From NCBI GenBank assembly GCA_016786465.1, contig JAEUWC010000019.1, positions 25,905 through 89,904 of the forward strand: a DNA stretch of 64,000 bases. Reading direction: 5' to 3'. Below the pieces are notes generated by a model that was given only the letters and a program-made list of their open reading frames with translations, did not search any database and was not told the origin of the DNA. Positions within the stretch are counted from its first letter, which is position 1; each line of letters opens with the position of its first letter. This DNA comes from Bdellovibrionales bacterium. Lineage in GTDB: Bacteria; Bdellovibrionota; UBA1018. This document shows, piece by piece, positions 1-64,000 of the stretch. Position numbers and translations under genes: made by a program.

Positions 1-1
1 T

Positions 2-898
2 TTTGCCGTTTTCGCCGTCATCACTTTAGGGTTGGTTTCTTGCGCTAAAGAACGAACCTTAGAAGATTGGCGCCGCGATCGAGTCAGCGAACAGTTGGCT
101 CAGATTCAGGCGCGGTCTGGAACCTACAGCGGGGCAACCCAGCTTTCGACGGGAGAAATTCTGGGTTTCGAACTTCAAGTGGAACCGGATACTGAAATCA
201 GTCTGACTCGCGATTCGATCTCAACGGCGCCTCAGGCGGCACTTCAGGGGCGTGTGCGGATTTGGTTGGATCGCTCGGTGTACAGTCTGCGGTTTCGCGG
301 AGGTTTCATAGATCCAAATACCGGGGGCTTTAAAGCCGAAATTCCAGTGACGCTGCGAAATGGAACGATCGCAGAACTTGCTCTTTCGGGAACCCTGGAT
401 GCTGGTCGAGCCACCGGTCGTTTGGGCGCTGCAATCTACCCTGAGCTTTCGTCAAGCTTTGAAGCCAAGCTCAATTCAGTGCCGGTAAATTCTGAAAAGC
501 TGAAAGAAGAAATCCCGGCCCGTCTTGAGTACACGGGCAGTTTACTTTTTACGGATGGATCGACGTCAGATGCGATCTTTCGGATGATCCATAGTCCAGC
601 GACAACCGATCAGGAAATCTACGATCTTTTTGATGAAGTCCGCTGGACTCACGTCGAACTTTGGATCGACGGCGTATCTTATCTTTTCCCGGCACAATGG
701 CGGACCCAGGAAAAACGCTTAGTCGGGATTTTTTCGCAGGGGCAGGGTAGCGCCGGCGGAGCCACTTCGGGATTTGCGGGACGCTTGGAATGTTTTGAAA
801 AGGAAGGTGGCGCGGTCCGGGTTGGGTGGGAATGCGATTACAGCAGTGTTTCTGCTGCAAGCAGCGTTGGATTTAAATCTTCGCTGAAAAGAAAGTAG
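2..898 (+). CDS. Hypothetical lipoprotein, 5'-partial. The frame is open from window position 2 and encodes ...FAVFAVITLGLVSCAKE, a lipoprotein signal with lipobox LVSC, so the gene starts upstream of the window.
   Basis: The ORF in the track runs 32..898 but the same frame is open back to position 2, with a hydrophobic stretch and Cys lipobox. No recognisable catalytic motifs. Confidence 0.5.
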   Translation, partial: FAVFAVITLGLVSCAKERTLEDWRRDRVSEQLAQIQARSGTYSGATQLSTGEILGFELQVEPDTEISLTRDSISTAPQAALQGRVRIWLDRSVYSLRFRGGFIDPNTGGFKAEIPVTLRNGTIAELALSGTLDAGRATGRLGAAIYPELSSSFEAKLNSVPVNSEKLKEEIPARLEYTGSLLFTDGSTSDAIFRMIHSPATTDQEIYDLFDEVRWTHVELWIDGVSYLFPAQWRTQEKRLVGIFSQGQGSAGGATSGFAGRLECFEKEGGAVRVGWECDYSSVSAASSVGFKSSLKRK

Positions 899-906
899 GT
901 GGGCTG

Positions 907-1587
907 ATGAATTTTTTTTCGGTTGGCCTGATCCTTTTGCCTATGGTGTCCCTTGCTCAAGCGGATACTCGGGTCATTTTGCCAGAAGACCTGGCGATTT
1001 CTAGCTCGGTCGCTTCGACCCAATCCAGTTCAATACGATGGACGACTTTGGGCTTGGGAGTCCAGGCGGCGTCTTCTGGACAAATTTCAATTCCATCCCG
1101 AAATGGGACGCCTTCCGTTTTTCAATCGCCGTCGATTCCCTATTCCCAGCTTCAGCTTCGATTCACAGGTTTTGAAGCCTTGGGCGCAATGGATGGGCGG
1201 GCCGAACTTGATTTTGGAATCGGAGTCGTCAGCTATTCGCGAAATGGAACTTCAACCTTCATGAATGGTGGAGAAAGTTTCACGCAGCTATTGACGATGA
1301 TTCCATTTCAGCTGGGATACAGAAAGGCCCTGATCGGGCGCTTGGGACAATCTGGATGGACGACATTTATTCGCGGTGCCTTGACAGGCCAAATGGCAGT
1401 CAGCCCTCGATCGGTCTTTAGCGCGGGCCAAACTTTATGGGGCTACGGTGCGCAGGCGTCGCTTGGCCTAGAAAGGCGGGTTTCCAACTGGGGACTCAGT
1501 GCCGAACCTTTTGCTTCAGTAGGACGTCTGTCGGCGTCTGGGCTTAGATCCTTTGGTATCCAAGCGGGCCTATTGATTTATCTTTAA
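907..1587 (+). CDS. Hypothetical secreted or outer-membrane protein, 226 aa
   Basis: N-terminal signal peptide MNFFSVGLILLPMVSLAQA. Gly/Ser-rich with alternating amphipathic segments and ends ...GLLIYL. Starts 9 nt after the previous gene. Confidence 0.4.
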   Translation: MNFFSVGLILLPMVSLAQADTRVILPEDLAISSSVASTQSSSIRWTTLGLGVQAASSGQISIPSRNGTPSVFQSPSIPYSQLQLRFTGFEALGAMDGRAELDFGIGVVSYSRNGTSTFMNGGESFTQLLTMIPFQLGYRKALIGRLGQSGWTTFIRGALTGQMAVSPRSVFSAGQTLWGYGAQASLGLERRVSNWGLSAEPFASVGRLSASGLRSFGIQAGLLIYL

Positions 1588-1671
1588 TAAAAACAAATGG
1601 TTACTTAATAAATTCCCCGGCCTTACGGTTTGACACATTGCACCCATCCACGGTAAGCATGTCGGATTCGT

Positions 1672-3150
1672 ATGGGATTTCTGCGCCGAAAAAACCGACA
1701 GTCTTGGGCCCTGCTGGCCGGCTTATTTGCTGTGTTTTTTGCGTGTGGAAGTAACCAAAAACCGCTCCCAGAAAAAACCCCAATTGGTGACATCGCCACC
1801 CGAGACCTTGCCGAATCCATGCGCCTGATCAAGGAAGCGCAGATGACTTGCGCGGCCGGGGTTTTGGGAAGTCCTGAATGCAATCCTTCGGTCGCTTTAG
1901 TCGCAGTGGCGCTGGATACCAACGTCGCTGTTTGCACGGGTGCTTTGATTGAAGAAAACCTGGTCTTGACCGCTGCCAGCTGCCTTCCTCACGAACTGCG
2001 CGAAGAAGGCGCGAACTGTAAGGGCCGAATTCAATTTGCGTTTGCCGCTGATTCAACTCGATCCCCGGTTTCTGTGGGTTGTGATCGAGTAATCGAAATT
2101 TCGCAAAAACCTTCGGCACAAACCCGAGTGTCGCCTGATAGCGTGGTCATTCGGTTAGAGAAATCACCCAAGCGTCCGATCTTGGTGGTTCAAGAACAGG
2201 GCGGACTTTCGGATGGTGAAAAGGCGACGAGCTTTCGGATTTTCCGAGAAACCAACGGTGGATCGGGTTTTCTAGGGGCCAAAATCGAAAAAATCACTTG
2301 CCAGGCGAAAACGGGAAGCGTGGCGCTGCTCACTTACCAAGGACCTGGATCACCCAACGCTCTGGTTTCAGATTGTACCTTTCATAAGGATCAAAGGGGC
2401 GCACCGCTATTAGGAAAAACCGGAAACCTTCAGGCGATTTTGGGTTCGGAAATGCCCACTTTGGATGCGATGGGAGCATTCGGTACGCTTTTGGTATCAG
2501 GAAAAACCTTAAAACCCTTGATTTATGCCACTCAAGTGGGCTGCGCGCCGCTTTCCAGTATTTCCCTAAGGCGCCCAGGCCCCGGTTGCGACGCTGTTGA
2601 AAATTATAAAAGCAGCGATGAACTTGTGAAGACGGCTTTCAATCGAATGGACCAAGCCGCGCAAGATCGATCGCGCTTAGACATTGTGAAAGAATGGTCG
2701 AAAAAGCATCTTCCTCATCTTCAAGATGCGATTCGATGGCAGCCGCGACTTTTGCCAGCGAACTTGATCAAAATTTCTCAGTCGGGAAGCCCGAGCTTAC
2801 AAGACAATGTTTTCTTTCCTTTTCCCCAGTGTTTTGAAGATGCGACAAATTGGCGAAAAGATCGTCGGTTTCGTACGTTCCTGGACCTGTTCATGAAGTC
2901 GCGCTACACCGAAGGCCCGTTTGATCTTCCTCGGTGGGTGTTTCGACTTCGTCTTGACGAATACCTCAGGCCTGCTCCGGAAATCGTAGGTGCAATCGGG
3001 ACTGTCGAAGCAAAGCTTCATTTCAGCCCAGTGGGCGCAAAACGAAAAGGCGGATCGCCCGTGACGATGGAAGCGGCCGGTTCAAGCGGCGAGATGTCTG
3101 TCATTGCCGAAGAACAGGTTACCGTCTGTCCTAGCGCGACTTCACCTTGA
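1672..3150 (+). CDS. Lipoprotein with a degenerate (probably inactive) trypsin-like serine-protease fold
   Basis: Lipobox FFACGS. The motif CTGALIEENLVLTAASC mirrors the trypsin CGGSLI..WVLTAAHC, with the catalytic His replaced by Ser. The oxyanion/Ser195 block GDSGGP is replaced by DQRGAP. Confidence 0.5.
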   Translation: MGFLRRKNRQSWALLAGLFAVFFACGSNQKPLPEKTPIGDIATRDLAESMRLIKEAQMTCAAGVLGSPECNPSVALVAVALDTNVAVCTGALIEENLVLTAASCLPHELREEGANCKGRIQFAFAADSTRSPVSVGCDRVIEISQKPSAQTRVSPDSVVIRLEKSPKRPILVVQEQGGLSDGEKATSFRIFRETNGGSGFLGAKIEKITCQAKTGSVALLTYQGPGSPNALVSDCTFHKDQRGAPLLGKTGNLQAILGSEMPTLDAMGAFGTLLVSGKTLKPLIYATQVGCAPLSSISLRRPGPGCDAVENYKSSDELVKTAFNRMDQAAQDRSRLDIVKEWSKKHLPHLQDAIRWQPRLLPANLIKISQSGSPSLQDNVFFPFPQCFEDATNWRKDRRFRTFLDLFMKSRYTEGPFDLPRWVFRLRLDEYLRPAPEIVGAIGTVEAKLHFSPVGAKRKGGSPVTMEAAGSSGEMSVIAEEQVTVCPSATSP

Positions 3151-4597
3151 CCTTAAAGTTTCGAACCGGACCTATGATCGCTTTGCCATAGGCCGTATTT
3201 GAACTGACTCGCGCGTAGTAATTTCCCGGTTGAATCACGTAAAGTTCGCTGAAATTGATCAATACGGTCTTGGCAAACATGACCATTTGAAATTTGGGAT
3301 CAGACGCAATTTCAAGAAGGTATGATTTGGTTCGATCCGTGGTGTTCCAAGTGACCAAGGACTTCTTTCCCTTTTCAAGCGTCACGACTTCGCCCTCTTT
3401 GGGTTCCCGAACAACAGGTGGCGGAATCTTGAACTTCACCCGTTGCGTAGGGGATTCAAGTTCGAATCCCGATCGAAGAACGGCGGCGATCTTGTAATCG
3501 TACTGTGAAAGAGGGTCAAATTCTGGAAAAAGGACCGAGGGTTCCGTAACTTGAGTCGAAGTCACGGGTGCACCCTGAGCTGTCGTGATTCGAACTTTGT
3601 AATGCTTCGCAGGAACTTGTTCCCAATGCAGTCGGATTTGCGGAATCCAAGTGGGGTCCAAAAGCTTAAGCGCATTTTCAGCCGCTGCTTGAACGGTAAT
3701 TCGATTTTCACCCACGACCCGTTTTTGTGAATCCAAGACTCGGGTCACGTAATAACCTGGTTTTGCAAATGCCACTGGAACCGTGGCGCTGCCATCGGCA
3801 GCGGATTGGATCGGTTGAAGAACGCCCTTCGCGTTTGCTCCGGTATCGGCAACGATTTCCAGCATCGACCCTGGCAATGCCTTTTCAAGTTTGAAGCGAA
3901 TCTGAGTCACGACTTTTCCTGCTCGAGCCTGAGCCGCAGTCGGCTTTACGCTTCCGGCTTTCGGCGGAACTAGCCACTGAATATTTGATTTAACAAACGG
4001 CAGCACCGACGGGCTAGGTGTTGCAGAAGGTGCGACCTGAACGGGAACGGGCGGGGCTTTGGTGACTGAAAAAGTTTCGATGGGCTTTGGCGGAGCGACC
4101 ACTTTGGGAACAGTGGCTACGGCTTTGAACTTGGTCGACCAATCTTCTTGGGTCTTCTTGATTTTAATTTTTCCATCGCCACCTGAAAGCTGGCTAAAAT
4201 CAAAAGAAGCCAACGCCATTTCTCGGGTCAATTTCAGCAAAGAATCCGGTCCCATGCGGATTTCAAGATCGGGCTTTAGAACAAAGACGCACTCGGACTG
4301 GGGCCCGCTGACAATCGTGTCGTCGATGTAAAGGCTTTGGTTGGGCGTGACGGCGTCATAAACAAAGTTTTCACTGGGTTTTCGTTCGCAGCGGCCCGTA
4401 AATGACGAAACCAGTGCGATCGGTTCGCTCATTAGGGACGCATCATAAGTTCCAAAAATCCAATACCGGATTCGCTGTGACGACGTGGAAAGAAGCAAAA
4501 CCATCAAGGCCAGAAAAAGGGCGACGCCGATTGCGATCTTTTCGTAAAGCGGTACGCCTAATGGATCTTTTTCGGGTGCGACTGCGGCTGTGCTCAA
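3131..4597 (-). CDS. Membrane-anchored FecR-like domain protein with two C-terminal FN3-like repeats; paralogue of 8548..10419
   Basis: N-terminal TM helix IAIGVALFLALMVLLL. Central segment SLYIDDTIVSGPQSECVFVLKPDLEIRMGPDSLLKL resembles FecR (PF04773). The C-terminal ~60-aa units YKVRITT...VKFKI and YLLEIASDPKF...YYARV...FKVKV are shared with the 8548 protein. Confidence 0.45.
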   Translation of the reverse strand: MSTAAVAPEKDPLGVPLYEKIAIGVALFLALMVLLLSTSSQRIRYWIFGTYDASLMSEPIALVSSFTGRCERKPSENFVYDAVTPNQSLYIDDTIVSGPQSECVFVLKPDLEIRMGPDSLLKLTREMALASFDFSQLSGGDGKIKIKKTQEDWSTKFKAVATVPKVVAPPKPIETFSVTKAPPVPVQVAPSATPSPSVLPFVKSNIQWLVPPKAGSVKPTAAQARAGKVVTQIRFKLEKALPGSMLEIVADTGANAKGVLQPIQSAADGSATVPVAFAKPGYYVTRVLDSQKRVVGENRITVQAAAENALKLLDPTWIPQIRLHWEQVPAKHYKVRITTAQGAPVTSTQVTEPSVLFPEFDPLSQYDYKIAAVLRSGFELESPTQRVKFKIPPPVVREPKEGEVVTLEKGKKSLVTWNTTDRTKSYLLEIASDPKFQMVMFAKTVLINFSELYVIQPGNYYARVSSNTAYGKAIIGPVRNFKVKVKSR

Positions 4598-4613
4598 AAT
4601 CGCTCCTTAGGGT

Positions 4614-6437
4614 TTAATGAAGTTCAGCCATGACCAAGGTAATATCATCATCCAGCGGGCGGGGCCCTGTGTGGTCAAAGACGGCTTGTGTGACTTGCTG
4701 GATCCCAGCGCCAACGTCTGCGCGGCTAGCCGAGGTCAAGACATTGCGCAGGCCTTTTCTTCCAAATTGCTTCAATTCTGCGTTCATCGCTTCGATCAGA
4801 CCGTCGGTATAAAGAAATAGGCGATCACCCGGCTGGTAACTTAGGCCGATCATTTCCCAAGTGCTTGCGTCTAAATTTCTCGATTCGCCCAGGCGATTTC
4901 CACGCGGAGTCAGGCCTTTGATTGCTCCACCGCCGGAAAGTGAAACAAAATATTGGGGGTTGTGACCCGCGGATGAAGCGAAGATCTTCTTGGCTTGGTG
5001 ATCCACGACACACGCAAAGTAAGTCATCATGATGTCGCCTTGTGCAGAATCAAAAATGGCTCGATTGGCCAATTCTAAAACGCGTTTGGGCGAAATCTGG
5101 TCGGGTTGTTCGGTTGCGAATTTTTCAAACATCGAAAACGAAGACCGTGCAGCCGCGGTGATCAGCGCCGAGCTGACCCCGTGACCCGTGGCGTCTGCAA
5201 TTGCAAAAACGGTTTTGCCGGGAAATTCAGCGATTCCCCACCAATCACCACCGCATTCGCTTGCCGAGCGGTAAAAAGATGCGACTTGGCTTTGGGCTGT
5301 TGAAATGAATTCGCGGGGAAGAAGTTTTCCCTGGACCGCCTGTGCAATTTTCAGTTCCTGGTCTAGACGCGATTTTTCGACTAGATCTTGAATCAACGCT
5401 TTGATCTTTTGGCTCATGAAATCGAACGAACGGGCCAGTGCGCCGATTTCATCTTTGGATTCCACAGCGATTTCGATATCAAACTGACCTTCGCTGATCT
5501 GGTGGGTTGCGCGAAACAGATCCCGAATGGGCGAAGTAATTCGGCGAATCAGGAAGGTCCCGGCCAGAATCAAGACTGACATCAGCCCCATTCCGAAAAG
5601 AACGATCTTTTCAACCAAGCTGTACATCGCCTGAACGACCTTGCGGTATTCGGCGCGAACCAAGACGTAAATTCCCAGGTCTGTTTTCGAAAAGCTGGAA
5701 AGGTATTCTTTGTCGCCTGTGACTTTCTTGGAACCGTTCGGGAGCACGCTTTGTTTGGCGGATAAAAAAACTGGGTCTTGGCTAAATGTGGCCTGATTGG
5801 ATCCCAAGATTTGGGTCACATCTGAATCCATCAATGCGTAGCCCTGCGAATCGACAATCGAAAAGCGATTGGTTCCGGCAGACAGTGAATCGAAAAAGGT
5901 TTTCATCGAAACAAAGCCGACCAAAAGCGGTTCCGGACTTCCTTCGCCCAGAAGCAGAACCATTAGGCGGGGTTCTTTTGGGTCTTTCGTGACGTTTCTG
6001 AAAAGGTAGCGCTTGGTCTTTAATTCCGCCATCCACGGCAAAAGGTCGGGTTCGGCATCAAATCCTTTGCCGACTTTAATTGGCGGATTCACCGCTTTGG
6101 GTTTCGGATCTTCTGCAGTCACTTCGAAAAGTTCGAAACCTTCAAGCACGCTTTGATTCTGGAAGACCTGTTCTAAATTCGTTCCCGGAATTTTTGCAGA
6201 TGCAGCGACAGAACGAAGCACGTCCATCGCGCCTTTCAGGCGTCCGTTGATTTCGCGCGCAGAAAAACTAGCTTCTGAAACCTGGTTGTCAAAAACGCTG
6301 ACTTCTTTGTCAGAAACAAATAGGCGACTTGCCGTGAAACCCAGGAAACCAATGGAAACCAAAACGATCGCGATGAGCGCGAGCAGGATCTTTCCGGCCA
6401 CCGTGATTCGAATCGGAGTAGTTGAATCGGGTTTCAC
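4614..6437 (-). CDS. Membrane sensor phosphatase: TM, periplasmic domain, TM, HAMP, then PP2C (SpoIIE/RsbU family) Ser/Thr phosphatase
   Basis: Two TM helices flank a ~250-aa extracytoplasmic domain. The HAMP region is IRDLFRATHQISEGQFD..EIGALARSFDFMSQKI. PPM motifs are intact: GGDWW, IADATGHG, LFLYTDGLIEA, DDDITLVMAELH. Confidence 0.7.
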   Translation of the reverse strand: MKPDSTTPIRITVAGKILLALIAIVLVSIGFLGFTASRLFVSDKEVSVFDNQVSEASFSAREINGRLKGAMDVLRSVAASAKIPGTNLEQVFQNQSVLEGFELFEVTAEDPKPKAVNPPIKVGKGFDAEPDLLPWMAELKTKRYLFRNVTKDPKEPRLMVLLLGEGSPEPLLVGFVSMKTFFDSLSAGTNRFSIVDSQGYALMDSDVTQILGSNQATFSQDPVFLSAKQSVLPNGSKKVTGDKEYLSSFSKTDLGIYVLVRAEYRKVVQAMYSLVEKIVLFGMGLMSVLILAGTFLIRRITSPIRDLFRATHQISEGQFDIEIAVESKDEIGALARSFDFMSQKIKALIQDLVEKSRLDQELKIAQAVQGKLLPREFISTAQSQVASFYRSASECGGDWWGIAEFPGKTVFAIADATGHGVSSALITAAARSSFSMFEKFATEQPDQISPKRVLELANRAIFDSAQGDIMMTYFACVVDHQAKKIFASSAGHNPQYFVSLSGGGAIKGLTPRGNRLGESRNLDASTWEMIGLSYQPGDRLFLYTDGLIEAMNAELKQFGRKGLRNVLTSASRADVGAGIQQVTQAVFDHTGPRPLDDDITLVMAELH

Positions 6438-6486
6438 TGAGTCATAGGATAACCAAACATCCTAAAAACTCAAAACTTTCCAGCGG

Positions 6487-8370
6487 CTAAGCCGCTTTCT
6501 TTTGCGTTGCGCCAGCTGACAGATCTTTGCGCACGAAGTAGGCCTTTTTGGGGATCGCAAGAATCATCACAGTCGCGTCATCGGGAAGCGCGGCTGCGGC
6601 TTCTCCCCAGATTGCTGTGGCCTGTTCGGTCAGTTTTTCTGAAACCCGATCAGCTTGTGGTCCGAAGTGATCCACGGCTTGTGCGATTTCCTGGTACATC
6701 CGGTCTTGCGACAGAATTCTTTCGCCTTTCAGATTTCGGACGCCAAACCATCCAGGCGTGTGGAAAAACATCACATCTTCCGGGAGAAGTTCGAAGTATT
6801 CTTCTTTAAAAGTGTAGTCGGCCGAACGTCCCAGCGGGCCATTTTCACGAACACCCATTCGCATGAATCGAAACGAAAACACTTTTGGCGGTTCTTTGGG
6901 TTTAGGAGGCAGCCGATGGATCCATGGAGCAGGGCCGCTGCAATTCACCATTTGAATCAGGCCCGCGTGAATGTTGAAGATGTAAACGAACGCGTTCATG
7001 GTCGTTTGGCCTTTGCCGGTTGCAAACAACGTCGAGTTGAGTTGGTTCACCAGTCCCTGAAGCGTGGGGTCTTGGCGATTGGCCTTTAGGTTTCCAATAT
7101 ACGAACTTAAAGAACCGTGCATGGCGGCGGTCACCAACGCACCTTGAACACCGCGGTGATTGGTGTGACCGATGACTCCGATGGCGTAGTCACGAACTTG
7201 AAAAGTGGTCCACCAGTCCCCGCCAAATTCAGGGCAAGCCATCATTTTGCCAAAGATTTGAAGATTCTCATGCTTCAAGGCCTCGCGCGGCGTGAACTGT
7301 TCTTGGATCGTGGCAATCGTTTCGCGGTTTTTCTCGGTGGCGACTTTAGCGGCCGTTTGAGCCATCAAGCTATCAATCTTACCGGCCATAGCGTTGAAGG
7401 ATTCCCCAAGCGCTCCGATTTCGTCGTTGCCCATGATGTCAGCGCGAACTCGAAAGCTGAATTCACCCTTTGCGACCTGTGACGTCGCTTCCACCATTTG
7501 CCGAAGTCCTTCGGTCAATCGACGAACGAAGACCAGGGTTAAGCCGATCGCAATGGCTAGGATGCTTCCACCTAGGGTTAACGTGCGCAGAATCAGATCG
7601 CGAATAGCTGAAAACGCTGCATCTCGCGGAATGATTCCGATCACGGTCAGATCGCTGGGCTTGAGTCGCTGATAAGCGGCAATCATTTCGCCAAAATCCG
7701 TGTCCCAAAGCTGGGCTCCGGAATCAAAGTTTCCGTTAAGTACCGGGCGAACCAGTTTTTTGATTTGTCGCTCGGGCAGCATTCCGCGCTTGCCCTTGTA
7801 CTGGCCAAAGACCACGGTTCCCACCGGATCCACCAGATAAAGGTCAAACGAAGTTCCGTTTTCGCCCATTCCAAGATCGGGAAGTGCAAAGGCCACATAG
7901 GCTTTACGTGCAATCACGTTATCGTCGGCTCCGATTTGCTTAGGCGCAAATCCGATGACGACTTCTTGATTTTGGGTGCGGCCCACAAGATAGGGTTCTG
8001 AAACAAAACGTCGAGCCGTCCACCCCAGCGTGTCTAGGGCGCGCCCCTGGATGGCGCCTTCGGATCCAAAAGTCTTGGTCACCGAAAGACTTCCGTCTTC
8101 TGAAATATCCAAAAGCAAAAGACCGCGCAGGCCCAGCTTTTTGGATCGACCCCGAAAAAGGACTTCATTCGGGTCCGCGGTGTTGGGATTTTGACGCTGC
8201 TGAGGTCCAATGGATTGTTGGTGAAAAAGTTGAAGCAGCATCACGATGGATTCAATTTGGCTTTCAACGGACTTGGCGGCGGCTTGAACGCGATTGAAGT
8301 TAAAGTCGACCACGTACGAGCTCTTGTCCTCGACGATATGGGTCGTGCCCGCCAGCATCACGGCGCCCAA
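6487..8370 (-). CDS. Paralogous TM-HAMP-PP2C-like sensor protein with degenerate metal-binding motifs; the true start is probably upstream (about 8445) at a non-canonical CTG
   Basis: The HAMP (LRQMVEATSQVAKGEFS..EIGALGESFNAMAGKI) and PPM fold are recognisable, but DATGHG becomes GVIGHT and YTDG becomes HTPG. Homology to the paralogue's TM1 continues upstream of the first canonical start codon. Confidence 0.6.
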   Translation of the reverse strand: MGAVMLAGTTHIVEDKSSYVVDFNFNRVQAAAKSVESQIESIVMLLQLFHQQSIGPQQRQNPNTADPNEVLFRGRSKKLGLRGLLLLDISEDGSLSVTKTFGSEGAIQGRALDTLGWTARRFVSEPYLVGRTQNQEVVIGFAPKQIGADDNVIARKAYVAFALPDLGMGENGTSFDLYLVDPVGTVVFGQYKGKRGMLPERQIKKLVRPVLNGNFDSGAQLWDTDFGEMIAAYQRLKPSDLTVIGIIPRDAAFSAIRDLILRTLTLGGSILAIAIGLTLVFVRRLTEGLRQMVEATSQVAKGEFSFRVRADIMGNDEIGALGESFNAMAGKIDSLMAQTAAKVATEKNRETIATIQEQFTPREALKHENLQIFGKMMACPEFGGDWWTTFQVRDYAIGVIGHTNHRGVQGALVTAAMHGSLSSYIGNLKANRQDPTLQGLVNQLNSTLFATGKGQTTMNAFVYIFNIHAGLIQMVNCSGPAPWIHRLPPKPKEPPKVFSFRFMRMGVRENGPLGRSADYTFKEEYFELLPEDVMFFHTPGWFGVRNLKGERILSQDRMYQEIAQAVDHFGPQADRVSEKLTEQATAIWGEAAAALPDDATVMILAIPKKAYFVRKDLSAGATQKKAA

Positions 8371-8547
8371 GCTAAAGACCAGCGCCGAAGTGGTGAGGAA
8401 AACGATCTTGGTTCTGACTGAAATTCGGGTCGGGCTTTGGGACAGAAAAAGGGCCTCCTGAAGTCTTCTCTATTTCTTCGGGTTTTATGGGGAATATTTT
8501 GAGTCGTTTTTCAAGACCCACCAAAGGCGTGCCGATAAAGAGAGGCG

Positions 8548-10419
8548 ATGTCTTCTAAAGCGTCAAAAGTTCAATTTATTTCCAGAGGTTGGGGGCTCGA
8601 AAGGCCGCTGAGCTATGCATTGATTGGAACGGGGGCCTTGGGCCTTTATTCGTCGATCAACAACGAGCGCTGGAAAAGGGTCGTCGAAGATGAAAATTCA
8701 GGCGCCAAAATTGGGCTTGTGGAATCCAATGGGTCGGGCGTTCGCGTCAAGCATGCGGGCGGATCCGTTTGGCAGGATCTGAGCGGAACCCAAGACGCGA
8801 TCGAGGGGGATTCGATTTATACCGATTCCACCGCCAGCGCGAAACTTCGGTTAAAGAGCAAAGACGTTTTGGAAGTGGGTCCCGGAAGCTTGGTCATTGC
8901 TCGATTGGAAAAATCCAAGCCCGCAGAAGACCTACCCTGGTGGCAAAAAGTAGCGCAGCCTTTAAACGACGATAAACCCAAACCCATGCAGCTTGAAGTG
9001 AAGAAGGGTACCGTCCAAGTTGGCATCTTGGCTTCAGGCGGGGCGTTGTCGCTTACGGCTGGTGGTCAAAAGCTTCAGCTGAAATCCAAGGGCGGGCCTG
9101 CACAAGTGAGAATTCAAGTGGACGGAACAGATTCGGCCGGAAAACCGATTGTGAAACTTCAGTCCGCCGGCGGCAACGTTCAAGTTGCCGAAGCAGGAAG
9201 CAAGGTTTCTCGAGCCCTTCCGACGGGGCAAGCCGTTGTGGCCGCAGCCGGGGTAAATGGGGCCGCTTGGAAAACTTCCAAGGCCATCGAAACGCCTGTG
9301 ATTCAGGCCGAAAAAGTAACCACTCCGAAAGTGGTCGGCCCGATTCCGGGAACGGAATTGAAAGCAGATGCTGGAAAATTAAATGAAGTGACTTTTTCGT
9401 GGGAAAAGTTGCCGCCGGGAATTTATGGCGAACTTGAAGTGCGATCAGTTCAAACCACCGCGCTTGCAGCGCGATCAGAAGGTAGCCGAAATGGGGCGTC
9501 GGTTTCACTTCCTTTAGGTTCATTTGACTGGCGCGTTCGCGCACGGGCTGGTGAAGCGGGACAGAAGTCCGAATGGACATCCTATCAACGTCTGGATCTA
9601 GTGGAATCGTTAGGCGGACGTCCAAGCATCACGCAGGCTCCGGATCCAGAATTCAAAAAAGTGATCGCCCTTGCTGCCGCACCAAAGCCGGCGCCGGTTG
9701 CGGCTCCAAAGCCGGCTTCTGCTGCAAAGCCTGCTTTTTTGAATGCAAAACCTAGTTTTTCAGTGGCAAAGCCCAAGCCGCAAGCCACTTGGGTTCCCAA
9801 AGCCGGAAGTACTCCGGTTGCTGTAAAGCCGGCAGCAGTCGCGGTTCCGGTCAAGGCAGTGATCGGAGCAATAGCGCCTTGGTTGGTGCCTGCACCTGTC
9901 AGTCAAATGGATCGATTGACGTTTGATGCAGGTTGGATGGCAGTGGGTCTAACGAAAAACTATGTCGTAACCGTCTTTAAGGACGGCGTGCAGACGGAAA
10001 AAGAAACCACAACCGAAGCAAAACGAAGGATCACAATCGTCGACCTGAATGTGAAGCAGGGGTATCAGTTTCAAGTTCAAGCCATGGACGCAAACGGCAA
10101 GGTGATTGCTGAAAGCCCGAAAGTGGCCATCGCATTAGAACTTGGGATTCCAAAAGGAGCCGAACCGGTGGATGGCGCTGAAGTCGCAGGATCGGACAAG
10201 ATCATTCTGACTTGGTCCAAGGTTCCGATGGCTGAATTTTACGATATCGAAATCGCCGGTGACCCCCAGTTCAAAACGCAGACCCGGTCCACGCAAACGG
10301 ATAAGAACTTCGTATCCTTTAGAAAGACCACACCGGGGACGGTTTACTGGCGCCTTCGTGCTAAATCGGGGGCAAAAAATAGCCAATGGTCAGCACCCAG
10401 GAACTTCAAGGTCAAATAG
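8548..10419 (+). CDS. FecR-like domain protein with an Ala/Pro/Lys-rich linker and three C-terminal FN3-like repeats; divergent from the phosphatase operon
   Basis: DAIEGDSIYTDSTASAKLRLKSKDVLEVGPGSLVIARL is FecR-like. The linker is APKPAPVAAPKPASAAKPA. Repeats end ...WRVRARAGEAGQKSEWTS and ...YWRLRAKSGAKNSQWSAPRNFKVK, matching the C-terminus of 3131..4597. Confidence 0.45.
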   Translation: MSSKASKVQFISRGWGLERPLSYALIGTGALGLYSSINNERWKRVVEDENSGAKIGLVESNGSGVRVKHAGGSVWQDLSGTQDAIEGDSIYTDSTASAKLRLKSKDVLEVGPGSLVIARLEKSKPAEDLPWWQKVAQPLNDDKPKPMQLEVKKGTVQVGILASGGALSLTAGGQKLQLKSKGGPAQVRIQVDGTDSAGKPIVKLQSAGGNVQVAEAGSKVSRALPTGQAVVAAAGVNGAAWKTSKAIETPVIQAEKVTTPKVVGPIPGTELKADAGKLNEVTFSWEKLPPGIYGELEVRSVQTTALAARSEGSRNGASVSLPLGSFDWRVRARAGEAGQKSEWTSYQRLDLVESLGGRPSITQAPDPEFKKVIALAAAPKPAPVAAPKPASAAKPAFLNAKPSFSVAKPKPQATWVPKAGSTPVAVKPAAVAVPVKAVIGAIAPWLVPAPVSQMDRLTFDAGWMAVGLTKNYVVTVFKDGVQTEKETTTEAKRRITIVDLNVKQGYQFQVQAMDANGKVIAESPKVAIALELGIPKGAEPVDGAEVAGSDKIILTWSKVPMAEFYDIEIAGDPQFKTQTRSTQTDKNFVSFRKTTPGTVYWRLRAKSGAKNSQWSAPRNFKVK

Positions 10420-10432
10420 ACCCAAGGGTCCT

Positions 10433-10450
10433 GGTTTTCGTCAGAAAACC
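10433..10450 (+). terminator. Possible hairpin downstream of 8548..10419: ggttttc-gtca-gaaaacc, 7-bp perfect stem followed by a weak T tract
   Basis: Inverted repeat read directly from the sequence. The following T-run (cttttat) is short and interrupted. Confidence 0.3.
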
Positions 10451-10519
10451 GACAGGTGCGTAAACTTTTATGCACTTTTAACCTATTGAAATATAAGATT
10501 TCTCCGATATATCTAGGGA

Positions 10520-11146
10520 ATGGACCTAGAAGGGGTGCGTACTACTTTACTCAGTGCCGTTGGACCGAATGCCTACCCGGTCTTCTTTGGTCTTTTGATC
10601 AGTGGATCGTTGGGAATGCCCGTGAATTCGGACACCCTTTTGATTCTTGGAGCGGTGCTCGCTGCGACTGGTCACCTGGACATTCAAGTCCTGATCATCG
10701 GTGCCCCGATGACGATTCTAGCTGGCGACACGATCAATTTTTTTATCGCTCGAAAACATGGAAAGAAAATCCTGGCGACTCGGTTTTTTCGTCGGTGGGT
10801 TTCGATTGAAAAGCAGGCGCAGATTCAAGACTTCGCCACGCGGCACGGGGCAAAGTGCATTTTCATGACCCGGTTCACGCCACTTCTGCGGGCGGTGACG
10901 TTCTTCATTTCAGGAAGCGTTCAGGTCAAACCGAAAACTTTTTTTGCAATGAACGGACTAGCAACTTGGATTTACGTACCCAGCTTGCTTTTGGCCGTTT
11001 ATTTCACCGCAAGCCACCTTCAAGAATGGGTGGATGGTTATCAAGTTTTTGTCAAAGGGGCACTAACCGCGACCGGCCTAGCCCTTTTCTATTTCCTTGC
11101 AAAATGGGCCAGTCGAAGATGGATGGAGAACGGCAATGCATCTTGA
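10520..11146 (+). CDS. DedA-family (SNARE-associated / VTT domain) inner-membrane protein
   Basis: Multi-pass membrane protein with the DedA signature region ...ILAGDTINFFIARKHGKKIL... and an overall DedA layout. Confidence 0.6.
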   Translation: MDLEGVRTTLLSAVGPNAYPVFFGLLISGSLGMPVNSDTLLILGAVLAATGHLDIQVLIIGAPMTILAGDTINFFIARKHGKKILATRFFRRWVSIEKQAQIQDFATRHGAKCIFMTRFTPLLRAVTFFISGSVQVKPKTFFAMNGLATWIYVPSLLLAVYFTASHLQEWVDGYQVFVKGALTATGLALFYFLAKWASRRWMENGNAS

Positions 11147-11990
11147 TGTTCAGACCAAATTTACTTTAGGCACGCATATCACTGACGAACAGCATGCTTT
11201 TTATCAAAAGTATGGATTTGTGATTTTTAAGAGCGCTTATTCGATGGAAGAAGTGCAAAAGATCCGTGACGGAATCGTTGAAGCCACCGAAACGATTACC
11301 GCCCAAGGTCGCGAATTCATCAATGGGGTTCCCGTGAAGTACGGAATGAACAATCAGGGCAAGATTCTTCCGCAAAGAACGCCATTCATGAACCTTCTCA
11401 ATACCAAGGTCAATGAAATGGTCAGCCACCCGCGCTTGAAGCCGCTTTTGGAATTCATCCCGGGAAGCCGCTTTGGTCTTCAAGAGCGGGACGGCGTGGT
11501 CATCAACCATTATATTGCCGGTGCAAAATCCAAATTCAAGAAACTAGGCTGGCATACAGATTCAATTCGCGATCTTTTTTACTTTGAAAAGGTCCGTCCG
11601 ATGCTGAACGTGGGTCTTCATATTTATCCTTCGTCCCTGGAACAGGGCGGCCTTCGGATCATTCCAGGAACACATAAAGGCGGTCTTCTCAGCCTTTTCT
11701 TCCGCCGCGGATACATTTTTGATAACGCTCCGGATCCGCAGGAATTGATTGTATCGGTTGAACCCGGCGACGTCACGATTCATGACGGACGCATGTGGCA
11801 TCGCGCCGCAGGGCCCACGGTTGCGGTCAAGGGCGAACGAAAGTCGCTTTATTTTCCAATCCTTTGCGGCCCGGTTCGCAAGAAAAGTTCGGAAAGTTCC
11901 GTTCCTTTTTACCTGCGATTCATGTCAGGTCTAAAGCCACCCAAGCCCGAAACTCAAGAAGCGATGTCGAATGTCAACCGTTCAGCATAA
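11136..11990 (+). CDS. Phytanoyl-CoA dioxygenase (PhyH) family Fe(II)/2-oxoglutarate oxygenase
   Basis: GWHTDS...IIPGTHKGG...HDGRMWHRA provides the His-x-Asp...His facial-triad context. The ATG at 11136 is preferred over 11097 because the latter overlaps DedA by 50 nt. Confidence 0.55.
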   Translation: MHLDVQTKFTLGTHITDEQHAFYQKYGFVIFKSAYSMEEVQKIRDGIVEATETITAQGREFINGVPVKYGMNNQGKILPQRTPFMNLLNTKVNEMVSHPRLKPLLEFIPGSRFGLQERDGVVINHYIAGAKSKFKKLGWHTDSIRDLFYFEKVRPMLNVGLHIYPSSLEQGGLRIIPGTHKGGLLSLFFRRGYIFDNAPDPQELIVSVEPGDVTIHDGRMWHRAAGPTVAVKGERKSLYFPILCGPVRKKSSESSVPFYLRFMSGLKPPKPETQEAMSNVNRSA

Positions 11991-12759
11991 GGTCGTTGTC
12001 ACAGGGGCAAGCCAAGGGATCGGCGCCGCTATTGCGGAAGTCTACGCAAAAAAGGGTGCTGAACTTTTTCTGGTTGCGCGGAATGAAGCAAAACTGAAGG
12101 AAGTTGCGGATCGATGCCTTCAAGCGGGTGCATCCAGGGTCGAAGTTTTTGCAGTTGATCTTTCAAACCCGGAAAGTTGGGCTTCCGTTGTCAATCAGGC
12201 TGAAACAAGAAAGTTTCAGGCCGACACTTTGGTGAATAACGCCGGTTATGGCGTGTGGGGAGAATTTGAAAAGCTTTCCCTGGAAGAACAGCTGAAGAAT
12301 ATGCGACTGAACATGGATTGCGTGGTTTCCTTGACCCACTTGTTTCTGCCCATGTTGAGAAAGCACCAAAAATCGTATGTCCTGAATGTCGCTAGCACGA
12401 CGGCTTATCAGGCGATGCCGACTTTCGCTGTCTATGCGGCGTCAAAATCATTTGTATTGTCGTTCACTCGAGCAATTCACCACGAATTGAAGAAATCCGG
12501 GGTCGTCATCAGTTGCCTGGTCCCAGGTGCGACTTCAACTGGGTTCATTTCGCGCGCCGGCCTTGAGCATGCAGCGGAAAAGGCTGAAAAAGTCAGCATG
12601 GAACCCATGGCGGTTGCGAAAATTGGAGTCGAAGGACTTTTGAAAGCGAAACTAGAAATCGTTCCGGGATTTGTGAATGTCCTGTCCAAGGGACTGGTTC
12701 CTTTACTTCCGAAAGGACTAGTTGAATCTGCGGCCGCTTCGATCTACGAAAAGAAGTAG
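11971..12759 (+). CDS. Short-chain dehydrogenase/reductase (SDR) family oxidoreductase
   Basis: VVVTGASQGIGAAIA (TGxxxGIG Rossmann motif), NNAG, and the catalytic YAASK. Confidence 0.8.
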   Translation: MSTVQHKVVVTGASQGIGAAIAEVYAKKGAELFLVARNEAKLKEVADRCLQAGASRVEVFAVDLSNPESWASVVNQAETRKFQADTLVNNAGYGVWGEFEKLSLEEQLKNMRLNMDCVVSLTHLFLPMLRKHQKSYVLNVASTTAYQAMPTFAVYAASKSFVLSFTRAIHHELKKSGVVISCLVPGATSTGFISRAGLEHAAEKAEKVSMEPMAVAKIGVEGLLKAKLEIVPGFVNVLSKGLVPLLPKGLVESAAASIYEKK

Positions 12760-13693
12760 ATTGAAAAAGATCGCGTTTCTTATTTTGTTTCTATTCTCGC
12801 TCAGTCCCTGGGTGCGCTCGGAAGTCGCGCTTGCTACGGGACTGCTTTGGGCGTTTTTATTTCAGAATCCGTTCCCGGCAGATTTGACAAAAAAGTTTCA
12901 GGGCAGACTGCTTCAAGGATCAGTCGTTGGGCTTGGGTTTTCAATTCAGCTGGGGGTTGTTTTATCGACTGGGTCATCCAGTCTGGGAATGACCGCGGGT
13001 TCCATTGCTGGAACCTTTTTGTTGGGGTTCTTTCTTTCGCGTGTGATTCGCGTTCCAAATAAAATGCAGGTCTTGGTGTCGTCTGGAACGGCGATCTGCG
13101 GGGGTAGCGCTATTGCTGCAGTCGGACCGGTTATTTCGGCCGACCGAACTGAAATGTCCATGAGCCTAGCGGTCGTTTTCATTTTAAATTCCGTAGCGCT
13201 TTTGATTTTTCCAAGCCTGGGACATTGGGCGGGATTTAGCCAAGAGCAGTTTGGACTTTGGGCCGCATTGGCAATTCATGACACCAGTTCCGTGGTGGGT
13301 GCCGCATCTAGTTTTGGACCTGTGGCCTTGGGTCATGCAACGACCGTAAAGCTGGTTCGCGCACTTTGGATTTTGCCGCTTTGTTTGGTGATCGGATTTG
13401 GCTTCCAATTTTTAGGTCAAAAGAATCGGTCCGCGAAAGTCCCTTTTCCATGGTTCATTTTCGGGTTCTTAGCTGCAAGCGGGCTGTCCAGTTTCGTTCC
13501 ACAGTGGGAAAGCGTCTGGAAAATGATTTCAACGATTTCTCGGCACGCACTGGTGGGGTCGATCTTTCTGATCGGAGCAGCCATGGACCCTGCGACGATC
13601 AAGAAATCGGGTGCCGCAGTCGTCGGGTATGGAACCATTTTGTGGGTCTTAGTGGGAACGCTTTCGTTTCTTTTCGTAAAGGCGAACGGCTAG
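12722..13693 (+). CDS. YeiH/UPF0324-family putative sulfate-exporter-type membrane protein
   Basis: About 10 TM segments with the conserved ICGGSAIAAVGPVI block. The start is uncertain because the annotated ATG overlaps the SDR gene by 38 nt. Confidence 0.55.
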   Translation: MNLRPLRSTKRSRLKKIAFLILFLFSLSPWVRSEVALATGLLWAFLFQNPFPADLTKKFQGRLLQGSVVGLGFSIQLGVVLSTGSSSLGMTAGSIAGTFLLGFFLSRVIRVPNKMQVLVSSGTAICGGSAIAAVGPVISADRTEMSMSLAVVFILNSVALLIFPSLGHWAGFSQEQFGLWAALAIHDTSSVVGAASSFGPVALGHATTVKLVRALWILPLCLVIGFGFQFLGQKNRSAKVPFPWFIFGFLAASGLSSFVPQWESVWKMISTISRHALVGSIFLIGAAMDPATIKKSGAAVVGYGTILWVLVGTLSFLFVKANG

Positions 13694-14341
13694 GGGAATT
13701 GCCGCAAGGACCAGGCTTAGAATCCATTCCCAAGCCGATGTGGTTTGGGTTCCCGATCCGGGCGCAAGAACGGACCCTCCCCAAGAATAAAAGAAGCTGG
13801 CCGGAAGCATCGCCAAAAAAGTAATGCCCATGAATGGGGCGACCCGCATTTGCGTCATCCCAAACGCCCAATTAATGGACCAAAAAGGGATGAAGGGAAT
13901 GAAGCGCGCTGAAAAAAGATACTTGCCTCCGTGTAGCTTGGCTTCATGAAGGATGGGGTCAATCTGTTTTCCCCATTTTGCCAAAATCCAAGCTTTCAAA
14001 AATCTTCGCGCCAAAAGAAAGGCCAAAGTCGCGCCGGCAGTGCTTCCAAACGCCACCAAAATGGGTCCAATCCATTTACCAAAAAACATCCCAGCCAAAA
14101 GATTCAAAAAAACCGCCGCAGGAAAAACGGCAAGAAAGGAAATGATCGTGTAGCCCAGAACAAATGCAACGGTGGATTCGACCCAGTTGGCTTGCACCCA
14201 GTTTTGCATCACTGAAATTCTTGAAAGCAGGTCGGGAAGGTAAGAAAGATAGGCGACCAATCCAATGGCCAAGAACAAGAAAAATGCCCCCAAAAAAGCG
14301 GCGGGATTCCTTATGTTTCGAATTGGATCCGTTTTTTCCAT
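13649..14341 (-). CDS. TVP38/TMEM64 (DedA-superfamily) membrane protein, last gene of the egt-linked operon
   Basis: Membrane protein with the ...LAGMFFGKWIGPILVAFGSTAGATLAFLLARRFL... signature. Overlaps the upstream ATP-grasp gene end by 31 nt. Confidence 0.55.
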   Translation of the reverse strand: MEKTDPIRNIRNPAAFLGAFFLFLAIGLVAYLSYLPDLLSRISVMQNWVQANWVESTVAFVLGYTIISFLAVFPAAVFLNLLAGMFFGKWIGPILVAFGSTAGATLAFLLARRFLKAWILAKWGKQIDPILHEAKLHGGKYLFSARFIPFIPFWSINWAFGMTQMRVAPFMGITFLAMLPASFFYSWGGSVLAPGSGTQTTSAWEWILSLVLAAIPLAVRLYEKKRKRSH

Positions 14342-15573
14342 TCTTCCTCAAGGGCTTTTCTAAATGCCGGAATTTCAGGTTCTTGATCAAAACTGGCATG
14401 AATCGCTAAGTACCGAAATGAATCGGGGTCTTGGGGCAGGCGCGAAAGCCTTTTGCCTTCTTCATAAAGCGGGTAGCCTTCGATCCAGCCGGGAAGATTA
14501 GAAAGTTCGTCCCAGTCTGATTCCCCCAATCCTTTTTTGACTTTTGCGTCTTGAAACAGACGAAAAACCAGGCTGGACGCAATTTTTTGAAGTTTTTTTG
14601 TGTCTGGAAGTTTTGGGTCTTTTCCACTTGCCAGAGCGACGGCGACGTCAATGCTGTTTACACCCAAGACGGAATCGTAAAGGTCGCTAAACTGGGACGC
14701 GCCACGGGGGTTGACTTCGATGATTTTTAGCTGTTGGGTTTTTGGATCAAAGCGCCACTCGATGTTAAAAAGTGTGGAACGAAGGCCGGATTCAAAGGCT
14801 AGTTTTAATGAGGCTTCCGAAATTTGTTTCTGAACGGCGCGGGGTAGTGAGCTTGGAAATCGAAATTCAGAAAAACTTTCAGTTCCATCGTAAAAATGGG
14901 AATCCGTGATTCCGATGGGGTGCGCCTGGGTTTGGGTGACGTACCCTTCAAAAGTGCATTGGATTCCTGGAACCCAGGATTCGGCGATAAATTCGCGGGC
15001 GGAAACTTTTAAACCCGCATTTGCGGCAAATTCGTGAAAAGGGCGCATTAGGAACCGAAATAAAAAGCGTTCGCGAATCGTCAGCCGTTGGTAAGCTTCC
15101 AAGTCTGCCTGTTGCTCAATTTTCTTGGATCGAACTGAAAGCAAACCCTTCACGGGTTTTGCAAAAAAGGGAAATGCGAAAGCAGACGGCCCGCTACCTT
15201 CAATCATCTTGGAAAACCCCGGTGTAAATTCGGGGCAGATCTTTTTCTGAAGTTCACGGGACAATCTTTTGTGGGACAGTTTCAAAAGATCCGGAAGGCG
15301 CGGCCCGGGAAGCCCAAGACGATCGGCAATATAGGAAGCTGCTAGGCAGCCGGGGTAATCCTGAAAGCTCAAAACGGCAGTGACGGGGGGGTTTAAGCGC
15401 CTGGCTTCTTCGACCCATTCGTCACAAGTCTTGATGATTGATCGGGTCCAGGGGTTGCGTGATCCCTGGAATTCTTTGAATTCAACCTGGGCGTCAGGAT
15501 TCCTTCGGCTCCATTTTTCAAAGCCCTTCTTTTCGAAAATGCTTGGAAAAATGACCCAGATTCGTTCACGCAT
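14311..15573 (-). CDS. ATP-grasp family ligase, translationally coupled to egtD
   Basis: C-terminal ATP-grasp core KIIEVNPRGASQFSDLYDSVLGV. Its start ATG(15573) overlaps the egtD stop as ATGCGTGA. 420 aa. Confidence 0.6.
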   Translation of the reverse strand: MRERIWVIFPSIFEKKGFEKWSRRNPDAQVEFKEFQGSRNPWTRSIIKTCDEWVEEARRLNPPVTAVLSFQDYPGCLAASYIADRLGLPGPRLPDLLKLSHKRLSRELQKKICPEFTPGFSKMIEGSGPSAFAFPFFAKPVKGLLSVRSKKIEQQADLEAYQRLTIRERFLFRFLMRPFHEFAANAGLKVSAREFIAESWVPGIQCTFEGYVTQTQAHPIGITDSHFYDGTESFSEFRFPSSLPRAVQKQISEASLKLAFESGLRSTLFNIEWRFDPKTQQLKIIEVNPRGASQFSDLYDSVLGVNSIDVAVALASGKDPKLPDTKKLQKIASSLVFRLFQDAKVKKGLGESDWDELSNLPGWIEGYPLYEEGKRLSRLPQDPDSFRYLAIHASFDQEPEIPAFRKALEEEWKKRIQFET

Positions 15574-16510
15574 GAAAAAGGACTTCCACGAAATTGTGAT
15601 TTTTATCCGACCAAGACTTCACGAATTTTAGCCCCAGGCGATGAAATCTTTGGATCAGTTCAATTTCGTCAAATTTATGTGAATTCTCGGTGTGAATGGA
15701 TTCACCGCGGCGAAATGAAATTTTGTGCCCTAGCACTTCGATTTCCTGGTCAAAGTCCGAAACCAAGTGCATTTCGATTCGTCGTTCATGGGGATTGAAG
15801 CGTGCCTCGTGCCGAAAGGTTTCGGGTTGAACGCGGGCACCCAATTCTGAACGCATCCGGACCAATAGATTTCGATTGAATTGGGCTGTGATTCCAGCCG
15901 AATCCCAGTAAGCCGGAACTAATTCTTCTTTGGATTTCCAGCGATCTACCCCAAGGATGAAAGCGCCCTTTCCGGGCCTGATAAAATCTAAGGTCCGTTG
16001 AATCAGGGCGTCGATTTCGTTGGCATCTAAGTTTCCCAACGTCGATCCGGGGAAAAAAACCAATCGACGCCGATTTGACCCCAGCTTCTGGTTTAAATCC
16101 TGAAAGGGTTCGTCTTTAAGAAAATCACCTTCAAAAGGATCCACCCAAAGTCGAGGAAGCTTCTTGGCTAAGGAATGAACGCTCATTTCCAAATAAGCTG
16201 GCGAATAATCCATCGGGACGTAAGTCGGAAGTTTCGTCCCGGGCGGAAGCTTCGAAAGAATTTTGGCGATTTTTTCGCCGGATCCCGCACCGTATTCAAC
16301 GATGACATCAAATTCAGACATGTGATGGGCGATCTCAGAACCATGGATTTCAAAAATCTCGTTCTCCGAGCGCGTCAGGTAGTATTCGGGTAGGTCGCAG
16401 ATTTTCTCAAAAAGTGCGGCGCCGTTTTTATCGTACAGGTACTTGGGATGGGTTCGCTTGGGAACGGATTGAAGGCCTTGAAGGATGTCCTGACCAAAAC
16501 TCGGGGTCAT
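15566..16510 (-). CDS. egtD: EgtD-like SAM-dependent L-histidine N-alpha-methyltransferase (ergothioneine pathway)
   Basis: PKYLYDKNGAALFEKICDLPEYYLTRSENEIF and VIVEYGAGSGEKIAKIL match EgtD hallmarks. The chosen start is the internal Met (MTPSFGQ...) whose ATG overlaps the egtB TGA as ATGA. The longer ORF in the track would overlap egtB by 241 nt. Confidence 0.7.
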   Translation of the reverse strand: MTPSFGQDILQGLQSVPKRTHPKYLYDKNGAALFEKICDLPEYYLTRSENEIFEIHGSEIAHHMSEFDVIVEYGAGSGEKIAKILSKLPPGTKLPTYVPMDYSPAYLEMSVHSLAKKLPRLWVDPFEGDFLKDEPFQDLNQKLGSNRRRLVFFPGSTLGNLDANEIDALIQRTLDFIRPGKGAFILGVDRWKSKEELVPAYWDSAGITAQFNRNLLVRMRSELGARVQPETFRHEARFNPHERRIEMHLVSDFDQEIEVLGHKISFRRGESIHTENSHKFDEIELIQRFHRLGLKFVKSWSDKNHNFVEVLFHA

Positions 16511-17823
16511 TTTTGGCCTCGGTCCGTGGGTGCATCGATCGAGCGCGCCAGTCGAAAGCCAGAAAACTGCCACTGTGTCGCTGGTGGAAAAAAGTTTCTG
16601 TAAGTGGGGCGGAAATGGTTTCGGGGTGTGGCAACTGACCCCCCTCGAAGCACCATTTGGTTGATCATAAACTTTCCGTTGTATTCGCCCAGTGCTCCGT
16701 CCTGCGGTTTGAAACCCGGATAAGGAAGGTACGCGCTTTGGGTCCATTCCCAGACCTGTCCCGTGATTTCTAAAGGGCGATCCACATCCGTCGACCCAAC
16801 GGACTGGGGTTCGCTAGGTGCCACGTCTAAGAAGTGCTTTTGCGTGCGCGAAACCTGGTTCGAAGTGGCCGCAAGTTCCCATTCGTTTTCGGTCGGCAAT
16901 CTGGCGCCGTGGGTCCGGCAATAGGCATCCGCTTCGAAATACGAAACGTGGGAAACGGGACTATCTAGCCAAAGGGGATCCGCCATGGATACGGGGCCAT
17001 TCAGGGTGTAAACGCTTTTGTTTTTTAAATCCCAATACATAGGCGCGACAGGTCGTCGATCCCATCCGTCGGATAGCCATTTCCTGGGGTCCGCATAAGC
17101 CTTGGATTTTAGGAACTCCAGGTACTCTCCATTGCGCACCCAAGTGGACGACATTTCAAATGGGGCCACCCAGTTCGAATACCGAGGCGCTTCGTTGTCG
17201 AAGTGGAAGCCTTTTCCCGAAAAACCGGTTTCAATCAGGGCCCCTTCAAAGCGAACCCATTTCCGGGTCAAAGAAGATCTGGGATCAGCGTTCCGCGGGG
17301 AACTGTTTTTGAAGTAGCTGGGCAAAAGGGGCTGTAAACCGAGAATCGACTTTAAGTCGGTAATCAGAAGTTCCTGGTGCTGCATTTCGTGGTGAATTCC
17401 CACCTCGAGATTCGAAAGAATTCTATTTTGGCTTTGAGGATCGAGCTTGGGCAGCTGCTTTCCCAACAAGTGCGCCATTTTTTCGTCGCAGTCTTTTCGG
17501 TACTGCATCACGGATTTCAAATTCGGCCGGGACAGATGAACGCGTCGGTTTCGATCCAGGTGATCGCCTAGGCCCTTGTAGTAAGAATTGAAAAGGTAAC
17601 CAAACTGCGGATGAAAAGCATCGTGCTTGGCTTCAGCCATCAAGATGAAGGTTTCAAAGAACCAAGTGGTGTGGGCCAAGTGCCATTTCAGGGGGCTTGC
17701 TTCTGGAATAGGTGCAACATTGAAGTCGTCTGGGTCCAGGGGTTCGACAATCGCAAGGCTTAGGGCTCGCGTTTTTTGAAAGTCTTCCAGTAATGAAACC
17801 GAAGTGGCGGTTGCTTCTTTCAT
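16507..17823 (-). CDS. egtB: EgtB-like sulfoxide synthase: DinB_2 domain plus FGE-sulfatase (formylglycine-generating-enzyme-like) domain
   Basis: N-terminal WHLAHTTWFFETFIL and C-terminal ...GGSVATPRNHFRPTYRNFFPPATQWQFSGFRLARS are typical of EgtB/OvoA-class iron sulfoxide synthases. Confidence 0.75.
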   Translation of the reverse strand: MKEATATSVSLLEDFQKTRALSLAIVEPLDPDDFNVAPIPEASPLKWHLAHTTWFFETFILMAEAKHDAFHPQFGYLFNSYYKGLGDHLDRNRRVHLSRPNLKSVMQYRKDCDEKMAHLLGKQLPKLDPQSQNRILSNLEVGIHHEMQHQELLITDLKSILGLQPLLPSYFKNSSPRNADPRSSLTRKWVRFEGALIETGFSGKGFHFDNEAPRYSNWVAPFEMSSTWVRNGEYLEFLKSKAYADPRKWLSDGWDRRPVAPMYWDLKNKSVYTLNGPVSMADPLWLDSPVSHVSYFEADAYCRTHGARLPTENEWELAATSNQVSRTQKHFLDVAPSEPQSVGSTDVDRPLEITGQVWEWTQSAYLPYPGFKPQDGALGEYNGKFMINQMVLRGGSVATPRNHFRPTYRNFFPPATQWQFSGFRLARSIDAPTDRGQK

Positions 17824-17848
17824 ATGAATACGTTACGGGGAATTTCAT

Positions 17849-18829
17849 ATGAAAAATTCCCTGGGTCCAATTTCAAATTTCATCAAACACAATTTTCGCC
17901 ATTTCAATGCGGCCGCTTTGGTTGATGCTGCAGAGGGCTATAAAACACACCTGGATTCCGGGGGAAAAATGATGGTGACGCTGGCCGGTGCCATGAGCAC
18001 TGCCGAATTGGGACTGACCTTGGCGGAAATGATTCGCCAGGACAAAGTCCACTTGATTAGCTGTACCGGCGCAAACCTGGAAGAAGACGTCTTCAATTTA
18101 GTTGCGCATAGTCACTATGAACGTGTTCCACACTACCGCCAGCTTTCACCACAAGATGAAGTGAAGCTTTTGGAAAAACACATGAATCGCGTCACTGACA
18201 CCTGTATTCCTGAAGGCGAAGCGATGCGCCGCATGGAAAAGGTCATGTTGGAACTTTGGACGGATGCTGACAAGAAGGGTGAAAGCTACTTCCCGCACGA
18301 ATTTTTCTACAAAGCAATCCTGAGCGGTAAGCTCAAACAATTTTACGAAATCGACCCGAAGGATAGTTGGATGGTTGCGGCTGCGGAAAAAAATCTGCCG
18401 ATGATCGTTCCAGGCTGGGAAGATTCAACGCTAGGCAATATGTACGCTGCAGCATGTATGCGCGGCGATGTGAAACGCGTTCATACGACGCGCACTGGAA
18501 TCGAATACATGACCTCACTTGCGGAATTCTATCAGTCCGTAACGAAGCGCGCTTCTCTTGGGATGTTTCAAATTGGCGGTGGCATTGCCGGCGACTTCCC
18601 AATTTGTGTCGTTCCAATGCTTCACCAGGACATGGGAATTGAAGCACGTCTTTGGGGATACTTTGCGCAAATCAGCGATTCAACCACCAGCTATGGATCC
18701 TATTCAGGCGCTGTTCCGAACGAGAAAATCACCTGGGGTAAGCTCGGCGTCGACACTCCTAAGTTCATTGTCGAATCCGATGCAACCATCGTTGCTCCGC
18801 TGATCTTTTCGTACATCTTGAACCACTAA
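17849..18829 (+). CDS. Deoxyhypusine synthase-like (DHS/homospermidine-synthase fold) protein
   Basis: LISCTGANLEEDVFNLV resembles the DHS TTAGG.EEDL block. About 326 aa, consistent with bacterial DHS-like proteins. Confidence 0.5.
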   Translation: MKNSLGPISNFIKHNFRHFNAAALVDAAEGYKTHLDSGGKMMVTLAGAMSTAELGLTLAEMIRQDKVHLISCTGANLEEDVFNLVAHSHYERVPHYRQLSPQDEVKLLEKHMNRVTDTCIPEGEAMRRMEKVMLELWTDADKKGESYFPHEFFYKAILSGKLKQFYEIDPKDSWMVAAAEKNLPMIVPGWEDSTLGNMYAAACMRGDVKRVHTTRTGIEYMTSLAEFYQSVTKRASLGMFQIGGGIAGDFPICVVPMLHQDMGIEARLWGYFAQISDSTTSYGSYSGAVPNEKITWGKLGVDTPKFIVESDATIVAPLIFSYILNH

Positions 18830-19110
18830 GCTTTGACCGGCCCGGATCAACCCAGGGCGTTGACTATTCATCTCGAAAGGACTTGAGTAGTCACCTGTAA
18901 CTTATTGAAATATATTACTTTCTCGATTTGGATATTCAATCTAAAGTCTCGAGATCATTCGCTTTTTACGATCTTAACCGTTAGGCGGGAAAAGTGTACA
19001 TTTTGTCTCGTGCCGTGCCCTAACTTGTTGTAAGTCAAGCGGTTATTAGTGAATGTTAAGTATTCATCAAATCTGTAAACTAAAGTTTAGACTTCGCCGA
19101 TAATTAACTC

Positions 19111-20643
19111 GTGAAGACACATACTCGGGTTTTGACCATACCAGTCATGTTTGGCTCAATAGCGGTTTGGCTAGGAGCATCTCAGCTTCATGCGGCGCCC
19201 CCTGGGAGCGGTATGCGGGCCGGATCCTTGGTTTCCGCTTTAACGACAGCGCGGCGCGCAGAAGTCGCGCGGGACTTTGGGAAAGCTTACGGGCTTTATG
19301 ACGCGATTGAGAAGCAGCCCGATATGCTGGGTGTCGGAATGGCGGGGAAGGTTCGAATTCTTTCTTCTCAGGGGAATTACGCACGCGCGATCGAAATGGC
19401 GACCGAGTTTATTGACGCAGGTAATCCATTTCAGTTTGAAGTTCGTTTGGCTCGCACCGAGGCGTGGATTCGAAGCGGTGATCGTGAAAAATGCGTGAAA
19501 GAGCTTGAGAGAATCGAGCGTATTGACGCAAGTCATCCAGAAGTCATTTTCCAGCGGGGACTTTTGGCTTTTGAGAACAAAGAGTACCTGACCGCGCGTA
19601 CATTGTTTACCCGCGCCGTAAAGACCGATGACAAGCACCTTCGTGCACGTTTTCATCTGGGCCGCGTTTTGATGCAGTTGGCAAGTTACGACCAAGCGAT
19701 CGCTGAATTTAATATTTTGTTGGATGGTTACCCAAACCAAGTCGAGTTCTTAGGGTACCTGGGTGATTCGTTATTGGCCGTGCGTCGTTACAAAGACGCG
19801 ATTGACGCTTATCGTCGAATTTTAAAGGAAAATCCAGCATCGGGTCTGGCTTATGAACGCTTGGCTGATGTCGAAGTCGAAAAGTCGAATTTGGATCAGG
19901 GCATCGATCTTTACAAGCAAAGCTTGGAATTCGATGCAATGCGCGCAACTGCGTCATTGAAGCTTTCGAAAGTCTATCAGCGCAAGGGTCGCCTTGCAGA
20001 AGCTCGGATTGAACTTCAAAAAGCGATCAATCGTGCTCCGAGCAATGAATCCTTGGCTCAAGAATTCGTAGCCGTTTTGGAAAAGGAACGTCGCTTTGAT
20101 CAAGCCGGTATATTCCTGAAAAACTTCCACGAACGTTTTGCAGACAATACCTGGGCCTTTGTTCGTTACACGCGGATGCTTTTGGCTCTGGACGAAAACA
20201 AGGAAGCCAAGTCTGTGGTCGAGCGTCACCTGGCTCAGCGTCACGAGCAAAGCTTGGAAACGATTCTGCTGACCGCGGAAGTCTATCGTCGTAACGAAGC
20301 TTACGCCAAGGCCTTGGCGGTTTTAGAAGACGCCAATAAAACTTGGCCTGACACGGACCTGGTTTTGTTCAACATGGCCGTGATCAAGGATTTAGATCAG
20401 AAGAACAAAGAAGCCTTGGATGCATACGCCAAGGTTCCACCGAGTTCGTCTTTGTATTCGAAAGCTGTAGTCAACACCGCATTAGTCCACGAACGCATGG
20501 GTAAGACCGACGTCGCCCTTCGAATCCTGCAAGGCGTTGAATTGCCAGGAACCGAAGGCGCATTGGTTCGCGCCAAGATCAAAGAATTGGCGATGTCCAT
20601 GGAAAGAAATCCCGCATCCGCGGAAGGAAAATCTAAAAAATGA
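19111..20643 (+). CDS. Secreted tetratricopeptide-repeat (TPR) protein, first gene of a four-gene envelope operon
   Basis: Signal peptide, then multiple ~34-aa repeats with the W-LG-Y / A-F / P pattern (...AIAEFNILLDGYPNQVEFLGYLGDSLL...). Confidence 0.65.
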   Translation: MKTHTRVLTIPVMFGSIAVWLGASQLHAAPPGSGMRAGSLVSALTTARRAEVARDFGKAYGLYDAIEKQPDMLGVGMAGKVRILSSQGNYARAIEMATEFIDAGNPFQFEVRLARTEAWIRSGDREKCVKELERIERIDASHPEVIFQRGLLAFENKEYLTARTLFTRAVKTDDKHLRARFHLGRVLMQLASYDQAIAEFNILLDGYPNQVEFLGYLGDSLLAVRRYKDAIDAYRRILKENPASGLAYERLADVEVEKSNLDQGIDLYKQSLEFDAMRATASLKLSKVYQRKGRLAEARIELQKAINRAPSNESLAQEFVAVLEKERRFDQAGIFLKNFHERFADNTWAFVRYTRMLLALDENKEAKSVVERHLAQRHEQSLETILLTAEVYRRNEAYAKALAVLEDANKTWPDTDLVLFNMAVIKDLDQKNKEALDAYAKVPPSSSLYSKAVVNTALVHERMGKTDVALRILQGVELPGTEGALVRAKIKELAMSMERNPASAEGKSKK

Positions 20644-21575
20644 AGGTACTGATCCAAATGAAGGGGCATTGGGTTGTGCATACCCGAGCACTTTTGGTCA
20701 TCGCAGGAGCAGTCGGGTGCATCGTGGGAATCGGTGCGGCGAAGAAGTCGACCGCTTCGGCCAACGTCGTTCACTTTGAAGTGAAGAAAGGTGACGGAGC
20801 CAAGACGCTTTCAAAGAAGCTTTACGGATCGCGTTGCTATTGGAACGAAATCATCGCGCACAACCCCAAGTTTTTTAAAAAGAACATCCTTTTGCCCAGA
20901 AACGTTCGCATCAAGTTCAATCCCTATCAGCTGGTTTCTAAAGAAAGTTTAAAGTGCCAAGGTCCAATGCCACATTCCAAAGATTCAGCGATTTCGTTCG
21001 CGTATCTGGATGCAAGCGGGTTGAAACCCAATAAGCCGGCAGTCATGCGCAAAAAGTCAGCTTTGGCATCGTCACCTGCTTTGATTCAGCGAAAGCCGGC
21101 CTCGAAAACGCAGGCCTCTCTTCCAAAAGAAGTGAAAGCCGATTCGACTAAAGACGTACGCGTGATCGTGCCTTCGAAACCCGTTACGGCACCCGTGGCC
21201 GAATCCGGAAATTCTGCTGACGCTCCTGCGTTGGTTGAAGTCAACTTATCCAAGCAATCGCCTGTGAAGTATCCGGTCCGGCAAAAAGAAACTTACGCCG
21301 CAGTCGAGACTGAAAAAATCTCGGCTTCGGAAGTGAAAAAGGTTCGCCCGATTGCGCCTTCGACGGCAAAAGCCAGCGACATTGGCCCAGTTAGCCTGAC
21401 TTCATTCTACGAACTTGCGATTCCAGATTCGAAGAAGATTGCCGAAGTAGCACTTTCGAAGTCACCGCCTAAAGTTAGGGCTGATTTTGTTCCTTCTGAA
21501 CCCATTCCCGTTAAAAGAGTTCCTGCATCACAGCCCAGTCTTGGGCAGAAAGCTCTTGAGGTTCAGGCTCTATGA
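20640..21575 (+). CDS. LysM-domain membrane protein with a Pro/Ala/Ser-rich linker
   Basis: TM helix LLVIAGAVGCIVGIGAA, then VVHFEVKKGDGAKTLSKKLYG..W.EII..N......ILLPRNVRIKF (LysM pattern). Overlaps the TPR stop by 4 nt. Confidence 0.6.
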   Translation: MKVLIQMKGHWVVHTRALLVIAGAVGCIVGIGAAKKSTASANVVHFEVKKGDGAKTLSKKLYGSRCYWNEIIAHNPKFFKKNILLPRNVRIKFNPYQLVSKESLKCQGPMPHSKDSAISFAYLDASGLKPNKPAVMRKKSALASSPALIQRKPASKTQASLPKEVKADSTKDVRVIVPSKPVTAPVAESGNSADAPALVEVNLSKQSPVKYPVRQKETYAAVETEKISASEVKKVRPIAPSTAKASDIGPVSLTSFYELAIPDSKKIAEVALSKSPPKVRADFVPSEPIPVKRVPASQPSLGQKALEVQAL

Positions 21576-22447
21576 TTTTCTCGTCACGTCCTCTTGCATT
21601 GCTTATCCTTTCTTCTTCGATCTCGGCTTGGGGAATGACTTCCGCTTGGGCGGATGAAGATTGGACCGGTGGGTCGGGTGGGGGATCCCCAGACACGGGT
21701 GGTGCCATCATGATTGATGGTTCAGGAGAAATGGCAAGTGGTCTTGGCGCTCAGCCTGGATTGATTCTAGGTGGGGGCGGGATGTTCTTGATGCCCAATT
21801 ACCAAGTCAGCAGTGCTCCGGGATCTTTTTCTGCAACTGCGCCTGGAAATTCGGGTTTTGGTTGGAGCGCAATGGCTCGAATTGGATATGCGCAGGGCCG
21901 CGCTTTTCACCTAGAATACCAAACATTCTCGAAGGTTTTTGACGTTCCTTCATCTACCGGTTTAAGTCCTGCAACTTCTGAAGTCATTCGCCAAAGCGCG
22001 ACGATTCGCCACGATTGGGATTTGAACGAAAGATGGAAAATCGGAATTGGCATCATGGGCCGCCACCGTTCGGCAGGCCTGACGACACCTAGGCTTCTTT
22101 TTGCTCGTCACGTGGCACATGGGCTTTCAGCCTTCGTCGGGTACGAACGTCCGGTCGGAAGATTCAGAATGTGGTCGGAAGTAGAATTCCGCCTTCCAGT
22201 CTTCTTTCGTGAATTCGGACAATCCACGGGCGATCGCACCTTCTTAGGTGAAGGTCGCGCACAGCTTGGAACTAAATTTTATTTGGGAACCAGCAAAGAT
22301 TTCGGAGTCTCTTTTGAACTCCGCGCAAGCGTTCGTTACGACTACGAACTGAATCGATTCGAAGGAACAGGTTCGCGAGGAACTTCAAACGCAACCGAAA
22401 CGTTTTCCTTTTTCTCGGTACCAGTTGAACTCAGGATTTTATTTTAA
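21572..22447 (+). CDS. Putative outer-membrane β-barrel protein
   Basis: Signal peptide, Gly-rich N-terminus, alternating hydrophobic strands, terminal ...VELRILF (C-terminal Phe OMP signature). Overlaps the LysM stop by 4 nt. Confidence 0.5.
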   Translation: MIFSSRPLALLILSSSISAWGMTSAWADEDWTGGSGGGSPDTGGAIMIDGSGEMASGLGAQPGLILGGGGMFLMPNYQVSSAPGSFSATAPGNSGFGWSAMARIGYAQGRAFHLEYQTFSKVFDVPSSTGLSPATSEVIRQSATIRHDWDLNERWKIGIGIMGRHRSAGLTTPRLLFARHVAHGLSAFVGYERPVGRFRMWSEVEFRLPVFFREFGQSTGDRTFLGEGRAQLGTKFYLGTSKDFGVSFELRASVRYDYELNRFEGTGSRGTSNATETFSFFSVPVELRILF

Positions 22448-22458
22448 GAGGCGGAACT

Positions 22459-25290
22459 ATGAAGAAAATCATGGAAAAAAGACTTATGTCGGAAATTCCT
22501 GAAGTCCTAAAGCAAGGGATCCTTGCAGCCGGACTGACCATTGTGGTTTCAGCATGTTCGGCCGAAGTGACAGTGTCGGGCGTAACCACCGATAGCGGCG
22601 GCGGATCCGGTAGCAGCTCCATGGATCTGACTTCGTGTAGTTCTGAAGTGATCGATTACGGAACCAAAGGTGGCGGTGCAGCGACGGTTCAGCGCGGTCA
22701 ATTCAGCAGTGTCGCCATGATTCCGGGAACCAGCTATCCCGCCGTGGCCTATATTGATGGATCCTATGGCGCTACCGGCTCGGGGGCAAACGTCATTAAG
22801 TTTCGCTATTACAACGGAACGACCTGGGTTCAAGAAATTGTTGGGCCTGCCGGCGTCGCTCGGCAGCTGAAGCTTGCGTTCCTCAGTACGGGTTCTCCGA
22901 TTTTGTTTTGGTCAGATTCTTCGCAAGAAGGCGCGGCCACAAACCAAGTCGGGCGACTTCGTTTTGCGGCCCGAAATTCTGCAATCACGGCTTCTTCGCT
23001 TTCGACTTCAACCTGGTCGACCACTCAGTTACATTCGGTCACTGCGGCAGCAGCAGCTGTGCCTGAATTTGTGGGAATCGACGTCGCCGTCAGCCCAACG
23101 GACGCCGTTTTGGTGACCTACTTAAGTTCAACTGGCAGTGCAACCAACAACCGTGCACCTCGAATGGCTCTTTGCTTGTCTGATTGTACTTCGGCATCCA
23201 ATTACAATTACAAGACGTCGGCGGTATCAACTGCGGCGGATAACGTTGCAAGCACTGCGCAAGTGACGACGGCGATCGCAGTTACAAAGACCGCAGCTCA
23301 GTGGTGCAAATCGGGATCTAGCTACTATCCGGCGATGATGTGGCCAACTTCAAATACGACTCTTTCGTATGCGGTTTGCAACAACGCCACACTTTCAAAC
23401 TGCACGACGCCCACGACGGGAACTTGGAACGCAAACGGCACAGTACTTACGCCGGCTGGCACCAACGTGATGGGTTTTGACATGGTCATTGATCCTACTG
23501 TCGATGCGACGACGGGCAGTGAAAAAGTGAAAGTCGCTGTGGGGTCGTCTGCCGGCGGTATTCGAATCGCCGAATCGACGACCAATTGCGACACTCCAGG
23601 AACCATGAACTGGACGGTTGCTGGTCAGATCACCGGAACGCCCAATAACTTTGGGCAAAACGGGAACATTGAATTGATGAAAGATCCGGGCACCGGAACC
23701 TTTCACATCATTGGTAACAACACGAATACTGCGATTTCGTACACGAATACTTCAGGATCGGCGACGCCAACGGCTTTCAACACTTTGACCTCTTGGAATA
23801 CCTTGGTCAGTGCGGAAACTCCGGGCGGAGCAACCGTTGTTCAATCGACGACGGTTTTGAACTTAGGCAATAACCTGGGTGCTGCTTTTTATGGAACGGG
23901 CGCAACCAGTAAAATCTATCTGACTTACGCAACTGCAGCGGCAACCATTGTGACGCCGGCTTATCAGATGCGAGTGGTTCAAGTGCAAAACCCAAGCGTC
24001 GCTTCAAACAGTGGCGCCCAGGCTTTTGCCGGAGAATTCCCCGATACAACGGGAAATATCTCGATCCCATTTGCCAGCGCTAACCCTGCGCCTTGGCGTG
24101 CATTGAAGCTGGATCATACGGCTGCTGGGATTCCGGCAATCGCTTATACCGATTATTCGGAAACCGGCGGTTTGGCTGGAAATTTGGGAAAATTGAAGTT
24201 TGCAGTGCGCAACGGTTCTTCGGCCGGTGACGCGTGGACAACCACCACGGTTGCTTCGTCAGGGCAGAAGATTCTTCCTTATCTTCATTATGCTCCAACC
24301 GAAAACCGTCCTTACATTGCGGCTTTCGATGCGTCGGTGAACCAGTTTGTTTTGTACAAAGGCAGCGCGGTGGATGGTGGAACCTTCACGGGCTATTCTT
24401 TCCCAAGTTTAGGAACACTGACCGCAGCGACTAACCCGATTTCAAACGAAGCTTGCTTGGCGCATTACACCAGCGGCGGCGTGGAATACATCGTTATGGT
24501 CGCCTTGGTGGGAAGTGTGACCACACCAGCGACTTACTCGCAGAAGATCGTTTCGGCGCAGTTTAATACGGCGACCAACACTTTTGGCGCCCTTTCAACG
24601 ACTCCGGCTTCCATGACTAACGCCAACGGCGGCTATGGACTGAGCTGTATTTCCGATTCTAGCGGAAACATCGGTGTGGCGTATGTCGATCAAACAGCTA
24701 CGGTCGCAAACGGTTCAGTTCGTTATGTTTCAAGTTCGGATGGTGGAGTGAACTGGGGAACTCCGTTGAACGTCGGATCAACCGGCGCAGGCACGGGGGC
24801 TTCGTTGACCCTTCACCCAACGACTGAAAAACCGGCGCTTTCGTACTATCAGACTGCCACCGGAAACGTCTTCTTTGCATCATGTAGTGGAACGGTTGCG
24901 ACTTGCGGTACCAGCGGCTGGTCAGAAACGACGGCTTCTGCCGCAGTTGGAACCCAAAGCGCGATTGCAACTTCGAACGCTGTGACCGTTCAGGCGCTTC
25001 GCGCAGTACCGGTTTATTCAAGCTCGGGTGATCGTTATGTGATCTATTCGGCGGGACCTGCGGCCGGAGCAAACGCTCACTTGATGTACACCAAGTACAA
25101 CTCGACCTTCTTAAGCTTTGATCTTCCTGCGATCTTGACCCGCGGGAACAATATTGCAAGTGCCGTCGCGTTTACGCCGACGTATTCGGTTCCGATGATG
25201 CCGGATGCTCAGCGTAGCAGTACGGGTAGTTTGTCGGTCGCATACATTGCACCCGGAAACTATTTGGGCGTCACGACTTGCGGCGATTGA
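22459..25290 (+). CDS. Large (943 aa) Thr/Ser/Ala/Gly-rich surface lipoprotein with a BNR/Asp-box-like motif
   Basis: Lipobox IVVSACS. Extreme T/S/A/G composition with many N-x-T/S sites. SSSDGGVNWG matches the S-x-D-x-G-x-T-W Asp-box. Confidence 0.5.
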   Translation: MKKIMEKRLMSEIPEVLKQGILAAGLTIVVSACSAEVTVSGVTTDSGGGSGSSSMDLTSCSSEVIDYGTKGGGAATVQRGQFSSVAMIPGTSYPAVAYIDGSYGATGSGANVIKFRYYNGTTWVQEIVGPAGVARQLKLAFLSTGSPILFWSDSSQEGAATNQVGRLRFAARNSAITASSLSTSTWSTTQLHSVTAAAAAVPEFVGIDVAVSPTDAVLVTYLSSTGSATNNRAPRMALCLSDCTSASNYNYKTSAVSTAADNVASTAQVTTAIAVTKTAAQWCKSGSSYYPAMMWPTSNTTLSYAVCNNATLSNCTTPTTGTWNANGTVLTPAGTNVMGFDMVIDPTVDATTGSEKVKVAVGSSAGGIRIAESTTNCDTPGTMNWTVAGQITGTPNNFGQNGNIELMKDPGTGTFHIIGNNTNTAISYTNTSGSATPTAFNTLTSWNTLVSAETPGGATVVQSTTVLNLGNNLGAAFYGTGATSKIYLTYATAAATIVTPAYQMRVVQVQNPSVASNSGAQAFAGEFPDTTGNISIPFASANPAPWRALKLDHTAAGIPAIAYTDYSETGGLAGNLGKLKFAVRNGSSAGDAWTTTTVASSGQKILPYLHYAPTENRPYIAAFDASVNQFVLYKGSAVDGGTFTGYSFPSLGTLTAATNPISNEACLAHYTSGGVEYIVMVALVGSVTTPATYSQKIVSAQFNTATNTFGALSTTPASMTNANGGYGLSCISDSSGNIGVAYVDQTATVANGSVRYVSSSDGGVNWGTPLNVGSTGAGTGASLTLHPTTEKPALSYYQTATGNVFFASCSGTVATCGTSGWSETTASAAVGTQSAIATSNAVTVQALRAVPVYSSSGDRYVIYSAGPAAGANAHLMYTKYNSTFLSFDLPAILTRGNNIASAVAFTPTYSVPMMPDAQRSSTGSLSVAYIAPGNYLGVTTCGD

Positions 25291-25293
25291 TGC

Positions 25294-26229
25294 TTATTCA
25301 AAGTTCACGATGACGGCCCGGTGGTCTGAAACCCACCAGTTCCATTTCGTGTACCTAAAGACGTCGACTCCCCAGGAAGTCGCACGCCAGGGAAATCCCG
25401 GAGATTTCATGACGTGATCAATTCGACAATCTGGAAAAACGGCTCCTTTTTCGTCTCCGCAAGCGTCATTTGGGTCATAGGGCTTGTTTGAAAAATAGGT
25501 CACCTGGCTTACGTCATGAAAGCTGTCGGTCATGCCCGTGCTTTTCAAATTCGCGTAGCCTTCCATCGAGGGGTTCAGATTACTGTCTCCGGCAAAAAGG
25601 ACTGGGATTCCCGCGTCGCGAAATGCTGCTTTGAAAAATTCAGCCGCGTACAAAGATGCGGGGGCCTTATTCGCGCCGTGATTGTCAAAGTGGGTTCCTG
25701 CAAATAGGAAGCTTTGTCCATTCGTGCGGTCCTTTACGAAGACCCACTGAAAGCGCCTTGGAATTCCAAGTTTTCCCCAACCAAAGCTAAACTTCGGCAG
25801 TTTCTTTCCAAGCCAAACTCCGCCCGGATTCGCGGCTGTGAAGCGTTCCTTTTTTACAAAAAGCGCTGGGTCGGCCCACTTTAGCCCGCGGTCGTGGGAA
25901 AAAATCTCGTAGCGATTGCCCAACATCTTGTTCATCTTCTTCAGCTGCCCGGCGGTACCGACTTCTTGAAAGCTGATCAGATCAGGGTCGTGTCGTTTGA
26001 CTGTGTCTATGATGTTTGCAAGGCGCTCTTTGAATTTTCCGTATTCTTTTCGCTTTTTGCACATTCTGCACATGACATTGAAGTTCATGACTTTCAGGCC
26101 GGCCTCGGCCCGCTCAAGCCCAATGAAACTAAGTGCACTGAATGCAAAAACAAATGTGATTAAAGTAGAACACCGGCGGACATAGCGGCGAAAATCATCC
26201 ATGATTCTTCTCCCAGCAAAGGTTGTCAC
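25294..26229 (-). CDS. Secreted endonuclease/exonuclease/phosphatase (EEP) family protein
   Basis: Signal peptide, ...LISFQEVG..., C-terminal ...WVSDHRAVIVNFE (SDH-x-V catalytic His motif of DNase I-like EEP enzymes). Confidence 0.65.
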   Translation of the reverse strand: MTTFAGRRIMDDFRRYVRRCSTLITFVFAFSALSFIGLERAEAGLKVMNFNVMCRMCKKRKEYGKFKERLANIIDTVKRHDPDLISFQEVGTAGQLKKMNKMLGNRYEIFSHDRGLKWADPALFVKKERFTAANPGGVWLGKKLPKFSFGWGKLGIPRRFQWVFVKDRTNGQSFLFAGTHFDNHGANKAPASLYAAEFFKAAFRDAGIPVLFAGDSNLNPSMEGYANLKSTGMTDSFHDVSQVTYFSNKPYDPNDACGDEKGAVFPDCRIDHVMKSPGFPWRATSWGVDVFRYTKWNWWVSDHRAVIVNFE

Positions 26230-26376
26230 AAGAAGTTTGCCAGATTTTGCGGATGGGCAAAGAAGTTCTCGTGCGACGTTTTTTTGACGCTTCAGATTCG
26301 ACTCAGCTCAAAAGAAACGGATGTACAGGCCATCGATCTCTTTGACACCCGGGTTAAAGGGCCAGAAACTGGGCGC

Positions 26377-27105
26377 ATGAACACATCAAAAGTATTGTGG
26401 ACCTTCGGCTGCTTCAGCGTGTTTATTCTTTCTCAAGAAGTTTGGGGATCTTCGGTATTGGATCGAAAGCACATTCAAGTGACGGGTTCGTGCACCAGCC
26501 AAGTGGTTCCTGATCGTGCGTCGACTGTTTTGTCTTCCGAATTCAAAGAAAAGGACGTGGCTACCGCGACTCGCAAAGCTTCTGAAACCTACGAACGGAT
26601 TCGCGAAGCCGTCAGGAAACTTGGGTTGAAAGATTTGCAGATGACGACACATCATTACCAGGTGTCGGAATGGACCGAATGGCACAAGGACACGCAAAAG
26701 CTTTTGGGCTATCAAGTCAGTATTGGTCTAAAGGTTTCGACTTCTGAAATTTCTCGGATGGGAGAAATCTTCGCGATCGCAGGCGCCGAGAAAATCAAAG
26801 ACATCGGAAGTCTCGCGCTTTTTTTGTCTCACGAAAAGCGCGATGCGGAACAATTGGATTGCCTTAAAAAAGCGGCTGCAGATTCAAGATTGAAAGCCGA
26901 AAGGCTGGCATTGGGTCTAGGTGTTGGCTTGGGTTCGGTACTTCAAATTCAAGAACAGTACACCAATATGGCCCAGCCTGAAGCTATGGCGATGGCGGAT
27001 GCAAGCGGTGGCTTTCGCGGAAAAAGGGCCGGAAACCCAATTGGAATCGAAGCGGGTGTCATTCACCTAAGCGTTTCGGTTTCGTCTTGGTTTGAAGTCA
27101 GATAG
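26377..27105 (+). CDS. SIMPL/DUF541-like secreted protein (YggE-like); start placed at MNTSKVLW (signal peptide) rather than the upstream ATG
   Basis: Signal peptide plus the two-lobed DUF541 pattern (..HIQVTGSCTSQVVPDRASTVLS.. and C-terminal ..IEAGVIHLSVSVSSWFEV). Confidence 0.35.
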   Translation: MNTSKVLWTFGCFSVFILSQEVWGSSVLDRKHIQVTGSCTSQVVPDRASTVLSSEFKEKDVATATRKASETYERIREAVRKLGLKDLQMTTHHYQVSEWTEWHKDTQKLLGYQVSIGLKVSTSEISRMGEIFAIAGAEKIKDIGSLALFLSHEKRDAEQLDCLKKAAADSRLKAERLALGLGVGLGSVLQIQEQYTNMAQPEAMAMADASGGFRGKRAGNPIGIEAGVIHLSVSVSSWFEVR

Positions 27106-29197
27106 CCAAGCCCAGCTTTTCCATGAAAAATTGCAGTTCCATGGCTGATTCAAGCTTTCTGTAGCCAGGATCCGTTCGGCCATGCCCGCCTACTGCGCTT
27201 TCGTAAAAAATGGATTCGCTTCCCAGTTCCATCAATTTCGCATGAGCCTTTCGCATATGGGAAGGATGCACGCGATCGTCGTTTGTGGCGGTGGTCATCA
27301 GAACGGGTGGATAGGTTTTTCCGGGAACCAAGTTCAAATAGGGCGAATACGATTGAATGTACGCAAGTTCTTTGGGATCCGCGGGGTCGCCAAATTCGGC
27401 GATCCAGGATGGCCCGGCGTCGGCCATTTGTGTGTATCGAACCATGTCAAATAGCCCATGTTTAATCACCACTGCAGAAAACAGATCCGAACGATTCGTC
27501 ATGGATACACCCATCAGAATGCCTCCGTTACTGTCTCCGCGAGCTCCCAGTTGCTTTGAAGTTGTAGCGCCTTTGGCAATTAGGTCTTCGGCAACCGCAA
27601 AAAAATCATCAAAGTTATTCCAGCGCTTCATTCGGATGCCGTCTTGATGCCAGGGCTCGCCGTATTCGCCTCCGCCTCGGATACCGGCCAAAACAAACGC
27701 GCCTCCGCGAGAAACGAATGATTTTAGGTAAAACGGAAACCAAGTGTTCAGCGTATCTGCGTGCACGACTGAACCAAATCCGCCATATCCGTACATGACC
27801 GTAGGAACCGCTTTTCCGATGTCCGCTTTTCTTCGAATCAGGAAATACGGCACCCATGTACCATCTTTGGATTTGGCCTTGAATTGTTCGACCGACATTA
27901 AGGATGGATCGGCGTGGGGAGTGTCCTTTGCAACTAAGGTCAACACGGGCTTTCCGGATTTGATTTCGGCTCGGTAATATTGATCGGCTTCAAGGATTGT
28001 AGAATGCCGAATCATGACCTGGTCTCCGAAGGCGTCTCCGGCTTTCATGCCCACGACGCCAAACTTCGGCATGTTGATGATATTCAACTGCCAGCTGCCG
28101 GAAACTTTTTGAAGCGTCGCGAGCTTTCCGTGAACATCGTCAAAAAAGCTGATCCAAAGGCGATCCTGGGTTGCAGCTTGAAGGACGTATCGAGGGTAAA
28201 GGGATGGGTCTAAAAAATAGGCCAGGCTTGGGGAAGATCCTTCAGTCAATGGGATCTCGACATAGCTTCCCGTTTTTAAGACAGTTCCCCCGACGGACTC
28301 GTCTGCCGTCATGTATCCGATCAAGGTGTCGCCTACTGCATTGAAGTCCAAGACGCTTTTGGGAAATGCGATCGGGAAGGTGCGAAAGCCTTGCGGGTCT
28401 GAAACCGTTCCATAGATCTCCGTTTTCCAAAGGGTTTGGAATACTCGAATCAAAACAGTTGAAACCTTCGACGTGACAATGGGCTTGAATTCAAGCCCCA
28501 CATAGTTCTTTGGAACTTCAAACACGATCGGGGCGTTTGCAATCGGGTCTGATCGCTTCCAAAGGCGGACCTGGCGCGCATATCCAGAAGTCGTAACCGA
28601 ACTTGCGCCAAGATCGGCCCCAACCAAGATCGTGTCGGCGTCGAACCAAGCAAAAGTGCTTTTTCCTAGTGGAAGCTCAAAGCCTCCGGACACGAAGTTT
28701 TGAATTGTTCGGTCGTATTCTCGCATCACGATCTTGTCGCTACCGCTGACCGAAAAAGAAATCAGGCATCGGACTTGGTCGGGAAGAAAACAATTTCGGT
28801 CCCGATACTTGAATCCGGGTCCAATCAGATTCTCTAAAGCCGAAATATTCAGGAACTCTTCCCAGTCTTTTTCGGGTGCTGCAAATCGATCCGCGTCGAT
28901 TCGCTTCAAGATTCGATTAAAGTTAGCGTAAATTTTCCCTTGAATGATGTTCGAATAGGCTAGCGTGCCACCTGACCTAAGCGAATCGGAAACTTCTTGT
29001 TCAAGAAGTGACTTACCGGGGCCAGCGTTAAACCAAGCCAGGGATGTTTGATTCTGAGCCTGAACCCAAGTCTGAGTGGATTTTTGAAAATTATCTTCAA
29101 GCGTTTCGTAAATATTGGCCGCCGCAAACGCTCCGACGGAAAAAAAAGAAATTCCAAAAGCCAAGCGGCCGAACCCAGAGAAATTCATGATGTGCAT
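27098..29197 (-). CDS. Prolyl oligopeptidase (S9A) family serine peptidase, secreted
   Basis: C-terminal α/β-hydrolase with GDSNGGILMG (GxSxGG nucleophile elbow), preceded by a β-propeller-length N-terminal domain. Start placed at MHIMNFSGFGRLAFG... (signal peptide). Confidence 0.75.
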   Translation of the reverse strand: MHIMNFSGFGRLAFGISFFSVGAFAAANIYETLEDNFQKSTQTWVQAQNQTSLAWFNAGPGKSLLEQEVSDSLRSGGTLAYSNIIQGKIYANFNRILKRIDADRFAAPEKDWEEFLNISALENLIGPGFKYRDRNCFLPDQVRCLISFSVSGSDKIVMREYDRTIQNFVSGGFELPLGKSTFAWFDADTILVGADLGASSVTTSGYARQVRLWKRSDPIANAPIVFEVPKNYVGLEFKPIVTSKVSTVLIRVFQTLWKTEIYGTVSDPQGFRTFPIAFPKSVLDFNAVGDTLIGYMTADESVGGTVLKTGSYVEIPLTEGSSPSLAYFLDPSLYPRYVLQAATQDRLWISFFDDVHGKLATLQKVSGSWQLNIINMPKFGVVGMKAGDAFGDQVMIRHSTILEADQYYRAEIKSGKPVLTLVAKDTPHADPSLMSVEQFKAKSKDGTWVPYFLIRRKADIGKAVPTVMYGYGGFGSVVHADTLNTWFPFYLKSFVSRGGAFVLAGIRGGGEYGEPWHQDGIRMKRWNNFDDFFAVAEDLIAKGATTSKQLGARGDSNGGILMGVSMTNRSDLFSAVVIKHGLFDMVRYTQMADAGPSWIAEFGDPADPKELAYIQSYSPYLNLVPGKTYPPVLMTTATNDDRVHPSHMRKAHAKLMELGSESIFYESAVGGHGRTDPGYRKLESAMELQFFMEKLGLAI

Positions 29198-29305
29198 GGA
29201 GAATCTGAATCGCACAAGTTGTGCCAGTTCTAACCCCTTTAGTTTTGAGATCACAGGCCTTGGGGCCGATTTGATCCTAGCGACGGGGTCAATTTGTTTT
29301 TCAAG

Positions 29306-29382
29306 TGGTGGCTCGGGGCAGGATCGAACTGCCGACCTCCGCGTTATGAATGCGGCGCTCTAACCATCTGAGCTACCGAGCC
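29306..29382 (-). tRNA. tRNA with anticodon CAT (Met elongator or Ile2/lysidine type), CCA encoded
   Basis: The reverse complement GGCTCGGTAGCTCAGATGGTTAGAGCGCCGCATTCATAACGCGGAGGTCGGCAGTTCGATCCTGCCCCGAGCCACCA folds as a cloverleaf with a 7-bp acceptor stem, GCTC/GAGC D-stem, loop TTCATAA, a perfect T-arm GGCAG-TTCGATC-CTGCC and a G1-C72 pair (not initiator-like). Confidence 0.85.
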
Positions 29383-29437
29383 AAAGAATTGAAGGGTAGA
29401 GAAGTCCTTACCGCGGGAAAGCAACACGTTCAACCTC

Positions 29438-30475
29438 TTGTTGAGGCTGATTTACTCTCGACAGGTGAGCTTCGTTCTGTCTACCGTTACGGCTGTGAAA
29501 AGAACCCAGGGAAGCCACATCGGCGGTCAATTAATCCGAAAGATCTTTGCAACTTCGAAACGGTTTAATGCCGTTGACTACCTTCAGGTTTCCGAAACTT
29601 CGGATATCCTTATCGCTTTTTCAGGCGGCCAGGATTCGACGGCCCTAGCGCATTTGCTGGCTCATCAGGCCGGCAAGAAGGGGGCTGCTCTGCGGAAAAG
29701 GCTGGTTTTGGCTCACGTGAATCATGGTTGGCGGGGGGCTGATTCCGATGCCGACGAAGCGTGGGCAAAGGCTACTGCCAAGGCTTGGGGAGTTCGCTTG
29801 ATCAGTCATCGATTGAAAGCAAAGGCTAGGGCAGGCGAATCCAAAGAAGCGGTGGCCCACCATCAGCGAAGGCAGATTTTTGATCATTGGCTTTCGGATC
29901 GGAATGGGGCTTGGTTACTCACAGCCCATCACCAAAATGATTTAGCGGAAACTATTTTTTGGCGAATGACTCGGGGTGAACACGCCCAGATGCCAGAAGG
30001 AATTCGTTTTCAAGAAGGGCGAATTCTTCGCCCGTTTTTGGAAGTTTCAAAAGATCAAATTATTCAGTACTTGCATGAAGTTAAGCAAGACTATCGCGAA
30101 GACGCGACGAACCGCGACTTGGCCTTTCAACGGAATCGAATTCGGCATGAAATTCTTCCCGCGATCGAACAAAAATTTCCCGCGTTTTCTGAACAGCTTG
30201 CGCGGGTGGCTTTACAGGCTCAAGATCGTGCCCATCATGAAAGCAGGTCCGAAGAGGTTTCGGGCGAAGACTTTCCTTGGTCCCTGCTTGAACGCAAGGA
30301 AGGGCTTCAAATTCGACGTGGCCAAAGGCAATCGGTCCAAAGGATTCGTTCTCGACCGAAGGATGGAAAAGGACATCGGCGCCTTCAGCTTTCCGGGGGC
30401 TGGCATTTAAAGCAAGATCAGATCGATTCAGGCGAACTAGAGCGCTGGGTGTTAACGCGTTCTCAAGTCCGTTAA
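29438..30475 (+). CDS. tilS: tRNA(Ile)-lysidine synthetase TilS
   Basis: PP-loop ILIAFSGGQDSTALAHLL plus ...LAHVNHGWRGADSDADEAWAKATAKAWGVRLI. The classic tilS-ftsH neighbourhood is present. The true start may be downstream of the annotated ATG. Confidence 0.75.
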   Translation: MLRLIYSRQVSFVLSTVTAVKRTQGSHIGGQLIRKIFATSKRFNAVDYLQVSETSDILIAFSGGQDSTALAHLLAHQAGKKGAALRKRLVLAHVNHGWRGADSDADEAWAKATAKAWGVRLISHRLKAKARAGESKEAVAHHQRRQIFDHWLSDRNGAWLLTAHHQNDLAETIFWRMTRGEHAQMPEGIRFQEGRILRPFLEVSKDQIIQYLHEVKQDYREDATNRDLAFQRNRIRHEILPAIEQKFPAFSEQLARVALQAQDRAHHESRSEEVSGEDFPWSLLERKEGLQIRRGQRQSVQRIRSRPKDGKGHRRLQLSGGWHLKQDQIDSGELERWVLTRSQVR

Positions 30476-30565
30476 AAGCGAAGTGATTTGCGAAATATTT
30501 TCAACATGCTAGCCTAATTCTATGACGTGGCAAGGAGCCATAGTCTGCAGAGAAGAAGGAGTTTC

Positions 30566-32509
30566 ATGAAGGCTTCCCATAAAACAGTCGCACTTTGGTT
30601 TGTATTGATTTTGCTTTTCGCGATGCTGTACCGCGTATTTGATCCAGGCAATCGCAACCGACGCGACATTAAATTCAGCGAATTTGTCCAAATGGTGAAA
30701 GAGGGCAAAGTGTCCGAGGTGACCTTTAAAGAAGGAAACACCATCGTGGGTACTTTGAAAGAACCGGGCGCCGATGGACGTAAACAGTTCGAAACCATTG
30801 GCGATACTTCGAACTCGAAAGTTTTCGATATTCTGGAAAAGAACAACATCGTTCCGAATTACGAACGCGCGGAACGCACACCGGTTTGGCAACAAGTCGC
30901 CATTTCGTGGCTGCCGATGGTCCTGATTTTCGGCCTTTTCTTTATGTTCATGCGCCAGCTTCAGTCGGGCGGTGGAAAGGCGATGTCGTTTGGCAAAAGC
31001 AAGGCAAGGCTTTTGACCGAATCCAACAATCGAATCACCTTTAAGGACGTTGCAGGCGCAGACGAAGCGAAACAAGAACTTGAAGAAGTGGTTTCATTTC
31101 TGAAAGATCCCAAAAAATTTACCCGGTTGGGTGGAAGAATTCCAAAAGGTGTCCTTTTGATGGGATCACCTGGAACTGGGAAAACGCTTTTGGCCAAGGC
31201 CATCGCCGGCGAAGCCGGTGTGCCGTTTTTCTCGATCTCGGGATCTGACTTCGTTGAAATGTTCGTCGGGGTGGGCGCATCCCGCGTCCGCGATCTTTTC
31301 GAACAAGGCAAGAAACATGCTCCTTGTATCATCTTCATCGATGAAATCGATGCGGTCGGACGTCATCGCGGTGCCGGACTTGGCGGCGGTCACGACGAAC
31401 GCGAACAAACCTTGAACCAGTTGCTGGTCGAAATGGACGGCTTCGAATCCAACGAAGGCGTGATCTTGATCGCAGCAACCAACCGTCCTGACGTTTTGGA
31501 CCCAGCGCTGCAGCGGCCAGGTCGTTTCGACCGTCGTGTGGTGGTTTCGCCTCCGGATATCAAGGGCCGTGAAGCGATCCTGAAAGTTCACACTCGTAAG
31601 ACGCCAATGGCGGCAACCGTTGAACTTCAAGTTATTGCTCGCGGAACGCCTGGCTTTTCGGGTGCTGATCTTGAAAACCTAGTCAACGAAGCCGCGCTTT
31701 TGGCTGCACGTGCTGACAAAAAGTACCTTGAAATGTCGGATTTCGAAGCCGCCAAGGACAAGGTCCTGATGGGCGTCGAAAGAAAGAGCATGGTTCTGAC
31801 GGACAAGGAAAAGCGGACGACTGCGTACCACGAAGCGGGTCACGCACTGGTCGGTAAGTTCCTTCCGGATACAGATCCAATTCATAAAGTGACGATCATC
31901 CCTCGTGGGATGGCTTTAGGCGTGACGATGACCCTTCCAAGGGAAGATCGTGTGAACCTGACCAAGGAAAAGGCTGAAAACAGCATTGCTTTTCTGATGG
32001 GAGGGCGTGTCGCCGAAGAAATCGTTCTGAAACAAAAGACCACGGGTGCGGGCAACGATATTGAGCGCGCAACGGATCTTGCTCACCGAATGGTTTGCGA
32101 ATGGGGAATGAGCGAAGTTCTTGGGCCAATGACTTTTGGCCGCAAAGAAGAAGCCATTTTCCTGGGTCGAGAAATTGCTCAGAACCGAGATTTTTCGGAA
32201 TCGACTGCGCAGGCAATCGACCGCGAAATTCGGGAAATTGTGGATCGCAATTACAAGCGCGCCCACGAGATCCTGAACGACAAGCTTGATATCTTGCATG
32301 ACCTGGCGAAGGCTCTTCTTGAGTTCGAAACTTTGGACGGCGAAGAAGTCGATCAGATCGTGAAAGGTCAAAAGATCGTGCGCGTGAAGACCGACACCAA
32401 CACCCCGAATGCAACGGCCCCCGCGACAGAAGCGTCGACGGCAGATGCATCGAAGGATCCAGCAAAGTCGGGTCGAGGCGGAGCTTCTCCGGCACCGCTT
32501 CCGGTCTAA
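30566..32509 (+). CDS. ftsH: ATP-dependent zinc metalloprotease FtsH
   Basis: Walker [19 protein letters not shown], Walker [13 protein letters not shown] region [19 protein letters not shown], and Zn motif HEAGHAL. The ATG at 30566 has a GAAGGAG Shine-Dalgarno 7 nt upstream. A GTG at 30527 is the alternative start. Confidence 0.95.
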
Positions 32510-32544
32510 GAAAGTCTAAGTCATAACGATACGCACAATTCAGG

Positions 32545-32577
32545 CCCAGATTCGAAAAAATCCTTTCGAATCTGGGC
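32545..32577 (+). terminator. Rho-independent terminator after ftsH: cccagattcgaaa-aaatcc-tttcgaatctggg, 13-bp perfect stem, followed by cTTTgTgTTT
   Basis: Perfect inverted repeat read from the sequence at 32545-32557 / 32564-32576, with a downstream U-rich tract. The cdaA GTG start follows immediately at 32581. Confidence 0.5.
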
Positions 32578-32580
32578 TTT

Positions 32581-33462
32581 GTGTTTAGACTAAGACGTAC
32601 AGTGACCGACTTTTTTGGGAACCTTTTATCCAGCTTCCGCTGGTTTGATTTGGTCGATGTCGCCATCGTTGCGTTCATCGTCTACCGCGTTCTGCTTTTG
32701 ATTAAAGGCACTCGCGCCATGCAGATGCTCACGGGTTTGGGCATTCTGGGTATTGGTTTCTTTTTGTCATCGACCTTTGGTCTATTCACCACCCATTGGC
32801 TTTTGTCGTATTTCTTCGACTACCTGATTTTGATCGTGATCGTTTTGTTCCAGGACGATCTTCGTCGCGCGCTGACCCACGTAGGGAAGAATCCTTTTTT
32901 CTCGGGCGCGTCCGCCGAAGAAGAACGCGAAATGGTCGACGAAATCGCGCGCGCCGCGAATCGCCTAGCGAAAGAACGCATTGGTGGTTTAATCGTGCTT
33001 GAGCGTGAAACAGGTCTAAAGAACTTCATCGACACGGGTTCGAAACTGGAATCCAAGGTGAAGTCCGAACTGCTGTATTCCATCTTTCACCCCACTTCTC
33101 CGATTCACGACGGTGCCGTCATCATCACGGGCGGACGGATTTCAGCGGCAGGTTGTTTTCTTCCACTTTCTAAAGATCCGAACATCGACAAGCGCTATGG
33201 AACCCGTCACCGTGCTGCATTGGGGATCACTGAAGATTCCGACGCCATCGTGGTCCTGATTTCTGAAGAAGCGGGTGAAGCGCATTTAGTCAAGAATGGT
33301 CGCTTGACCACGAACCTCAGCGAAGAAGAAATTCGACAGACCCTGACCGCGCTATTGGACCTTTCGCGTGGAACGCCTCAGTTGCCCTCAAGAATGCGTG
33401 GATGGCTACAGTTGGTAAAGGGGCGCAAGTCAATCTCGCGTATCGATAGGGACGGTCCATGA
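32581..33462 (+). CDS. cdaA: Diadenylate cyclase CdaA (DacA), c-di-AMP synthase
   Basis: Three N-terminal TM helices, then a DAC domain with ...TRHRAALGITEDSDAIVVLISEEAGE... GTG start. Confidence 0.85.
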   Translation: MFRLRRTVTDFFGNLLSSFRWFDLVDVAIVAFIVYRVLLLIKGTRAMQMLTGLGILGIGFFLSSTFGLFTTHWLLSYFFDYLILIVIVLFQDDLRRALTHVGKNPFFSGASAEEEREMVDEIARAANRLAKERIGGLIVLERETGLKNFIDTGSKLESKVKSELLYSIFHPTSPIHDGAVIITGGRISAAGCFLPLSKDPNIDKRYGTRHRAALGITEDSDAIVVLISEEAGEAHLVKNGRLTTNLSEEEIRQTLTALLDLSRGTPQLPSRMRGWLQLVKGRKSISRIDRDGP

Positions 33463-34370
33463 TGAACATGAACTGGTCCTGGATCACGAATAACGTCGCA
33501 GTGAAGGCCATTTCGGTCGTGATCGCCATCATCTTATGGTCGGTCGTTTTAGGGTCTAGAAACGTAGAAGCAGTTAAAGAAGTCCCTATTGAAATCTTGA
33601 CTTCGTCTGACGTGGTTCCTGGTAATGACCCACCGGAACGGGTTTCATTTAAATTAGCGGGTCCGAAGGCCTTCTTGCGGGCAATCATGGATCGCCGTGA
33701 AGACCCCATTCGGGTCAATCTTGTGGGTTCAAAGCCAGGAATCGTGAACTACCGGCTTTTTTCCGACAGCATCCGACTTCCGCCTGGGATCAAAGTTTTG
33801 TCCATCAGCCCTTCGAACTTTGCGATTCGCCTGGAATACGTGAAAAAGCGCGAAGTCGCCGTGAAGTTAGAAGTTCGCGGAAATCCTCCGGATGGATTTA
33901 AGCTCAGCCGGGCCAAGGTCGTGCCTTCGACCGTTCGAATCAAGGGTCCGCAATCTAAGATTGAATCCATCAGCGAACTGGCGACACTTCCTGTGGATCT
34001 TTCGGAATCGCGACAATCGTTTGAACGCGAAGTCGCCTTTGAATTAGGTAGCAGCGGGATCAAGGTCGACGGCGATTTTCCAAAAGCGATTGTCGATATC
34101 GAAGCCGCAAAACCAAACTTCAAGCTGAAGAATATCGAAGTCCGTGTTTTGACGTCGTTGCCGTACAAGCTCAGCGACAAGACGGTCACGGTTTATATTC
34201 ACGCAACCGCGAAGGATTTAAAGAATATGGGGAGAGGAACGATTTACGCGTTCGTCGACCTAAGGGGCAGAAGGAAAGGCCGACATCAGGAAGCAGTGAA
34301 AGTGAAGCTGCCGGACGGGGTTGGCTTAGTTCGTGTCGAGCCCGAAGAAGTTTCAATCAACTTGGAGTAA
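33459..34370 (+). CDS. cdaR: CdaR (YbbR-domain) regulator of CdaA
   Basis: N-terminal TM anchor plus repeated YbbR-like β-rich domains. Overlaps the cdaA stop by 4 nt, in the canonical cdaA-cdaR-glmM order. Confidence 0.7.
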   Translation: MMNMNWSWITNNVAVKAISVVIAIILWSVVLGSRNVEAVKEVPIEILTSSDVVPGNDPPERVSFKLAGPKAFLRAIMDRREDPIRVNLVGSKPGIVNYRLFSDSIRLPPGIKVLSISPSNFAIRLEYVKKREVAVKLEVRGNPPDGFKLSRAKVVPSTVRIKGPQSKIESISELATLPVDLSESRQSFEREVAFELGSSGIKVDGDFPKAIVDIEAAKPNFKLKNIEVRVLTSLPYKLSDKTVTVYIHATAKDLKNMGRGTIYAFVDLRGRRKGRHQEAVKVKLPDGVGLVRVEPEEVSINLE

Positions 34371-34375
34371 TCACA

Positions 34376-35788
34376 ATGGGTAAATTATTTGGCACGGACG
34401 GAATCCGTGGAATGGCAAACCAGTATCCGATGACCGGCGAAGTCGCGATGGCCGTAGGCCGCGCAGTTGCGCATGTTCTTCAAAATTCACCTGAAATTCA
34501 GGGAAAAACTTCGGTTCCGGTTGGCCTAAAGGCCCTGGAATCCAAAAAACCCGTTCGACGATTGAAGATCGTCGTCGGCAAGGACACACGACTTTCCGGA
34601 TACATGATTGAAAATGCGCTTGCGTCTGGGATCTGTTCCATGGGGGCGGATTGCATTCTGATTGGGCCTGTTCCGACTCCGGGGGTTGCATTTGTCACGC
34701 AAAGCATGCGCGCGGATGCAGGCATCATGATTTCTGCGTCGCACAATCCTTTTCATGACAATGGCATCAAGATTTTTTCTGCCAACGGTTACAAACTTCC
34801 CGACGAACTTGAAGACCAGATTGAAAAGTTGGTCTTGGGCAATGAAATGGAAAAAGTCCGTCCCACTTCAGATTATGTCGGTAAAGCATTTCGAATCGAC
34901 GACGTCCACGGGCGTTACATCGTTTTCTTGAAGTCGCTTTTCCCCCAGGATTTAGACCTGATGGGGGTCCGCATCGCGCTGGACTGCGCGAACGGCGCTG
35001 CCTACAAGATCGCTCCATTAGTATTTGAAGAACTAGGCGCCGAAGTCATTCGTCGTGGTGTTTCGCCCAATGGCCTTAATATTAACGACAAATGCGGCGC
35101 GCTTCACCCGGAAGCGATTGCAGCCGCAGCCGTGGAATTTCGAGCCGATATTGGCATTTCACTAGATGGCGACGGGGATCGTTGTATTTTGTCGGATGAA
35201 AATGGCGAAATCGTCGATGGCGACCAGATTATTGGACTTTGTGCGCTTGAAATGAATCGCGAAGGCACGTTGAAGAAAAAGACCGTAGTGACCACGCCGA
35301 TGTCCAACATGGGTTTGGAAGTCACACTGAAAGAAAACGGAATTCAGATGGTTCGGGCGCAGGTGGGCGACCGTTACGTGGTCGAAACCATGCGAAAGAA
35401 CGGATACAACCTGGGTGGCGAACAATCCGGACACGTCGTATTCTTGGATCAGTCGACGACTGGCGACGGTATCGTTGCGGCATTAAAAGTCTTGGAATCC
35501 ATGCGAAGAACTGGAAAAAAGCTCAGCGAACTGAAAAAGCAGATCAAGCTTTTCCCTCAGGTTCGTGAAGACATCAAAGTTTCTAGAAAAGACCCGTTTG
35601 ATCAGTTCCCAGAAATTAAAAAACTGATTACTGAAGCTGAAAATGAATTGAAAGATCGAGGCCGTGTCTTCGTGCGCTATTCAGGTACTGAATCATTGGC
35701 GCGTGTGATGGTTGAAGGCGAAGAACTTTCGAATATTCAAAAGATTGCGAAGCGAATTGCTGGAAGCATTCAGAAACACTTGGGGTAG
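34376..35788 (+). CDS. glmM: Phosphoglucosamine mutase GlmM
   Basis: MGKLFGTDGIRG, the active-site Ser loop SASHNPFHDNGIKIF, GDGDRC Mg site, and EQSGH sugar-binding loop. Confidence 0.95.
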   Translation: MGKLFGTDGIRGMANQYPMTGEVAMAVGRAVAHVLQNSPEIQGKTSVPVGLKALESKKPVRRLKIVVGKDTRLSGYMIENALASGICSMGADCILIGPVPTPGVAFVTQSMRADAGIMISASHNPFHDNGIKIFSANGYKLPDELEDQIEKLVLGNEMEKVRPTSDYVGKAFRIDDVHGRYIVFLKSLFPQDLDLMGVRIALDCANGAAYKIAPLVFEELGAEVIRRGVSPNGLNINDKCGALHPEAIAAAAVEFRADIGISLDGDGDRCILSDENGEIVDGDQIIGLCALEMNREGTLKKKTVVTTPMSNMGLEVTLKENGIQMVRAQVGDRYVVETMRKNGYNLGGEQSGHVVFLDQSTTGDGIVAALKVLESMRRTGKKLSELKKQIKLFPQVREDIKVSRKDPFDQFPEIKKLITEAENELKDRGRVFVRYSGTESLARVMVEGEELSNIQKIAKRIAGSIQKHLG

Positions 35789-35793
35789 CGAAA

Positions 35794-36582
35794 ATGTCGC
35801 GTTCCGGTTCAAGCTTTCCCGCTGCATCCCGACTGGGTGTGAACATCGATCACGTGGCGACACTTCGTCAGCTTCGGGGAACGCCTTATCCATCCTTGGT
35901 TGAAGCCGCGCGAATCGTCGAAACGGCAGGCGGCGAACAGATCACGATTCATCTTCGTGAAGATCGTCGCCATATCCAGGATCAGGACGTCGTTGATTTG
36001 CGAAAGTCACTGAAAGTCATGATGAATCTTGAAATGGCAGCGACCGACGCCATGGTGAAAATCGCGACCAAAATCAAGCCAGAATGGGTTTGCCTGGTTC
36101 CTGAAAAACGCACCGAAGTGACGACTGAAGGCGGTTTGGACTTAAAAAAGAACCGTTCCCGGATGGCAAAGACGATCGAAAAACTGAAAAAGGCCAAGAT
36201 CAAAGTCAGCCTTTTCGTCGAACCCACGGTTTCGGTGGTCACCCAAAGTCATGATTTAGGTGCAGATGCGGTTGAATTGCACACAGGGCAGTACTGCCTG
36301 GCGACGCAGGGGGCATTGGGAAAAAAGTCAGCATCCCGGGTGAAACCCGAATTTGAAAGAATTGAAAAAGCCGCGCGTCATGGAGTCCAGCTTGGGCTTC
36401 ATGTTCATGCAGGCCACGGCTTTGACTATGAAAACGTCCGGTCTGTTGCTGCGCTGGAACGATCCGATCGATCGGCCCTGATTGAAGAATTCAATATCGG
36501 ACATGCCATCGTCTGCCGCGCCGCCCTTGTAGGAATGGAGCGGGCTGTGCGAGAAATGATAGCGTCGATTCGTGCCCCCTAA
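35794..36582 (+). CDS. pdxJ: Pyridoxine 5'-phosphate synthase PdxJ
   Basis: LGVNIDHVATLRQLRG..PYPSLVEAA...ITIHLREDRRHI (PdxJ TIM-barrel motifs). Confidence 0.9.
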   Translation: MSRSGSSFPAASRLGVNIDHVATLRQLRGTPYPSLVEAARIVETAGGEQITIHLREDRRHIQDQDVVDLRKSLKVMMNLEMAATDAMVKIATKIKPEWVCLVPEKRTEVTTEGGLDLKKNRSRMAKTIEKLKKAKIKVSLFVEPTVSVVTQSHDLGADAVELHTGQYCLATQGALGKKSASRVKPEFERIEKAARHGVQLGLHVHAGHGFDYENVRSVAALERSDRSALIEEFNIGHAIVCRAALVGMERAVREMIASIRAP

Positions 36583-36642
36583 TGACTCGCGTATTTCGGA
36601 TCGGCCCAGCCGAAATGGGCTTGGCCTGTTAAAAGGAAAACT

Positions 36643-38280
36643 ATGACTCACGTTCCTCAGCCTGTCCTTGGAAATAATACTCATTCGCCCCTGCGAATTT
36701 GCACAGCCAATGAAATGCGCAATTTGGACGAAGTCGCTGAAAAAGAATTCAAGATTGAACCCAGCAATCTGATGGAAAACGCAGGGCGTGCGGCCGTACA
36801 GATTCTTTTGGATCGATTCCCAATGGCGGGGGTGAATAATGAAATTTTGGTTTTTGCCGGAAAAGGGAATAACGCGGGTGATGCTTTTGTTGTTGCCCGC
36901 CGGTTGATTTGCTTGGAAAGGCGAGTCCGGGTCTTTCACTTGGAAACAGAAGAAAAGTACACGGGGGCCACGCGCAAAAATTTTGAAATTTTGCGGCATT
37001 TGAAAGCAAAAATGGCCTACATCGAACAGGCTACCGATTTGGAATCCTTTTTCCGCAGCAGTTCAGGTCCTTATATTGTCGTCGACGGGATTTTGGGCAC
37101 GGGTCTCAAGGGTGATCTGGACGGCGTGTTTTTCGACATGGTCGAAGTGATCAATAAGCTCAATGCCCTTGAAGTACTTTCCTTGGATATTCCCACTGGT
37201 GTCAGTGGGGATACGGGCCAAATCCACGGCGCCGCGGTCCAAGCCACGGTCACCGTTTCGTTTGGTTTTCCAAAAATTGGGCATTTTCTTCCACCGGGTG
37301 CAGGAAAGCGCGGCGAACTTTTCAATGTCGATATTTCATTGCCCCCTCGGTTTCGTCGCGAAGGCGACAAATTTCTTCTGACCCGTTCGCCCTTGATTTC
37401 GTTGGTGAAAGAGCGTGATCGATACGGCCACAAGAATTCGTTTGGCCACACGCTTTTGATCGGTGGAAGCAAGGGGCGTATCGGCGCAGTCGCAATGGCC
37501 GCGCGCGCCTGCCACAAGATGGGCACAGGCCTGGTAACGGCCGGCACTTGGAATCACTGCTTTGAAACGCTTCAAACGAAGCTTCCCAACGAAACGATGG
37601 GATTGTCGCTGGCCGATTATGAAAACGTCAGTCCAGACTTCCTGATGCGCGAATTGACCCATTATTCCAGCGTGGTCATTGGCCCAGGGTTAGGAAAAAA
37701 GAAGGAAGCAAAGCGGGTCTTAGAAGAATTGATTCGGCACTACCGCGGGCCTATGGTTCTGGACGCAGACGCATTGAACGTCCTTGCCGAACATCAAATG
37801 CATTCGCTTTTAGCAGGACGTCGATCCCCGACCATTTTGACTCCGCATCCGGGTGAAATGGCTCGAATTTTGGGAATCACCCGCGAACAAGTGGTCGCAG
37901 ATCCCACGGTGGCTTTGCGTGAAGCCGTAAAAAGAACCCATTCGATTGTGTTATTAAAGGGTGCCGCAACTTTGATTTCTTCGCCTGATGATCGAATTTA
38001 TCTGAATCATTATCCGAACGACGGGATGGCCACAGCCGGAAGCGGAGACGTCCTAGCAGGAATGATTGGCGGTTTAGCAGGGCAGGGAATTGATCCCTTC
38101 CAAGCGACTTTGCTGGGGGTCTACCTTCATAGTCTTGCAGGTGACCTGGCTGCCAAGCAGTTTGGACATCGCAGTATGACAGCCCCGGATATCATCGAGA
38201 ACATTGGTAATGCCTTCAAAGAAATCAAAGGAAGCACAGAATCGGCCGTTCCTGTGGAACACCGAGTCCGATTGCTCTGA
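36643..38280 (+). CDS. nnr: Bifunctional NAD(P)H-hydrate repair enzyme Nnr (YjeF-N epimerase plus C-terminal ADP-dependent dehydratase)
   Basis: N-domain ILVFAGKGNNAGDAFVVARRL. C-domain HTLLIGGSKGRIGAVAMAARA...GSGDVLAGMIGGLAGQG. Confidence 0.85.
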   Translation: MTHVPQPVLGNNTHSPLRICTANEMRNLDEVAEKEFKIEPSNLMENAGRAAVQILLDRFPMAGVNNEILVFAGKGNNAGDAFVVARRLICLERRVRVFHLETEEKYTGATRKNFEILRHLKAKMAYIEQATDLESFFRSSSGPYIVVDGILGTGLKGDLDGVFFDMVEVINKLNALEVLSLDIPTGVSGDTGQIHGAAVQATVTVSFGFPKIGHFLPPGAGKRGELFNVDISLPPRFRREGDKFLLTRSPLISLVKERDRYGHKNSFGHTLLIGGSKGRIGAVAMAARACHKMGTGLVTAGTWNHCFETLQTKLPNETMGLSLADYENVSPDFLMRELTHYSSVVIGPGLGKKKEAKRVLEELIRHYRGPMVLDADALNVLAEHQMHSLLAGRRSPTILTPHPGEMARILGITREQVVADPTVALREAVKRTHSIVLLKGAATLISSPDDRIYLNHYPNDGMATAGSGDVLAGMIGGLAGQGIDPFQATLLGVYLHSLAGDLAAKQFGHRSMTAPDIIENIGNAFKEIKGSTESAVPVEHRVRLL

Positions 38281-38728
38281 AAAACGCCTGACCGAAATTG
38301 CCGGAAAGCTGGCCTTGGACCTAAAGCCGTCGGATCGCGTGATCTTGGACGGAGAAATGGGAGCAGGGAAGTCGACTTTTGCGAGGGCACTGCTTCAAGC
38401 TTTGGGTTTTGAATTGACGGCTGAAGGTAGCCCTTCATTTGCAATCGCCCACGAATACCAAAGGAAGGATCAAGCTCAGGCGATCCACATGGACTTGTAT
38501 CGTCTTGAAAGTGAAGAAGACCTATTCGCTGCCGGAACTGAAGAAATGATCTGGAAGTCGAATGCTTGGGTGCTAACTGAATGGCTTTCCAAGTTTCCGA
38601 CGACCCAAAAACGCCTTTTCGGGTCCAAAAATTTGGGTTTTCGAGTTTGGTGGGTAAAAATTATTTTTTCTGAGAGCCGCTCTGAGAGCCCCGAGACCCG
38701 AAATATTCGAATCGAGCGACTTGGGTAA
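38204..38728 (+). CDS. tsaE: tRNA t6A37 threonylcarbamoyladenosine biosynthesis protein TsaE (YjeE-type P-loop ATPase); the real start is probably near 38280-38290
   Basis: RVILDGEMGAGKSTFARALLQALG (Walker A in the TsaE context). The annotated ATG overlaps nnr by 77 nt, so the 5' end is uncertain. Confidence 0.7.
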   Translation: MVMPSKKSKEAQNRPFLWNTESDCSEKRLTEIAGKLALDLKPSDRVILDGEMGAGKSTFARALLQALGFELTAEGSPSFAIAHEYQRKDQAQAIHMDLYRLESEEDLFAAGTEEMIWKSNAWVLTEWLSKFPTTQKRLFGSKNLGFRVWWVKIIFSESRSESPETRNIRIERLG

Positions 38729-38889
38729 CTTACTGAAATACCAGGACTTTTATCTGATCTTGTTTCTCGGAAAAAATCCCATCTGATTCAGAGAACCCAT
38801 GTGACTTGGTCAGGAATAGTAGTTGACGCACTAGATCCAGCATGATACGCCCCAGTGCAGGAATGTGAGAGGGAAAGGGAAAGAAAACT

Positions 38890-39417
38890 ATGCGTTTAAC
38901 TTCTAAAGGGCGGTACGCCGTCCGAGCAATTCTGGATCTGACTTTCAATTCGAACGGACGTCCCGTTCGTTTGCAGGAAATTTCCGAGCGTCAAAAAATC
39001 TCGCTCCACTACTTGGAGCAACTATTCCGTCGGCTTCGTAAAGGAACCGTCGTGAAGAGCGTCCGCGGCCCTGGTGGCGGCTATGTGCTGTCCCGGTCGA
39101 TGGATGAAATTTCGATCAAAGACGTTCTTGTCAGCGTTGGCGAAAACATCAACCCAGCTCGTGACCTAGTTGGATCGACCGACATCAAGAGCGACACGGT
39201 TGAGTTCCTGTTGACGAAGACCTACTTCGAAAACTTGGGACTGATCATGCAGGAATACCTGACCACGACTTCAGTCGGCGATTTGATTCGCAAGGCTCGT
39301 GGAACTCAGGAACTTCCGAAATCGGCATCGAGTCTTCTGGACTCGGCAGGCTTCAGCATCTCAGCACCTTCTTCTCAAGTAACGCCGAATGCAGGAAAAC
39401 CGCGCGATCTTTCTTGA
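38890..39417 (+). CDS. Rrf2-family transcriptional regulator lacking the three Fe-S ligand cysteines (CymR-like rather than IscR-like)
   Basis: MRLTSKGRYAVRAILDL...ISLHYLEQLFRRLRKGTVVKSVRGPGGGYVLSR is an Rrf2 wHTH. There is no Cys in the region where IscR/NsrR carry their cluster ligands. Confidence 0.75.
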   Translation: MRLTSKGRYAVRAILDLTFNSNGRPVRLQEISERQKISLHYLEQLFRRLRKGTVVKSVRGPGGGYVLSRSMDEISIKDVLVSVGENINPARDLVGSTDIKSDTVEFLLTKTYFENLGLIMQEYLTTTSVGDLIRKARGTQELPKSASSLLDSAGFSISAPSSQVTPNAGKPRDLS

Positions 39418-40606
39418 TGTGAACGCGGGCGCTCCGCTTCACCCTGAAGCTCACCGCGCCTTGCTTCCATTAGTCTCTCCATCTTCTGACGATCGGGCAC
39501 TGGGGAATCCCTCCAGTGCCCATCGGTCAGGCCGTCGCGCTCATTCTTTATTGGACCAAGCCCGGTCCAACATTGCGTTTGCTTTAGGCGCAAAACCTTC
39601 GGAAATCATTTTTACTTCCTCCGGATCCGAAGCCATTCAGCTTGGGTCTCGCATCCTATTTGAAAATGCGATTCTTTCGGGAAAGAAACTGCATTGGATC
39701 ACGACCAAAGTCGAACACAACGCCACGCTTGAACTTTGCGACTGGGTGACTTCAAACGGTGGAAGGGTCGACTTTATTCCGCTTAGGCCAGATGGATCGC
39801 CCGACGCTTCTGCCTTGGAAAAATTAGCCACCCCGGAAACGACATTGGTCAGTCTGATTTGGGTTAACAATGAAACAGGGATTATTAGCCCTGTAGAAGA
39901 CGCATTGAAGATCCTGAAAACCAAAGCAGTGCCGCTATTTTTGGATGGCGCCCAGGCTTGGGGAAAGATTCCATTTAAGCTTTCGAATTACGCCGGTGTC
40001 GCGGGCGCCGCATTTTCAGCCCATAAGATTGGTGGCCTAGCAGGGACTGGAATTCTTTGGATTTCACCCAGCGGCGAAATCCAAAAAGCCAAGAAGTGCC
40101 TTGAATCTTCCAAGTGTCCCGCCGGCACTGTTTTGGGTCGGCAAGAACGGGGCTTTCGCGGCGGTACGGAAAACCTGGCTGGAATTTTGGCGGCGGGCGG
40201 CGCTGCCAAGGCGTTGTACGATTCTATTGAATCGGGCGAATGGTCAAAGAAACAAGAACTTCTTTCTGCCTGTCGCAATCGCCTTCAGGACCGACTGCTA
40301 CAGGAAATTCCGGGGTCGAAGGTGCAGGGGATCAAGGCACCTCGAAACGCGAATACCTTAAATATTACATTTCCGGGTGGATCCAACTGGGTTGAAAACC
40401 TGGATCTGGAAAACATTGCTGTCAGCGCAGGCTCGGCATGTTCTAGTGGCGTGACTCGTCCTTCCCACGTCTTGACTGCCATGGGACTGACCGTCGATCA
40501 GGCGTCTGCGACTATTCGAATTTCACTTTCAGACCCCCTTTCTGACGCGGATTTGGAATTTGTGGTGGGTCGAATTGCGAAAGTCTACTCGCGGGTTCGC
40601 ACTTAG
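39389..40606 (+). CDS. Class V aminotransferase-fold cysteine desulfurase (NifS/YrvO-like)
   Basis: PLP-Lys motif SAHKIGGLAGTGILWI and the active-site Cys loop SAGSACSSG. Lies between the Rrf2 gene and the mnmA-like gene, as in the Bacillus cymR-yrvO-mnmA arrangement. Confidence 0.8.
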   Translation: MQENRAIFLDVNAGAPLHPEAHRALLPLVSPSSDDRALGNPSSAHRSGRRAHSLLDQARSNIAFALGAKPSEIIFTSSGSEAIQLGSRILFENAILSGKKLHWITTKVEHNATLELCDWVTSNGGRVDFIPLRPDGSPDASALEKLATPETTLVSLIWVNNETGIISPVEDALKILKTKAVPLFLDGAQAWGKIPFKLSNYAGVAGAAFSAHKIGGLAGTGILWISPSGEIQKAKKCLESSKCPAGTVLGRQERGFRGGTENLAGILAAGGAAKALYDSIESGEWSKKQELLSACRNRLQDRLLQEIPGSKVQGIKAPRNANTLNITFPGGSNWVENLDLENIAVSAGSACSSGVTRPSHVLTAMGLTVDQASATIRISLSDPLSDADLEFVVGRIAKVYSRVRT

Positions 40607-40623
40607 CAGGCTAGACTTAAATC

Positions 40624-41820
40624 ATGGTTTCCTCGTCGCCCACATTTCAAAAGCCCGGGATCAAAGCGCCTGGCCAGAAAGTGCTGGTTGCGTTCAGCGG
40701 AAAACTGACCCGGGGCGATAGCCTTTTGGTAGCGGCGCTTTTGAAAAGCCAGGGCTACTGGGTCACTGCGTACCACCTTCGCTACGGAAAATGGGCAGAT
40801 AGCCCTGAACCCGACTTTCCGAAAATGGAGTGCCTTTCGGAAATACCGCAAGACGCAGTAAAGAAACTTTGCGATGCGCTGGAAATCCCATTGATCGTCG
40901 ACAATGTTCAGGATGAATTTTCCGAAAAAGTTTTGGATCGGATGATCCACGAAGCGATGGGCAGTCGGCAGGCTAGGCCCTGTGTCTGGTGCCACCAAGA
41001 AATTCGATTGCCGCGTCTTTTGAAAAAAGCCGACGAACTTGGAATCGAAAAAGTGGCGACCGGGCATCACGCCCAGATTTCTAGCGATATCACGGGGAAA
41101 AGCCATCGTTTGAAGCGATCCGTGAATCGAAATCTGGATCAGACGTCGGAACTTTTTCAACTTTCACAAGTTCAGCTTTCGCGCTTGATTTTGCCCTTGG
41201 GTGCAATTGCGCAACCGATGCTCGCCCGGCTTTCTCAAGAACTGAATTTGGGAAAAGTCACAGGCAATCGAGGTGAAAAAGACGCTTCTGCCTATCAAGT
41301 CACTCCAGAATGCATGACCGGTGATTCTCGATTCTTTAAATACGTCGAAGGGAAGACGGCTCCTAGTTTAAGGAACCCTGGCGTGATCCGGGGAATCGAC
41401 GGGTCAGTTTTGGGGGAACATTTCGGAACCTATCAATTCCGCGTGGGTGACCCTTTGCCGGGCGTGATTTTGGTTCAGGGCCAGGCCTTTGTCATTGGAA
41501 TTGACCATGCCTTGAATGCCGTTTTGGCCGGCCCGATCGAGGCATTGAAAACTTCAGAAATCTTGGTTCAAGACGTGCGATGGGTGGTCCCCGTGGGTGG
41601 ACTGGGTTCGCAACCTTGTTTGGTTTATTCGCCCCCTACGGGCGCTGACAAGGTGCCCATGGTTCCGCAGCCCGCTGAATTTGTGACGTTTGAAAACGGC
41701 GCCGCGCGGGTTTTTCTAAAGACACCCAGCCCAGATTTCACGCCGGGAAGACCTATACTCTTTTACGATGGAGATGAAGTCTTAGGCGGCGGCTTGGTCG
41801 ACAGAATTCACGGGTTTTGA
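40624..41820 (+). CDS. mnmA: MnmA-like tRNA 2-thiouridine(34) synthase with an atypical PP-loop
   Basis: RPCVWCHQEIRL matches the MnmA NPD..CNKEIKF Cys region, and KVATGHHAQ matches YVATGHYA. The C-terminus is MnmA-like. The PP-loop reads AFSGKLTRGDS instead of SGGVDSS (3-residue insertion). Confidence 0.55.
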   Translation: MVSSSPTFQKPGIKAPGQKVLVAFSGKLTRGDSLLVAALLKSQGYWVTAYHLRYGKWADSPEPDFPKMECLSEIPQDAVKKLCDALEIPLIVDNVQDEFSEKVLDRMIHEAMGSRQARPCVWCHQEIRLPRLLKKADELGIEKVATGHHAQISSDITGKSHRLKRSVNRNLDQTSELFQLSQVQLSRLILPLGAIAQPMLARLSQELNLGKVTGNRGEKDASAYQVTPECMTGDSRFFKYVEGKTAPSLRNPGVIRGIDGSVLGEHFGTYQFRVGDPLPGVILVQGQAFVIGIDHALNAVLAGPIEALKTSEILVQDVRWVVPVGGLGSQPCLVYSPPTGADKVPMVPQPAEFVTFENGAARVFLKTPSPDFTPGRPILFYDGDEVLGGGLVDRIHGF

Positions 41821-41839
41821 TAGGGGTTTTGGACTTTCT

Positions 41840-43267
41840 ATGAAGTTTGTCGTCAAAACCCTGGGTTGCAAAGCCAATCTTACGGATAGCCAAATGATCG
41901 AAGCCGAATTGCTAGGTCGCGGTTGGCGCGCGGCCGCTGAAACTGACGGGCGCACAGAATCGGATGTCGATCTTTGCATCGTGAATTCCTGCACAGTGAC
42001 GGACGAAGCCGATCGGCAAAGTCGCAAAATGGCTTCGCGACTGGGACGCGATTACCCAAATGCCAAAATCGTGATCACGGGTTGTTCGGCTGAAGTAGAC
42101 CCTGAACGGCTCAAAAATTCCAAAGGCATTCATTACGTGGTCGGCAACCGCGACAAACCTAAGTTGGTGGATTTGGTTTTAAATACTCCGCAACAAAGGG
42201 CCAAAGCAGAAGTCCTAGGTGAAGCGACAGGTTATACAGAAATGCTTTCACGTCACCCGATGGACCGCGAATGGCCGATGCCATCCAGTGATGCGTTACC
42301 TGACCCGGAAGAAGGTGCGTCGGCCAGAACCCGGGCTTTCATCAAGATTCAAGACGGATGCAATTCGTTTTGCACCTACTGCGTGATTCCGTATGGACGC
42401 GGCCCCAGTCGCAGTCTGAAAATTGAAGAAGTGGTTCAGCAAGTCAAAGGCTTGGTCTTGGCCGGCTACCGCGAAGCCGTGATCACTGGAATCAATATTG
42501 GCGACTATGGGATGGATTGGTCCGGATCACTTCAGATTGAAGCCTTGGTACGGGCGATTCTAAAGGAAACCCATTTAGAAAGAATCCGTATCAGTTCGTT
42601 AGATCCGACTGAAATTACGCCAGGCTTATTGGCTTTGATGGAAGAAGAACGTCGGCTTTGTCCCCACTTTCATGTTTCGCTGCAAAGCCCTCATTCCAAG
42701 ATCCTTCGCCTGATGAAGCGAAAGTACGCCTGGGAACAGGTCGAACAGAAACTGGGTCAGATCGAAAAGTTAGGCCGCCGTTTGAAAGAAAAAGGCGTGC
42801 CCGGCGGCGTCTTTGTGGGAATGGACCTAATCACGGGTTTTCCCGGCGAAACGGAAGAAGATTTTGAAGCGACCGTCCAGCTTTTGAAGGGGCTGTATTG
42901 GTCCAGGCTTCACGTCTTTCCGTACAGCGAAAGGGCAGGAACACCGGCAACCCGTTTGCCAGGAAAAGTCAGCCCCGAAGAAAAGGCCCGTCGTGCAGCG
43001 ATCCTGCGCCAACTGAGCTTTGAAAGGCTTCAAGCCCATATGGGAACGCCGGATTCCAAGACCTGGGTTTCTGGGGTCCTTTTAGAAGGTCTGGTTCGTG
43101 GTCCAGATGGCAGTAAGAACTGGCTTTCTGGCTACAGCCCTAGCTATCAGCGCTTTTTGGTTCCAGCCCGGGCTGATTGGTCAAACCGGGTTGTGAACCT
43201 GCGTCCAGAACGGATTTACAGCGATGCTGGCAGCGGCGATGTGTCTTATGTATCTGAAATTCAATAG
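41840..43267 (+). CDS. MiaB/RimO/MtaB-family radical-SAM methylthiotransferase
   Basis: MTTase N-domain MKFVVKTLGCKANLTDSQ..CIVNSCTVTDEA, radical-SAM CNSFCTYCVIPYGRG, and a C-terminal TRAM-like domain. Confidence 0.75.
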   Translation: MKFVVKTLGCKANLTDSQMIEAELLGRGWRAAAETDGRTESDVDLCIVNSCTVTDEADRQSRKMASRLGRDYPNAKIVITGCSAEVDPERLKNSKGIHYVVGNRDKPKLVDLVLNTPQQRAKAEVLGEATGYTEMLSRHPMDREWPMPSSDALPDPEEGASARTRAFIKIQDGCNSFCTYCVIPYGRGPSRSLKIEEVVQQVKGLVLAGYREAVITGINIGDYGMDWSGSLQIEALVRAILKETHLERIRISSLDPTEITPGLLALMEEERRLCPHFHVSLQSPHSKILRLMKRKYAWEQVEQKLGQIEKLGRRLKEKGVPGGVFVGMDLITGFPGETEEDFEATVQLLKGLYWSRLHVFPYSERAGTPATRLPGKVSPEEKARRAAILRQLSFERLQAHMGTPDSKTWVSGVLLEGLVRGPDGSKNWLSGYSPSYQRFLVPARADWSNRVVNLRPERIYSDAGSGDVSYVSEIQ

Positions 43268-43310
43268 AATTGACACGCTGTATCACCTAAGCTAGACCCG
43301 AGCTTTCGTT

Positions 43311-44003
43311 ATGGGTCTTGAGCAACTACAGGAAAAATTGGGGTACTTTTTTAGCGATCGCGGGATTTTCCTGCAGTCGCTGACCCATACATCGTTCGGC
43401 CACGAACACCTTCAAGACAAACCCGTCGCGCTTCGGGACAACGAACGCCTAGAATTCTTGGGCGATGCGATTCTAGACGTCATCGTTTCAGACATTCTTT
43501 TGGAAGCGTACCCAAATGCGAACGAAGGTCAGCTTTCCAAAATGCGAGCAGCGATGGTGAATGAAAAGACCCTGGCCATCGTTGCACAAAGTATTGGCCT
43601 TCACGAAGTCGTTCGTCTGGGAAAAGGCGAAGTCCAAACCGGGGGAAGCACAAAGCCCTCGATTCTTTCGTCCACCTTGGAAGCCCTGATTGCTGCTATT
43701 TATCTGGATGGGGGCTTCAATGCGGTCTATCCCGTTCTTCGGCACCTTTTCGCCCCGCTTTTTCAAGACGATCAGGGCCTGATTTCCTTATACGATCACA
43801 AGACCCAGCTTCAGGAACTGGTCCAGGCGCGCCACCGCGTGACGCCGACTTATCACCTGGTTCAAACCAAGGGTCCTGACCACGCGAAAATTTTTGAAGT
43901 TGAAGTCAAGATGCAGGGAAAAACTTTGGCTGTCGCATCGGGATCATCAAAAAAAGAAGCAGAACAAAACGCAGCAAGGGTTGCAATCCAGGCATTGGGG
44001 TAA
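43311..44003 (+). CDS. rnc: Ribonuclease III
   Basis: RNase III signature ERLEFLGDAILD plus a C-terminal dsRBD (...GPDHAKIFEVEV...GSSKKEAEQNAARVAIQAL). Confidence 0.95.
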   Translation: MGLEQLQEKLGYFFSDRGIFLQSLTHTSFGHEHLQDKPVALRDNERLEFLGDAILDVIVSDILLEAYPNANEGQLSKMRAAMVNEKTLAIVAQSIGLHEVVRLGKGEVQTGGSTKPSILSSTLEALIAAIYLDGGFNAVYPVLRHLFAPLFQDDQGLISLYDHKTQLQELVQARHRVTPTYHLVQTKGPDHAKIFEVEVKMQGKTLAVASGSSKKEAEQNAARVAIQALG

Positions 44004-44011
44004 AAAAGTAA

Positions 44012-44962
44012 ATGAACACAGAACGTAAAGTCGGCGTCGTCGCAATCGCCGGACGCCCTAATGCAGGAAAAAGCACTTTGCTGAACAAGATCTTGGGTTC
44101 GACGCTTTCTATCGTCACGCCCAAGGCTCAGACAACCCGTGAACGCGTTTTAGGAATTCTGACCGAAAAGAAGGGACAGATTCTTTTCGTTGATACCCCC
44201 GGCATTCATCACGCAAAAGAAGGCGGAATCAACGAATTCATGATGAAAGAAGTCAAGGGGGCCCTAGAAGGCGTCGACGCCGTTTGGTTCCTTTTGGATC
44301 CCGAATCCAAGATTCAAGCCGAAGAAAAAGTGATCGCACTTCTGGCTGGGCTTGGACCGAATGTGCCAGTCTATTTGGTCTTTAACAAAGTCGACCTTTT
44401 GAAACGCGGGTCAGACCGCGTGAAAAAACACGCGCTGGAACTTTTGGAACTGGTCGTTAAAAAATCTAAAGAAGCGGGAATTCAGCTGAAGGGTCCTTTT
44501 GAAATTTCTGCAAAGACCGGCCGCGGGGTTGAAGACCTTTTAAATCCAACCTGGGAAGAATTGAAAGTAGGTCCGCTTCTTTATTCAGATGAAGAACAAC
44601 TTTCCGATCGTCCGACTAAGTTTTTTGTCGCTGAAATGATTCGTGAACAGCTTTTTCATTTCTTAGGTGAAGAACTTCCTTATTCCTGCGCGGTCGAAGT
44701 TGAAAAGTTTCAAGAAGACGCAAAACCATTGCGTGTGGAAGCCGTGATTCATGTCGAACGTGATTCGCAAAAAGGAATGGTCATCGGCGCCAAGGGCGCG
44801 AAGATCAAAGAAATCGGAACCGCGGCCCGTGGACGCATCGAAAAGTTCTTGGGCACCAAAATTTTTCTAGGTCTTCGCGTCGATGTCCTGAAGGACTGGA
44901 GCAAAGAAGCGAAGCACCTAAAGGCTTTGGGATACGCGCTGGGCAGCGAGGTTTCACGATGA
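44012..44962 (+). CDS. era: GTPase Era
   Basis: G1 AIAGRPNAGKST, G3 DTPG, G4 NKVD, and a C-terminal KH domain (VIGAKGAKIKEIG). Confidence 0.95.
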   Translation: MNTERKVGVVAIAGRPNAGKSTLLNKILGSTLSIVTPKAQTTRERVLGILTEKKGQILFVDTPGIHHAKEGGINEFMMKEVKGALEGVDAVWFLLDPESKIQAEEKVIALLAGLGPNVPVYLVFNKVDLLKRGSDRVKKHALELLELVVKKSKEAGIQLKGPFEISAKTGRGVEDLLNPTWEELKVGPLLYSDEEQLSDRPTKFFVAEMIREQLFHFLGEELPYSCAVEVEKFQEDAKPLRVEAVIHVERDSQKGMVIGAKGAKIKEIGTAARGRIEKFLGTKIFLGLRVDVLKDWSKEAKHLKALGYALGSEVSR

Positions 44963-46512
44963 ACCGCTTGCGAATCGTCATCGTCGGGCGCCCAAACGTA
45001 GGGAAAAGCAGCCTTTTTAACCGGCTTTTCGGCCGACGCCGTGCACTGGTTCACGACGAACCGGGCGTGACTCGGGATCGATTGGAAGAACAGTTAGAAT
45101 GGCAACACGGAAAGCAAAACCTGCCAATCACCTTGATCGATACGGGTGGTTTGGGTGGAGAGCGTTTTGCTGAAGAAATTTCGCGGCAGGTGGACATGGC
45201 CCTTCGCGAGGCGGATGTTGTCTTGGCACTTTTTGATGCGCAAGCCGGCTATACTCCCGCTGATGAGTCCGTGATTCGGGGGCTTCAGCGTTCGGGATTA
45301 CTGGGCGGAAAAGGCGAATTGGATCGAAAGGTTCAGTTGATCGGCGTCGTGAACAAGATCGATGATGAAGTTCATGAAAGCCTTTTGAATGACTTTTTTC
45401 AAAGCGGGATCGATCCGCTTTTCGGCGTTTCGGCTGAACACAATCGCGGCATCGAAGACTTGAAACTAGAAATCATTCGAGCCGCTGAAGGTTTAGGCAA
45501 AATGGTCGCCGACAAGTCTCAGGATTCGGATGAAGACCGTTGGGATGACCAGCCGAACGAAGACGAATCAGAATCTTCTGAACACTTGGACGTGGACGAC
45601 GACAGCGACTGGGAAGAATCCAATGAGCGTGACGCTGAAGAAGAAAAACGTTTAAAGGAACCTCCGCGGGTCGCGATTGTCGGGCGCCCTAATGCCGGGA
45701 AAAGCACTTTGGTGAACACGCTTTTGCGCGAAGAAAGAATGATCGTCAGTCCGGTTGCAGGAACAACTGTCGACGCAGTGGATTCGCCGGCACGGCTAGG
45801 GGATTTGGATGTAATCTTGGTGGATACCGCTGGAATTCGCCGAAAAAGCAAAACCGAACGCGGTGTTGAAGTCCTTTCGGTGATTCAAACTCAGAAGGCG
45901 CTTGAAAAGTGCGATCTGGCAATTTTGCTTTTGGATGGCGAAGGCGGAATCACTGAACAAGATGAAAAGATCGGCGGCTTGATTGAACAGGTCGGGTGCA
46001 GCGTGATCTTGATGGTGAACAAGTGGGATACGCAAAAGGCCAATGAAGACTTTAGCCGTGAACAGGCAGCTGAATTAGTGCGCAAAAAGATGGCTTATTT
46101 GCGATATGCACCGCTGCTTTTTGTTTCGGCGAAGTACCGACAGGGCCTGAAAGACTTGGGTGATTTGGTTCAAGAAGTGATGGATCAACGCCGGGTGAAA
46201 TTGACGACCAAGGAATTTACCGAATGGGTTCGAAAAGAATCTGAAGTTCACAACCCAATGGATGCGCGATTCTATCTTTGCCACCAGGCCAGTCGCTATC
46301 CGCCGACTTTTGTTTGTCACGTGAATGACCCAAAGAAGGTTCATTTCAGTTTGAAGCGCCACTTGGTGAACGCGATTCGTGATCGCTGGGGTTTTATGGG
46401 AACGCCGATTCGGCTTTTGGTGAAGCCGGGCAAGGACCGAAAGGGCCCTCGCCGAAAAAAGGACAATTTAGGGCGTCCGCTTCATGGACCGGGGTCACCA
46501 AACAAACAATAA
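44959..46512 (+). CDS. der: Double-GTPase Der (EngA) with an acidic insertion between the GTPase domains and a basic C-terminal tail
   Basis: Two G-domains (GRPNVGKSSLFN... and GRPNAGKSTLVN..., DTAG, NKWD) plus a KH-like C-terminus. Insert DSDEDRWDDQPNEDESESSEHLDVDDDSDWEESNERDAEEE. Tail ...KDRKGPRRKKDNLGRP. Confidence 0.9.
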   Translation: MNRLRIVIVGRPNVGKSSLFNRLFGRRRALVHDEPGVTRDRLEEQLEWQHGKQNLPITLIDTGGLGGERFAEEISRQVDMALREADVVLALFDAQAGYTPADESVIRGLQRSGLLGGKGELDRKVQLIGVVNKIDDEVHESLLNDFFQSGIDPLFGVSAEHNRGIEDLKLEIIRAAEGLGKMVADKSQDSDEDRWDDQPNEDESESSEHLDVDDDSDWEESNERDAEEEKRLKEPPRVAIVGRPNAGKSTLVNTLLREERMIVSPVAGTTVDAVDSPARLGDLDVILVDTAGIRRKSKTERGVEVLSVIQTQKALEKCDLAILLLDGEGGITEQDEKIGGLIEQVGCSVILMVNKWDTQKANEDFSREQAAELVRKKMAYLRYAPLLFVSAKYRQGLKDLGDLVQEVMDQRRVKLTTKEFTEWVRKESEVHNPMDARFYLCHQASRYPPTFVCHVNDPKKVHFSLKRHLVNAIRDRWGFMGTPIRLLVKPGKDRKGPRRKKDNLGRPLHGPGSPNKQ

Positions 46513-47355
46513 GCCGGTCACCACCGAATAGAACTGACCGCTTAAGTCACTGACGCCAAAGGTTTGAAAGTCAGGACTTGTCGTGTCGCGAAAACGCGGC
46601 AGGTGAAGTTTTCCTTCAAAAGACAAGTAAAGGCGCCTTTTTCTTAAAGCGAATTCTAAACCAGCACCCAGTGCGGGGCCGGGTTGGGTGTCTGGGGCTT
46701 CAGATGCTCCGGTTGAAAATGTGAATTCACGCTTCGAATATCCGCCGAAACCCAAAATGAAATAGGGGTTCGCAAAAGCAATGGCCGCTGGAAGATTGGT
46801 CGTCGTCAGATAGTACTTCACATCGACGCTGAAGTTTTGGATGGTGACGTCGGTCACGCCGCCTGCCGGAGGTGAAAAACTAAAAGGCATACTGGCAAAA
46901 CCCAGATCAATGGCGACGTTGAAATCAAACCAGTAATGCGCGCGAAGCTCGAATGAAGGGAATCCTGGCTGATAGGCTTGTCCGCGGTTGCCAGTCGCAC
47001 CTACGGCACCCGCGCCAATGCTTAAACCAAAAAGGCGTCCGTACATGAAGAACTTGGTGTCTTCCGCTTCTTGTTCTTCGTCATTCGAAAGTTCACCGTA
47101 TTCGGTGTAAGGCGACGTCGAAAAATCATCTTCTTCGGGATCTTGTGGTGCACCCAACGAATTTGCGCCTCCCGGAGTCGAACCCGAAGCCCCAGGCTGC
47201 GCGCCGGGTTGGCTTTGACCTGACGAAGCAGCTGAACCGGCTGCGTTTGGGTCCGCAACAGGATTGGGTGCCATTTGCGCAAGCGCTGCACCCGGAAGCA
47301 TAGAAATCATAAGGAATGCGGAAATCAGCTTAGAAGTAGAAGCGGATGCCGGCAT
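46495..47355 (-). CDS. Outer-membrane β-barrel protein (small porin/OmpA-β-barrel-like), ends ...GLLFVW
   Basis: Signal peptide, an N-terminal Gly/Ser/Pro/Glu-rich low-complexity region, then amphipathic β-strands and a C-terminal aromatic residue. Converges on der with an 18-nt overlap. Confidence 0.5.
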   Translation of the reverse strand: MPASASTSKLISAFLMISMLPGAALAQMAPNPVADPNAAGSAASSGQSQPGAQPGASGSTPGGANSLGAPQDPEEDDFSTSPYTEYGELSNDEEQEAEDTKFFMYGRLFGLSIGAGAVGATGNRGQAYQPGFPSFELRAHYWFDFNVAIDLGFASMPFSFSPPAGGVTDVTIQNFSVDVKYYLTTTNLPAAIAFANPYFILGFGGYSKREFTFSTGASEAPDTQPGPALGAGLEFALRKRRLYLSFEGKLHLPRFRDTTSPDFQTFGVSDLSGQFYSVVTGLLFVW

Positions 47356-47908
47356 TGATGAAGCTGATCCCCATGGTTCGTAAGATAAAAGTTCCCGTTA
47401 AATTTGAAAAACTTCCGCCAAATTCGGTCGAAAATCCCAAGCTTTCGATTCCAGGAATAAAGAATTCCGCGCCGAAGCCGCCGATGAATTCGGCACCCGA
47501 ATTTCCCGATGCGGCGACCAGTCCTCCGCCCGCAAGAAAATAGAAATTCAGATTGGTTTCATAAAAAAGATTCTTAAAAATTTTCGCGCCAAAAACAGAA
47601 TTGCCCGGAGACGTCGTTGCAACCCCGATCACCGCTTCAAGCGCTAGGTCCTTTGTCGCGCCGTATTTTAGCGATAGGGCCGGAACGCCGTTCGTCGCCT
47701 GGGTATTGCTGAATTGTGCGTTGTATCCCAAACCTAAACGCCCCTGAAGGTCTTTCGCGGACGCGTTTTCAGCAATGCCGCAAAGTACAAAAAGGATTCC
47801 CAAACTTAACGCCGCGAGTCGAGTTCGACGAAGCATCATGTTAAAAAGAGTAAACTTCAAACCAACCTTTGACAATGAAAAGACAAGGAAATTAAGGTGA
47901 GTGGACAC
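47330..47908 (-). CDS. Small outer-membrane β-barrel protein, ends ...GIRFYF
   Basis: Signal peptide ...ASAKDL, alternating Gly/aromatic strands, terminal Phe. Tandem with the previous OMP gene. Confidence 0.5.
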   Translation of the reverse strand: MSTHLNFLVFSLSKVGLKFTLFNMMLRRTRLAALSLGILFVLCGIAENASAKDLQGRLGLGYNAQFSNTQATNGVPALSLKYGATKDLALEAVIGVATTSPGNSVFGAKIFKNLFYETNLNFYFLAGGGLVAASGNSGAEFIGGFGAEFFIPGIESLGFSTEFGGSFSNLTGTFILRTMGISFINAGIRFYF

Positions 47909-47913
47909 CTAAC

Positions 47914-48741
47914 TTGGGAAATTCCAAAATGTCGACCACCAGTACACATATTGACCGCAAAGCGTTGAAACAACAGGACGAGTTTTTCAAAAGCACGAAA
48001 TCGATTTTCGATCATTTGGCTGAAAATTCAAAGGCCGTTGGGATCGCCGGCGCAGGACTTTTGGTCTTAGCTGGCGCTTGGATGGCCTACAGCGCTGTTC
48101 AAGAATCCAAAGAAGGAAAAGCGCGCGATGCTTTGTATGTCGCCCGCCAATCGATTGAAAAAGAACTTCAAGTCATCGCGGATCGCGAAAAGCCGACCCA
48201 ACCGCCTGCGACCAAGGGCAAAGACGGTAAAGAAGTGAAGTCCGAACCCGTGAAGGCGACCTTGGAAGACGTCGCTTACAAAAAACTGGATGTGGCTGCG
48301 ACTTTTCCGGAATCACAAAAAAAATTGACCGAAGTTTTTGAAAAGCATTCAGGAACCCGTGCCGCATTTGAAGCGCGATTGGCGATGGGGGATCTTTTCT
48401 ACGATCATGGACAAGCGGAAAACGCGATTGCGCATTACGAAGCTGCTTCGAAAATCGCGCCTAAAGCTTTTGAAAAGGCGATGGCTTTTTACGCTTTGGC
48501 TTACGCGAACGAAAATGCCGGAAAGTACGGGGATGCTGCTGCAGCTTTTGACCGTGCGTTATCGCTAGGTGAAACCAGCCTTCGCGCTGAACTTTTGACC
48601 GGTTTGGGTCGGGTTCATGGCTTGAATAAGAATGTCGCAGAAGCAAACAAGGCTTTGGATAAAGTGATTTCAGAATTTCCAACGTCGGATCACGCTAAAG
48701 CAGCTGAACTTCTGAAGTCCCAATTCGGATCTGGAAAATGA
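47914..48741 (+). CDS. YfgM-like membrane-anchored TPR protein
   Basis: N-terminal TM anchor VGIAGAGLLVLAGAWMAY, then a TPR-like helical domain. Sits immediately upstream of a BamB-like gene, as in the enterobacterial yfgM-bamB-der cluster. Confidence 0.55.
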   Translation: MGNSKMSTTSTHIDRKALKQQDEFFKSTKSIFDHLAENSKAVGIAGAGLLVLAGAWMAYSAVQESKEGKARDALYVARQSIEKELQVIADREKPTQPPATKGKDGKEVKSEPVKATLEDVAYKKLDVAATFPESQKKLTEVFEKHSGTRAAFEARLAMGDLFYDHGQAENAIAHYEAASKIAPKAFEKAMAFYALAYANENAGKYGDAAAAFDRALSLGETSLRAELLTGLGRVHGLNKNVAEANKALDKVISEFPTSDHAKAAELLKSQFGSGK

Positions 48742-49913
48742 CCGCGACCCTACGGGCGTCTTTCTTGATCGCGCTTGCATGGACGGTTCTGGGTTGTTCG
48801 GGTCGAAATATTCATTCGGACCTGAAAGACGACACGGCGGTTATGGTTCGAAAGTGGACCTTGCAAACGAATCCTCATCACGAAGCGGGTGACCGAGGAA
48901 CCGAATATTCCAATGCCGTTTTGGCTGAAAATACACTGATTTTTGGAAGTCGCACGGAAGGTTTGGTAGCGGTTTACCCGAAGATCTTAGAAGTCCGCTG
49001 GACTTTGCCGATCAAAGGCGGAGTAGTGAGCCCCATCGTTTTGGATCGGGGATTGGCTTACTTTGGTGGCGGTGATGGGTTTGTTTATGCGGTCACCATT
49101 GAAAACGGCCGGGTTGCGTGGCGATACGATGTTCGAAATCCTCATATTTCAAAACCCACCGTCGAAGGCGGGCGCGTTTTCGTTACCACCAGTGAAGACA
49201 CGGTTTACGCATTTGATGCGGGCACGGGGAAATGGCTTTGGCATTACACGCGCAGGTCCGGTTCGTCGGCGACCATTCTGGGCGCTTCACAACCCACAGT
49301 CGATGGAAACGACGTCATCGTCGGCCTAAGCGACGGCTTTTTGGTGGCCTTGAATGTCGATGAAGGCACTTTGAAATGGGAACGAAAACTTCACGCGGGA
49401 ACGAAGTTCACCGACGTGGATTCGCATCCGGTGGTTTCGGACGGGATGATCTATGTTTCGTCTTATGATGGATCATTGTATGCGCTGAAGCGGCAGGGCG
49501 GGCAGGTGGTCTGGAAGTTTGATTCGGGCGCTTCGAAAGCAGTTTTGGTCGAAAAAAATCGGATCTATTTACCTTCGGTCGATGGCTGGGTTTACGCCTT
49601 GGATAAGGCAAGCGCGAAAGTCGTTTGGAAGTTTGAACTGGATCGTGGAACGCCGACGGATTTTGCGGCAACTGACAAACAGCTGATCTTTGGTTCTTCC
49701 CAGCGTTATTTGTACGTACTTGAAAAGGAAACAGGCAAGGCGACGTATCGCTTTGACGCCAGTTACGAAAGTGGGTTTGCATCGGCGCCCGCATTCGATC
49801 CGGCAACGGGTCGATCGTATTTTTTAAGCAGCGGTGGAAACCTGTACGCATTCCAGCTTCGGAAAAAGTCACCGTCAAAACTAGCGGATGGATTCCAGTT
49901 CTTCCGGTTTTAA
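48738..49913 (+). CDS. bamB: BamB-like PQQ-repeat β-propeller outer-membrane lipoprotein
   Basis: Lipobox TVLGCSG. Eight repeated ...G.VY..D..G...W.... blades (VYAVTIENGRVAWRY, VYAFDAGTGKWLWHY, LYALKRQGGQVVWKF, VYALDKASAKVVWKF). Confidence 0.65.
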   Translation: MTATLRASFLIALAWTVLGCSGRNIHSDLKDDTAVMVRKWTLQTNPHHEAGDRGTEYSNAVLAENTLIFGSRTEGLVAVYPKILEVRWTLPIKGGVVSPIVLDRGLAYFGGGDGFVYAVTIENGRVAWRYDVRNPHISKPTVEGGRVFVTTSEDTVYAFDAGTGKWLWHYTRRSGSSATILGASQPTVDGNDVIVGLSDGFLVALNVDEGTLKWERKLHAGTKFTDVDSHPVVSDGMIYVSSYDGSLYALKRQGGQVVWKFDSGASKAVLVEKNRIYLPSVDGWVYALDKASAKVVWKFELDRGTPTDFAATDKQLIFGSSQRYLYVLEKETGKATYRFDASYESGFASAPAFDPATGRSYFLSSGGNLYAFQLRKKSPSKLADGFQFFRF

Positions 49914-50634
49914 ACTTTTCTTAAAAAGGATTTGGTTTGCCTGGAGCGGAATCTGCTTTGGGACGTTGACCATTATTCTGACGTTTCCGGTGATTCTTTG
50001 TGTTTCGGTCTTTGGCGAGGTCACTGGGGGTAACCTGGGTTATGTCATCCTGCGTTTTTGGGGACGACTGCACGCGTTCTTATCTGGAATTTGGGTCACC
50101 GTGGAATGGACTGCGCCCAAGTACTTGGATGGCCCAGCGATCTACATTGCCAATCATGGTTCGTACCTGGACGTGATTTCCTTGGTGCCGCGGATGCCCG
50201 TGCCGTTTCGGCCATTAGGTAAAGTTGAACTGACGAAACTGCCAGTCTTTGGACGAATGTACCGCAGGGTCATGGTGGTCGTTGATCGCGAAAGCCTGGC
50301 CAGCCGAAAGGCCAGCGTTGAAAAGTTAAAAGAACTTTTGACGAAGCATCGAATTTCGATCTTGGTTTTCCCAGAAGGAACCATGAATCGAACTCCAGAT
50401 CTTTTGACGCCGTTTAAAGACGGTGCATTTCGAATCGCTGCAGATACGGGTATTCCGATCATTCCTGTGGGCGTGATCGGAGCGCGCGAAAACATGCCCC
50501 GAAGGCCATCGTTTACGATGTCGCCAGGACGTGTTCGGCTGCGTTTTGGAGCACCGATTCAAGTACAAGGGCGGGATCCTAAGGCGTTGAAAGATGAAGC
50601 TTATGAACGCCTGAAGGCACTGCTTAGCGTCTGA
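49888..50634 (+). CDS. plsC: 1-acyl-sn-glycerol-3-phosphate acyltransferase (PlsC family)
   Basis: HX4D motif NHGSYLDV, FPEGT motif, and an N-terminal membrane anchor. Confidence 0.8.
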   Translation: MDSSSSGFKLFLKRIWFAWSGICFGTLTIILTFPVILCVSVFGEVTGGNLGYVILRFWGRLHAFLSGIWVTVEWTAPKYLDGPAIYIANHGSYLDVISLVPRMPVPFRPLGKVELTKLPVFGRMYRRVMVVVDRESLASRKASVEKLKELLTKHRISILVFPEGTMNRTPDLLTPFKDGAFRIAADTGIPIIPVGVIGARENMPRRPSFTMSPGRVRLRFGAPIQVQGRDPKALKDEAYERLKALLSV

Positions 50635-50688
50635 TAATATATATTATGTAATGTTAGGTTTTGATTCTAGGCGTCCGATAAGGACTTC

Positions 50689-51129
50689 ATGTGGAAATCC
50701 TTCATGCGTGCCGTTGCAACCCGCCTGGTCTTGGTCTTTACGCTGACCCACTTAGGCGCCCTAGTTCTGACCTACAGCGCTTACCGATCGTCTGGAAGTA
50801 TTGTTCAGATGGATCCTTGGTTCTGGGGCGGCTTGGCTTTGATCGAAGTGTCGTTTTGGATGACCCTGTACTTTTTATTCGCACCGGTTCGTAAGGTTTT
50901 GAACTGGCGCGACTGGCTGGTGAACGATCTTCCATTTTGGTTGTCCCTAATTCCAGCCGTCCTGCCATTGATTCAGATGATCCGGACTGTTTTCGCGGCG
51001 CAGACCCCGGCTAAACGCAAAGAAGCTGGCATGAACGCGGCGGTTACGGCTTTTGAAATTGCCGAACGACTTCAGAACCGTCCGCATGGACGAAGGCCCA
51101 AGAAGTCCGCGAAAAAATCGGCGGCTTAG
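50689..51129 (+). CDS. Hypothetical small membrane protein (146 aa, 4 TM) with a basic C-terminal tail
   Basis: Hydrophobicity only. Preceded by an AT-rich putative promoter region. Confidence 0.35.
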   Translation: MWKSFMRAVATRLVLVFTLTHLGALVLTYSAYRSSGSIVQMDPWFWGGLALIEVSFWMTLYFLFAPVRKVLNWRDWLVNDLPFWLSLIPAVLPLIQMIRTVFAAQTPAKRKEAGMNAAVTAFEIAERLQNRPHGRRPKKSAKKSAA

Positions 51130-51143
51130 TTTAGTCTGGGGTT

Positions 51144-52322
51144 GTGATCCCAGCACCGAAAGCAAGAATCCTTTGCGTTGGAACAGAATTGACGACTGGC
51201 CAGATTCAAAATCTGAACGCGTCGACCCTTTCACAATGGCTGACTGACCTTGGGGTCGAAGTCACTGGCCACGACGTCGTCCCTGATGACCGTAAACTGA
51301 TTCATCAAGCCCTGGTTCATTCTGAAACCGATAACGATATTTTGATCGTGACTGGCGGACTGGGCCCGACTACCGATGATTTCACGCGCGATGTAATCGC
51401 GGACTGGCTGGGCAAACCCTTAAAGTTCAGCGAAGGTTCGTGGAAGTGGATTCAAGAACGCTTGGGAAAAGCCGGGGTCGCCGTTGCCGAATCCAACCGT
51501 CAGCAGTGCTATTTTCCGGAAGGATCCGTCGAATTACATAATCCAGAAGGAACCGCGTATGGGTTTCAAGCTTGGAAGAATTCCAGACTTTGGGTCTGGG
51601 TTCTTCCCGGACCCCCTGTCGAAATTCGTGCAATCTGGAAAGGAAATCGAATCGGCGAAGTCCTTTCAAAAAAATATCCGCACGCAAAAAGGCCCAGTCT
51701 TTTTCGGTGGCAATGTTTGGGGAAAAGCGAATCCGCTTTGGGCGAAATTGTCGAATCCGCGTTGCAAGGCAGCGGCTACACGATCGGATATCGCGCGCAT
51801 CGCCCCTATATCGAAGTCAAAGTTTGGGTCGAACAACCTGAATCGGATTTACAGTGGGCGAAAAGAAAAGGCGCTTTGGAAGCGGCGATCCAGCCCTGGG
51901 TGATCTGTCGCGACGACGAAGATATAGCCGAAAAATTTGTGCAAAGCCGGTTGGGGTTAAAGAATCGAAATGTCCTGATTCATGATTCAGCAACTCAAGG
52001 TGTTCTTGCGCAGCGCTTGGGGTCTTTGAATTTAAAGGACACTGACTTCATGAATCGACTTCAAGTCATTTCTCGATTTTCCGGAAGCCAATCGGTTTCG
52101 ACGCCCGAAGGGTTTATCGAAGTTTGGAAGCTGGATTCTAAAACCGAAAAGGACGGAAGCATTCACTTTCGGTTGGAAGTTTTCTTTGGCCAGGCGACTC
52201 AGCCGGCTTGGGTCCATCAAGAAAAGCTTCCTTTCAAGGGCGAAGCTTATTTGGATCGCGCCCGCCGATTCATGGCCGAAAAGTTCCTTTTTTTAGCTTC
52301 CCAGGACCACCCTAAAGCGTGA
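51144..52322 (+). CDS. cinA: CinA-family (MoCF-binding domain) competence/damage-inducible protein
   Basis: ILCVGTELTTGQIQNLNASTLSQWLTDLGVEV...ILIVTGGLGPTTDDFTRDVIADWLGKPL (MoCF_BD fold). Confidence 0.7.
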   Translation: MIPAPKARILCVGTELTTGQIQNLNASTLSQWLTDLGVEVTGHDVVPDDRKLIHQALVHSETDNDILIVTGGLGPTTDDFTRDVIADWLGKPLKFSEGSWKWIQERLGKAGVAVAESNRQQCYFPEGSVELHNPEGTAYGFQAWKNSRLWVWVLPGPPVEIRAIWKGNRIGEVLSKKYPHAKRPSLFRWQCLGKSESALGEIVESALQGSGYTIGYRAHRPYIEVKVWVEQPESDLQWAKRKGALEAAIQPWVICRDDEDIAEKFVQSRLGLKNRNVLIHDSATQGVLAQRLGSLNLKDTDFMNRLQVISRFSGSQSVSTPEGFIEVWKLDSKTEKDGSIHFRLEVFFGQATQPAWVHQEKLPFKGEAYLDRARRFMAEKFLFLASQDHPKA

Positions 52323-54087
52323 ACGTTTGCGAATAGTCCCCTAGCCTGACTCGCATCCAGCGTTGTCCGGTCTTTGAATATTCTTCAGGGCTTGTGAAAT
52401 GGTAGCGGTAGCGGCTGGCTCGAACCATTCGGGGTGGCGCGGTTCCGAAAGGGTGGCGAATTCCCAATTTTTCTACGTTTGGACTTCCCTGCAGAATCTG
52501 GCGAATCAGTTCCTTCAACCAAGGCTGCTGTTCAAACTGACCTAAGGCTGCAAACCACATTTGCCAATCTAGTCTGGGTTGGTATGGGGTCACCCATCCA
52601 AAATTTTCTAAGACAGAATCCAAACGGCCTGGCTTGAAAGAAAAGCTGATTTCCTTCCAGACCTTTCCGTCTTCGCTGCCTTCCAAGATGATTTCGTCGC
52701 GGTTTCGGGTCATGACCGCAAAAAGACCAAAAGAATTTCCGATCCAAAAGTGGGTCCCCAAACGAGTCAGAAACGGAACCGTGCTTCCGGTTAAAGTCGA
52801 TAAGCCTAGAACGACGGTGATCCAGGCGGCGACCTTCGCTGTGCGATTTGAAATTCGATTTTCAGGAAGGCGTGCTTGGATTGCCTTTTGCGCGTCAAGC
52901 TTGAACATCTTTTCCAAAATCGTGTCATCCAACAAAAGCAGGCAAAGCAGCAAGGTCAGAAGATTGAAATACCCATAGCTTCCGGTGGCTAGAATCAAGA
53001 CTTGAAGACCACCGTGAATCCAAAAACCGAATACGCGAAACCGTCTAGGCATCAGTATCAAGAACGCCAAGGCCGTTTCCAAAATCAAAGTCATCGCTGT
53101 TGCGAATTGGTGGAAAAAAAGTGGAAGTTGGTAGATCCACCACGCTACGGGTGATGGCAGGGGTTGAGTTTCCCAATGAAATTTCAGCGCTTCCAGCGAC
53201 GTCCATGCCAAATCCCCGCTACCCATTTTGGAAAGCCCTGATCCCAGCATCAGACGAAAAAGAAGGAAACGAAGTGCGAATAAAACGGTTTCTGATCGCG
53301 TTTGAACGAAGAACGCAGAAAGAAAAAGGGTTTCCAAAAGAAGCGATTCCCACTGGTAGCCGGTAAACACCTGCCCCATATTGGTCAGGCTTAAGTAAAG
53401 AAAATAAACCGCCCAAATACACGGCGTCGCAAAACGTCTTTGAAAAATAGAAAGGCCCGCTAAAGCAGCAGCAAGGATCCCCTGCCCGACAATCCAGGCC
53501 GATCCAGTCGAAATCCAAGCGAAGGTCGGAAAATCCAAAATCAGACTGACCAACGAATCCATCGATCGCATCCCGCCTAAGCGATCCAGGCTGGGCTTCA
53601 GTGGCAGTATCCCTAAGTCACCGATCAAAGCTGGAAGTTGCAAGGCCAGTGTCAGTGCGGAAAAACCGGCAAGCCCCATCAGTCCGTAGGAAAAAACGCG
53701 GGCCACCCGCGAATACCTTGGCAGGCTGAGGTCGTTTCCGATCAGAATCCAGGCAACCCAAGAAAAGAACTTTCTGTTTTCGGAAACCTTTCGATAGGCC
53801 CACTCGGATACCGCTCGAAAAAATGGAAATCGGCGGTAGGCCCATAAGGGAAAACGGTATCGGGGTTGGGTCGCAAGTGCGCTGAAAACGGCTTCTGCCG
53901 CGCGGGCTAGAATCCGCCCCTGGGCATCCGTGAAATGGACGGCATTCTCGAAGTCGCCCCGTTGCCCCTTCCAGGACTGATACGGCATATACGCGACTTG
54001 ATCCCCGGTCATGTCCCTGAGCCTGACCACGCAGCTTCGACAAAAGCCGCAATCGCCATCAAAGATGAGCGTACCCAAACTTGCCAT
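52312..54087 (-). CDS. Fusion of a DCC-family (DUF393) thiol-disulfide oxidoreductase with a lipase-maturation-factor (LMF1/HTTM-like) polytopic membrane domain
   Basis: The N-terminus LIFDGDCGFCRSCV matches the DCC 'DG.C..C' motif. The membrane domain carries LMF hallmarks: YQWESLLLETLFLS, LKFHWETQPLPSP, GSYGYFNLLTLLLCLLLLDD. Start placed at the internal Met (MASLGTLIF) to avoid a 38-nt overlap with the divergent amidase gene. Confidence 0.6.
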   Translation of the reverse strand: MASLGTLIFDGDCGFCRSCVVRLRDMTGDQVAYMPYQSWKGQRGDFENAVHFTDAQGRILARAAEAVFSALATQPRYRFPLWAYRRFPFFRAVSEWAYRKVSENRKFFSWVAWILIGNDLSLPRYSRVARVFSYGLMGLAGFSALTLALQLPALIGDLGILPLKPSLDRLGGMRSMDSLVSLILDFPTFAWISTGSAWIVGQGILAAALAGLSIFQRRFATPCIWAVYFLYLSLTNMGQVFTGYQWESLLLETLFLSAFFVQTRSETVLFALRFLLFRLMLGSGLSKMGSGDLAWTSLEALKFHWETQPLPSPVAWWIYQLPLFFHQFATAMTLILETALAFLILMPRRFRVFGFWIHGGLQVLILATGSYGYFNLLTLLLCLLLLDDTILEKMFKLDAQKAIQARLPENRISNRTAKVAAWITVVLGLSTLTGSTVPFLTRLGTHFWIGNSFGLFAVMTRNRDEIILEGSEDGKVWKEISFSFKPGRLDSVLENFGWVTPYQPRLDWQMWFAALGQFEQQPWLKELIRQILQGSPNVEKLGIRHPFGTAPPRMVRASRYRYHFTSPEEYSKTGQRWMRVRLGDYSQTFTL

Positions 54088-54127
54088 ATGACTTGAGTGT
54101 ACACGTATGCTAGCCAGCTGCGCAGGC

Positions 54128-55630
54128 ATGAAGTTCTGCGTCAAAAAGATTATTCTATTATTACTGGTACTTGGAGGAATGGAATGGGGGTCCCTTCAAG
54201 CGGTTTTTGCCAACGAAGACCCCATTGACCTGCCTGACTTGCCCTCTTCCTCTTCTTCTTCTTCTTCAGATCTGGTCATTTTTGAATCGGCTCAATACCA
54301 AAGTGCCGTTGCGTCCACACTTCGATCAGATTCTGAAATCTTTGCCTTGATCGATTCCGCGTTTCGTCGATTGGGAATGCCCATTCCAAGTCCGGCAAAA
54401 GCCACCGACGTTTCCCCCTTCTTGGGTTCGCCTAGTGCGACGGAACTGAAAACGGTACTTCCCGTTTTTCTTTTAGGAAACGCATTTCGAAATCAGCGTT
54501 TTGTCGCTTGGGATCAGGCATGGGTTCAAAGTTATTCTGATGGAATGGGGCGAACGGCCGAATACGACTTTCCGATCAACACTTCGGCGGATCCCACTTT
54601 TGCCCGCGAATCCAGAATCGCATCGCTGGTCGCTTCGCGTCCTTTGACGCTTCCGTTGGCAGGTTTTCGAATTGCGATCGATCCCGGGCATATGGGGGGC
54701 GATTCTTGGGACAAGATCACCGGAAAGTTCATCAAGGATGCGGCAACCGGTGTGAAACTGAGCGAAGGAGTCATGGCGCTTCAGACTTCCCTTCTTTTGC
54801 AAAAGGAATTTGAAGCATTGGGCGCAACTGTTCAGCTGACCCACGACCAGTTTGATGCCGTAACCCCCGTGAAGCTTGAGCACTTAGACTTGAAAGAATA
54901 CGGGTTCAAGGAACTTCGAAATTCGCAGGCCGATTCGTGGATTGGGGCATTGGCGCAAAAGGCGGGAAGCGAAAAAGAATTGGCCGACCTGATTTCAAAA
55001 TCGGCTCAGTACAAAAGATTCTTTTCTGAAATCATGCGGGGCACCTATCACACTCAGCGCCTGGACCTTCACGCTAGAAACGAAAAGATTCTGGCATTCG
55101 TTCCGGACCTAACCTTGGTCATTCATTATGACGTCGCGGTGACGGCAGCTAACCCCAATGGTCCCAATCGCAAAGGCAAACAAGGTGTAAAGGCCTACAT
55201 TCCCGGCGCCTTTTCTGAATCAGAAATTTCCACACCTGAACGTCGCGCACATTTTCTTCAGGCGCTTTCTAGAACTTCGTACTTTTCTGAAAATTTAAGG
55301 TTCGCAAAGCACCTGACGACTTCCATCGCGTCGAAATTGAAAATCCCTTTTGACTTGGCGACTACGGGGCTTGCGACTTCGCATGGGTCGGGCGTTCAGT
55401 CACGCAACCTGACTTTGACCCATCATATGTCACAGACGGTCGGTGCTTTTTTGGAATGCGCCTATTACAACACGACGGATTTTGATCGCTTTGCCAAGGC
55501 GGACTATACGCTTTCAATTGGCGGTAGGAAGACGACCTATTCCAAGCGCCTAGTTGAAGTCGTTCAGGCGATTCGCGACGGCGTGTTGAATTACGTTGGA
55601 TCTTTTTCGGGACCTAGTTTAGTCAAATAG
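54128..55630 (+). CDS. Secreted N-acetylmuramoyl-L-alanine amidase-like (Amidase_3) protein with a poly-Ser tract
   Basis: Signal peptide MKFCVKKIILLLLVLGG. IAIDPGHMGGDSW...EGVMALQTSLLLQKEFEALGATVQLTHD resembles the Amidase_3 Zn-binding start (IDAGHGG...E...G..V.LTR). Eight consecutive Ser. Confidence 0.5.
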   Translation: MKFCVKKIILLLLVLGGMEWGSLQAVFANEDPIDLPDLPSSSSSSSSDLVIFESAQYQSAVASTLRSDSEIFALIDSAFRRLGMPIPSPAKATDVSPFLGSPSATELKTVLPVFLLGNAFRNQRFVAWDQAWVQSYSDGMGRTAEYDFPINTSADPTFARESRIASLVASRPLTLPLAGFRIAIDPGHMGGDSWDKITGKFIKDAATGVKLSEGVMALQTSLLLQKEFEALGATVQLTHDQFDAVTPVKLEHLDLKEYGFKELRNSQADSWIGALAQKAGSEKELADLISKSAQYKRFFSEIMRGTYHTQRLDLHARNEKILAFVPDLTLVIHYDVAVTAANPNGPNRKGKQGVKAYIPGAFSESEISTPERRAHFLQALSRTSYFSENLRFAKHLTTSIASKLKIPFDLATTGLATSHGSGVQSRNLTLTHHMSQTVGAFLECAYYNTTDFDRFAKADYTLSIGGRKTTYSKRLVEVVQAIRDGVLNYVGSFSGPSLVK

Positions 55631-55631
55631 G

Positions 55632-56153
55632 ATGCAACTGATTCTGCTGGTATTGGCCGCCCTTTGGGCACCTGACTGCGTCCACGCTGAAGAATCCGGA
55701 CTAACCCGAAAAAGCCCGGACTGGATGGTTCGCTACGGCGTAGTTTCAGACGAAGACAAACTATCGGCTTGGCCAGGAACAAAGCTTTTTTCGGTGACCC
55801 GTCGAAGCGATTACAAGTGGCAAGCTTGGCAGGTTGAATTGGGCGGTATTTTTGAAAACCGGGCTGGAATGAAGGGCCAGGGCTTTATCAGCTTTGCCGC
55901 AGGGATTGAAACCCAGACCCTTCCCTTGCGTTTTTTCTATCTTCCGGGCGTAGCGCTGGTTTCGGCAACCGACCCCAAACTTTCTAGCTTTTGGCAGTTT
56001 AGCCATGATCTGGGCTTTTTCTGGCGCGACCATCGCGGAATTGCCATCGGAATGCAGTACCGCCACTTCAGCAATGCGGGACTTCACCTACCCAACGGTG
56101 GGAAGAACTTTTTGCAGCTTAGTCTTTCCGTTCCTGCTTCTGAACTTTTTTGA
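55632..56153 (+). CDS. pagL: PagL-like lipid A 3-O-deacylase (small 8-strand outer-membrane β-barrel)
   Basis: 173 aa with signal peptide. The conserved catalytic block HFSNAGL (His...Ser of the PagL HxSNG motif) lies near the C-terminus. Ends in a β-barrel strand. Confidence 0.55.
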   Translation: MQLILLVLAALWAPDCVHAEESGLTRKSPDWMVRYGVVSDEDKLSAWPGTKLFSVTRRSDYKWQAWQVELGGIFENRAGMKGQGFISFAAGIETQTLPLRFFYLPGVALVSATDPKLSSFWQFSHDLGFFWRDHRGIAIGMQYRHFSNAGLHLPNGGKNFLQLSLSVPASELF

Positions 56154-56964
56154 TTTCGTTCATCAAGCTTCGGATTCTTGAAGGATCCAAGGGTGCCCCA
56201 GCGCGGCCGTTTCTTCGAAGCGTTGATCCCACGATCAGTCCGTCAGAATTTTCTACCATCCACGGTAGGGTTTCGATCGTCGTCCCGCTTCCAATCCAAA
56301 GTGGAATTTCGTGCTTAGATGCCGCTTCATAGGCCTTCTTCAAAAAACCCCGTTCCATCGCCCGTCCCGTGGTGGGTCCGGTGACGATGACTCCGTCGGC
56401 ATGCGCACGAAGCCCTACTTCTTCAACCGCAAGATCCACTTCTGTGACTGAAAGGGTGCGCGCGTGCTTGACCAAAATGTCGGCTAAAATTCGGACATCG
56501 GGACAAAATTGATTTCGGTATCGAATCCATTCCGCGGCGCGACCCTGAATCATTCCCTGGTCCGTGGCCGCAACACCCGAAAGGACGTTGACACGAATGA
56601 AACTTGCACCGCTGGTCGCTGCAATTGCCAAGGCAGATCGGCAATCATTTCTAAGGACGTTGATCCCAACTGGAATTTTTACGGCGCGAACGACTTCGCG
56701 CGCGATCTGCGCCATCGATGCCACGGTTTCAGCAGGAACCGTTTCAGGAAAAAACGGAGCGTCACCAAAATTTTCAAGGATCAGTCCCGAAAAGCCGGCG
56801 GCTTCCAGGGTCTTGGCTTCAGTGGTGGCGGTTTTGACGATGGAATCCAAAAGTCGGTTGGCGTTTTTGCCTGTCGCCCCCGGTGACCCCGGAAGCGCCG
56901 CTAAGTGAATCACACAGATCCATCGGGGTAACTTTTTCACTTTTTGCCCCGGATGCGGTCCCAA
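56119..56964 (-). CDS. BtpA/SgcQ-family TIM-barrel protein
   Basis: N-terminal ...PRWICVIHLAALPGSPGATG matches the BtpA conserved start. About 280 aa. Confidence 0.55.
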   Translation of the reverse strand: MGPHPGQKVKKLPRWICVIHLAALPGSPGATGKNANRLLDSIVKTATTEAKTLEAAGFSGLILENFGDAPFFPETVPAETVASMAQIAREVVRAVKIPVGINVLRNDCRSALAIAATSGASFIRVNVLSGVAATDQGMIQGRAAEWIRYRNQFCPDVRILADILVKHARTLSVTEVDLAVEEVGLRAHADGVIVTGPTTGRAMERGFLKKAYEAASKHEIPLWIGSGTTIETLPWMVENSDGLIVGSTLRRNGRAGAPLDPSRIRSLMNEIKKVQKQERKD

Positions 56965-57473
56965 AACCCCGGAGCCGCTTTCTTTGCGTCGCTTCCCAAG
57001 ACTTGAGCTGCTTCTTCGGCGCTGATTTTTCCTGCGGCCAGTGCTTCTTGAACGATTTTCTTAGCTTCGGCTTCATCGAGGTCGCCAGAAGTCGCCGTTG
57101 TCGCAGACGCGCCAACACCTTGGGAAGCCATAAATCCGGCTGCCATCTGCTTCAATTCCGGGGGCAGGAATCTTTCAAATTCCTGGGCTTCACGAGAAAC
57201 GTCTTTTCCAGCCATTGCCTTTTGCATCAGCGACTGAAGCTTTTGAAGCTGACCGCGCGGAAGGCGCTGCAGTGCGCCCATCATTTGGGTCATCATCGCC
57301 GGGTCCATCTTCGAGGGGTCAAAGCCACCCGCTGGTACGCCTGGAATACTGGAATTTGAAGTCTGGGCCGCAGCTGCCGGAGTCGTCAAAACAGGAGGAG
57401 CATCAATTCCGTGGCAACGTTTGTACTTTTTTCCGCTGCCGCAATGGCAGGGTTCGTTTCTTTTTAGTTCCAT
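56937..57473 (-). CDS. SEC-C metal-binding-motif protein (N-terminal CHCGSGKKYKRCHG)
   Basis: The Cys-x-Cys...Cys-His zinc knuckle is identical in pattern to the SecA C-terminal / YecA SEC-C motif. The rest is Ala/Gln/Met-rich. Overlaps the BtpA start by 28 nt. Confidence 0.55.
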   Translation of the reverse strand: MELKRNEPCHCGSGKKYKRCHGIDAPPVLTTPAAAAQTSNSSIPGVPAGGFDPSKMDPAMMTQMMGALQRLPRGQLQKLQSLMQKAMAGKDVSREAQEFERFLPPELKQMAAGFMASQGVGASATTATSGDLDEAEAKKIVQEALAAGKISAEEAAQVLGSDAKKAAPGFWDRIRGKK

Positions 57474-57517
57474 AGGTCAGTTCCATAGCGTTACCCTAGG
57501 AAAAAAGGAACCGCAAC

Positions 57518-58909
57518 GTGAACGCCAAATCCAAGAAATCGGACAACACTTCCCTTTTTTCAAGTCTTGCATCCAGTTGTTCGATGACCACCCAAGAACT
57601 GACGAAATGGTCCCTGGGTTTTTTCTTGGTCGCGCAGTTTTTATTCCTGCTTTTCATTCAGTTTCCGACCAAGCAAAGCTTTGACGAATTTCATTACGTT
57701 CCATCTGCAAAGCAGTTCTTAGAGCTTCGTGAAAATCAAAATTGGGAACACCCCCCGCTTGCCAAGGAATTGATGGCCATTGGGATTGGTCTTTTCGGGG
57801 ACCGTCCCATCGGCTGGCGCTTCATGAGCACTTTGTTTGGTTCTTTGACCTTAGTCGGGATGTTTTTCTGGGCGCTTGCGCTTTTTCGGGATTCAAAGAT
57901 CGCGATTTGGACGACTTTTCTGACGTTGGTGAACCAGCTTTTATATGTGCAGGCCCGTATCGGAATGTTGGACACCTTCATGGTTGCGTTCTTGGTTTGG
58001 GGATTGGCTGCATTTACTTTTTTGTTTTCCTCAAAGTTTTCGTTTTCCGCACTTCATCGAAGACGAATTTCGGTGTTCATGGGGGCCTGCTTTGGGTTTG
58101 CGACCGCGTGCAAATGGTTTGCAGTGGTCCCATGGGTTTTCTGCATCGGACTTTTGGCGTTGGTCTTGCTTTTTGATTCGTGGGGCCTTCAGTTTTCTAA
58201 AAATGTCGCCGGATCCAATGAAGACTTTCATGAAGAAATGTACAGCCCGGGACTTTTTTCAGATTTTAGTTTTCGCCAGCTGATTTGGGCCTTTGTCGCG
58301 GTTCCGGTTTTGGCTTATTTCGTAACTTTTATTCCTTTTTTCTTTGTCGAACATTCACCGCCTTATGGCTTTTTGGACATTCTGGAAATGCAGCCCAAGA
58401 TGTTTGATGGGCAGCTTCGTGTGGTGAATTCGCATCCCTACATGTCGGATTGGAAAAGTTGGCCCTGGATGACTCGTCCGATTTGGTACGCGTTTGATAA
58501 GGAACTGGATCCTCAATATGTGCGCGGAGTGATCTTGCTAGGGAATCCGATTTTGATGTGGGGCGGACTTTTGGCCATGTTGGGTACCGCGATTTCGTGG
58601 CTAAAGACACGTTCACGAGATTCGTTCCTGATCCTGAGTTTTTACCTGGTTTTTGTTTTTTGCTGGGCCGTGATTCCGCGTAAAGTTGCCTTTTATTATT
58701 ACTACTACCCGGCTGGGATGATTTTGACTTTCGCGTTTGGACACCTGGCCCAACGGTATGAACACAAGATTTCAAAGGGCCAAGCCATCCGCTGGGCGAT
58801 CGCGGGATCGTGTCTAGGTTTGTTTATTTACTTCTTCCCTGTTTTGTCAGGGATCAAGATTCAGTCTGAAACCTTCAGGCGCTGGATGTGGCTTCAGTCT
58901 TGGATCTAA
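57518..58909 (+). CDS. GT39 (PMT-family) polyprenyl-phosphate-mannose:protein O-mannosyltransferase homologue
   Basis: Loop-1 catalytic motif FDEFHYV (the DE motif), the PMT signature HPPLAKELMAIGIGLFGD (cf. HPPLGK), and 10 or more TM helices. Confidence 0.6.
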   Translation: MNAKSKKSDNTSLFSSLASSCSMTTQELTKWSLGFFLVAQFLFLLFIQFPTKQSFDEFHYVPSAKQFLELRENQNWEHPPLAKELMAIGIGLFGDRPIGWRFMSTLFGSLTLVGMFFWALALFRDSKIAIWTTFLTLVNQLLYVQARIGMLDTFMVAFLVWGLAAFTFLFSSKFSFSALHRRRISVFMGACFGFATACKWFAVVPWVFCIGLLALVLLFDSWGLQFSKNVAGSNEDFHEEMYSPGLFSDFSFRQLIWAFVAVPVLAYFVTFIPFFFVEHSPPYGFLDILEMQPKMFDGQLRVVNSHPYMSDWKSWPWMTRPIWYAFDKELDPQYVRGVILLGNPILMWGGLLAMLGTAISWLKTRSRDSFLILSFYLVFVFCWAVIPRKVAFYYYYYPAGMILTFAFGHLAQRYEHKISKGQAIRWAIAGSCLGLFIYFFPVLSGIKIQSETFRRWMWLQSWI

Positions 58910-59738
58910 GGGGAAAATAGACCCGAAAGGCGTATTTGCTTTTTAGGCCCAGGCGCTTCTGAATTTCCTGTTCTGAAATGCCATCGCTCATCCAATCCAG
59001 AATCACAGCTTGGCGAAAGGTTCGCGAATCAAAGCCCGGAAGAATCGCAGGTTCCAATTGGCGAAATAGAAGTTCGACTGCGCGCGCAGTCAACGGGATC
59101 TGGGTAAAGCGGCTTTTCCCATAGGAAAGAAAACAATGGCTTGCGGAAGTGTAGAATTTTTTCAGCCCCTGCACTTCTGAAAAAAGACGATCCGAGATCG
59201 CCACCGTGCGCTCTCTTTTCCCCAAAAAGCGAACTGACCCCTTTTTGAAATCTTCGAATCGAAGTTGAACCAATTCACTGACCAAGCATCCCGTTTCGGC
59301 CAGGGTTCGTAAAAGCGCTCGATTGCGCCCATGAATGGGTTCGTCGTCGGGCAATGCATCGATTTTCTGCAAAAGTTCGGATCTAGAAATTCGCTTCGGG
59401 ACCCTTTCCAACTTTCCGGGGGCCGGGATCTGATCTGCTAAATCAAACCCGATCTTGCCTCGGGACTTGAGATACCGCAGCCATTTGCGCAGCGTTAAAA
59501 CACGCCGGCGGCGGGTGTTGGTCTTTAGGCCCTGTGCTTTTAGATAATCCGAGTACTGGAGCACGTCTTCAGGCAGGATCTGGGTCATCAAAATCCGTTT
59601 TGGAGTCAGTGCGTCGATGTAGTTTTGGAATGCTTGCAAGTCGATCCCGTAGTTTCGGATCGTGTGGGACGACTTTCCGGTCCCTTCCAGGTAGCCCATG
59701 AAGCTTTTGATGAAATACTGAATCGATTCTGAGTTCAT
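58875..59738 (-). CDS. Tyrosine-recombinase (XerC/D-like) homologue with substituted catalytic residues
   Basis: The N-terminal SAM-like core-binding domain (...SHTIRNYGIDLQAFQNY...) and the catalytic-domain scaffold are present. The catalytic residues are substituted (see findings). Confidence 0.55.
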   Translation of the reverse strand: MNSESIQYFIKSFMGYLEGTGKSSHTIRNYGIDLQAFQNYIDALTPKRILMTQILPEDVLQYSDYLKAQGLKTNTRRRRVLTLRKWLRYLKSRGKIGFDLADQIPAPGKLERVPKRISRSELLQKIDALPDDEPIHGRNRALLRTLAETGCLVSELVQLRFEDFKKGSVRFLGKRERTVAISDRLFSEVQGLKKFYTSASHCFLSYGKSRFTQIPLTARAVELLFRQLEPAILPGFDSRTFRQAVILDWMSDGISEQEIQKRLGLKSKYAFRVYFPLRSKTEATSSA

Positions 59739-59816
59739 AGTGGAATCAGGGACTTAATTGACTTAGCCCGACCTTAGAATCATACTGTTCGCCTACTTAA
59801 ACATAAAGGAACTTTC

Positions 59817-60995
59817 ATGATTTCTCGTCATCCATTTTCTGTAGTTCTTGTAGCCTTGTCGGTTGTGCTTTTAGCCCCGGCTTGTAAAAAATCTCAGACC
59901 GCAGATTCGGCTGCTTCAGGCGCCACCGTCAGCGGAAACGTCATCAAGATCGGCGAAGTCGGATCGATGACCGGTTCTGAAGCCACCTTCGGAATTTCGA
60001 CTCATAACGGAATCATGTTGGCTGTGAAGCAATTGAACGCCGCAGGCGGAATCGCCGGAAAGAAAGTTGAAGTCGTATCGTTGGACGATCAAGGCAAGCC
60101 CGAAGAAGCCGCAGTGGCGATGAACAAGTTGATCAACCAAGACAAAGTCATTGCGATCTTGGGTGAAGTCGCTAGTTCAAGAAGCTTGGCGATGGCTCCG
60201 ATTGCACAGACGCACAAGATTCCGATGATTTCGCCATCCAGCACGAATCCAAAAGTTACGGAACAAGGCGACTACATTTTCCGTGTCTGCTTCATCGATC
60301 CTTTTCAAGGAACGGTGATGGCGAAGTTTGCATGGGAAAGTTTGAAAGCGAAAAAGGTCGCGATTCTTCGCGACGTGAAAAACGATTACAGCGTTGGTTT
60401 GGCCGACTATTTCGCGGAAACCTTCAAAAAACTGGGCGGAGAAATCGTCATCGACCAAAGCTACAGCGCGGGCGACATGGATTTCAAATCGCAGCTGACG
60501 GCGATTCGTTCGAAGAATCCAGAAGCCATTTTCGTTCCTGGCTATTACACGGAAGTGGGTTTGATTTCGATTCAAGCTAAAGGATTGGGCCTTACAGCAC
60601 CTTTGCTAGGTGGTGACGGCTGGGATTCGCCTAAGCTGACGGAAATCGGTGGCGATTCGATCAACGGATCGTATTTCGCCAATCACTATTCGACCGAAGA
60701 CAATTCTCCTGAAGTTCAGAAGTTCATTAAAGAATACAAAGAAATGTTCGGTGTAGTTCCGGACGGTCTTGCGGCCATGGGATACGACGCTGCGTTGGTA
60801 TTGTTCGATGCCATGAAGCGTTCGCCCCAGCTGACGACCCCACAGATTCGCGACGCGATTGCAGCGACTCAGAAATTCAAGGCGGTCACCGGATTGATTT
60901 CGATGGATGCGAAACGCAATCCCGTGAAATCGGCCGTGGTTCTGAAGATCGAAAAGAAGTCCTTTAAATATCAGACGACGATCAACCCGACATGA
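59817..60995 (+). CDS. Branched-chain amino-acid ABC transporter periplasmic substrate-binding protein (LivJ/K family)
   Basis: Signal peptide/lipobox LLAPACKK. Type-I periplasmic binding fold with ...IKIGEVGSMTGSEATFG...GGIAGKKVEVVSLDDQGKPEEA... Confidence 0.8.
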   Translation: MISRHPFSVVLVALSVVLLAPACKKSQTADSAASGATVSGNVIKIGEVGSMTGSEATFGISTHNGIMLAVKQLNAAGGIAGKKVEVVSLDDQGKPEEAAVAMNKLINQDKVIAILGEVASSRSLAMAPIAQTHKIPMISPSSTNPKVTEQGDYIFRVCFIDPFQGTVMAKFAWESLKAKKVAILRDVKNDYSVGLADYFAETFKKLGGEIVIDQSYSAGDMDFKSQLTAIRSKNPEAIFVPGYYTEVGLISIQAKGLGLTAPLLGGDGWDSPKLTEIGGDSINGSYFANHYSTEDNSPEVQKFIKEYKEMFGVVPDGLAAMGYDAALVLFDAMKRSPQLTTPQIRDAIAATQKFKAVTGLISMDAKRNPVKSAVVLKIEKKSFKYQTTINPT

Positions 60996-61894
60996 CGGAA
61001 CTGATCCAACATCTGATTAACGGGCTTTCTTTAGGAAGCATCTATGCCCTGATTGCCTTGGGGTACACGATGGTCTTTGGCATCCTTCAGCTGATCAACT
61101 TCGCCCATGGCGACGTTTACATGCTGGGTGCCTTTATCGGGATGTACTTTGCCAGGGTCACCGGCGCGGCAGAAAATCCTAGTGTTTTCAATCTGTTGGC
61201 AACGCTTCTGGTTGCGATGGTGGGCTGTGCTTTGGCGGGATTCTTGATCGAACGATTTGCCTATCGTCCCCTACGTCGTGCTCCAAGAATCAATGTCCTG
61301 ATTACGGCAGTGGGCGTTTCGCTTTTCTTAGAATTTGCCGGTCAGTTGGGCTTTGGATCGGATCCAAAATTTTTCCCGCAAGTCTACCAACCGACCGTCG
61401 ACTGGTCGATGGGTGACATCAAGATCAATCCGCTTCAGGTGATCGTTTTTGCCATTTCGATCGTCCTGATGGCGGGACTTCAGTTCCTGATTTTCAAAAC
61501 CAGAACCGGTCGTGCGATGCGCGCGGCTAGTTTCAATCATGATCTGGCCAGCTTGATGGGAATCCCAACGGATCGTGTGATCTCGCTGACATTCATGGCG
61601 GGGTCTGCGCTTGCTGGTGCTGCGGGTGTTTTGGTCGGAATGATTTACCCAAAAATCGAACCCTTGATGGGCGTGATGCCTGGCCTAAAGGCCTTTGTTT
61701 CGGCTGTTTTAGGAGGAATTGGCAACATCACCGGCGCAGTGGTGGGTGCGATCACCTTGGGTTTGGCTGAAGAATTTTTGGTGGGTTACTGGGCGCCCAC
61801 TTTTCGGGATGCGCTGGCGTTTGGACTTTTGATCTTGATTCTGCTTTTCAAACCGACAGGACTTTTCGGGGTCCATAAATCCGAAAAGGTGTAG
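60992..61894 (+). CDS. livH: Branched-chain amino-acid ABC transporter permease LivH
   Basis: 8-10 TM segments with the LivH-type ...LINFAHGDVYMLGAF... motif. Overlaps the binding-protein stop by 4 nt. Confidence 0.8.
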   Translation: MTELIQHLINGLSLGSIYALIALGYTMVFGILQLINFAHGDVYMLGAFIGMYFARVTGAAENPSVFNLLATLLVAMVGCALAGFLIERFAYRPLRRAPRINVLITAVGVSLFLEFAGQLGFGSDPKFFPQVYQPTVDWSMGDIKINPLQVIVFAISIVLMAGLQFLIFKTRTGRAMRAASFNHDLASLMGIPTDRVISLTFMAGSALAGAAGVLVGMIYPKIEPLMGVMPGLKAFVSAVLGGIGNITGAVVGAITLGLAEEFLVGYWAPTFRDALAFGLLILILLFKPTGLFGVHKSEKV

Positions 61895-61898
61895 CGTC

Positions 61899-62885
61899 GT
61901 GATCAAGTCACTGAAATTCTGGATCATTGCTTTAGTCGCGATTTGGATTGGCAATCTTTTCATCGCCGACAACATGAACCCCTACTTCTTTTCCATTCTG
62001 ATGTACGCGGGCATCAATGTGACCTTGGCAGTTTCACTGAATTTAGTGAACGGTTTCACGGGCCAGTTTTCAATGGGCCACGCCGGATTCATGTCCATCG
62101 GTGGATACGTTGCGGCCTATATCAGCACGACCTGGACAGGCACGCACCCCGATTGGATTGCGGACCCATTTTTGTCGAATATCCTGTTTGTTTTCAATAT
62201 GTTACTGGGTGGATTTGCAGCCGCCGGCGTCGGCTATTTGGTCGGCTTGCCGTCACTGCGCCTGAAGGGTGACTACCTGGCAATTGTTACCTTGGGCTTT
62301 GGTGAAATCATCCGCGTCTTTATTCTGAACATCGACGCCATCGGTGGCGCACGCGGGATGCCCAACATTCCTCCGTTCACTTCATTTGGTTGGGTCTTCA
62401 CGCTTCTTTTGGTGACAGTCTTCACGATCTGGCGCTTGGTTCGTTCGTCTGAAGGCCGTAAGTTCATGTCGGTACGTGAAGACGAAATCGCTGCCGAAGC
62501 CATGGGTGTGAACACAACTGCCACGAAAGTGAAGGCGTTTGTGATCGGCGCATTCTTCGCCGGAACTGCCGGAGCTTTGTTTGCCCATTACTTGCGCTAC
62601 CTGAATCCGCAGACCTTTGACTTCAATCGCAGTTTTGAAGTGATCATCATGGTGGTCTTAGGAGGAATGGGAAGCATTTCAGGGTCTGTTTTTGCGGCTT
62701 TTTTCCTAACTTTTGTGCGGGAAGCCTTGCGACCGCTTCAAGAACTGACGCAGTTGGATTTTCGCATGATCATTTATTCATTGATGCTGATCGTGCTGAT
62801 GCTGACGCGACCCAATGGAATTTTCGGCACACGTGAACTGACCGATGTGATTTCGCTTCTGAAAAAGAAAAGGAGCACATCGTGA
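61899..62885 (+). CDS. livM: Branched-chain amino-acid ABC transporter permease LivM
   Basis: GTG start. LivM-type permease with ...GQFSMGHAGFMSIGGY... and ...GDYLAIVTLGFGEIIR... Confidence 0.8.
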   Translation: MIKSLKFWIIALVAIWIGNLFIADNMNPYFFSILMYAGINVTLAVSLNLVNGFTGQFSMGHAGFMSIGGYVAAYISTTWTGTHPDWIADPFLSNILFVFNMLLGGFAAAGVGYLVGLPSLRLKGDYLAIVTLGFGEIIRVFILNIDAIGGARGMPNIPPFTSFGWVFTLLLVTVFTIWRLVRSSEGRKFMSVREDEIAAEAMGVNTTATKVKAFVIGAFFAGTAGALFAHYLRYLNPQTFDFNRSFEVIIMVVLGGMGSISGSVFAAFFLTFVREALRPLQELTQLDFRMIIYSLMLIVLMLTRPNGIFGTRELTDVISLLKKKRSTS

Positions 62886-63682
62886 GTTCTGGGGAAATTG
62901 CACTTCAAGCAAAGAACCTAACGATGCAGTTTGGCGGGCTTCGAGCTGTTTCGGACCTAAGCCTGGATATTCCGAAGGGCTCGATCTTTGGATTGATCGG
63001 ACCAAACGGCGCGGGCAAAACCACCGCATTCAACATGCTGACAGGCGTTTACACACCGACCGCAGGCGCAGTGGCAAGCTTCGGTCGGGATTTGATTGGC
63101 CCGGGCCTGGTTCGTAAACCGTACGAAATCACCCAGTGTGGATTGGCCAGAACCTTTCAAAACATTCGTCTTTTCAAAGATTTATCAGTTTTGGACAATA
63201 TTCGCGTCAGCCTGGACGGGAACCCCGCTTTTGAAACAGTGTCCCCCCTTTGGGCGGTCCTTCGCACCCAGCGCGCGGTTCGATCCGAAGAAGCCAAGTA
63301 CAAAAAAGCGATCGAACTTTTGAAAGTCTTTCATCTGGAAGGCCGCGCGGACTGGCAGGCCAAAAATTTACCGTACGGTGATCAACGCCGCTTGGAAATC
63401 GCGCGCGCCATGGCGACCGGTGCAAAGGTCTTGTTGCTGGATGAACCGGCAGCCGGAATGAACGGTCAGGAAACTTCCGAATTAATGGCGACCATTCGAA
63501 AGATTCGCGACGATCATGGACTAACGATTCTTCTGATTGAACACGACATGAAGCTAGTCATGGGAATCTGCGAACGCATCGCGGTCTTGGATTATGGCGT
63601 GAAGATCGCTGAAGGAACCCCATCCGAAATTCAAAAGAACCCGAAAGTCATCGAGGCCTATCTTGGAACTTCTGAAGTTTGA
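62882..63682 (+). CDS. livG: Branched-chain amino-acid ABC transporter ATP-binding protein LivG
   Basis: Walker [11 protein letters not shown]-loop, the LivG-specific insertion, ABC signature, and Walker [11 protein letters not shown]. Confidence 0.85.
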
Positions 63683-64000
63683 AAACGTCGCCGTCAAGTA
63701 CGGCGCCATCGAAGCCATCCGAAACGTCAGTTTTACCGTTAAAAAGGGCGAAATTGTGACGTTAATTGGCGCAAATGGTGCTGGAAAAACGACCACGTTG
63801 CGCGCGATTTCGGGCTTGGTCCGTCCTTCGCAGGGAAAAATTCTCCATAACGGAACCGACATCACGGGCCTACCTGCGCACCAAATTGTGCGTCGGCGTA
63901 TTTCGCAGTCGCCCGAAGGTCGTGGGATCTTTCTGAATCTAACCGTAGAAGAAAACCTGGACCTGGGTGCATGGACGGCGCCAGACCCAAAAACTTTGAA
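63664..64000 (+). CDS. livF: Branched-chain amino-acid ABC transporter ATP-binding protein LivF, 3'-partial (runs off the window)
   Basis: TTG start (L-E-L-L-K-F-E-N-V...), then [48 protein letters not shown]. Not in the ORF track because no stop codon lies within the window. Confidence 0.7.

Follow-up and report, generated by a model that had tools for sequence, protein, structure and literature searches.

What might a small thiol-redox domain do when it is fused to a membrane protein of the lipase maturation factor (LMF) family? This question is raised by a gene on the reverse strand of the window, the 64,000-nucleotide stretch of DNA analysed here, in which a complete coding sequence (52312..54087, minus strand) encodes 591 amino acids followed by a stop codon. 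An ATG start gives the 591-residue protein, and a longer version from a TTG at 54144 is possible from reading the open reading frame, but the length is also 591 residues in a 100% identical protein that NCBI lists for a Bdellovibrionales MAG under the name "lipase maturation factor family protein". The gene is monocistronic, with a divergent Amidase_3 gene upstream and a convergent cinA-like gene downstream that overlaps it by 11 nt. A scan for promoters and terminators at the gene gave nothing informative.

Three Pfam domains were found, each scoring above its own curated cut-off: DCC1-like (PF04134; residues 7-107; 37 bits against a cut-off of 27.8, E 9e-9, profile positions 1-109 of 113), LMF1 (PF06762; residues 243-391; 147.8 bits, E 4e-43) and, following it in order, LMF1_C (PF25179; residues 450-585; 148 bits, E 2e-43). 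The match is far beyond chance, confirming the fusion at 52312-54087 that a preliminary description had proposed. The motifs on which that proposal was based are all present, namely DGDCGFC (residues 10-16), which is the DxxCxxC motif of the DCC1-like family, and the LMF blocks YQWESLLLE (residues 244-252), HWETQPLP (residues 304-311) and GSYGYFNLLTLLLCLLLLDD (residues 369-388). No NCBIfam model matched the protein. It is one more example of a type that is already annotated and is uncharacterised.

Lipoprotein lipase needs LMF1 in order to mature, and the LMF part of the bacterial protein is related to vertebrate LMF1 at the level of a true orthologue. The two align colinearly at about 30% identity from residue 120 to residue 591, i.e. 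from the first transmembrane helix (TM1) to the C-terminus, with 60 invariant columns; invariant residues in common include Q150, W246, E252, K287, D292, W295, H304, T307, Q308, N375 and D388. As in LMF1 and LMF2 (TMEM112), the LMF1 domain precedes LMF1_C, the orientation is predicted to be N-in/C-out, and the C-terminal motifs RLDW..WFAA are found. In contrast, a DCC domain is absent from all 120 listed vertebrate proteins, and the lumenal cysteines of vertebrate LMF1 (GDRCW, LTC, FKCKPG...RRPC) are missing in bacteria.

The protein has no predicted signal peptide. Nine transmembrane helices are predicted between residues 126 and 433 (52789..53712, minus strand), with TM1 to TM5 at 126-155, 196-215, 217-237, 245-263 and 266-288, and TM6 to TM9 at 323-345, 348-367, 372-395 and 411-433. 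The loops predicted to be cytoplasmic are enriched in lysine and arginine, a positive-inside pattern corresponding to nine helices with an N-in/C-out orientation. The LMF1 core (52915..53361, minus strand) extends from TM4 to TM8 and bears the invariant polar residues, and the beta-rich LMF1_C domain (52333..52740, minus strand) is predicted to be periplasmic. The AF2 model of the full protein has a pLDDT of 89 and a pTM of 0.90. The DCC1-like (DUF393) domain (53767..54069, minus strand), and with it the CGFC redox motif with C13 and C16 (54040..54051, minus strand), is predicted to lie on the cytoplasmic side.

The DCC domain has a predicted beta-alpha-beta...beta-beta-alpha secondary structure that puts the CxxC at the N-terminal end of helix 1, and the AF2 model of the domain (pLDDT about 90) shows a strand at 5-9, the CxxC and a helix at 14-27. 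Its best Foldseek matches were GST N-terminal domains, glutaredoxins and thioredoxin-like proteins, none of them significant (best E 0.15). A review refers to Arabidopsis DCC1 as a functional thioredoxin (PMC6603150). The CxxC is kept in 56-57 of 57 aligned sequences and in all 76 species loci whose sequence reaches the N-terminus, a conservation that fits functional coupling of the thiol-redox domain and the LMF fold. The redox role that the preliminary description had assigned to the LMF fold is upheld in part; its disulfide-making form is disfavoured. An envelope oxidative-folding system, in which periplasmic disulfides would be made and electrons passed to quinone in parallel to DsbB or VKOR, had been suggested by the fusion of a CxxC domain to a polytopic protein, whose fold resembles that of a quinone enzyme (see below). 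The CxxC, however, is predicted on the cytoplasmic side, and periplasmic Cys pairs are absent, both of which argue against a DsbA/DsbB- or VKOR-like oxidative system. Moreover, the fold differs from the four-helix DsbB/VKOR bundle, and in the mammalian ER, LMF1 has a reducing rather than an oxidising effect (PMC11564982). We therefore consider such an oxidative system highly improbable. For the protein, a role that is reductive or linked to quinone is still plausible.

A reductive role could be played by a thiol relay similar to DsbD/CcdA, in which electrons would pass without quinone from the reduced cytoplasmic DCC dithiol to C382 in TM8 and on to periplasmic clients, perhaps through an intermolecular C382-C382' disulfide in a dimer. 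The predicted cytoplasmic location of the CxxC fits this scheme, as does the conservation of C382 (52942..52944, minus strand), the sole conserved Cys of the membrane domain, which lies five residues ahead of the D387-D388 pair at the cytoplasmic end of TM8. C382 is kept in 57 of 59 aligned sequences and in 74 of 78 loci; vertebrate LMF1 has Ser at this position and, three residues or one helical turn further along that helix, a Cys. Against the relay, a single conserved membrane Cys would have to serve, with none in the periplasm: alignments of homologues revealed no conserved Cys in the periplasmic C-terminal domain and no conserved Cys pair in the TM helices or periplasmic loops, C382 being the only conserved Cys outside the DCC domain. 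The lumenal cysteines of vertebrate LMF1 have no bacterial counterparts, and no Cys is among the invariant residues, which comprise K, E, H, D, N, Q and W. A dedicated CxxC-to-C382 relay would also be expected to have C382 track the DCC domain, yet C382 occurs in 75% of DCC-fused and 73% of DCC-less homologues, indicating that the two do not co-vary. VKOR/DsbB and DsbD/CcdA are similar to the fusion in concept, each pairing a CxxC module with a membrane domain so that redox equivalents are moved to quinone or from one compartment to another. They differ in fold, and the fusion lacks membrane Cys pairs and a periplasmic CxxC, its CxxC being in a soluble domain predicted to be cytoplasmic. Taken together, we regard a thiol relay as unlikely.

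A different direction is pointed to by the structure of the membrane domain. A Foldseek search of the AF2 model against the PDB returned 14 entries of human vitamin K-dependent gamma-carboxylase (GGCX) with E-values of 1e-5 to 1e-3 and a probability of 1.0 over about 490 aligned columns, although with TM-scores of only 0.37-0.40. GGCX was the sole significant match, nothing else falling below E 0.3. The aligned span includes LMF1_C, and GGCX has its lumenal domain in the same place; in both proteins nine TM helices come first and a domain on the lumenal or periplasmic side comes after them, in an N-in/C-out orientation. The preliminary description had suggested a link to HTTM proteins, and this structural result agrees with it, while the Pfam HTTM family (PF05090) did not match the protein: in Pfam scans at E<=10, cross-hits between LMF and HTTM were absent in both directions. 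Searches of PDB sequences, whether started from the single sequence or from a profile, gave no relevant match and no GGCX. Sequence similarity between LMF and GGCX is thus below significance. Comparison by hhalign, both against one GGCX sequence and of profile with profile, reached only E 0.1-0.6, and global hhalign and profile Needleman-Wunsch runs gave trivial alignments only. The best local hhalign pairs are nevertheless colinear, joining LMF 266-347 to GGCX 197-273 and LMF 513-531 to GGCX 491-509.

Within these sub-significant local alignments, K287 is paired with GGCX K218 and E337 with D263, in helices of the same number, and H304 is paired with H235. K287 (53227..53229, minus strand), at the predicted periplasmic end of TM5, is invariant in 78 of 78 loci, in 137 of 137 representatives and in vertebrate LMF1. 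The position of E337 in TM6 (53077..53079, minus strand) is Glu in 130 of the 137 representatives and Gln in the other 7. In GGCX, whose transmembrane domain has nine helices, TM5 carries K218 and W223 and TM6 the region around D263 (PMC12589487), and the K218-D263 pair starts quinol deprotonation, a D263E variant remaining active (PMC13486548). The colinear local motifs are K218/K287, D263/E337, H235-W236/H304-W305, G215/G284 and W223/W295 (GGCX/LMF). The assignment of K287 to K218 is based on the sub-threshold alignments together with the matching helix numbers, and we suggest, weakly, that K287 and E337 may be the counterparts of the catalytic K218 and D263. Differences were also observed: LMF has Leu where GGCX has the Glu-pocket residue H160, no single position can be matched clearly to N290, the protein studied here has Ser at position 370, and LMF has invariant residues of its own, Q245, E252, N375 and D387-D388.

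Based on these likenesses, we put forward as a tentative possibility, one to which we give somewhat less than even weight, that the DCC-LMF protein is a GGCX-like membrane enzyme that uses quinol at an active site facing the periplasm and has a built-in cytoplasmic dithiol donor. It would be a self-contained inner-membrane redox enzyme made up of the cytoplasmic DCC domain, the nine TM helices and the periplasmic C-terminal domain. A GGCX-type active site would lie at the periplasmic face of the LMF core, with K287 as the equivalent of the catalytic base K218 and E337 in the place of D263, and the conserved H-W...P loop of LMF may correspond to the "Cap" of GGCX. Given such a site, we propose that a membrane quinol (menaquinol or ubiquinol) would be bound and used for chemistry on some periplasmic or membrane substrate. 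The DCC domain would act in cis as the cytoplasmic dithiol donor, re-reducing the spent quinone or quinone epoxide, so that DCC would be to LMF what VKOR is to GGCX and cytoplasmic reducing power would be linked to a site facing the periplasm. Against this proposal stand the sub-threshold sequence relation, the low TM-scores and the residue differences given above, and the predicted topology sets the CxxC of DCC and the suggested active site on opposite faces of the membrane. To our knowledge, vitamin K dependence is known for no LMF protein. In the searchable literature, no relevant paper was found on LMF1 with HTTM or GGCX or on DUF1222, and none stating a quinone-dependent active site for the LMF fold.

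In vertebrates, which are without the fusion, free cytosolic thioredoxin would take the part of DCC. Mammalian LMF1 is reported to provide the ER with reducing equivalents and to interact with cytosolic TRX (PMC11564982; PMC11526315; PMC7197872), which fits a cytoplasmic donor, and LMF1 is a candidate for the membrane route by which electrons of the cytosolic thioredoxin system enter the ER (PMC7197872). A wider version of the quinol-enzyme proposal, which we hold to be doubtful, is that the whole LMF family, human LMF1 included, is a diverged GGCX/HTTM branch that has kept the Lys-acid pair, its members being quinone-dependent enzymes rather than passive chaperones and the bacterial DCC domain being a built-in equivalent of VKOR that recycles quinone from cytoplasmic thiols. 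If this were true, both the maturation of lipases and the redox phenotype that LMF1 has in the ER would reflect vitamin K- or quinone-linked chemistry. The GGCX resemblance suggests how the poorly understood human LMF1 might work, and the GGCX-like fold with its conserved Lys-acid pair turns a quinone-dependent active site into a hypothesis that can be tested by mutation, for which the bacterial fusion offers a simple single-gene model of LMF1.

As for how often DCC and LMF are joined in bacteria, a point raised in the preliminary description, the fusion proved to be common, occurring in at least 600 species-level genomes of many phyla. Within the LMF family it is the architecture that predominates in bacteria, and it is already annotated in public databases; no relevant paper on DCC-LMF fusions was found in the searchable literature. 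A cytoplasmic CxxC fused to the LMF core in so many phyla is in keeping with a cytosolic dithiol donor for the LMF fold. Among close homologues, about half lack DCC by gene calls, and about 10 of 74 by reading of the DNA itself. No separate DCC gene was found within 5 kb of the unfused LMF loci, suggesting that DCC is dispensable for the core function, a further point against the quinol-enzyme proposal. In the case of one DCC-less homologue, a GDSL lipase gene lies 17 nt downstream and an FKBP gene is close by. No neighbouring gene is conserved, the largest non-self cluster reaching 7 of 80 loci in the genome set and likewise in the metagenome set, so the fusion is plausibly self-sufficient.

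The neighbourhood also bears on the possibility that the protein serves exported proteins as a membrane chaperone or scaffold and catalyses nothing itself, with DCC as only a redox sensor, a regulator or a structural module. Eukaryotic LMF1 has been described as a lipase chaperone (PMC11526315), many homologues do without DCC, and the homologue beside the GDSL lipase and FKBP genes would suit such a function. Nevertheless, a conserved client gene is found nearby in neither set of 80 loci, and the polar residues within the membrane are invariant from bacteria to vertebrates in a fold that matches an enzyme, indicating ligand binding or catalysis. A purely chaperoning role thus appears quite unlikely.

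The DCC domain has a second membrane partner of the GGCX superfamily. In bacterial HTTM-DCC1-like fusions, a genuine HTTM domain is joined to DCC in the opposite order (bioRxiv 10.64898/2026.08.19.745780). These proteins, such as Melghirimyces A0A1G6IBF2, differ from DCC-LMF in that HTTM comes first and DCC second, and in that a DUF5819 partner gene is conserved alongside them, whereas the DCC-LMF gene has no such neighbour. The occurrence of DCC with a membrane domain of this superfamily in both arrangements suggests that the pairing of DCC with a membrane enzyme is recurrent.

In the window, the reverse-strand ORF 52312..54087 (-) encodes a 591-aa protein from an ATG. A TTG at 54144 would give a longer frame, but an identical database protein from a Bdellovibrionales MAG (P0001, NCBI name "lipase maturation factor family protein") has 591 aa. 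Three Pfam domains were matched, all above curated thresholds: the thiol-redox domain DCC1-like (aa 7-107, 37 bits, cut-off 27.8) and the lipase-maturation-factor domains LMF1 (aa 243-391, 147.8 bits) and LMF1_C (aa 450-585, 148 bits). The preliminary description was thus right in calling a DCC domain fused to an LMF membrane domain, and every motif it quoted was found in the translated protein. Translation also confirmed the coordinates of the CGFC motif (54040-54051), the K287 codon (53227-53229) and CLLLLDD (start 52944), all on the minus strand. Proteins of this architecture, named by annotation pipelines and functionally uncharacterised, exist in thousands of copies in public databases, and no paper in the searchable literature was found to treat the DCC-LMF fusion or a relationship between LMF and GGCX, the human vitamin K-dependent gamma-carboxylase of the HTTM superfamily. 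Therefore, the worth of the finding lies in the hypothesis it supports rather than in the rarity of the gene.

All three domains were present in 118 of the 120 best homologues, which belong to Acidobacteriota, Verrucomicrobiota, Elusimicrobia, Omnitrophica and further groups. The closest relative, P0002, from the syntenic locus L001, is one of the two lacking this annotation; its gene call starts ~45 codons too late (L001:5866-6000), cutting off the DCC CxxC, and the DCC domain is intact upstream (MTTGGTLIWDGDCDFC). Such mis-calls make LMF proteins without DCC look more numerous in databases than they are. Scanning one genome for each GTDB species gave at least 600 matches; the best 80 cover at least 10 phyla, and all but one align from query residue 1-8 on, with CxxC conserved in 76/76, K287 in 78/78 and C382 in 74/78. 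With the LMF part alone (aa 118-591) as the query, 6007 clusters (50% identity) were found at E<=1e-3 and 1527 at E<=1e-30, and gene calls scored 67 of the top 150 representatives as DCC-fused and 70 as DCC-less. When 74 metagenome loci nearest a DCC-less query were read straight from DNA, 59 carried the fusion and ~10 were truly unfused. These gene-call and DNA surveys together indicate that the fusion is the predominant bacterial architecture of the LMF family. Of the two arrangements raised in the preliminary description, fused or adjacent, only the former was found: no separate DCC ORF lies within 5 kb in any of the 18 metagenome loci without the standard motif, and DCC is either fused or missing in the bacterial loci surveyed. 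In some fused homologues (L118, L122 and L156), YDADCxFC or YDRDCAFC replaces DGDC at the N-terminus, so DGxCxxC does not strictly need its Gly. A DCC domain is absent from all 120 listed vertebrate LMF1 proteins.

The AF2 model of the protein (pLDDT 89.2, pTM 0.90) comprises an N-terminal alpha/beta domain, in which the CxxC begins helix 14-30, nine long hydrophobic helices and a beta-rich C-terminal domain; no signal peptide was found. Across 59 homologues, K+R counts in the predicted cytoplasmic loops were 2.1 before TM1, 2.2 in TM4-5, 3.0 in TM6-7 and 4.4 in TM8-9, compared with 0 to 1.1 in the short predicted periplasmic loops, suggesting an N-in, C-out orientation. The DCC domain is thus predicted to be cytoplasmic and LMF1_C periplasmic, and human LMF1 likewise has its N-terminus in the cytosol and its C-terminus in the lumen. 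The isolated DCC domain (pLDDT 90) was modelled with a thioredoxin-type beta-alpha-beta order and the CxxC at the N-terminus of helix 1. Nearly all its Foldseek matches were thioredoxin-superfamily members (GST N-terminal domains, glutaredoxins and Trx-like domains), none significant (best E 0.15), and we know of no solved structure of a DCC domain.

Sequence searches of the PDB gave no relevant match. Foldseek of the full model matched 14 entries of human GGCX (E 1e-5 to 1e-3, probability 1.0, ~490 columns, TM-score 0.37-0.40) and no non-GGCX match below E 0.3, bearing out the HTTM lead of the preliminary description. GGCX agrees in layout, having a lumenal domain besides its nine TM helices (PMC12589487). 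Profile alignments of LMF and GGCX by hhalign were sub-significant (E 0.1-0.6), with reproducible and colinear best local alignments, LMF 266-347 with GGCX 197-273 and LMF 513-531 with GGCX 491-509, the former pairing G284=G215, K287=K218, W295=W223, H304-W305=H235-W236, P309=P240 and E337=D263. The helix numbers fit the GGCX cryo-EM literature, in which TM5 holds K218 and W223, TM6 contains the D263 region, and the loop joining these two helices forms the Cap (PMC12589487). By eye, W246..G254 at the start of TM4 and Y453-G454..M459 in the linker past TM9 may also correspond to GGCX W157..G165 and Y395-G396..M401. In GGCX, K218 is the base deprotonating vitamin K hydroquinone, assisted by D263, and D263E is still active (PMC13486548). 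Among 137 LMF representatives, K287 is invariant, while 130 have E at position 337 and the other 7 have Q. Invariant polar residues in or near the membrane common to bacterial and vertebrate LMF are Q150, W246, E252, K287, D292, W295, H304, T307, Q308, N375 and D388; past TM9, both have a YGxF..M motif and RLDW..WFAA. Because GGCX H160 is Leu in LMF, one would not expect gamma-carboxylation of glutamate itself. A preprint has described a bacterial protein in which a DCC1-like domain comes after HTTM, and has predicted a GGCX-like complex with menaquinol near a conserved Lys (bioRxiv 10.64898/2026.08.19.745780), suggesting that DCC joined two branches of the GGCX-like membrane-enzyme superfamily independently.

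Only three cysteines, C13, C16 and C382, are conserved, the last in TM8, five residues ahead of D387-D388, a pair that is invariant and sits at the cytoplasmic end. The predicted periplasmic domain has no conserved Cys among the homologues, and the lumenal cysteines of vertebrate LMF1 lack counterparts in bacterial LMF proteins. C382 is kept about as often with the fusion (75%) as without it (73%). Together, these observations speak against periplasmic disulfide catalysis and a classical relay of several cysteines. A DsbB-like system, with the CxxC also predicted on the cytoplasmic side, is therefore very improbable, and the oxidative-folding reading of the preliminary description is disfavoured by this topology. 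A thiol relay through C382 is unlikely, as there are no transmembrane Cys pairs and C382 does not track the fusion. The mammalian ER becomes more oxidising when LMF1 is lost and more reducing when it is overexpressed, and LMF1 has been proposed to route cytosolic thioredoxin-system electrons into the ER (PMC11564982, PMC11526315, PMC7197872); a cytoplasmic CxxC domain fused in cis agrees with the initial step of this route. Because of the missing transmembrane Cys pairs, the GGCX-like fold and the conserved Lys-acid pair, we prefer a quinone-centred mechanism to a cysteine relay; in it, membrane quinol would be consumed at a periplasm-facing K287/E337 site and the DCC dithiol would regenerate the spent cofactor, the role VKOR has for GGCX. 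Fold, topology and conservation were computed, the use of quinone, the flow of electrons and the substrate are inferred, and the proposal as a whole is tentative, held with somewhat less than even confidence. That the protein instead acts as a chaperone without catalysis, its DCC domain serving for regulation, seems rather doubtful.

The gene is solitary, with a divergent Amidase_3 gene upstream and a convergent cinA-like gene downstream. No conserved partner was found in six annotated neighbourhoods or when every ORF up to 5 kb away was clustered across 80 genome and 80 metagenome loci (largest non-self cluster, 7/80 loci), and the protein appears self-contained or has its partners encoded elsewhere. 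In two unrelated loci, a FAD_binding_4 plus FAD-oxidase_C gene is found at a distance of 2.4-5 kb downstream from the fusion gene: L004:9305-11989, where it adjoins a fatty-acid desaturase gene, and that of homologue P0051; it formed no conserved cluster in the ORF clustering, and its recurrence may be coincidence. Next to the DCC-less LMF gene of P0375, a GDSL lipase/esterase gene begins 17 nt downstream (L085:5001-7859), followed by an FKBP prolyl isomerase gene, with an alpha/beta hydrolase gene also near; from this single locus, a bacterial LMF-lipase link is possible. In the window, the Amidase_3-like gene (54107-55630 (+)) encodes an eight-serine run after a signal-peptide-like segment, and translation probably begins at the internal MKFCVKK, placing the divergent fusion gene only a few tens of bases away. 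Genes for a PagL-like lipid A 3-O-deacylase (55632-56153 (+)) and a PlsC-type acyltransferase (49888-50634 (+)) flank the region, an arrangement syntenic in the closest relative and not conserved elsewhere. Finally, a 178-aa ORF (56937-57473 (-)) has an N-terminal SEC-C-type metal-binding motif (CHCGSGKKYKRCHG), after which the sequence is of low complexity and rich in Ala and Gln.
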